In this document: in pieces, positions 1-32,000 of the stretch | Layout of the letters: each line of letters begins with the position of its first letter | Numbering within the stretch: the first letter of the stretch is position 1 | Assembly (NCBI GenBank): GCA_963806635.1 | Contig: CAWDZA010000002.1 | Span: 68,048-100,047, forward strand | DNA length: 32,000 nucleotides | Direction: 5' to 3' | From: an uncultured Chloroflexia bacterium | GTDB taxonomy: Bacteria > Chloroflexota > Anaerolineae > Anaerolineales > Anaerolineaceae | Notes under the pieces: generated by a model | Databases searched by the model: none | Told to the model about the DNA's origin: nothing | What the model saw: the letters and a program-made list of their open reading frames with translations, nothing else | Program-made: the position numbers and the translations under genes

Positions 1-2274
1 CCGCGGAACTTGCCGAAAAATATCTGGCTCCGCTTTCCGCCTTCATCGACCTGATGCTCCCGCCCGGTCTCAGCCAGCATGCGGATACGCTCTATTCGCG
101 TAATCCCGGCGTGGATGCGACAGTCGTGAACCCCACGCAAAAGCGCATCCTTGGGGAGATCGAAAAACGCGGACCTCTGCGTGGCAGGCAGCTGGATGCC
201 GCCATTCCTCGGGTGGATTGGCGCCCCTCCGCCGCCGCCCTGGTGAAGGCTGGAGTACTCATCACCCAGCCGGTGCTGCCCCCGCCCGCTGTGCGCCCCA
301 AGGTGGTGCGCACGGCGCAGCTTTCCCGCCCGTTGGAGCAGGCACACCAGATGGTGGAGGATGAGCCCAGGATGGCCGCAGCAGTTCGCGCACGCAGGCT
401 CTCAGCGCTGGAATTCCTGTCCCGCGAGGCAGTCCCGGTGAGCGTTTCCTGGGTGTATGCCGCGAGCGGCACGAAGCTGGCAGATCTGGAAAAACTGGCG
501 GAACTTGGGCTGGTGCAGCTCGGAGAAACCGAGATCTGGCGTGATCCGCTGCGCGATTTGGTGGCTCCTGTCTTTGATCCTCCGGTGCTCACCCGCGCCC
601 AGGAGGAAGCCCTGGAAAAGACCGACCGCGGATTGGAAAACGCCTCCCGCGGAGGCACCCCCAAACCCGCTCTTCTGCACGGCGTGACCGGCTCGGGTAA
701 AACTGAGATCTATCTCAAAGCCATTGAGCATACCCTGGCAAAGGGCAAACAGGCGATCGTGCTTGTACCCGAGATCGCCCTCACGCCGCAAACGGTGCGC
801 CGGCTGCTCGCCCGCTTTCCGGGCAGGGTGGGGCTGATCCATTCCCGGCTCTCCCCCGGCGAGCGTTTCGATACCTGGCGGCGCGCGCGGGATGGCGCCC
901 TGGATGTGATCCTGGGTCCGCGCAGCGCGCTTTTCACCCCCCTGCCCAACCTCGGGTTGATCGTGGTGGACGAATGCCACGAAGGCTCCTACTACCAGGA
1001 TGATCTCCCTCCCTTTTACCACGCGGTGGATGCCGCCCTGGCACTTGCCCGTCTCACGAAATCCGTGATCATTCTGGGGTCAGCCACCCCCTCTGTGGAG
1101 ATGGTGCAGCAGGCCAACCTGGAAGGTTGGGAGCGCCTGGAACTACCCAATCGCCTGCTTGCTCACCGGGCGGCGATCACCGGGGAATTGCAGGCGATGA
1201 AGAAAGAACTGCCCGCTCTCGCTTACGATCAGGACGCTATCACGCTGCCAATGCCCCCGGTCTCCATCATTGATATGCGTACGGAACTGAAGGAAGGCAA
1301 CCGTTCGGTCCTCAGCCGCGCGCTGCAGGTGGAGCTTGGCGCGGTGCTGGAGCGGGGTGAACAGGCTATCCTCTTCCTCAACCGGCGCGGGTCGGCAACC
1401 TATGTCTTCTGCCGGGAGTGCGGCGCACCATCTGCGTTGCCCGCGCTGCGAGCGGCCACTCACCTGGCATGAAGATACCGCCAGGCTGACCTGCCATTCC
1501 TGCGGATACACCCGCCAGATGCCGCAGAGCTGCCCCGTGTGCGGCAGCCGGGAGATCCGCCAGTATGGCACCGGAACACAGGCGGTGGAGAAATTGGTTC
1601 AGGAACTCTTTCCAACCGCGCGCACCCTGCGCTGGGATTGGGAAACAACCCGGCAGAAGGGCGCGAACGAGATGATCCTTTCGCACTTTGCCAACCACCG
1701 CGCCGATATCCTGATCGGCACCCAACTGCTGGCCAAGGGGTTGGATCTGCCGCTGGTGACATTGGTGGGGGTGATCCTGGCGGATGTGGGTCTGAACTTT
1801 CCGGATTTCCGCGCCGCCGAACGCACGTTTCAACTGCTCACCCAGGTGGCCGGGCGCGCGGGGCGCAGCCCGCTGGGCGGCAGGGTGATCTTCCAGACCT
1901 TCCAGCCGGAGAATTACGCCATCCAATCCGCCGCGCTGCACGATTTCAACGGCTTTTTTCACCAGGAACTGGGCTTCCGCCGGGACCTGGGGTATCCGCC
2001 ATTTACCAACCTTGTAAAGGTGGAATTTCGCGAGCTGGATGCGGGAAAGGCTGAGAAAAACGCGCGGAATTTCGCCGCGCAGGCGCGGGTGTGGATCGAG
2101 GAGGGCGGCTTCAAGGCGACCGAGCTGATCGGCCCAGTTCCGTGTTTTTTCTCGAAGGAGGGCGGCTATTACCGCTGGCAGGTGATCCTGAAAGGCCCCA
2201 ACCCGGCAGGAATCCTCCGGGGCAAGCCGCTGGGGGATGCCAGGGTGGTTGTGGATCCGCCCAGCCTGTTGTAG
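1..2274 (+). pseudogene. priA: primosomal protein N' (PriA replication-restart helicase); 5'-partial at window edge; one frame break near 1422-1427
   Basis: The frame of ORF 54..1472 stays open back to base 3 (AELAEKYLAPL...), so the gene starts upstream of the window. It has Walker A 'GVTGSGKTEIY', 'VVDECHE' and 'FLNRRG'. The Cys-rich zinc region continues in ORF 1336..2274 ('RCPRCERPLTWHEDTARLTCHSCGYTRQMPQSCPVCGS...GTGTQAVEKL'). Removing one base in GGCGCA (1422-1427) gives CRECGHHLRCPRC, the C-x2-C-x5-C-x2-C spacing typical of PriA. Confidence 0.9.
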
Positions 2275-2289
2275 TTATTTCCGACCGAA

Positions 2290-2309
2290 GGGCGGATAGC
2301 CATCCGCCC
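2290..2309 (+). terminator. GC-rich hairpin 16 nt after the priA stop (possible terminator, no U-tract)
   Basis: gggcggat/agcc/atccgccc forms an 8-bp perfect stem with a 4-nt loop. No T-run follows on the plus strand, so its function is uncertain. Confidence 0.3.
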
Positions 2310-2332
2310 CTACAAAGTCAACCGAATAAATG

Positions 2333-2356
2333 AAAAAGGCGGGCATTGCGCCCGCC
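2333..2356 (-). terminator. rho-independent terminator downstream of clpC
   Basis: The minus strand reads GGCGGGC-gcaat-GCCCGCC followed by TTTTTCATTTATT. This is a 7-bp GC stem (2338-2344 / 2350-2356) plus a T-run, about 50 nt after the clpC TAA (2406-2408). Confidence 0.65.
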
Positions 2357-2405
2357 CTTCAGAGATATTTTCGTGTGTTTCTTTTTTTTTCGTGGTAAAA
2401 AATTC

Positions 2406-4915
2406 TTATGCCGGCTCCGCCACCTTCTCGCGCTTGACCTTCACCTTTTTCTTCTTTGTCAGGATGATCTCCCCGGCTTTATCCAGGTCGATCCAGATGA
2501 TATCCCCATCCACGAACTCGCCGGCCAGCAGTTTATCCGAAAGGGCATCCTCGATCTTCTGCTGGATCACGCGCCGCAGCGGACGCGCGCCCATTTCGGG
2601 GTCGTAACCCTCATCCGCCAGCTTATTCAAGAGCCTCATCGGTGGCTTCCAGGGTCAGGTTGTGCTCAGCCAGGCGGTCGGAAACCTTCTTCAATTCCAG
2701 GGTCACGATCTCGCGGATCTGCTCGCGATTGAGGGCATGGAAGACGATGACCGAATCCAGGCGGTTGAGGAACTCGGGGCGGAAGACCTTTTTGAGCGAA
2801 TCCAGCAGGGTCTTGCGCATGTCGTCGTACTTCTGCTGCTCCTCGATGGCTTCATCGCGGGTGAGCTGAAAGCCGAGCGAGCCCTGCCTGCGGATCTCCT
2901 CCGCGCCGATGTTGGTGGTCATCACGATGATCGCGTTGCGGAAATCCACCTTGCGCCCCTTGGCATCCGAAAGATGCCCCTCCTCCATGATCTGCAGGAG
3001 CATGTTGTGCGCCTCGGGGTGGGCTTTCTCCACCTCGTCGAACACGACGATGGAATAGGGCTTGCGGCGGATGGCTTCGGTGAGCTGACCGGCTTCATCA
3101 TAGCCGACATAGCCAGGAGGCGCGCCCACCAGGCGGCTGACGGTGTGACGCTCCATGAACTCGGACATATCCAGCTGGATCATCGCGTCTTCGCTGCCGA
3201 AGAGGAAACGGGCCAGGGTCTTGGTCAGCTCGGTCTTGCCCACGCCGGTGGGACCCAGGAAGATGAAGGAGCCGATGGGGCGCTTGGGATCTTTGAGCCC
3301 GGCGCGCCCGCGCCGCACGGCTTTGGAGATGGCCTGGATGGCTTCCTCCTGCCCGACGATGGAGGTGCGCAGCTCATCTTCCATGTGCAGCAGGCGCTCG
3401 GATTCGGCGGTGGCCATCTGCATCACGGGCACGCCGGTCCACATGGAAACCACCTCGGCGATATCGTCGGCGGTGACCACGGGGCTGGTGGAGCGTTCCC
3501 AGGTGGTGCGCATTTTTTCCAGCTGAGCGTTGATGCTGCTTTCCCGGGTCAGCAGTGCCTGGGCTTCATCCAGCCGGCCATCTTCCACCGCGGTGGTGTG
3601 GCTCTGGCGCACTTCGCGCAGCTGGGTCATCAGGTCCTTCTGGGCTTTGGCCTGCGGGGATTTATACATGCGCACCCGCGAGGAGGATTCATCGATCAGG
3701 TCGATGGCCTTATCCGGCAGGAAGCGGTCGTTGACGTAGCGGGCGGAAAGGCGCGCGGCGGCTTCGAGGGCTGCATCGGAGATCACCAGGCGGTGGTGCT
3801 CTTCGTAGGGGGTGCGGATGCCGCGCAGGATCTGGATGGTCTCCTCCACGGTGGGTTCATTGACCATGATGGGCTGGAAGCGGCGCTCGAGGGCGGCGTC
3901 GCTTTCGATATTCTTGCGGTATTCATCGATGGTGGTGGCGCCGATCACCTGCAGCTCGCCGCGGGAAAGGGCGGGCTTGAGGATGTTGGCGGCATCCACC
4001 GAGGAACCGGCAGAACCGGCACCCACCAGCATGTGGACTTCATCGATGAAGAGGATGGACTTGGTGGCTTTGAGCTCGTCGATCACGCGCTTGAGGCGCT
4101 CTTCGAACTGACCGCGGTACATGGTGCCCGCCACCAGCGAGCCGACATCCAATTGAAGGACGCGCTTATTCGACGAGCGGCCCGGGGACATCCCCGGCGA
4201 TGATGCGCTGGGCGAGCCCTTCGATGATGGCGGTCTTGCCCACGCCGGGTTCGCCGATGAGGGCGGGGTTATTTTTGGTGCGGCGGGCCAGCACCTGGAT
4301 GACGCGCTCGATCTCCATCTGGCGCCCGATCACGGGGTCCAGCTTGCCTTCCTCGGCCTTGCCGGTCAGATCCGTGGCAAGCTGATCGACCAGGGGGGTT
4401 TTATCCTTCTTGCCGGATTCCGGTTTCTGCTGGGCGGTCTTATCCCCGCTGGCGGTGGTGGCACTGCCTGCCAGGCTGTTTTCGTTGAGCACGCGGTAGG
4501 TCTGGCGCCGGATCTGCTCCTGGGTGACGCCCAGCTTGCGCAGCACTTCCTGCCCGGCATCCTTGGTGGAATGGGTGAGGGCCAGCAGGAGGTGCTCGGT
4601 GCTGATGTATTGATTGCCCATGCGGCGGGCTTCCTCGATGGCCAGCTCCAGCAGCTCCTGCGTGCCGGGGGAAAGATCGATCTTGCCCTCGCGCTGCTCG
4701 CCATATCCGCCGATGCGCTCGACCATCTCCCGCACGCGGTCGGTCTCCAGTCCCAGGTCGCGCAGGACGCGCGAGGCGATGCCTTCCTCCTCCTCGATCA
4801 AACCCATCAGCACATGCTCTGTGCCGATGAAAGGCTGGCGAAAGCTTTCAGCAGCCTGGTGGGCCAGGCTGAGGACGTGGCGGGCGCGTTGGGTGAAGCG
4901 TTCCATTCCGGGCAA
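2406..4915 (-). pseudogene. clpC: ATP-dependent Clp protease ATP-binding subunit ClpC (class III AAA+), split into 3 ORFs by two frame breaks (~4171 and ~2623-2640)
   Basis: ORF 4166..4915 carries the Clp_N repeats and the first Walker A '[10 protein letters not shown]'. ORF 2623..4191 carries the rest of AAA-1, the middle domain and AAA-2 ('GPTGVGKTELTK', 'VVFDEVEKAH'). ORF 2406..2639 carries the C-terminal 'GYDPEMGARPLRRVIQ'. At junction 1, reading GDVPGPLV then [10 protein letters not shown] matches the VPxxLxxKRV spacing if one base near 4171 is dropped. An AGGAGG lies 8 nt upstream of a TTG start at 4915; an alternative ATG is at 4906. Confidence 0.9.
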
Positions 4916-5029
4916 GGGTCAATCCTCCTGAACGATTAAAACGGTACTTGCGGATGCGTGCCATCCTGAGCGGGAGTCTGATCTCAAGTTTTGGGTGAGA
5001 GGGGAACTCAGTCTGGCTGTGTGGAAATG

Positions 5030-5059
5030 ATTTTACCAAAGATTGGGGAGGAATTCCAA
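5030..5059 (-). promoter_or_regulatory. candidate sigma70-type promoter for clpC (-35 TTGGAA, 18-nt spacer, extended -10 TGGTAAAAT)
   Basis: The minus strand reads TTGGAA(5059-5054)-18 nt-TGG TAAAAT(5035-5030), about 115 nt upstream of the clpC start. This is a motif match only. Confidence 0.35.
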
Positions 5060-5121
5060 CGGAGGGTGTACAGGGAACATAAGAGATGTATAAGAAATCC
5101 CTCTCCCTCTCCGGGTGGAAG

Positions 5122-5222
5122 ACAACCCCTCCCTAGCCCTCCCCAAAATAAAACCGATTTTGGAGAGGGGACTGGCAGCCTCCCTCTCCATCCGAAGGAT
5201 GGGGAGGGAGTGAGGGAGGGGT
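5122..5222. repeat. C/G-tract palindromic (REP-like) element cluster, left flank of the DUF559 gene
   Basis: The 24-mer acaacccctccctagccctcccca (5122-5145) is repeated exactly at 5585-5608. Two imperfect hairpins follow: ctccccaaaat(5139-5149)/attttggagag(5157-5167), and cctccctctccatcc(5179-5193)-gaa-ggatggggagggag(5197-5210). Each has one mismatch. Confidence 0.7.
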
Positions 5223-5233
5223 AAAATAATTAA

Positions 5234-5599
5234 GTGGCCAAATCCAACCCCACCTCTTCGATCCAATCCCGCGTTCGCGAAATGCGGCACGAACCGACCG
5301 AGGCGGAAGCCAGGCTCTGGTCCCAGCTTAGAGCACATCGGGTAAATGGTATTCATTTCCGCCGCCAGCATCCGCTTGGACCCTATATTGTGGATTTCTG
5401 TGCGGTGCAGTCCAGGCTGATCATCGAAGTGGATGGCAGCGGGCATCTGGAGCAGGAAGAATATGACCGCGAACGAACGGAATTTCTGGAAACGAAGGGT
5501 TACCGTGTGCTGCGCTTCTGGAACAACGAAGTGCTGGGCGATGTGGAGACAGTGATGGGGGTGATTTTGGAGACACTGGAAAGAACAACCCCTCCCTAG
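5234..5599 (+). CDS. DUF559 (Vsr-like, PD-(D/E)XK) endonuclease domain protein
   Basis: 121 aa with a GTG start. It shows the typical DUF559 pattern 'REMRHEPTEAEARLWSQLR...FRRQHPLGPYIVDFCAVQSRLIIEVDGSGH...RTEFLETKGYRVLRFWNNEV'. Its last codons (TTPP*) lie inside the right-hand copy of the 24-bp repeat. Confidence 0.8.
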   Translation: MAKSNPTSSIQSRVREMRHEPTEAEARLWSQLRAHRVNGIHFRRQHPLGPYIVDFCAVQSRLIIEVDGSGHLEQEEYDRERTEFLETKGYRVLRFWNNEVLGDVETVMGVILETLERTTPP

Positions 5600-5627
5600 C
5601 CCTCCCCATCCTACGGATGGAGAGGGG
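5585..5627. repeat. second copy of the REP-like element (24-bp direct repeat + hairpin), right flank of the DUF559 gene
   Basis: Positions 5585-5608 are identical to 5122-5145. A hairpin follows: cctccccatcc(5601-5611)-tac-ggatggagagggg(5615-5627). Confidence 0.7.
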
Positions 5628-5635
5628 ATAAAAAC

Positions 5636-6796
5636 CTATATCTTCCCCACAAAACGCTCGATCCTGCGTAGCGCTTCCTCGATTTGGTCGTAGGCGGTGG
5701 CGTAGGAGCAGCGCACGAACCCCTCACCCCCCGCGCCGAAGGAATTGCCCGGCACCACGGCAACGTGTTCCTCCTGCAGCAGGCGGTGGGCGAATTCCTC
5801 GTCATCCAGCCCGGTGACCGAGACCTTCGGGAAGGCGTAAAACGCGCCGTGCGGCTCCACGGTGGGCAGACCGATGCGGTTCAGCCCATCCACGATCAGC
5901 CTCCTGCGCCGGTCGTATTCGGCGTGCATCTCCTTCACGTAGGGCTCACCGCTCTTCAGGGCTTCCTCCGCGGCGGCCTGAGCCGTGGTGGGGGCAGACA
6001 TGACCATATACTGGTGCACCCGTACCAACCCCTTGATGATCTCGGCGGGTCCGGCGGCATAGCCGATGCGCCAGCCGGTCATGGCGTAATCCTTCGAAAA
6101 GCCCCCCAGCAGCACGGTGCGGCTGCGCATGCCCGGCAGGGTGGGGAAGCAGACGTGCTCCACCCCGTAGACCAGGCGGTCGTAGATCTCGTCGGAGAGC
6201 ACCACCAGGTCGTGTTCCTCGGCGATGCGGGCGATCTGCAGCAGGCTTTCGCGGCTGGCCACCGCCCCGGTGGGGTTGCAGGGGAAGCCGAGCAGGATGG
6301 CTTTGCTGCGCGCGGAAACTGCTTTGGAGATATCGGCGGGATCTACATCGAAGTTATTCTCAAACCGGCAGGGCACCTCCACCGCCGCGCCGCCCGCCAT
6401 GATGGCGGAAGCCTGGTAGCTGACGAAGCAGGGGGTGGGGATGATCATCTCGTCGCCCGGGTCCAGCAGGGCGATGGCGCACAGGTTCAGCGCCTCCGAG
6501 CCGCCCACGGTGATGACGATCTCGGTGGCGGGGTCGTAGGTGACCCCGTAGAGCTTTTTGAGGTGCGCCGAAAGCGCCTGGCGCAGGGGGAGCGTGCCGA
6601 AATTGGAGGTGTAGTGGGTCTCGTTGCGCTGCAGCGAGCGGATGCCGGCCTGCAGGACTGGCTCGGGGGTGTTGAAATCCGGCTCGCCGATGCCCAGCGA
6701 GATCACTTCCTTCATGGTGGCGGCGATATCAAAGAACTTGCGGATGCCGGAGGGCCTGAGCCCGGCGATGCGGCGGGCGATGTATTGTTCGCGCAT
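5636..6796 (-). CDS. pyridoxal-phosphate-dependent aminotransferase, class I/II (aspartate/alanine aminotransferase-like)
   Basis: 386 aa with 'GFPCNPTGAV' and the PLP-lysine context 'GGFSKDYAMTGWRIGY'. The ATG at 6796 is preceded by AGGAG. The length is typical of the family. Confidence 0.9.
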   Translation of the reverse strand: MREQYIARRIAGLRPSGIRKFFDIAATMKEVISLGIGEPDFNTPEPVLQAGIRSLQRNETHYTSNFGTLPLRQALSAHLKKLYGVTYDPATEIVITVGGSEALNLCAIALLDPGDEMIIPTPCFVSYQASAIMAGGAAVEVPCRFENNFDVDPADISKAVSARSKAILLGFPCNPTGAVASRESLLQIARIAEEHDLVVLSDEIYDRLVYGVEHVCFPTLPGMRSRTVLLGGFSKDYAMTGWRIGYAAGPAEIIKGLVRVHQYMVMSAPTTAQAAAEEALKSGEPYVKEMHAEYDRRRRLIVDGLNRIGLPTVEPHGAFYAFPKVSVTGLDDEEFAHRLLQEEHVAVVPGNSFGAGGEGFVRCSYATAYDQIEEALRRIERFVGKI

Positions 6797-6808
6797 GAGT
6801 CTCCTGTA

Positions 6809-7846
6809 TTATTCCTGCTGAGGGATGGGTTGATCTACTTCAACGATCGAGTTATCGCCGATATTGAGCCGGCCGCGGGCGCCCTTCACGATCACATCAC
6901 GTCCGAGATGCGAGTGGGTGAGGGTGCTATTCTCCACCATTGCACCCCGCTCGATGATCGCATCGTTCACGGTCACATTGTGCATCTCCACGCCCTCCGC
7001 CAGCGAGACGTGCGGACCGATGGTGCAGCTCTCCAGCTTTGCGTCCGCGGGGATGAAAACCGGCGGGATGACCTTCACACCGGCGTGGCGGGCGGCTTCG
7101 GCGGAGTTATCGTTGCCGCGCTCCAGCAGGTAGCGGTTCGTTTCGAGGGTAGCCTCGCGCGTGCCGGCATCCAGCCAGGTCTCCACGCTTTTGGTGGTGA
7201 AGACCGCGCCTTCCTCCAGCAGAACATTGATCGTATCGGTCACGAAATACTCGCCCTTGAGCGAGATCCCGCGCCGCACCTGGTCCTCGATGGCTTTCAT
7301 CAGGCGCGCACCGGATTTGAAATAATAGAACCCCACCACCACGCGGTTGTTGTGGATATCGGCGGGCTTTTCAACCATGCGGGTCACAAACCCCTTGGAA
7401 TCCACCTCCGCCACGCCAAAGCGGCGCGGATCGGGCACTTCCTTCACCCAGGCGACCCCATCCTGCTGCACGGTGGGCAGGAAGGCGAGATCCGTCTCGA
7501 TCAGCGTATCCGAAAAGGACATGAGCATGGGTCCGTGCAGGAATTCGCGCGCCAGGTAGAGCGCGTCGGATTGCCCGCGCATCACCGCCTGGATCACGTA
7601 TTCCACGCGCTTTTCCGGGTGAACTTTTTCCATGTACTCCTTCACCTGGTCAACCTGGAACGGGCTGCAGATGAAGACCCAGCGCGCGGATCCCACCCCG
7701 GGCAGGGTATCGAACTGCGCCAGGCAGTAATCGAGGACGGTCTTGCCCGCCAGGTGGATGAGCGGCTTGGCCTTGCTCCAGGTGTGCGGGCGCATGCGGG
7801 TGCCGTGGCCGGCCATGGGGATGGCAATGGAGAATGGTTCGCTCAA
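6809..7846 (-). CDS. sugar-phosphate nucleotidyltransferase (NTP-transferase domain + C-terminal left-handed beta-helix)
   Basis: 345 aa with the N-terminal 'PMAGHGTRMRPHTWSKAKPL' (GxGTRxxPxTxxxxKPL). The C-terminus has hexapeptide-like repeats. A TTG start at 7846 has GGAGG 5 nt upstream. Confidence 0.8.
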   Translation of the reverse strand: MSEPFSIAIPMAGHGTRMRPHTWSKAKPLIHLAGKTVLDYCLAQFDTLPGVGSARWVFICSPFQVDQVKEYMEKVHPEKRVEYVIQAVMRGQSDALYLAREFLHGPMLMSFSDTLIETDLAFLPTVQQDGVAWVKEVPDPRRFGVAEVDSKGFVTRMVEKPADIHNNRVVVGFYYFKSGARLMKAIEDQVRRGISLKGEYFVTDTINVLLEEGAVFTTKSVETWLDAGTREATLETNRYLLERGNDNSAEAARHAGVKVIPPVFIPADAKLESCTIGPHVSLAEGVEMHNVTVNDAIIERGAMVENSTLTHSHLGRDVIVKGARGRLNIGDNSIVEVDQPIPQQE

Positions 7847-7882
7847 ATCTGCCTCCGGTGAAGAGATCGGGTTGTAGAAATC

Positions 7883-7888
7883 ATTTTA
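7883..7888 (-). promoter_or_regulatory. candidate -10 element (GGTAAAAT) upstream of the nucleotidyltransferase/aminotransferase unit
   Basis: The minus strand reads GGGGTAAAATGATTTC, 36 nt upstream of the TTG start. The same GGTAAAAT(S)ATTTC string occurs upstream of clpC. Confidence 0.3.
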
Positions 7889-7900
7889 CCCCAGGCAGGT

Positions 7901-9610
7901 TCACTTCGCAGCGGCTTCGAACCCGGCGATCTGCTCCTCGCAGAGGGCGATCAGCTCCCCGAGGGTGCCGGCATCAAAGGCCAGGCGCGCGCCGGCAGCC
8001 TGGTAAAGCTCCGGCAGGGGGACGCTGTTGCCGAGCGAGAGCGCGCGTCGGTAGGCTTTCACCGCGCCGGCCTGGTCCTGCAGGGCGTTGCGCCAGATCA
8101 TGGTGGCGCCCATCTGCGCCAGGCCGTATTCGATATAGTAGAACGGCACCTCGAAGATGTGCATCTTTCGGTGCCAGCCGGTGACTTTTATCTCTTCCAG
8201 CCCGGACCAATCCACGCCCTGCATGAAGCGCTCCCACAGGTCGCCCCAGGCGGCATCGCAACTCCGGGGGTCTTTCGCCTGGGCGGGATGCTCATAGACC
8301 CAGTGCTGGAAGCCATCCACCACAGCCATATACGGCCAGAAGAGGATGTTGCCCTCCAGGTGCTCGATGCGCGCGCGGGCGTAATCCGCGTCGTTGTAAT
8401 ACCCGCCCTTCTCGGCTTTGAGGTAGGGCGCAGCCAGCAGCTCCATGCTCATGGATGCCACCTCGGCGATCTCCATCGGGTAGTTGAGCTGCTCGGCATA
8501 GGGCAGCTTGCCGGCTTCAAAGACGTGGAAGGCGTGCCCGGATTCGTGCAGCATGGTCTGCACGTCGTCGTGGATGCCGACCGCGTTGTGGAAGATGAAG
8601 GGCTTGCGCGCCAGGGGGAAGGTATCGCAGTAGGCGCCGGGTCCCTTGTTCTTGCGGTTCATCAGGTCCAGCATATCTTCCTTCACCATTGTGTCGAAAT
8701 AGCCACCGAGATCGGGGTCGACCTGGTGGAAGATCGAGGAGGTCTTGCGGATGAGGGTCTGCTCATCCTGGAAGGGGCGCAGGGGCGGCCTGCCGAGCGG
8801 GTCCACGTCCAGGTCCCAGGGGCGCAGGCTGGAAAGACCCATCTGCTGCTGGCGGCGGGCGTAGATGCGCCGGGCGGCTGGGACGACCGCTTGCTCGATG
8901 GCATCCCCGAACTTTTTGGCGTCCGCGGGGGTGTAATCGAAGCGGAAGAGCTTCTGCCACATGTAGGCGCGGAAATCGGTCTTACCCGCGTTCTTCGCCA
9001 GCGAGAAGCGCAGGTCGAGGAAGCGGTTCCAGAGCGCGTTGTAGGCATCCCGGTCAGCCAGCTGCCTGCTGGTTGTTAATCGCCAGGCTTTTTCCCGCAA
9101 TGCGCGGTCGGTCTCCAGGTAGACCGGTTTGAGCTGGGTGACGGTGCGCTCCTCGCCCTCCCATTGGACGGTCTGCGCCCCGATGATGGCATCATATTCC
9201 GAGATCATCTTCTGTTCCTCGGCCAGGAGGGGCAGGTTCGCTTCGCGGTAGAGATCGGCTTCGGCGCGCATGTTGCGCATCTGCACCGCATAGCCCTTGG
9301 GCTCCAATCCGCTTGCCAGCAATTTTTCCTTCAACTTCTGCTCGGCAGCCAGGTAGGCGGGGTAGATATTATCCATGAAATCATTGAACTGCCTATCGAT
9401 CTTCTCATCCGCGGTGAAGCGGGTCTTGGCAACGTAGAGGCGTTCCTTCAGCTCATAAACGCAGGAGGCCACGTCCGACCATTCCTTGAGCCAGGCATCC
9501 ACATTCGCGGGGGAGATCCCGCGCGCGGCAAGCTCCTCATAAACAGGCTGGTAGGTGGACCAGGTGGATGCAAGCAACGCTTCGGTGGATTTCGGCAGGG
9601 CAGGATTCAT
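7901..9610 (-). CDS. pepF: M3-family oligoendopeptidase (PepF-like zinc metallopeptidase)
   Basis: 569 aa with the zinc motif 'MLHESGHAFH' (HExxH). Length and layout are typical of M3B oligoendopeptidase F. GAGG lies 8 nt upstream of the ATG at 9610. Confidence 0.85.
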   Translation of the reverse strand: MNPALPKSTEALLASTWSTYQPVYEELAARGISPANVDAWLKEWSDVASCVYELKERLYVAKTRFTADEKIDRQFNDFMDNIYPAYLAAEQKLKEKLLASGLEPKGYAVQMRNMRAEADLYREANLPLLAEEQKMISEYDAIIGAQTVQWEGEERTVTQLKPVYLETDRALREKAWRLTTSRQLADRDAYNALWNRFLDLRFSLAKNAGKTDFRAYMWQKLFRFDYTPADAKKFGDAIEQAVVPAARRIYARRQQQMGLSSLRPWDLDVDPLGRPPLRPFQDEQTLIRKTSSIFHQVDPDLGGYFDTMVKEDMLDLMNRKNKGPGAYCDTFPLARKPFIFHNAVGIHDDVQTMLHESGHAFHVFEAGKLPYAEQLNYPMEIAEVASMSMELLAAPYLKAEKGGYYNDADYARARIEHLEGNILFWPYMAVVDGFQHWVYEHPAQAKDPRSCDAAWGDLWERFMQGVDWSGLEEIKVTGWHRKMHIFEVPFYYIEYGLAQMGATMIWRNALQDQAGAVKAYRRALSLGNSVPLPELYQAAGARLAFDAGTLGELIALCEEQIAGFEAAAK

Positions 9611-9640
9611 GGGTTAACCTCGATACTCAGGGATGAATAA

Positions 9641-9649
9641 ATTTTACCA
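9641..9649 (-). promoter_or_regulatory. candidate extended -10 (TGGTAAAAT) for pepF
   Basis: The minus strand reads TGGTAAAAT, 30 nt upstream of the pepF ATG, in the divergent pepF/radA intergenic region. Confidence 0.35.
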
Positions 9650-9706
9650 TCCGGATGGAAAAACCTTTGTGCAGAGAAGGGGAACACCTCGAAAATTCAA
9701 AAAGAT

Positions 9707-9712
9707 TATAAT
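9707..9712 (+). promoter_or_regulatory. candidate -10 (TATAAT) for radA, positioned for a leaderless transcript
   Basis: A perfect TATAAT ends 6 nt before the A of the radA ATG (9719). No Shine-Dalgarno sequence lies between them. Confidence 0.4.
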
Positions 9713-9718
9713 TTACCC

Positions 9719-11129
9719 ATGCCCAAAGTCCATACCCGCTTCGTCTGCCAGCAGTGCGGCAAGGTGACCTCCAAATCCTTCGGACGCTGCCCGCAGTGCG
9801 GGTCCTATGCTTCGATGGTGGAAGAGGTGGTCACGGCTCCAGCCACCTCGGCAAGAACGGGTAATTCCGCTCAGCCTGGTAAACGAATCCCCCAAGAGCC
9901 TGGCGGAGATCACCGGCGACGCGGAAGAGCGCTTTGCCCTGCCGATTGCCGAGTTCGCCCGCGTGCTGGGCGGCGGCATCGTGCCCGGCTCCATCGTGCT
10001 GGTGGGCGGCGATCCCGGGATCGGCAAATCCACCCTGCTGCTGCAGATGGCGCATGGAGGTGGCGCCCGCTGGGGAAGGTGCTGTACGTCTCCGGCGAGG
10101 AATCGGTGCGCCAGATCAAGATGCGCGCCCTGCGGCTGATGCGCGAGGAAGGCGGAGCGCAAGGGGGCGATTCCCCGAACCTGCTGCTGCTGACCGAGAC
10201 CAACCTGGATGTCATCCTGCAGCACACCGCCGAGGTGAACCCGACCTTCCTGATCATCGATTCGATCCAGACCGTTTACCTGCCGGAAATGACCTCCTCG
10301 GCCGGATCGGTCGGGCAGGTGCGCGAGTGCGCCTCGCGGCTGCGCGAGCTGGCCAAAGCCAGCGGCATCGCGGTGTTCCTGGTCGGGCACGTCACCAAGG
10401 AAGGCACCATCGCCGGGCCGCGGGTGCTGGAGCACATCGTCGATACCGTCCTCTACCTGGAGGGCGACCGCTACCAATCCTACCGGCTGCTGCGCTCGGT
10501 GAAGAACCGCTTTGGCGCCACCGCCGAGGTGGGCGTTTTTGAGATGCGCGAGAACGGCATGATCGAGGTCAGCAATCCCTCCGAGGCCTTCCTGGCCGAG
10601 CGTATGGTGAACGCCCCCGGCAGCGCCATCGCGGTGACGATGGAGGGCACCCGCCCGCTGCTGGTGGAGATCCAGGGGCTGACCAGCCCCTCGAACCTGG
10701 GCAATCCGCGCCGCACCCCCAACGGGGTGGATTTCAACCGCCTGCTGCTTGTCACGGCTGTGCTGGCCCGGCGGGCGCACCTGAAGATCTGACGACGCGG
10801 ACGTGTTCGTCAATGTGGTCGGCGGATTGCGCATCGACGAGCCGGCAGCCGACCTGGCCGTGGCGGCGGCGATCGCCTCCTCCGTCAAGGATGCACCGGT
10901 GAAGGCCGATACGGTGCTGATCGGCGAGATCGGTCTTTCGGGCGAGCTGCGCTGGGTGAGCCAGATGAATGCCCGCCTGAACGAGGCGGTCAAACTTGGT
11001 TTCAAGAGCGCGGTGATCCCGCGCAGGATCAAACACGGGGAAAAGCTGCCCCCCGGAATTCAGATCATCGAAGCCCGCTCGGTGCGGGAAGCCCTGGAAT
11101 GGGCATTGAAAGGCGGAGAAAATGAATGA
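9719..11129 (+). pseudogene. radA: DNA repair protein RadA/Sms, three frame breaks (~9830-9890, ~10055-10080, ~10785-10790)
   Basis: Frame 1 holds the N-terminal zinc ribbon '[22 protein letters not shown]'. ORF 9807..10139 holds '[50 protein letters not shown]' (Walker A). The sequence returns to frame 1 for '[19 protein letters not shown]...KNRFG' and then stops at 10790. ORF 10803..11129 holds the Lon-like C-terminal domain 'DVFVNVVGGLRIDEPAADLAVAAAIASS'. Confidence 0.9.
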
Positions 11130-11643
11130 ACGCATCTTGCCGGTTGTGTTGAGCGCGGCGCGGACCACCCGGCTGAACCATGCCCTCGAGCATGCTACGT
11201 TGAACGTCCTTTCCCGGCTGGGAGTGCAGGCCAGGCTCGGGGGATATTCTGAAAAGGACGGGTTTTTCATCCTCGGCTCCATTGATTCGCAGGTGCTTAA
11301 GACTGCCGTGGACCAGGCTTACGAGCGACTGCTGCATGGCGAACCCTGGCTGGCCATCCACGAAAAATGCGGGACGAACTACGTGGCGGCCGGCGCGGTG
11401 GCCGGGTTTGCCGCCTGGCTGGGGATGCTCGGCGTGGGCAGTGGCTGGCGGCAAAAGGCCGATCGTCTGCCGATGGTGATGCTGCTCGTCACGATTTCGA
11501 CGATCCTAGCACAACCTCTGGGACCATTTTTACAGAAAGAGCTGACCACCGACCCGCGTGTGGATGCCATCCGGGTGGTTTCGATCACCCGCTACGACCG
11601 CGGCGCGCTGGTGGTGCACCGTATTCGCACGGCAAGAATCTGA
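11122..11643 (+). CDS. conserved hypothetical protein (two predicted TM helices; 'NHALEHAT' and 'HEKCGTN' motifs)
   Basis: 173 aa. Its ATG overlaps the radA stop (ATGA at 11122-11129), suggesting translational coupling. Hydrophobic segments are 'YVAAGAVAGFAAWLGMLGV' and 'LPMVMLLVTISTILAQPLG'. I recognise no family with confidence. Confidence 0.5.
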   Translation: MNERILPVVLSAARTTRLNHALEHATLNVLSRLGVQARLGGYSEKDGFFILGSIDSQVLKTAVDQAYERLLHGEPWLAIHEKCGTNYVAAGAVAGFAAWLGMLGVGSGWRQKADRLPMVMLLVTISTILAQPLGPFLQKELTTDPRVDAIRVVSITRYDRGALVVHRIRTARI

Positions 11644-11652
11644 TCCGCGGGG

Positions 11653-12666
11653 ATGAATTTGACAACACCAAGAATCCGCATCCTGCAGTGCGAAGACGAG
11701 CTGGCCCTGGACCGAACCCTGCGGGAGGAGACCGCGCGGGTCAACCCCGATCCTGGGATCGCCGACTTGAATATCGCCCGTCTGGATGCGCGCGGGGCTT
11801 CGCAGGCGGAGATCGCCACCGCCATCAACGCCATGCCCTTCCTGGCTGAATATCGCCTGGCGATCCTCGAAAATACCGTCCCGGGTGGCAGGGATGAGGG
11901 GGCGAGGGAAAAATTCCTGCACCTGCTTGAAAATTCCCCTGAAACCACCCGTATCATCCTGGTGCTGGCGGATGAATACAAACCCTCGGGCGCGGGCAGC
12001 GGGTGGCAAACCTATAAACGCGACCACTGGCTTCGAAAGTGGCAGGATGGGCAGAAGGAGAAAGCCGGGTGGGAGGAGCTGCGGCTGCCGGAATTGCGGG
12101 CGATGCCCGCATGGATCCAGCAGGAAGCCCGGCGGCAGGGAGGCGAGATCACCCCGCAGGCGGCGCTGGAGCTCGCGAATGCCACCGGCACGGATACGCT
12201 TTCGGCGGCCTCCGAGATAGAAAAACTGCTGGCCTATACCGAAGCCAGGCGCCCGGTGAGCCTGGAGGACGTACAGGTGCTGTGCGCCTCGGGGGACCAG
12301 ACCAATATCTTCGAGATGGTGGAGGCAGTGACACGCGGGGATGCCCGCCGGGGGATGAAGCTGCTGCACCAGATGCTGGAAAAAGAGGACGCGCAGGTGA
12401 TCTTTGGGATGATCGTGCGCCAGTTCCGCATGCTGATCCAGGCGAAGGCGATCCTGGATGACCGCGGCGGGGTGAACGAGGTAACGCAGGCGCTCAAGAC
12501 TGCCGATTTCGTCGCCCGCAAGCTGGTGGAGCAGGCGCGGCGGTTCAGCCTGGCGGAGCTGCAGGAGATCTACCGCAAATTATTGGATATCGACCTGGAA
12601 TCCAAGAACAGCACCACCCCCTGGGAGGTGGCGTTGGATACGTTTGTGGTCGATATTTCCCGATAG
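11653..12666 (+). CDS. holA: DNA polymerase III subunit delta
   Basis: 337 aa. The C-terminal helical region 'IFEMVEAVTRGDARRGMKLLHQML...VIFGMIVRQFRMLIQAK...ARKLVEQARRFSLAELQEIYRKLLDIDLESK' is typical of HolA, as are the size and the position next to radA. Confidence 0.8.
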   Translation: MNLTTPRIRILQCEDELALDRTLREETARVNPDPGIADLNIARLDARGASQAEIATAINAMPFLAEYRLAILENTVPGGRDEGAREKFLHLLENSPETTRIILVLADEYKPSGAGSGWQTYKRDHWLRKWQDGQKEKAGWEELRLPELRAMPAWIQQEARRQGGEITPQAALELANATGTDTLSAASEIEKLLAYTEARRPVSLEDVQVLCASGDQTNIFEMVEAVTRGDARRGMKLLHQMLEKEDAQVIFGMIVRQFRMLIQAKAILDDRGGVNEVTQALKTADFVARKLVEQARRFSLAELQEIYRKLLDIDLESKNSTTPWEVALDTFVVDISR

Positions 12667-12672
12667 GCACAG

Positions 12673-13263
12673 TTATTCAGGATTTTTATTCGCCAGTTCC
12701 GGCGAATTGCGTTCCCCGGTCAGCCTTCTGATAAAAACCACCCCGGCGGCAGCGACAACCGCCAGGAGCAATTGCCAGGGTTTACCCTGCCAGATCATCA
12801 ATGCCAGAATCACAGGGATGCCTGCGGCTGCCAGGGCAGGGCCGGGATTCCTGCGGAAGATGCGCGCGGAGATGATGCCCACCCCCAGACCGATCCACGC
12901 CACCCAGCCGGAGAGCGCCCAGATCGCGCCGCCAGTCGTCGCCAGCGCCCAGCCGCCGTATTTCCAGCGCAGGAAGGGCCAGCTATGCCCCGCCGCCGGG
13001 GCAGCGGCGATGAGCGGCAGCCAGTTGAGGTTCACATTCCAATGAAATGCCAGCCAGACGGGCAGGAAGCCCTTGCCGGCATCAAAGATCAGCACCAGCA
13101 GCGCGGGGAAGAAACCTATCTTGCGGAACACCGAGAACGTGCCGGGTTTTTCGCCGGTTTCAAAGGCCCGCTTGCCAAATTTAAGGCGGAAGGCCAGCTC
13201 TGCCGGCATCACCCCACCCAGCAGATAACCCCCGATCACCAGAAGAATTGGCGCGTATTCCAT
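12673..13263 (-). CDS. PlsY-family (glycerol-3-phosphate acyltransferase-like) membrane protein with divergent motifs
   Basis: Aligns by eye to PlsY: 'ETGEKPGTFSVFRKIG' vs GSGNxGATNxxRxxG, 'DAGKG' vs DxxKG, and 'AGHSWPFLRWKYGGWALATTGG' vs GHxxPxxxxFKGGKGxATxxG. I prefer the ATG at 13263 (MEYAPILLVIGGYLLG, AAGGGGG upstream) over the TTG at 13287. Confidence 0.55.
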   Translation of the reverse strand: MEYAPILLVIGGYLLGGVMPAELAFRLKFGKRAFETGEKPGTFSVFRKIGFFPALLVLIFDAGKGFLPVWLAFHWNVNLNWLPLIAAAPAAGHSWPFLRWKYGGWALATTGGAIWALSGWVAWIGLGVGIISARIFRRNPGPALAAAGIPVILALMIWQGKPWQLLLAVVAAAGVVFIRRLTGERNSPELANKNPE

Positions 13264-13279
13264 CCGGAGCAATCCCCCT

Positions 13280-14293
13280 TCAATCAAAATTCAAGATCGA
13301 TTTTCGCAGTTCGCCCCACTTGAGCGAATCAGCGATGCCCTGCTCGATGGGCAGCTCTGCCTTCCAGCCCAGCAGCCGCTCGGCGGTATCCGCATTGGCA
13401 AAGGATCCGGCCACATCCCCCGGGCGGGGAGGCGATTCGCGGCTGGGGACCGGTTTGCCGTAGACTTTCTCGAAGGCTGTCAGCAGCTCCCGCACGGTCA
13501 CGCCCCGCCCGGTACCCAGGTTGATCACCAGGTAGTTGTCCGTCGGGTTGCCGGCGCGGGCGAAAGTTTCGTCAAAGTGCACCAGGGCACGGATGTGCGC
13601 GCGGGCCAAATCCCAGACGTGGATGTAATCCCGCACGCCGGTGCCATCCCGGGTGGGGTAATGGGTGCCGGTGATCTCGAAGACCGGTTGTTTCCCCAGG
13701 GCGGTATCCACCAGCTTGCCGATGATGTGCGAGGGGTCCTTCACATGGATGCCGGAACGCATCTGCGGATCGGCGCCGATGGGGTTGAAATAGCGCAGGG
13801 CGATCCCGCGCATGCCGTAGGCGGCGCAGAAATCCTTGAGGATCATCTCCATGGTCAACTTGGTGCGCGCGTAGGGGCTGATGGGCTTGAGCGGCGAATC
13901 CTCGGTGACCATGAAGCCGGGCACCACATCGTAGAGCGCGGCGGTGGAGCTGAAGACGATGCGCTTGCAGCCCAGGTCGCGCAGGCTGCGGAAGAGCTCC
14001 AGCGATTTGGCCACATTCTCGCGGTAATACTCGTAGGGCTTGGCCATCGACTCGGGTACCACGATCAGCGCTGCGCAGTGCACCACCGCCTGGATATCCG
14101 GGTGCTCGCGGAAGATCTTCTCCACAGCGCTGGAATCGGCGATATCCGCCTGGTAGAAGATGCGCCCGCGGGTGAACTCGATCCGCCCGGTGATGAGCGA
14201 ATCCAGGATGATGGGGGTGTGTCCCTCATCCTCCAGGGCCGAGCAGATGGTGCTGCCGATGTAGCCGGCGCCGCCGGTGATCAGGTATTTCAT
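13280..14293 (-). CDS. galE: UDP-glucose 4-epimerase (NAD-dependent SDR)
   Basis: 337 aa with 'MKYLITGGAGYIGS' (Rossmann fold), the catalytic 'SPYARTK' (YxxxK) and 'LRYFNPIGA'. GAGG lies 5 nt upstream of the ATG. Confidence 0.9.
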   Translation of the reverse strand: MKYLITGGAGYIGSTICSALEDEGHTPIILDSLITGRIEFTRGRIFYQADIADSSAVEKIFREHPDIQAVVHCAALIVVPESMAKPYEYYRENVAKSLELFRSLRDLGCKRIVFSSTAALYDVVPGFMVTEDSPLKPISPYARTKLTMEMILKDFCAAYGMRGIALRYFNPIGADPQMRSGIHVKDPSHIIGKLVDTALGKQPVFEITGTHYPTRDGTGVRDYIHVWDLARAHIRALVHFDETFARAGNPTDNYLVINLGTGRGVTVRELLTAFEKVYGKPVPSRESPPRPGDVAGSFANADTAERLLGWKAELPIEQGIADSLKWGELRKSILNFD

Positions 14294-14319
14294 AAAAACC
14301 TCATTCGTGACTTTTAAAA

Positions 14320-14325
14320 ATTATA
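14320..14325 (-). promoter_or_regulatory. candidate -10 (TATAAT) for galE
   Basis: The minus strand reads GGTTTATAAT, 26 nt upstream of the galE ATG, in the 50-nt gap after the DUF1232 gene. Confidence 0.35.
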
Positions 14326-14343
14326 AACCGTTCTGGGAAATCC

Positions 14344-14730
14344 TTATACCTTCCAGCGCAGCCTCCAGATCAACCATCCGACCAAACCCAGGCCAACCAG
14401 CCAAAGGGAAACGATTATAAGAATCCCCCAAACATTTCGGATTGGCAACGCCTGATCCGAGTAAGCCGCTTTCTCCCGGGCAGAAGCCATGATCTCCGCC
14501 GGGATCAATTTGATCGCGAAAAAAATACCGAGGGGAAGGATGATCAGGTCATCCAGGTATCCCAGAACGGGGATGAAATCGGGGATGAGGTCGATCGGGC
14601 TGAGGGCGTAACCGATTACCAAAATTGCGGCAACCCTGGCGTACCAGGGCGTTCGAGGGTCGCGATAGGCCAGATAGAGCGCGGCTAATTCGCTCTTTAG
14701 CGCTCGCAGGCGATTTTTAAAATTCTCCAT
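14344..14730 (-). CDS. DUF1232 (YkvA-family) membrane protein
   Basis: Carries the signature 'YALSPIDLIPDFIPVLGYLDDLIILPLG'. I prefer the ATG at 14730 (MENFKNRLRALK...). The ORF track extends to a TTG at 14790, which abuts the upstream GT2 stop. Confidence 0.7.
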   Translation of the reverse strand: MENFKNRLRALKSELAALYLAYRDPRTPWYARVAAILVIGYALSPIDLIPDFIPVLGYLDDLIILPLGIFFAIKLIPAEIMASAREKAAYSDQALPIRNVWGILIIVSLWLVGLGLVGWLIWRLRWKV

Positions 14731-14790
14731 CCAGGAATTCCACAAACTGGAGCAAAGACCCCGGGCAAGATGCCAGGGCTTCAAACCCAA

Positions 14791-15777
14791 CTAGGGATAG
14801 ATCCCACGGATCAGGTAGACCGGGCGGTGCTTGACCTCTTGGAAGATGTAACCAATATACAGGCCAATGATCCCGAGCGAGGTGAGCACGCAGCCGCCGA
14901 TGATCAGAAGCATGAACATGAGCGAACTCCAGCCCGGCTCGAGGGCGGATTGATGACCGCCGAGCCACAAGCTGAGCACGTAGATGACCTCCACCAGGGC
15001 TAGGAGGAAAAAGAGCGCCCCGATGGAGATGCTGATATAGAGCGGCACCAGGGAGAAAGAGAAGATCGCATTGACCGCCAGGTTCATCATCTTGCGGGTG
15101 GTGTATTTGGATTCGCCGGCCATGCGTTCGGCGGGAGCGAACTCGAGGATGGCGGTCTTGAAGCCAGCCCAGGCGACCATCCCGCGCAGAAAGCGGTGGT
15201 ATTCCGGCATGCGCCGCAGCGCCAGCACAACCTGGTGGGTGAGCAGGCGGAAATCCGCTCCGCCCGGGAGGATGTAGGTATCCCCGATGCGGTTGACCAT
15301 TTTGTAAAAGAGTCCGGAGGTCATGCGCTTGAATGCCGAAAGATTTTCCTGATCCAGGCGGCGGGTGAGCACCACCTCAGCACCCTGCTCCGCCATTTCC
15401 AGCAACTGACCGATCAGCTCGGGAGGGTGCTGACCATCGCCATCCAGCGAGATGACGAAATCCGCGTCGGCGTGATCCAACCCGGCGGAAAGGGCGGCCT
15501 GGTGACCGAAGTTGCGGCTGAATTCGATGACCCGCACCCGGGCGTCTTTTTTGGCGATGGCAAGCAGCTTTTGCTGGGTTTTATCCACCGATCCATCGTT
15601 AACGTAAAGTATGCCCACCTGATATTTTAGCGGTTTGATCGCCCGTGCCAGGCGTTCATGGAATGCCTCGATGACTGCTTCCTCGTTGAAGACAGGAATG
15701 ACAAGGTCGAGGTTGGGAAATGCTTTGCGGATTGTTTTTCTGGGTTCCGCGGAGGCCGAATTGGATCGTGGGCTCAT
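14791..15777 (-). CDS. GT2 polyprenol-phosphate glycosyltransferase (GtrB/CsbB/ArnC-like) with two C-terminal TM helices
   Basis: 328 aa with 'LVIPVFNEEAVI', 'YVNDGSVDKT' and 'VISLDGDGQHPP' (DxD). The C-terminus has 'AIFSFSLVPLYISISIGALFFLLALV' and 'MFMLLIIGGCVLTSLGIIGLYIGYI', the classic GtrB topology. GAGGAG precedes the ATG at 15777. Confidence 0.85.
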   Translation of the reverse strand: MSPRSNSASAEPRKTIRKAFPNLDLVIPVFNEEAVIEAFHERLARAIKPLKYQVGILYVNDGSVDKTQQKLLAIAKKDARVRVIEFSRNFGHQAALSAGLDHADADFVISLDGDGQHPPELIGQLLEMAEQGAEVVLTRRLDQENLSAFKRMTSGLFYKMVNRIGDTYILPGGADFRLLTHQVVLALRRMPEYHRFLRGMVAWAGFKTAILEFAPAERMAGESKYTTRKMMNLAVNAIFSFSLVPLYISISIGALFFLLALVEVIYVLSLWLGGHQSALEPGWSSLMFMLLIIGGCVLTSLGIIGLYIGYIFQEVKHRPVYLIRGIYP

Positions 15778-15797
15778 GCAACTCCTCGCATTAAAGT

Positions 15798-15806
15798 ATT
15801 ATACCA
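15798..15806 (-). promoter_or_regulatory. candidate extended -10 promoter (TGGTATAAT) for the GT2/DUF1232 unit
   Basis: The minus strand reads TGGTATAAT, 20 nt upstream of the GT2 ATG, with the GAGGAG RBS in between. Confidence 0.45.
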
Positions 15807-15831
15807 ATGCGGGGGAAGCATTTTCAGTGGA

Positions 15832-18139
15832 TCACTTTCCCCCTGCCAGGAACATCGTTTTTCCGTCCGTGGTCACCACCAACTGCCCGTTGTCCGCAAC
15901 TTGTATCCAGGAATTGTCTGGCGCGGGCTGCACAGTGTCGTACCAGAGGATCCCCAGGGCAGGCAACGAGTTCCACTCCGCTGGAGGAGAAGCCACCAGG
16001 TCGTTTTTTCCCAGAAGGACGAGTGAAGGAGGGGAGCGGCGCGCACTTTCTTTTAATTCCTGCGGAGAAAAACCACCCGGCAGGAGCAGAGAGAAATTTT
16101 CGTAATCGAATACCAGCGCGGTACCGCTTTCGCCGGAGGCGAGCACCCTCAGGACCAGTCCGGGTTCGAGCTGATAGGTCTGTCCTGCTTCCAGGACGCT
16201 GCTCTTTGCGCCATCCTGCCGCAGGGTTGATTCCAGGCTGCGGGTGGCAGAATTGGCCGGGACAGCCCCGCCCCACAGGACGTTGTTCACCTGCACCTGC
16301 TCGGCGAGGAACGGCAAGCCGGCAAGGGGGCTGGCCTGGGCGTCAGTCAGGATCAACCCGTCCAGCCGGCGCTCGAAGGGGGAGAGCCGCGCATCCACCC
16401 GGGCGGTCAGCTCGCGCCCGTTGGCGGCGCCATTGATCAGGTAGGCCTGCCCACGCGGGGTGAGGATCAGGACCGCATGGCTGTTATCCAACCCTGGCAG
16501 CAGGATATGCAACCTGCCATCCGGCCGGGAGGCAGCTTCCATCCAGGCGGCCAGGGCAGCAATGCCGCAGATGGTGAGCAGAATGGCCGGTTTTGCCTGC
16601 GCTGGGAACCGCTTTGCGAGGAGATAGAGCCCTGCAGCCAGCGCCAGCAGCACAACGATCCACACGAAACCAGACTCGGATACTTTGAACGCCCCACCAA
16701 GATCGGAAAACGCTTCCACGATGCTTATCGTGTAGGTCAGCGGAACCAGGGCGAACCATCCCAGCAGGGAGCCCAGCGGCAAATAGATCATTCCACCAAC
16801 CATCGCCGCTGCACCCAGCATCATCACCAGCGGCTGGGCAGGAAGGATCAGTGGGTTGGCGAGGATGGCGCTCAGCGAGATCTGGTGGAAGTGCCAGGCC
16901 ATCAGCGGCAGGGTGGCGATCTGGGCGGCAAGCGTCAGCAGAACGTATTCTCCCACCGGCACTGCGATCCCACGCGCCTTCCCCGGAGGCATCCGTTTTT
17001 CCAGCCAGGCAGAGAACCAGTGAAGCAGACGGGTTACCCAGGACGATCAGCCCCAGGGTGGCGGTGAACGAAAGCTGAAAGCTGACATCCCAGAGCAGGT
17101 AGGGATCGAAGAGGCACATTACCGCGGCGGTGAGGACCAGGGTGTTCAGCCCTGATCCGCGCCGCCCGATCTGCATGCCCAGGATGGCCATGGCGCCCAT
17201 AATGGCTGCCCTCATCACCGCCGGCTCCATGCCTACCAGCAGGGAGTAGAGAAAGACCGCGATGATCGAGAATATCGCTGCTTTCCAGCGCGAGGTAAAG
17301 AGCCGCAGCGCCCAGAATACGAAAGCTGAGACGATGGCGATATTGAATCCGGAGATGGCGATGATGTGGGCGGTACCGGTCTGCTGGAAAGCGTTGGTGA
17401 GGTCATCGGGGAGATCTTGATCCAAACCGAGCAGGATACCATTCAGCAGCGCTGCTTGCGGCTGGGGCAGGATCTGGTTGATGACTGTGTAGCCCCGCAG
17501 ACGGAGAGAATATAGAGCGACGATGAGCGGGTTACCGTGCCCGTGTGACAATACTTCGATTTTGGGAAAGGCGACCAGGGTCTGGATGCCCTGGCGGGCG
17601 AGATATTCGCGGTAGGAGAAGGTCTCATCCTCAGGCGGGGTCTGCGGCTCTCCGGTGATCCTGAGCATGTCGCCATACTTGACCTCCGTTCCGGGCCGGG
17701 TTTGCACCTGGATCCTGCCGGAAGAGGGGGCGATTCCGGCTCCTTCCGACACGACATCGGCTTTGAATGAGGTTGTTTTCCCATTCGTTGTTGGCAGACT
17801 GGTGACGACTGCCGAGAAAGTTATCCCGCCGCGGTCATTTTGAGAAGCGATATGGTCAGGAGAAAATGAAGTAGTTTGGACAGGGTATCGCCATGCGCCC
17901 AGGGCTAGCGCGGCCAATAGATACTGCGAAGCGGAAGAGGGACTGATTCTGCGCCAGGATTGGAGCAGGTGCACACGGGCGGTGAAGCGCTTTTCCAGCA
18001 CCGCGAGAAGCGCACTGAGGATGAAAATTACAAATAGAACAGGTTTGGGAATGGTGCTGACGCTGCCCAGCCAGATGCCTGCGAGGAATGCTGTGGAGAG
18101 CCAGAGCAGGGGCATGGGGATATTATAAATAAGGCTCAA
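15832..18139 (-). pseudogene. comEC: ComEC/Rec2 DNA internalization channel protein, one frame break (~17033-17048); C-terminal MBL-like domain degenerate
   Basis: ORF 16484..18139 holds the N-terminal TM/OB-like part (DUF4131-like) and the competence domain ('GTAHIIAISGFNIAIV', 'SFQLSFTATLG'). The true continuation 'VTRLLHWFSAWLEKRMPPGKARGIAVPVGEYVLLTLAAQIATLPLMAWHF...' is in the frame of ORF 15832..16992. Confidence 0.85.
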
Positions 18140-18178
18140 AAATTGGCAAGCTGCTCCGGGACGATAGATTCAGCTGTG

Positions 18179-19744
18179 TTACTGGCTGAAAAACAAATCG
18201 AGCCCGTAATACTGGTTCATGCAGTCATTGACCCAACCTCCAGACGGACCCGAGACCATCCCGAGCGGATTCGGAACCGGTTGGATCGTGAATGAGGTCC
18301 GATCCTCCGACCTGGCAGTAAGAATCGCGCTATCCTGACGATCCCAATCCCTGGCAAACGTGCGGAAAGCATCCAACCTGGAAAAGGCACCACTGGTCAG
18401 GTAAAGGGAGTTTGTAACTAAAAGAACCATCCAAAGAGCGACCAGAACTCCTGTAATCCCGGAAAATGCATTTGGGGGGGATTTGAGATCCCGCGATGTT
18501 GCAACGGCATTCGATTCGCGGGACAACCTAAGCTCTGCGAGCCACCCCAGGGTAAAGCCCCAGCCGCCGCATCCCAGAACCAGGATGTAGGCAGGGATGA
18601 TCTCAGTGCGCCCAGGCGGGGCTTGCGACAGTGTCAGTGCTGCAGGAATGAAACAAAAATAAATAAGGAGAAACGTATACAGGGGGACATGGATAGCTAA
18701 CGACCGGGGAAAAACCGAAAGAGTGTTATCACTTTTACGAAATGCTGGCAGGATCAATGCGGATAGCAAAAACCCAGTCACAAATACCAGAACGCAGTTG
18801 AGGAGGTTTATTTCTTGGGAGATGATTTTGCCTAAAAATCCGACCATGGCAGTCAGGGAAATTCTGATCACCGCGATGAGATTGCCCTGCTGAGCGAGCT
18901 GCGCCTGGCGGATCTGGTTGCCGGGGGCCAGAGCCATTATGAGCAGCCCCGCGAACGTCCCCGCGATACATGCAGATATGAGTAAAACCCAAACACGTTT
19001 TTTCCCGGGATCCCCAAACCGCAGGATATTTCCAAACAGGAGCAAGAGGAATAGAAGATACACGAACGAAAAGGTTTCACTGAATCCCCCTCCGATCAGG
19101 GCAAGGAACCCAAGGAATACTACCCACCAACGGGATACATCCCAAAGACGTGAGAGGGTGATCACCAGCGCCAACTGGAGGGTGGCAAGGATCAAAGGCG
19201 GGAGGACGGAACGCATTCCCTGCCCCCAGTAGAGCGATTGGCCCAAATCAGGGGTGATTTGCAGCGTGGCTGCCAGGATCACAGCCGCGGCGGTTAAGGA
19301 TGCCAATAACCTTGTGAATCGACCGCTAAAACGGATGATCCGGGTGAGCAGCCACAAAAGCGCCACCAGCCATACAATCACGACGCTCAGTGTCGATATC
19401 CGGGTTGCATTTAGACCGAATCGACCCGTTATGGCATCCAAGAAGCTGGCTGCAAAACGCCCCGACCAGGTGAGATACCAGTAGCCAACTGCGCGAACGA
19501 CCCCCACCGAATTGACGATGGCTGCCGAACAGAAATCGTCGGCGATTAAGCGCATATGGGTGCCAAGAGCCGCGTGGGCTGCGAGGGGTAAAACGGAGAT
19601 CATTGAGGTTATCCCCAGGAGGATGGCACCTCTCCAGCCAAAATCCTCTCCCACGCGAATTGGCGTTTCAGCGGATCGAGAGGGGGATGGCTCCTCTAGG
19701 CCAGAGCCCGATCCAGGCAGTCCCTCCTTGGTTGGCTGAATCAT
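18179..19744 (-). CDS. polytopic membrane protein, putative GT-C-type glycosyltransferase (function inferred)
   Basis: 521 aa with 10 or more hydrophobic segments. An acidic motif 'RLIADDFCS...WSGRF' sits in the first loop after TM1, resembling 'GFYADDWIM' in the GT-C-like gene at 22698..24784. The C-terminus is a soluble tail of about 60 aa. Confidence 0.6.
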   Translation of the reverse strand: MIQPTKEGLPGSGSGLEEPSPSRSAETPIRVGEDFGWRGAILLGITSMISVLPLAAHAALGTHMRLIADDFCSAAIVNSVGVVRAVGYWYLTWSGRFAASFLDAITGRFGLNATRISTLSVVIVWLVALLWLLTRIIRFSGRFTRLLASLTAAAVILAATLQITPDLGQSLYWGQGMRSVLPPLILATLQLALVITLSRLWDVSRWWVVFLGFLALIGGGFSETFSFVYLLFLLLLFGNILRFGDPGKKRVWVLLISACIAGTFAGLLIMALAPGNQIRQAQLAQQGNLIAVIRISLTAMVGFLGKIISQEINLLNCVLVFVTGFLLSALILPAFRKSDNTLSVFPRSLAIHVPLYTFLLIYFCFIPAALTLSQAPPGRTEIIPAYILVLGCGGWGFTLGWLAELRLSRESNAVATSRDLKSPPNAFSGITGVLVALWMVLLVTNSLYLTSGAFSRLDAFRTFARDWDRQDSAILTARSEDRTSFTIQPVPNPLGMVSGPSGGWVNDCMNQYYGLDLFFSQ

Positions 19745-19784
19745 CGATCTCGTGTTGAGGAAGTGACTGAAGATCAGGTAGGTG

Positions 19785-20507
19785 TTAAAGATTCAACAGG
19801 ACATAAAAGCATGTGAACCAGGTTGCGAGAACTCCGGGAACTTGCTGTGAGGGCGGGGTGGTGAAACTTTGGCGGATGGGCACCAACCCTTTCGAAGGAC
19901 TCGGAATTTTGCTTTCATGAGTGGTGCCATCCCAGCGAATAACCACATCTTCCAGGCGGGAATCCCCGGTAAAAAAGAGCTCAGCCAGGCTGCCAGTTTT
20001 GCCCATCCAACGCAATGCGCCTGCACCGGGCCCCTGAAATAGCATGCCTTTACCCGAGGTCTGCCAATTGCCTTCCAATTGGAACTGTTTGAACCCCACA
20101 TCTCCTAGGCTGGTTGTGAACCAGTTCAGGGTGATCTCGCGGCCTGCAATTTCACCCCCACTTGAAGCGGGGATGGAAATTACCAGGGTGTGAGTTTCGA
20201 GAAGGCGAATCGGGGTTGGTGGCTTTGCCACAAGGACGAGCACATATCCACAAAGCGCAGAGATTAGCAGGAGCAGGCTGGAGAGCCATCGCGGCTGAAG
20301 ACGGAAGCGGGGCAGCAGAAAATGCCCCACCACAAGGTAATTAACCGGACACAGGACCACCCATAGAATAACTGCAAAAATCAATTCCCGCTTGCTGACC
20401 GCAGGGGTCTGGATGAAGTAGAGGTACGCGCTAAAGGTTATCGCCAGGCTGATCAACGCGGCCAGGATGCCCAGACCGATTCGCTCTGGAGATAGACGAA
20501 TTTTCAT
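19785..20507 (-). CDS. membrane protein: 3 TM + ~110-aa beta-rich extracytoplasmic domain + C-terminal TM; paralog of the N-terminus of the upstream 720-aa protein
   Basis: 240 aa. Its ATG overlaps the upstream stop (ATGA, 20504-20507). It aligns by eye with residues ~30-250 of ORF 20504..22666, for example 'FIQTPAVSKRELIFAVILWVVLCPVNYLVVGHFLLPRF' vs 'AFQTPLFARREYAFALLLWFLLIPLVYVLLTRFLHPRL'. Confidence 0.65.
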   Translation of the reverse strand: MKIRLSPERIGLGILAALISLAITFSAYLYFIQTPAVSKRELIFAVILWVVLCPVNYLVVGHFLLPRFRLQPRWLSSLLLLISALCGYVLVLVAKPPTPIRLLETHTLVISIPASSGGEIAGREITLNWFTTSLGDVGFKQFQLEGNWQTSGKGMLFQGPGAGALRWMGKTGSLAELFFTGDSRLEDVVIRWDGTTHESKIPSPSKGLVPIRQSFTTPPSQQVPGVLATWFTCFYVLLNL

Positions 20508-22666
20508 TTTTCTGCCCCGGTCTCCTTCCCAGAGTGGTTGTGACCAAAATGGGCAGCAGGGTCGCGGGGAAAAGTGAAAGAGAGGATCAATAACCCCAGG
20601 CTGAATAGACCCACGAGATAAACCCCATATTGATAGCGGAAATCACGCGAGACGTTGATGAATAGCATCACCGCCGATTGCACAGCGGCAGGCAGGAAAA
20701 ATAGAAGAAATCGCGGCTGCCTGGCGCGGTATGCCATCATAGAAGAACAGAACAACCCCAGGTATAAGAATAACGCAGGAGTGAAGAACAGCACGTCCCA
20801 GGGTTTCCGAGAGGCGAAGTCCTTAAGCTTCGCCAGCGGGACGATCCAGGCAGAGAGCAAGCTGTTCTCTTTCAACCCTAGATCATTTGGCTCGATCCAG
20901 GAAACAGTTGCAGCTTCTGTTTTTTCCTGGTTGAGCATACAGTGGTTGGGCACCTCCCACACGAGCGAACTGACGCATACCAGGTGCTGAAGCTCCACTC
21001 CCGGCTCTTTCACAGCCAGATCTGCGAACAAACTCTGTATATCGGCAGCTTTTTCTGTGAAACGCGGCTCGGAGTAGGCTGGCTGGGTCCAGATGGGGAT
21101 ATTGGTACAGCAATCGTAGCTCCATTGATCCAGAGGCAGTATTCCGGATGCCAGGTCTGATTCGGCTGGCGTGAGCGGGCTGCCGGTGGCGATGTGCGCA
21201 GCGATGTGATGGATGAAAACCTGCTGTTTGAAGCCTGCGTTGCGATCCACCTTTAGAAGAGTATAGATCGGTCCCTGAATTAGCAGCCACGTACCTGCAA
21301 TCACACCCACACTGAGCAACACTCTTTTCCATTGATTTCGATAAACGATAGCCAGGACGATCAGGCTCAGAATTGGGACTGGAAGCCCGTTCAACCGGAA
21401 AAGGCTGATGCCCAGACCAACGAGTGTCAGCCAGAGCCAGGAAAAACGCTCACCCAGCCAGGTACCCTTGCTGAAGATGGCTTTCAGGATCATCAGCGAG
21501 AGCAGAAGAAGGCAGATGGAATAGGGGATATCCTTCCAGAGAGAGACAACCATATTCCCATTTACTGGTGAGAGGGCAAATACGAGCGCCAGCCCCCAGC
21601 CAGCCCAGCGCGGCAATCCCTGATCTTCCAGGAGATGGATGCCCCAGGCGACTGTCAGGGCGAGCGCAATGATTTGGAATACGATCACGACCGCAGGAGA
21701 AAACCATAGCCGGGTGAGCAGGATTACCAACAGGGTGTGAACCACCGGGAGCGCGTCGTTGAACTGCCCGCTGATCACCTGCCCCCATTGGCGGATCGAA
21801 TCGGGGGTCATGACGGCTGGGAAAAAGGTAAGCAAGTAGATACCCCACACGGCGATCATGGGCAGGGCATAAAGCAGCCAGAAGCCTTTCTTTGGTTGAA
21901 GTACTGGAGCGGGTTTGATCTGGACACCAGCGAGGAAAATGGTCAGCACCAGGAACAGGAAACCGGCAGTGAGAACAGCCATTAAATTGCTGAAGAGTGT
22001 GCTCATCCAGCTTCCCGGGAACCGGGAGGATGCGATCACCGGTGCGCCAGGCGATTCTGCGGGGTTCAGCGCAGCCAGGTTCCCATCCCAGCCTGCCTGG
22101 ACTTCCGCAATGCCTGGCGAATTGGAAAAAACGAGCGTGGCTGTTTCCCCCGAACGGCCGCTCCAGGTAAGCGAAGCGGGTTCCCCGCCTGTGTGGGTGA
22201 ACCCTGTTTTGGTTCGTTGCCAATCTCCCTTTTGCAAAAATTCTCCGAAACCGATATCGCGCAGGGAGGTCTTCGCGTACTCGAGCGTGACAGCCCGATC
22301 CGCGCTTCCCCCTGGGAGATTTATTTGTAAATGGTGAACCGGCAGCAGGAGAATCGCCTGGGGGGGATGGGTGACCAGGGCGAAAAGGATGCCGACGCCT
22401 GCAGATAAGAGGATCCAATTACGCCTGGCTTTGGGTGAGTATCTGAGGAGACGGGGGTGCAAAAATCGCGTGAGCAAGACATAAACAAGCGGTATTAATA
22501 AGAACCAAAGGAGCAGGGCAAAGGCATATTCGCGCCTGGCGAAAAGGGGAGTTTGAAAAGCCCAAAGATAACCGCTGATTGCCATGCAAAAACCGAGGCT
22601 TACAGCGATCCCCCAATAAAGGAGGTTGTGTTTGTTTTGTAAAGGGATTTGTGCGGATAAATTCAT
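20504..22666 (-). CDS. fusion membrane protein: N-terminal 3TM+beta-domain module joined to a large polytopic (GT-C-like) domain
   Basis: 720 aa. The N-terminal ~215 aa are paralogous to ORF 19785..20507. About 500 aa with many TM segments follow, including a loop motif 'FFPAVMTPDSIRQWGQVISGQFNDALPVVHT' and a soluble insert of about 130 aa. No family is assigned with confidence. Confidence 0.65.
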   Translation of the reverse strand: MNLSAQIPLQNKHNLLYWGIAVSLGFCMAISGYLWAFQTPLFARREYAFALLLWFLLIPLVYVLLTRFLHPRLLRYSPKARRNWILLSAGVGILFALVTHPPQAILLLPVHHLQINLPGGSADRAVTLEYAKTSLRDIGFGEFLQKGDWQRTKTGFTHTGGEPASLTWSGRSGETATLVFSNSPGIAEVQAGWDGNLAALNPAESPGAPVIASSRFPGSWMSTLFSNLMAVLTAGFLFLVLTIFLAGVQIKPAPVLQPKKGFWLLYALPMIAVWGIYLLTFFPAVMTPDSIRQWGQVISGQFNDALPVVHTLLVILLTRLWFSPAVVIVFQIIALALTVAWGIHLLEDQGLPRWAGWGLALVFALSPVNGNMVVSLWKDIPYSICLLLLSLMILKAIFSKGTWLGERFSWLWLTLVGLGISLFRLNGLPVPILSLIVLAIVYRNQWKRVLLSVGVIAGTWLLIQGPIYTLLKVDRNAGFKQQVFIHHIAAHIATGSPLTPAESDLASGILPLDQWSYDCCTNIPIWTQPAYSEPRFTEKAADIQSLFADLAVKEPGVELQHLVCVSSLVWEVPNHCMLNQEKTEAATVSWIEPNDLGLKENSLLSAWIVPLAKLKDFASRKPWDVLFFTPALFLYLGLFCSSMMAYRARQPRFLLFFLPAAVQSAVMLFINVSRDFRYQYGVYLVGLFSLGLLILSFTFPRDPAAHFGHNHSGKETGAEK

Positions 22667-22697
22667 TCAGATTATGTCGGGACTATGTTTGCGAGGT

Positions 22698-24784
22698 TCA
22701 AGGGTTTCCGGTCAACCGTGAGATCATATTTCTGAACTCTGACTTTCCGGCAGATTCAGGGGTGTTTATCTCAATGAATTCCCAGGTGCTTTCCATTAAC
22801 TTAAAATTCGGAGTGTCATCCCTGGCGATACGTAACTTCACAGCCCTATTCATAAGCTCGGTTGCTTTTTGCCACTCCCCGCCCAGGGCGTACGCCAGGA
22901 TGAAGGGCATAAGTTCGGTATCCAGCGAGGTGATAAACCCCTGCCGGAAGATCGCCTTATCTCCCAGCTCCCTCACAGACTGCCAGTCCTGGGTTTGACG
23001 GGCAAGATCGGCCTTCTCGTAATAATAACACCAGCCTCTTTCCGGTCCGGCTCCCAAGTGGATGGCTGACGGGTCGATCGGGTTCTCGGCGTTCCCAGGG
23101 AGGATCGGTTTTAGGCTGGCGAATGGAAGCCAATTCTCCGCCCTGGAGTCCATCGATGGAAATTCCGCCGAGAAATCGGGGTTATACACCTGGGGGCAGT
23201 TCTTCCCGTTGTAATTTAAAAAGATCGTTTTCGATAAGTCGGGTTTGAAATGTGCTGCGATCAAACCCATATCGTCCCTGCCTCTGGATTGATAATCCTC
23301 CAATTGCGACGCGAGCATGATCAGGTAGGGGAAATTGTTGGAGGTGAGATCGGGCGCATACAAGCCAGTTGAAAATATACGACCAGGCAGTGGCCCCATC
23401 CCCGGTGGGCATGTCGTTGGTAAGGATCATGGTGCCCGGTTCCAGACTGGGGATACGGTAGGTAAGATTCCAGAAGAAATTGTTGCGCCTCACGTCCACC
23501 GCCCGTAGCTCGTTGGAGGAAATGAACTGGAGCCCGGCGCTGAGTCCAACCACCGCGCTCAGCACAAGGATCTGTATCCAATAGCGCTTCAGCAATACCT
23601 CGATCAAAAAGGCGACCCACAGGCAGGAGACAAGCAGGAAGGGCAAAAGGTAGCGGGTTTCATACCCGCCCACGCCAGCCGCCAGCCCGACGACAATAAA
23701 TGGGATGCCCCCCAGCAGCCAGGGTACTACGCTCAATCCCATCAGTTGAATTGCAAGTGTCTTGTTCTTCTGATCCGCGGGTGGTTTTGGCAGGTGGTAG
23801 GCGCGCAGCACCAGGAAGGTGATCCCCCCCGTGATGAGCACAACCGATAAATAGACAATCGAGGAAAGCGAGCCCCAATTAATGCGTTCCCAGGTAACCG
23901 AAACGATCTGGGTCCAGGCGCGTACCATCCCCATCCAGAAATACTAATGCGGTCTGCCTGATAAGCAGGAGAATCCCCGCGAACCAATTCTCCCGTAAGG
24001 TGGAAAGCAGGCTGAGTGAGTGGTTGTAGGTCTGGTAGGGGAAAAGGAAAACCCGCCAATATAGTACTGCGCAAAAAGCGATAAAAAATGGCAGGAAATG
24101 AAGAGTGGTTTTTCGAAGCTTCTGTTTGACTGTCAGATCGGTCTCGGAGAGCACAATCCAAATCACAAACGGACGCATCAGTTCCATAAAGAGGAAGTAT
24201 TCCATCGCCAGCATGTTGTAAATGCTGAGCCCGAGCGCCAGGAGATAAAACAGCCAGAATCGTTTCGGATGTCGCAGAGAAAGAACCGTGAAGGTGAGCG
24301 AGAGCAGGAAGATCGCCAGGATGATGTTGCGGTGACCCGTGGTGAGCGCCACGCCGTGCGAGAGATACCCCGGGAAAACCGCGATCAGGATGCTGGCAAA
24401 CACCGCCAGGCGCACGCGCCTTGGCCACAGGTTTTTTACCAACCACCAGCCAGAGAGACTGGTGAGCCAGGGAGCCAGCACCGCAAAGAGCTGCCAGCGC
24501 CAGGGATCGGGTCCCAGCAGGGGCAACAGCACCTGATACAGCGGTGCCAGAAAGGGGCGGTTGGTAACGTGATAATAATTGACCCCCCACGCACCCAGCT
24601 TCTGGTAGATCCAGAGCATGATCCAATCGTCAGCGTAGAACCCGAGCCAGGGGAGCAGAACGCCATAGGCAAGGAAACAAAGCAGCAGGAGGAAAAAGGG
24701 ATGGAACAGCGGATGAGTTGTTACCCTGGTGTACCATCTCCGATTTTCGCCGGCGGTTTCCACCGTTGTGATTTGCTCTGGCAT
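22698..24784 (-). pseudogene. GT-C-type membrane glycosyltransferase-like protein with C-terminal helical-repeat domain; two frame breaks (~23880-23945 and ~23350-23400)
   Basis: Three consecutive ORFs (23879..24784, 23182..23934, 22698..23399) read as one protein. It has an N-terminal 'LPWLGFYADDWIMLWIYQ' acidic loop after TM1 and many TM helices. The tail is soluble ('WCYYYEKADLARQTQDWQSVRELGDKA...ILAYALGGEWQKATELMNRAV'). The continuations across both junctions are hydrophobic and collinear. Confidence 0.7.
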
Positions 24785-24852
24785 GCAGCTCCTGAGAACC
24801 TATCGATTACGATTAATTTCCTGACCTAAAACCTTTCCGGATTCCCGTTGGA

Positions 24853-24860
24853 ATTTTACC
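24853..24860 (-). promoter_or_regulatory. candidate -10 (GGTAAAAT) for the GT-C gene cluster
   Basis: The minus strand reads AAGGTAAAATTCC, about 68 nt upstream of the ATG at 24784, in the divergent intergenic region. Confidence 0.3.
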
Positions 24861-24896
24861 TTATTCGGGGGCAAGCGCCTTCTTTAGAGCGTCGAA

Positions 24897-24902
24897 TAAA
24901 AT
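24897..24902 (+). promoter_or_regulatory. candidate -10 (TAAAAT) for the GT87 gene
   Basis: The plus strand reads TAAAAT, 54 nt upstream of the ATG at 24956. It lies within the right arm of a 9-bp inverted repeat. Confidence 0.25.
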
Positions 24903-24955
24903 AAGGTATCATTCTAGATGAAGAGTTCCTTATCTCTCAAACCTGGGTCACGTTT

Positions 24956-26224
24956 ATGACCGAATCTGTCCATCCGGAAACTAAAACCAAATCCTCTGCG
25001 CTCGATCCGTTCTGGCTCGTCTTAGGCGCTTACCTTTTTACTTTCATCTGGTTCTTCATCCGCAGCGTTTTCTTCAACCCCAACCAGGTGATGATGGTTT
25101 TTGAGACCGTTCGGCGACTGGACCCGATCGGCTACGACCTGATGATGATGCTCAGCCATGCCTCCGCCTGGCTAAATCACACGATCTCTCCATACGCTTC
25201 GTTCAATAATTTCCCGCCTCTCGCCACCCTGCTCTTCACCCCGCTCACCATGGTACCCATCCAAAGAGCATATGCGATCATCACCTTCATCACTCTGGCG
25301 AGCTTCTTCTGGATCGGTTTCCTCTTTCCTTATTTTTCCAACAAACCCCGCGAGGTGAAGCCGGTACTTGTGCTTGTGTTCATCACCGCGCTTACATCGT
25401 ATGGAATGCAATTCGAGATCGAACGCGGGCAGTTCTATTCCATCGCCTTCGCGCTGGCTTTCGCGGGCATCTACCTCTTCCACCGCTACCCGAAGCTCTC
25501 CTGGCTGGCGTATATCCTCTTCACGCTGGCAATTCAGATCAAGATATTCCCCGCCTTCCTGATCTTCCTATTCATCCGGGATTGGCGGGACTGGCGCGGA
25601 AACCTGATCCGCATTCTTGGCCTGGGGGCGGCGAACTTTGCGCTGTTCTTCGTGCTGGGTTGGACCCGGTTCCTGGAATTTGTGAACATCCTGGTGGCGA
25701 TGGTGGATGACTCGGGCATTTGGGTGGGCAATCTCTCGGTAAAGTCCTTTGCCTACTACCAAATGCCGATCCTATTGAAACGCATCAATTTGGGTGATTT
25801 AAACGCTGCCGGCATGGTTGAAGGAGTTTTGATGGCGCTGGTGTTGATCCTGCTGATGTTGGGGATCTTCCAGGCGTATCGGCGCAACCGGTGGGGGATC
25901 GACCCTTATTTGCTCTTCATTTGCACCTGCGCCGCGATGGTCATTCCACAGATCAGCCACGATTACAAACTTCCCGTTCTGGCTGGTCCCGCTGCCATAC
26001 TGCTCATGACCCTCAAACTTTCAAAAAAGGACTCCAAAGCACGAATCATCCTCATGTCGGCGGGGATTGCGGTGTTTTCTCTGGCGTATTTTTCCACCCA
26101 GTATTCCTATGTGATGAAATCGCCCCTAATTGCGAACAACTTCCTGGCCGTTTTCCTAATGATGGTTCTGGGGGTTATTTTCGCCTTCACCGAGCAGGCG
26201 GATGGAAACGATCCGGCAGGTTAA
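24956..26224 (+). CDS. GT87/DUF2029-family polyprenol-phosphate-sugar-dependent glycosyltransferase (PimE-like)
   Basis: 422 aa, polytopic. The first loop 'DPIGYDLMMMLSHASAWLNHTISPYASFNNFPPLATLLFTPL' fits the DUF2029/GT87 pattern (D...Y...PY...YPP). 'ERGQFYSIAFALAFAG' fits its GQxN-like segment. Confidence 0.6.
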   Translation: MTESVHPETKTKSSALDPFWLVLGAYLFTFIWFFIRSVFFNPNQVMMVFETVRRLDPIGYDLMMMLSHASAWLNHTISPYASFNNFPPLATLLFTPLTMVPIQRAYAIITFITLASFFWIGFLFPYFSNKPREVKPVLVLVFITALTSYGMQFEIERGQFYSIAFALAFAGIYLFHRYPKLSWLAYILFTLAIQIKIFPAFLIFLFIRDWRDWRGNLIRILGLGAANFALFFVLGWTRFLEFVNILVAMVDDSGIWVGNLSVKSFAYYQMPILLKRINLGDLNAAGMVEGVLMALVLILLMLGIFQAYRRNRWGIDPYLLFICTCAAMVIPQISHDYKLPVLAGPAAILLMTLKLSKKDSKARIILMSAGIAVFSLAYFSTQYSYVMKSPLIANNFLAVFLMMVLGVIFAFTEQADGNDPAG

Positions 26225-26233
26225 GTCCAGCCT

Positions 26234-27664
26234 TTACACGAACTTGATCTTGCCCATGGCGAAGAAGACCATTTTGAGCAGCATCCAGCCATGCTTCCAG
26301 CGCTGAATATTGGTCGTCCCATACACCCGTTCCTGGTAGCGGATGGGCAGATCCACGATCTTCAACCCCAGTTTGTCAGCTCCGAGGAGCAAATCAAAAT
26401 CACCGAAGGGATCGAACTCCCCAAAATAACCCCGGTTTGCCGCGATCCGTTCGTAGTCTGCTTTCCAAAGCACCTTCGTGCCGCAAAGGGTATCCTTAAT
26501 CGGTTGACCCAACGTCCAGCGGAAAACCAGGCTGAAGGCTTTGTTGCCCAGCAGGTTGAGGGGGCGCATGGCGCCGCCTTCCATCGGATAAACCAGGCGC
26601 ACCCCATTGATAAAATCGCCTTTTCCGCTCGCGATGGCTTCATAGAAAGCCGGTAGATCTTCCGGTGCCACAGTCAGGTCTGCATCCAGTATCATCAGAA
26701 TATCGCCCGAAGCGCGCGCGAACCCCTCCCGGACAGCGTCCCCCTTCCCCGTTCCCGTTTGCCTGAAAAGGGATGCCTTGCATACCGGGTTCGAGAGGAT
26801 CGCATCTTCGATCGCTTTGTAAGTATCATCCTTTGAGTGACCTTCCACGAAGATCAGCTCTGTTCCGCCCCCCATTTCCGGCACTCTTCGGAAAATATCC
26901 GCGATGTTTCCGGCTTCATTCCGGGCGGGGACGATCACGCTGACCCTGGGAAGTGGTTTGCGAGCGGATGGCTGGGGCAATGGTCTGGCCATGATGATAT
27001 TGGTGAGAGCAAAGTAATGAAAGGGCCAGATCTTGACCAGGAATTTATTGAAAAATGAATTGAGCAGCGGGATTGGTAAGGGAAAAAGGATCTCGTGCCA
27101 GTGGCGCAGAGATTCGAAACCTTCGAGGGAAAGCAGGTTGCGGATATCGTCCGGGGTCAGCCAGTTCTGGGGTAAATTGGGCCTGGCCAGACCCACGACG
27201 GCAGCAAGGGAAAGGATGGGGGACCACATCCGGCTGTAGAAATTGATGATAATGCGGGTTTTGGGGTTGCAGCAGCCCCGCAAGGCGCCAAGTACCTGCT
27301 GCACGTTCCACAGGTCGTTGACCAGGTCCGAAAGGATAACGTAATCAAAAGTACCATCCCCTTCGAACTGGTGCGCGTCCATTTCCAGGAATTCCAGCTC
27401 GGGGTGATTTTGCCGGGCGATGGCGATCATTTCCGGGCTAAAATCCACGCCAAGCCCGCGCGCAGGCTTGAGGCTGGCGAGAAGATCGCCTCCCCCGCAG
27501 CCGAGCTCCAGGACAGACGCACCTTCGGGAATGAGGAAGCGGAGGAATTCCGCCAGACGGCGGTGATAGGCTTTTCCAGCCGACCAGCGCTTTGTATCGC
27601 GGGCGATGTTGTTCCAGTGCTCCACCCGCCCGCGGGTGTAAAGTTCCTGTTTTGCCTGGGTCAC
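26234..27664 (-). CDS. bifunctional class I SAM-dependent methyltransferase / GT2 glycosyltransferase (DPM1/GtrB-like catalytic domain)
   Basis: 476 aa. The N-terminal methyltransferase has 'VLELGCGGGDLL'. The C-terminal GT2 has 'VSVIVPARNEAGNI', 'VEGHSKDDT' and 'LMILDADLT'. Its GTG start overlaps the plsC stop (GTGA, 27661-27664). Confidence 0.8.
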   Translation of the reverse strand: MTQAKQELYTRGRVEHWNNIARDTKRWSAGKAYHRRLAEFLRFLIPEGASVLELGCGGGDLLASLKPARGLGVDFSPEMIAIARQNHPELEFLEMDAHQFEGDGTFDYVILSDLVNDLWNVQQVLGALRGCCNPKTRIIINFYSRMWSPILSLAAVVGLARPNLPQNWLTPDDIRNLLSLEGFESLRHWHEILFPLPIPLLNSFFNKFLVKIWPFHYFALTNIIMARPLPQPSARKPLPRVSVIVPARNEAGNIADIFRRVPEMGGGTELIFVEGHSKDDTYKAIEDAILSNPVCKASLFRQTGTGKGDAVREGFARASGDILMILDADLTVAPEDLPAFYEAIASGKGDFINGVRLVYPMEGGAMRPLNLLGNKAFSLVFRWTLGQPIKDTLCGTKVLWKADYERIAANRGYFGEFDPFGDFDLLLGADKLGLKIVDLPIRYQERVYGTTNIQRWKHGWMLLKMVFFAMGKIKFV

Positions 27665-28338
27665 ACCTTATCCACCCCGGTCGCTTCCAGCTCTTTCACC
27701 CTCGGATTGTCCCGATACACCCCGCGGTACTCCTCCGGCAGCAGCACAGCCATTCGGCACATCACCTCGTCCGTCCAGCGCTCCATCTCCGCTTCGCGGT
27801 TCTCCCGCCCGATCTCGGGGATGACAATCGGCGGGCCAAAAGTCGCCTTCATCTTCGGCTTCCGGAAGTGCAGCAGCTCGCGCACACCGTTTGCTGTCCC
27901 GGTGATCCCAACCGGCACGATCGGCGCCCCGCTGCGAATTGCCAGGAAGACAATACCGGATTTGCCCGGCAGCAAGCCCCCAGTGGTGCTGCGGGTGCCC
28001 TCCGGGGAAACCCCCAGGCAGCCGCCTTTCTTTAAATGATCCAATCCAGATTTAATGGCGGTGAAATCGGCAATATCGCGGTCGATCCAGATGGCTTCTC
28101 CCATCCAGGCCAGGGGGGCGATGAGAAGGTTCTTTTTGTATTTGGTGGTGAGCACGCAGGTGATATCCGGGCGGGCAGGGATATCAAGGAGTACCGGGAT
28201 ATCTAGCCGGCTGAGATGATTGGTGGCGATCAGCACGCCGCCCGAGGGGGGGAGGTATTCCATCCCCTCGTAGGATGTTTTCGTAAGTGCTTTTAGCAAA
28301 TAGTGAACGATGCTAAAAAGGAATTCCCGCTTTCCCAT
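27661..28338 (-). CDS. plsC: 1-acyl-sn-glycerol-3-phosphate (lysophospholipid) acyltransferase family protein
   Basis: 225 aa with the HX4D motif 'NHLSRLD' and the 'VSPEGTRS' motif. GGAGG lies 8 nt upstream of the ATG at 28338. Confidence 0.8.
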   Translation of the reverse strand: MGKREFLFSIVHYLLKALTKTSYEGMEYLPPSGGVLIATNHLSRLDIPVLLDIPARPDITCVLTTKYKKNLLIAPLAWMGEAIWIDRDIADFTAIKSGLDHLKKGGCLGVSPEGTRSTTGGLLPGKSGIVFLAIRSGAPIVPVGITGTANGVRELLHFRKPKMKATFGPPIVIPEIGRENREAEMERWTDEVMCRMAVLLPEEYRGVYRDNPRVKELEATGVDKV

Positions 28339-28434
28339 GGTCCAACCTCCAATAATCCGATCTGGATTGAGTATATCAAAATTGAAGCGCTTCCCGCGTT
28401 GTGATTCAATAATCTCACCTGTATTGGCATGAAA

Positions 28435-28467
28435 ACAGCGTGCTCGAGGTATCCTCGAGCACGCTGT
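28435..28467 (-). terminator. rho-independent terminator after the J-domain/DsbA/cyclophilin gene
   Basis: A perfect 15-bp stem acagcgtgctcgagg(28435-28449)/cctcgagcacgctgt(28453-28467) with a 3-nt loop lies 36 nt after the stop at 28503. TTTTC follows on the minus strand. Confidence 0.7.
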
Positions 28468-28502
28468 GATGTCCTTCTTATTGCTTATTTATGACCAGGG
28501 GA

Positions 28503-30101
28503 TCATTTCTCCTGGATGGTCACCGAAAGGATCGTATCCGCGGTGGGCAGAGTGCCGCCCTGGGAAGGATCGCGTTTGGTGAGCGCGTTGACCACGTCCA
28601 TACCCTCCACCACCCGGCCAAAGATGGTGTAATTGCCATCCAGGTTGGGCTGTGGGGCGAGGGTAATAAAGAACTGCGAACCATTCGTTCCGGAACCTGA
28701 ATTAGCCATGCCCAGAACGCCGGCGGCGTCAAACTTGAGATCAGGGCTGATCTCATCCCCGAACTGGTAGCCCGGTCCGCCCAGGCCCGTGCCGGTGGGG
28801 TCGCCCGTCTGGGCAACGAAGCCATCCAGCACACGGTGGAAGGGCACGCCATCGAACCATTTATTTTGGGCCAGGAATACCAGGCTGTTGACGGTGAGCG
28901 GGGCCTGCTTCGCAAAAAGCTCCACCACGATATCACCCTTGGTGGTCTGGATGGTGGCAGTATATTGCTTATTGGGGTCGACCACCATCGGCGGGCATTC
29001 CTTATATGACTTCTGCTCCAGTTTCCAAATATTCAGAACGGCATCCAGGTTTTCCTTGCTCAGTCCGATGGAATCGTTTGGATCCACGTTCACGGCAAAG
29101 ACAAGTTTGCCGCCCATTTCAATGAAGACGGAAGGCGTGGCGTTGACGCCCACATTCCCCGCCGCGGTGCGGAACTCTTCCACTTTCTTGACCATGGCAT
29201 CGCTTGTGAGGTCTTTGGTGAACTGCTCTGCATCCAGTCCAATTTCACCTGCTTTTCCAATGACCCAGGTCTGAAAGTCCTCGGGGGTCATCGCAGCCCA
29301 GGTCTGCCAGGTATCCGGGTTGAAGAGCACGTCGTGCATCTCCCAGAATTTACCTTGCAGGGAGGCTGCTTCGGCCGCCTGGAGGGCGATGGCGGATTTA
29401 TCGTGGCTGAGAGGGAAGTGCCGGTAAACGAAGCGGACGTCGTTGGGGTTGTCTTTGATGAATTGCTCCATCACGGGAGCAAGCTGGGCGCAGTACGGTC
29501 AGGTAAAGTCTGAATATTCGATGATGGTCATCACCGCATCTGCAGGACCTTTAACATAGTCCGTGCTGCTGACGGGCGGCAGTTTGGCAGCGTACTCCGT
29601 TTTCTCGGGTGGGAAGATCGAGGTGGCTGGCAGGCATTCACCAGGTTTGGCACCCACGATCTCCGGCACGGCCGTGGCAGCGGAGGGGGTTAATTCATTT
29701 CCGGCTGACTCCACCTGGGTGGTGCTCGCGCTGTTCTGGCTGCCGATGGGCAGGAATCTGCCCGCCAGCCCCGCGCCAACGATCAGCAGCAGGACAACAA
29801 CTCCGCCGAGCACATACAGCCAGGTGCGGTTCTTTGGTTTTTGCGCCGTTCCGGGAACTTCGTCAGGCGTTTTTACGCTCTTATCCGCTGCATAGCGGTC
29901 GTAATCCGCCCGGCGGGTTTTATCGGAAAGCACCTGGTAGGCTTCCTCGATGGCGGCAAAGTCCTTTTCCGCCTTGTCTTTCTGGGCGGGGTCCTCGAAT
30001 TTATCGGGGTGGAATGCCTGAAGGAGGAACTGGTAGCGCTCCTCAATTTCCTTTTTGCTCGCGTTCTTTGGGACACCAATAATATCGTAATAATCTTTCA
30101 T
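28503..30101 (-). CDS. J-domain / TM / DsbA-like thioredoxin-fold / cyclophilin PPIase fusion protein, interrupted by one in-frame TGA (29499-29501) at the first Cys position of CxxC; candidate selenoprotein, otherwise a nonsense-disrupted gene
   Basis: ORFs 29499..30188 and 28503..29474 share a frame (996 nt apart) and are separated only by TGA. The sequence reads ...[11 protein letters not shown]-[TGA][30 protein letters not shown]...[12 protein letters not shown], one continuous DsbA-type domain with U/C-P-Y-C. The N-terminus '[10 protein letters not shown]...FHPDKF...YQVLSD' is a J domain with HPD, followed by the TM '[21 protein letters not shown]'. The C-terminus is cyclophilin ('[15 protein letters not shown]...[17 protein letters not shown]...IFGRVV'). 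The ATG at 30101 has GAGAGG upstream, 4 nt after the tmk stop. Confidence 0.6.
29463..29501 (-). other. in-frame UGA plus downstream hairpin (candidate bacterial SECIS)
   Basis: The mRNA reads UGA-CCGUACUGCGCCCAGC-UUGCUCC-CGUGAU-GGAGCAA. A 7-bp perfect stem starts 16 nt after UGA. The 6-nt loop has G at its second position and starts after 23 nt. Confidence 0.4.
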
Positions 30102-30105
30102 ATAT

Positions 30106-30735
30106 CTACCTCTCTTGGATTGCCGGCAGGCGGGAATCGACCGCCGCACGAATTTGGGATTGTACCACACTGCTTTCGTGGGCGGCATCGATGACCACCC
30201 AGCGCTGAGGCGCTTCCGCGGCCAGCTTCAAGTAACCGGCGCGCACCCGCTGGTGCAGCTCCAGCTGGTAATCGTCCATACGGTTCCATTCACCTCCGCC
30301 GCTTTTGCGGCGTTTCAAGCCCTGCTCGGCGTCTATATCCAACAACAGGGTCAGATCGGGAACGAGGCCCCCTGTGGCGAAATTCAGTATCTGGCGCAGC
30401 TGATCCAGGTCGTTGCCATGCCCGTAGCCCTGGTAAGCCAGGGTGGAATCGGCGTAGCGGTCGGAGATGACCACCTCGCCTTTTTCCAGATGAGGGCGAA
30501 TCACTTCGGCCACAAGTTGGGCGCGGGCAGAGCAGAAGAGCAGGGTTTCGGTGCGCGGATCCATGCCCTGGTTGCGCATGTTCATCAGGATCTCCCGCAC
30601 CTGGTCGCTGATCTCGGTACCCCCCGGTTCGCGGGTGGTAAGGACGGTGTACCCCTGCGAGCGTAGATGATCTGCCAGGGGCAGCATCTGGCTGGTCTTT
30701 CCGCTTCCATCGGGGCCTTCAAGAGTAATGAACAT
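30106..30735 (-). CDS. tmk: thymidylate kinase (dTMP kinase)
   Basis: Has 'MFITLEGPDGSGKTSQ' (P-loop), 'DRYADST' and 'PDLTLLLD'. I prefer the ATG at 30735; the ORF track's upstream extension to 30828 has no homology-like sequence. Confidence 0.9.
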   Translation of the reverse strand: MFITLEGPDGSGKTSQMLPLADHLRSQGYTVLTTREPGGTEISDQVREILMNMRNQGMDPRTETLLFCSARAQLVAEVIRPHLEKGEVVISDRYADSTLAYQGYGHGNDLDQLRQILNFATGGLVPDLTLLLDIDAEQGLKRRKSGGGEWNRMDDYQLELHQRVRAGYLKLAAEAPQRWVVIDAAHESSVVQSQIRAAVDSRLPAIQER

Positions 30736-30862
30736 ATCTATTTTTCGTTTCGCAGAGGCGCAGGGGAGGGAAAAAGCGTGCAGGCGAAGCATGGAAATGC
30801 AAGGTAGAGTACCATTCTGCTTCGGCAATCGTGTTTTAATCTTTGCATCTCTACGTTAACCA

Positions 30863-32000
30863 TCAATCTTTAAATATCCGCACCCGCCGGTTGGGATCCT
30901 TGCCGTAGGAATGCGAAACGAGCTCCGCCTGGCGGGCCAGGTCGTGCTGCAGGCGGCGGACGGAGGGTGTTGCGGGTGGCAGGTCCACAAAGCGCTGCCC
31001 GTTGAGCACCGCCTGGATGGCAGCCTGGGTCTGCTCGGCGGCGGATTCGTAATCACCATTCACATATCCGCCGGAGGGCAGGTTGAAAAGCTCGCCCAGG
31101 GCCTGTTCCATCTGGGTGACGGTGTTGGCGCGCAGGACGTAGATCGGTGACGCCGCGGGCTTCGGCTTCCAGGATCACCTGCTGGCGGTTGCGGTAGTAG
31201 GTGCGCAGGGTGATGAGCACCTCGGCATCGCCGGGCTCGCGGGTGATGATGGCCGGCACGCCCATGCGTTTGGCAGCCTGCAGCAGGCGGTTGCGTGCCA
31301 CCCCGTAGGGATAAATACGGATCGCGGGCAGCGCGGAGAGTTCCGGCGGATACTGCTCGCCATTGGTCACTTCCTCGCGGCGGCGAGGTTCGCGATCGGT
31401 GGAAAGCGGGGTACCCTCCACCCGCAAAGGTGCGGCGCTGCCCCTGCACAGCCTGGCGCTGGATGGGCGGGGTGGAGGCTTTTTCGGTGTGGATGCCGCC
31501 TTCGGCATCCCGCGAGCGGATCTCGGGGTGCAGCGGGTAGCCGCGCACCAGTTCATCCACCGCTTCGGCCACATCGTGGATGAACGACCAGCCGGTCGCG
31601 TTCCTGGATCTCGACCAGCACGTCGAAGGTGGGCGGGGCGCGGCGCTCGAGGACGGTCTTCTGCGTGCCGCGGCGGCGGGCTTCTTCATCAGAAAGGGTC
31701 ACGGATTCGATCCCGCCGATCAGGTCGGAGAGGGTGGGGTTGAGGAGCAGGTTTTCGAGGGTGCGTCCGTGGGCGGTGGCCACAAGCTGCACACCGCGCT
31801 CGGCGATGGTGCGGGCAGCCAGGGCTTCCAGCTCGCGCCCGATCTCATCGATGACGATCACCTCGGGGTTGTGGTTCTCGACTGCCTCGATCATCACCTC
31901 ATGCTGCAGGGTGGGCAGTGCGCACCTGCATGCGGCGCGCGCGTCCCACGGCCGGGTGGGGCACATCGCCATCCCCGCCGATCTCGTTGGAGGTATCCAC
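30863..32000 (-). pseudogene. R3H-domain AAA ATPase (ycf45/SpoIIIAA-like), 5'-partial at window edge; at least four frame breaks (~31917-31926, ~31588-31602, ~31430-31460, ~31146-31152)
   Basis: The minus strand from 32000 gives '[26 protein letters not shown]'. It then changes frame to '[51 protein letters not shown]...[11 protein letters not shown]'. Further frame changes give '[24 protein letters not shown]', then 'IRIYPYGVARNRLLQAAKRMGVPAIITREPGDAEVLITLRTYYRN', then the R3H end 'PIYVLRANTVTQMEQALGELF...RRLQHDLARQAELVSHSYGKDPNRRVRIF'. Confidence 0.8.

Follow-up and report, generated by a model that had tools for sequence, protein, structure and literature searches.

The stretch of Anaerolineae DNA analysed here (32 kb, referred to as the window, whose numbering is used for all coordinates) carries two open reading frames on its minus strand, at 29499-30188 and 28503-29474, which lie in a common frame. 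From the ATG at 30099-30101 to the genuine stop codon, a TGA at 28503-28505, the frame running from 30101 down to 28503 has a sole interruption, the TGA at 29499-29501. The minus-strand translation thereby confirmed what the first-pass annotation had noticed, namely that this codon alone parts the two frames. Read through, the putative selenoprotein gene (28503-30101, minus strand) comprises 532 codons, including a presumed selenocysteine (Sec) at residue 201, and its translation reads IIEYSDFT up to the TGA. Databases list it as two products, "CbpA" of 200 aa and "cyclophilin" of 322 aa. Fragments of 318-322 aa that start right after the TGA make up all of its closest database homologues (75-99% and 61% identical), and the more distant homologues are full length with a Cys. 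The assembly of the window is error-prone, with several housekeeping genes frameshifted. In priA, clpC (twice), comEC and others the frame changes at the breaks, as expected from the earlier remark that the other gene disruptions of the window are indels, and the pair separated by the TGA is the only one that stays in frame.

The encoded parts follow the order J domain, transmembrane helix, DsbA-like domain with the presumed Sec, and cyclophilin. The N-terminal J domain (residues 3-68; 29898-30095, minus strand) is a full-length match to PF00226 (65.4 bits) with its HPD motif at residues 31-33; the full DnaJ/CbpA equivalogs gave no match to the protein, all scores being far under the cut-offs. 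A single transmembrane helix is predicted at about residues 94-114 (29760-29822, minus strand). It is preceded by K, K and R, which by the positive-inside rule implies an N-in, C-out topology, with the J domain predicted to be cytoplasmic. The DsbA-like thioredoxin-fold domain (residues 180-335; 29097-29564, minus strand) is supported by Pfam, by invariant columns and by the closest solved relatives, and includes a conserved T322-P323 loop. Both PF13462 (Thioredoxin_4, 70.5 bits against a cut-off of 23.2) and PF01323 (DSBA, 58.7 bits against a cut-off of 25.6) match, so that the uninterrupted DsbA/thioredoxin-fold domain proposed on read-through is indeed recovered by Pfam as a single domain. 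Finally, a cyclophilin-type peptidyl-prolyl isomerase (PPIase) domain occupies the C-terminus (residues 383-527; 28521-28955, minus strand), where PF00160 scores 145.3 bits and covers profile positions 3-157 of 159, a full-length Pro_isomerase domain. Several orthologues with the TGA (L003, L005, L008 and L016) have lipobox-like N-termini where the window protein has its J domain and transmembrane helix.

The TGA at 29499-29501 (minus strand, residue 201) falls at the nucleophilic first position of a U-P-Y-C redox motif. Alignment with Cys homologues identifies it as the first Cys of the DsbA/Thioredoxin_4 CxxC motif (U201-P-Y-C204), bearing out the suggestion that the stop codon stands in place of the nucleophilic Cys. 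The resolving Cys204, encoded by TGC at 29490-29492 (minus strand), is present in every TGA form. U-P-Y-C aligns with the C-P-Y-C of the solved structure 3gyk and of the Cys homologues, and judging from this alignment the UxxC motif probably lies at the start of helix α1.

TGA stands at this exact codon in some 20 distinct orthologues, which come from independent metagenomes and metagenome-assembled genomes (MAGs) and range down to 49% amino-acid identity (the window and the retrieved loci L001/L002, L003, L005, L008, L016, L086-L090, L093, L094, L096-L098, L103, L114, L116, L120 and L164). At least three of them are named Chloroflexota/Anaerolineales MAGs. In 74 Cys homologues, TGC or TGT encodes the first Cys of the CxxC motif in alignment with the TGA. 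The ortholog alignment proposed as a check on the first-pass annotation hence returned TGA or TGC/TGT at this codon across the orthologues. In the tree the Sec forms are interleaved with Cys forms, suggesting that the two versions of the protein were interconverted repeatedly within the Anaerolineae. TGA forms are kept across proteins 49-63% identical with ORFs intact on both sides, and dN/dS values of 0.19 before the TGA and 0.15 after it indicate purifying selection on both halves. Between the TGA and the hairpin described below, codons vary synonymously (CCG/CCT/CCC/CCA, TAC/TAT, TGC/TGT) and the amino acids are unchanged; therefore, this stretch is translated.

A hairpin lies immediately downstream of the codon, at 29463-29482 (minus strand), within codons for L-A-P-V-M-E-Q. 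It consists of a perfect 7-bp stem formed by UUGCUCC (29476-29482) and GGAGCAA (29463-29469) around the hexaloop CGUGAU (29470-29475). Counted from the UGA, the stem begins after 16 nt and the loop after 23 nt. The stem and loop reported at first reading are thus present, as is the proposed fit to descriptions of bacterial selenocysteine insertion sequence (SECIS) elements. [quoted passage not shown] The hairpin agrees with it on every count, with a 6-nt loop, a stem of 7 bp, G at loop position 2 followed by U, a distance of 23 nt and -9.9 kcal/mol. Folded in isolation, it is markedly stable (z = -4.4), and none of 200 shuffled sequences folds as well. The wider region of 81 nt shows no unusual stability (z = -0.5), making whole-region folding uninformative, and the MFE of 52-nt segments differs weakly between Sec and Cys forms (p = 0.018). 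The discriminating analyses are instead a fixed-register pairing test and covariation.

In the common register, the hairpin was found in 17 of 18 unique TGA forms and in none of the 74 Cys forms. Across TGA forms, 96.2% of cells are paired, compared with 26-58% for slid partners. Compensatory double changes occur at three of the seven pairs (U-A to C-G, U-A to G-C and C-G to U-A), and none of 500 shuffles reaches the covariation score, although the stem is short (7 bp) and these changes amount to few independent events among related sequences. The hairpin does therefore co-vary, which the first-pass annotation had put forward for checking. Scored with a covariance model, Sec forms reach at least 68 bits and Cys forms at most 35 bits, and the members of the L086-L094 cluster share an identical 20-nt hairpin despite saturation at synonymous sites. 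L120 is the exception among the TGA forms: instead of the common-register hairpin it has only an alternative, less typical one. Searches of Rfam with the whole window at the gathering threshold and with 29380-29560 at E ≤ 10 returned nothing relevant, a result that says little because Rfam has no general bacterial SECIS model. By analogy with known elements, the hairpin at 29463-29482 probably acts as a bacterial SECIS and is a candidate SelB site. The pattern that would have pointed to decay, relatives with TGA but no conserved structure in an eroding gene, is not what the orthologues present: 17 of 18 have the hairpin, and dN/dS is 0.15-0.19.

None of selA, selB, selC and selD was found in the 32-kb window, which is part of a 150-kb contig, and tblastn with E. 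coli SelA, SelB and SelD gave no matches in the roughly 2 Mb of retrieved loci. A tRNA-Sec was found 1.5 kb from the TGA-form orthologue L116 on the same contig (ARAGORN; Rfam RF01852, 71.2 bits), the only one detected by ARAGORN among the retrieved loci. SelB has been reported in Anaerolineales genomes, including that of A. thermophila, and some of these genomes have Sec-containing formate dehydrogenases (PMC4959059). The organism of the window is presumably Sec-competent as well.

Conservation of the TGA, purifying selection and a covarying hairpin confined to Sec forms all support the candidate UxxC recoding raised in the first-pass annotation. On the sequence evidence, a membrane-anchored folding enzyme from an Anaerolineae bacterium very probably contains selenocysteine encoded by this in-frame TGA. 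It is likewise highly likely that the window encodes one selenoprotein of 532 residues, not two genes, with the UGA at 29499-29501 decoded as Sec by means of the hairpin SECIS.

A very improbable alternative is that the TGA is a true stop, the locus producing a 200-aa J-domain membrane protein and, from a GTG or ATG in the hairpin loop, a 322-aa product made up of a cytoplasmic fragment plus the cyclophilin, with the hairpin serving in translational coupling or regulation. Gene callers do annotate two genes, and the loop GTG is conserved in 18 of 19 aligned TGA forms, with ATG or another start-like codon next. However, the downstream product would have neither strand β1, the CxxC motif nor an export signal, which would break the thioredoxin fold and leave it in the wrong compartment, and the upstream product would stop one residue short of the active site. 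Moreover, the nine codons from the TGA to the putative start are conserved as amino acids with synonymous variation, the Pro and the second Cys always being kept. The Cys-form homologues are single polypeptides, and in other Sec forms the upstream piece would be just a signal peptide and linker.

Less probable still is that the UGA is read through as a standard amino acid, by near-cognate decoding as Trp or Cys or under a reassigned code. Read-through alone would also account for the conserved frame and for purifying selection either side of the codon, but the codon coincides exactly with the catalytic Cys position taken by Sec in known UxxC families, where Trp at residue 201 would inactivate the motif. 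An alternative genetic code was considered and rejected, because the gene and its neighbours terminate with TGA. In addition, Sec is favoured by the agreement of the conserved hairpin with the SelB-dependent SECIS model and by the tRNA-Sec linked to an orthologue (L116).

That the TGA is a nonsense substitution or sequencing error in a Cys-type DsbA gene, and the locus a pseudogene or artefact, would need one base change (TGC or TGT to TGA) in an assembly with many frameshift breaks in essential genes, but this explanation has a negligible probability and is effectively refuted by the comparative data, since the window's other defects are indels and not substitutions, both halves are open and under purifying selection, and this TGA recurs across independent samples and assemblers in some 20 distinct sequences, including proteins 49-63% identical, with an identical 200-aa/322-aa split in all 18+18 members of the 90% clusters. 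A base-call error in particular is excluded because L164, an independent assembly of a near-identical strain with slightly different DNA (silent differences), has the TGA too.

Under the preferred reading, in which translation inserts selenocysteine at the UGA (29499-29501) and the hairpin 16 nt downstream is a bacterial SECIS, the established bacterial mechanism suggests that SelB·GTP·Sec-tRNASec would bind the hairpin loop and, competing with RF2, bring Sec to the ribosomal A site. The product would be a type-II-like membrane protein with the J domain inside, one transmembrane helix, and the DsbA-like oxidoreductase (U-P-Y-C) and cyclophilin outside. Its domains suggest that it is most likely an extracytoplasmic folding catalyst combining thiol/disulfide (selenenylsulfide) exchange with prolyl isomerisation. 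Relative to Cys, Sec would provide a more nucleophilic attacking residue of lower pKa, which may favour fast exchange or isomerase/reductase chemistry.

A more speculative possibility, which we put forward only tentatively, is that the J domain–TM–Sec-DsbA–cyclophilin arrangement represents an undescribed kind of trans-membrane folding factor. DnaK would be brought to the membrane's inner face by the cytoplasmic J domain, and exported proteins emerging at the outer face would be handled jointly by the selenol-based oxidoreductase and the PPIase. Within the Anaerolineae, repeated switches between Sec and Cys would occur, perhaps with selenium supply or redox niche. If true, this would be the first known selenoprotein bearing a prolyl isomerase. 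Literature searches found no PPIase-fused selenoprotein, and the text of a 2026 review contains neither "cyclophilin" nor "peptidyl-prolyl".

The reading of the locus as one gene corrects a systematic annotation error, every public copy examined being divided between a "cyclophilin PPIase" and a protein called "CbpA-like" or hypothetical, a division which conceals both the selenoprotein and its active site. The DsbA-like selenoproteins thereby gain a clade of extracytoplasmic foldases from the Anaerolineae. The compact covarying SECIS (7-bp stem, CGUGNU loop) could be used to find more Sec genes in Chloroflexota, and the closely interleaved Sec and Cys orthologues form a natural comparison set for asking what a DsbA-type enzyme gains from selenium. 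How Sec recoding itself is understood does not change.

The hairpin resembles the E. coli fdhF and fdnG SECIS elements and the bSECIS consensus in being located within the coding sequence directly 3′ of the UGA and in having an apical-loop G-U. Its sequence is unrelated to those of fdhF and fdnG, and it consists simply of a 7-bp stem and a hexaloop, with no bulged U evident. For the fold, the closest solved relatives are 3gyk, the Corynebacterium DsbA 4pwp/4pwo and the Bacillus BdbD 3eu3 (E = 1e-16 to 3e-8). Homology spans the whole thioredoxin-plus-helical-insert domain, including C-P-Y-C and the T-P loop, but each of them is a stand-alone domain with Cys, and none has a PPIase or J-domain fusion.

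DsbA-like and DsbG-like selenoproteins with a UxxC motif are established families (PMC1088965, PMC1794560, PMC13188914). The best NCBIfam match of the window protein is NF041057, the "Rcas_1661 family thioredoxin-like (seleno)lipoprotein", which takes its name from a Roseiflexus (Chloroflexota) protein and corresponds to the "DsbG-like protein" family of the reviews. Both are extracytoplasmic thioredoxin-like proteins of Chloroflexota with UxxC, and other Sec-form orthologues are also lipoproteins. However, the match (residues 126-325) reaches 75.1 bits, far below the equivalog cut-off of 190 bits, and the window protein has a J domain and transmembrane helix in place of a lipoprotein signal peptide and lipobox Cys. 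A cyclophilin domain is absent from the family model, which spans 247 positions. Membership was rejected on the score, and by these sequence comparisons NF041057 is a related family.

UxxC DsbA-like selenoproteins have been known since 2005, when the Sargasso Sea metagenome yielded the first description of "DsbA-like protein form 1" (PF01323; PMC1088965), and this family is listed in later surveys (PMC1794560, PMC5029168, PMC13188914). The window protein shares with it a DSBA-type thioredoxin fold above the Pfam threshold, Sec at the first position of UxxC where homologues have Cys, and a small SECIS hairpin with a loop G just 3′ of the UGA. It differs in scoring best on Thioredoxin_4 (PF13462), the original family being of COG2761 type, in its Anaerolineae host, and in its additional C-terminal cyclophilin PPIase and, in this lineage, an N-terminal J domain and anchor. 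The window protein is thus very probably a further DsbA-like selenoprotein, of a kind known since 2005.

In this gene, which lies on the minus strand, a purine-rich ribosome-binding stretch just precedes the ATG (30099-30101), and the full frame ends with a TGA at 28503-28505, giving 532 codons. The frame from 30101 to 28503 is broken at a single point, the TGA at 29499-29501, and the ORF list contains two halves in one frame (29499-30188 and 28503-29474), confirming the first-pass annotation of two same-frame ORFs parted only by TGA. Translated through this codon, the protein gives Pfam matches to a J domain over residues 3-68, to an unbroken Thioredoxin_4/DSBA domain over residues 180-335 (70.5 and 58.7 bits) and, at 145 bits, to a cyclophilin PPIase over residues 383-527; a hydrophobic helix spans about residues 94-114. 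The TGA falls at residue 201 and opens the x-P-Y-C motif, in keeping with the claim that it occupies the first Cys of a CxxC motif within a single uninterrupted DsbA/thioredoxin-fold domain. The HPD motif of the J domain is intact (residues 31-33) and the T-P loop of the DsbA domain is conserved in the homologue alignment. The finding is real, and the interpretation proposed for it, a selenocysteine (UxxC) recoding of TGA 29499-29501, is very probably correct: it is supported by the single frame, a covarying SECIS-like hairpin, the alternation of Cys and Sec among orthologues and the linkage to a tRNA-Sec in one relative.

Alternatively, the TGA could reflect a miscalled base or a nonsense mutation, or could mark the boundary of two functional genes. 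Suspicion is reasonable because the assembly is poor and many genes are broken: priA (54-2274), a clpC/clpB-like gene with two breaks (2480-4915), comEC (15832-18139) and further genes at 22698-24784 and 31053-31972. Each of these, housekeeping genes included, continues in another frame past the break, a pattern more readily explained by erroneous indels in a long-read or low-coverage assembly than by gene decay. The in-frame break is unique to the gene under study, as had been noted from the sequence, and comparison with relatives removes the suspicion. Among 5.8 billion proteins searched, the ten nearest homologues (75-99% identity, one at 61%) are fragments of 318-322 aa which all start at a Met just past the TGA position, while remoter homologues (≤61%) are full-length Cys proteins. 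The corresponding codon is likewise TGA in JGI contigs L001/L002 (protein 89% identical), in locus L003 (61% identical, with a different N-terminus), in at least three named MAGs (Chloroflexota JAADGN01, Anaerolineales DASQQR01 and Anaerolineaceae CAYLPS01) and in fourteen more metagenome contigs. It is also present in L164, an independent strain with an identical C-terminal product and silent differences nearby. Among 90% clusters, the upstream product is 200 aa and the downstream product 322 aa in 18/18, and identity between Sec forms falls as low as 49%. For the window compared with L001, dN/dS is 0.19 in the part before the TGA and 0.15 in the part after it. In the nine codons from the TGA to the supposed restart, the Pro and the second Cys are kept while synonymous sites vary, hence the gap is translated. 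Mutation, error and a two-gene split therefore do not fit. A reassigned code is rejected, since the gene itself ends in TGA and the genetic code is thus standard. Public annotation nevertheless divides the gene in two, a systematic error by which a selenoprotein gene is split in public records.

Sec and Cys forms are interleaved in a neighbour-joining tree (L003 against L084, L005 against L013, L116 against L121), which implies that Anaerolineae have switched between Sec and Cys repeatedly, not just once. Among Cys forms only, the unrelated metagenome contigs L128 (6052-8100), L141 (4798-6760), L149 (6052-7400) and L153 (1692-2400) each have DsbA-like CPFC motifs on one strand, three or four in number and at intervals of about 640 nt, representing tandem DsbA-domain repeats or tandem genes.

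The putative SECIS hairpin begins 16 nt after the UGA and was found exactly as first described, with a 5′ arm UUGCUCC (29476-29482), a loop CGUGAU (29470-29475) and a 3′ arm GGAGCAA (29463-29469), all on the minus strand. The bacterial SECIS model comprises a 3-9 nt loop in which one of the first two bases is a G, with G or U as the usual next base, a stem of 4-16 bp, a UGA-to-loop distance of 16-37 nt and an MFE ≤ -7.5 kcal/mol (PMC13188914). The hairpin, with a 6-nt loop starting C-G-U, a 7-bp stem, a distance of 23 nt and -9.9 kcal/mol, lies inside this model throughout, as the first-pass annotation had proposed for its spacing and loop. Folded alone, it has z = -4.4 and none of 200 shuffles was equally stable; the stability of the wider 81 nt around it is ordinary (z = -0.5).

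In a gap-free alignment of 19 distinct TGA forms, 96.2% of the cells at the seven proposed pairs hold a standard pair. Both-sided changes occur at three pairs (U-A→C-G, U-A→G-C in six sequences, and C-G→U-A), the covariation score was reached by 0/500 column shuffles, and pairing falls to 26-58% once the 3′ arm is shifted by 1-3 nt. Some compensations change the amino acid, such as a Glu→Ala (GAG→GCG) paired with a silent GCU→GCG, matching the appearance of an RNA constraint laid over coding sequence. Moreover, the 20-nt hairpin is identical in the L086-L094 cluster despite saturated synonymous sites. Orthologues carry either TGA or Cys at this codon, the comparison that the first-pass annotation had proposed, and the hairpin covaries. 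In a fixed register, 17/18 unique Sec forms have at least 6/7 pairs, whereas none of the 74 Cys forms exceeds 5 pairs, with a paired run from the loop of at most 4. Under a covariance model, Sec forms reach at least 68 bits and Cys forms at most 35; the model also recovered an additional TGA form, L098, bearing another compensatory variant. The exception is L120 (UPYCGQLAPLLRRL), a TGA form in which no hairpin in the common register was found at 6061-6120. [quoted passage not shown]

The 32-kb window, taken from a contig of 150,459 bp, contains no tRNA, Rfam match or sel gene, and E. coli SelA, SelB and SelD queries gave no match in about 2 Mb of collected loci. ARAGORN detected one tRNA-Sec among all these loci, at L116 1556-1648 (-), corresponding to Rfam RF01852 (71.2 bits, gathering score 47). 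It lies 1.5 kb upstream of a Sec-form orthologue whose TGA is at L116:3168. SelB and Sec-containing formate dehydrogenases were reported in Anaerolineales single-cell genomes, and SelB in Anaerolinea thermophila (PMC4959059). We infer that the organism of the window is itself Sec-competent.

The L116 tRNA-Sec is flanked by genes for an M50 peptidase and a metallophosphoesterase, and a second, stand-alone cyclophilin gene (4130-4765) follows the selenoprotein. In the window, the selenoprotein gene starts a few bases before tmk (thymidylate kinase) ends. The order tmk, (Sec)DsbA-cyclophilin, 1-acyl-glycerol-3-phosphate acyltransferase and, further on, comEC is common to the window (28503-30828) and L003 (9106-17898), despite only 61% identity. 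Several long ORFs at 9713-11454 and 19785-24784 (-), of 439, 240 and 720 aa plus a frameshifted series, gave no Pfam match at E ≤ 1e-5; L001 has four homologous large uncharacterised proteins of about 700 aa each in a row after the acyltransferase gene.

By analogy with the established bacterial pathway, SelB·GTP·Sec-tRNASec would bind the hairpin loop when the ribosome arrives at the UGA, and Sec would then be inserted. Judging from the domains, the J domain would be cytoplasmic. K/K/R precede the transmembrane helix, which suggests an N-in topology and hence a U-P-Y-C DsbA domain and cyclophilin facing outward. Other Sec forms have a lipoprotein signal peptide in place of the J-TM module, supporting the extracytoplasmic location. 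The most economical reading of the product is a foldase combining thiol/selenol-disulfide exchange with prolyl isomerisation, which with Sec may act as an oxidase, an isomerase or a reductase. The J domain and helix (29757-30101, minus strand) replace the lipoprotein signal peptide typical of most family members, and the same J–TM–DsbA–cyclophilin layout is found in Cys forms, in the homologous proteins P0085 and P0117 (546 and 577 aa). With such a layout, cytoplasmic DnaK may be linked to a foldase acting outside the cytoplasm.

The closest solved relatives of the DsbA domain are Gram-positive-type DsbA-like oxidases (3gyk, Corynebacterium DsbA and BdbD). UxxC "DsbA-like" selenoproteins were described in 2005 from the Sargasso Sea (PMC1088965) and recur in later surveys, as the first-pass annotation had stated of such families. 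A 2026 review lists "DsbA-like protein form 1 (PF01323, UxxC)" and "DsbG-like protein (NF041057, UxxC)" (PMC13188914). The window protein passes PF01323 and therefore belongs to the former in a broad sense. Among NCBIfam models it scores highest against NF041057, which represents a Chloroflexota (seleno)lipoprotein family, but the 75 bits reached fall short of the cut-off of 190; membership is rejected and the protein is a relative of that family. No cyclophilin-fused or J-domain-fused selenoprotein was found in the review (PMC13188914) or in full-text searches, and the domain fusion appears to be undescribed. The kind of selenoprotein, DsbA-like with UxxC, is already known, and what is new is this member.
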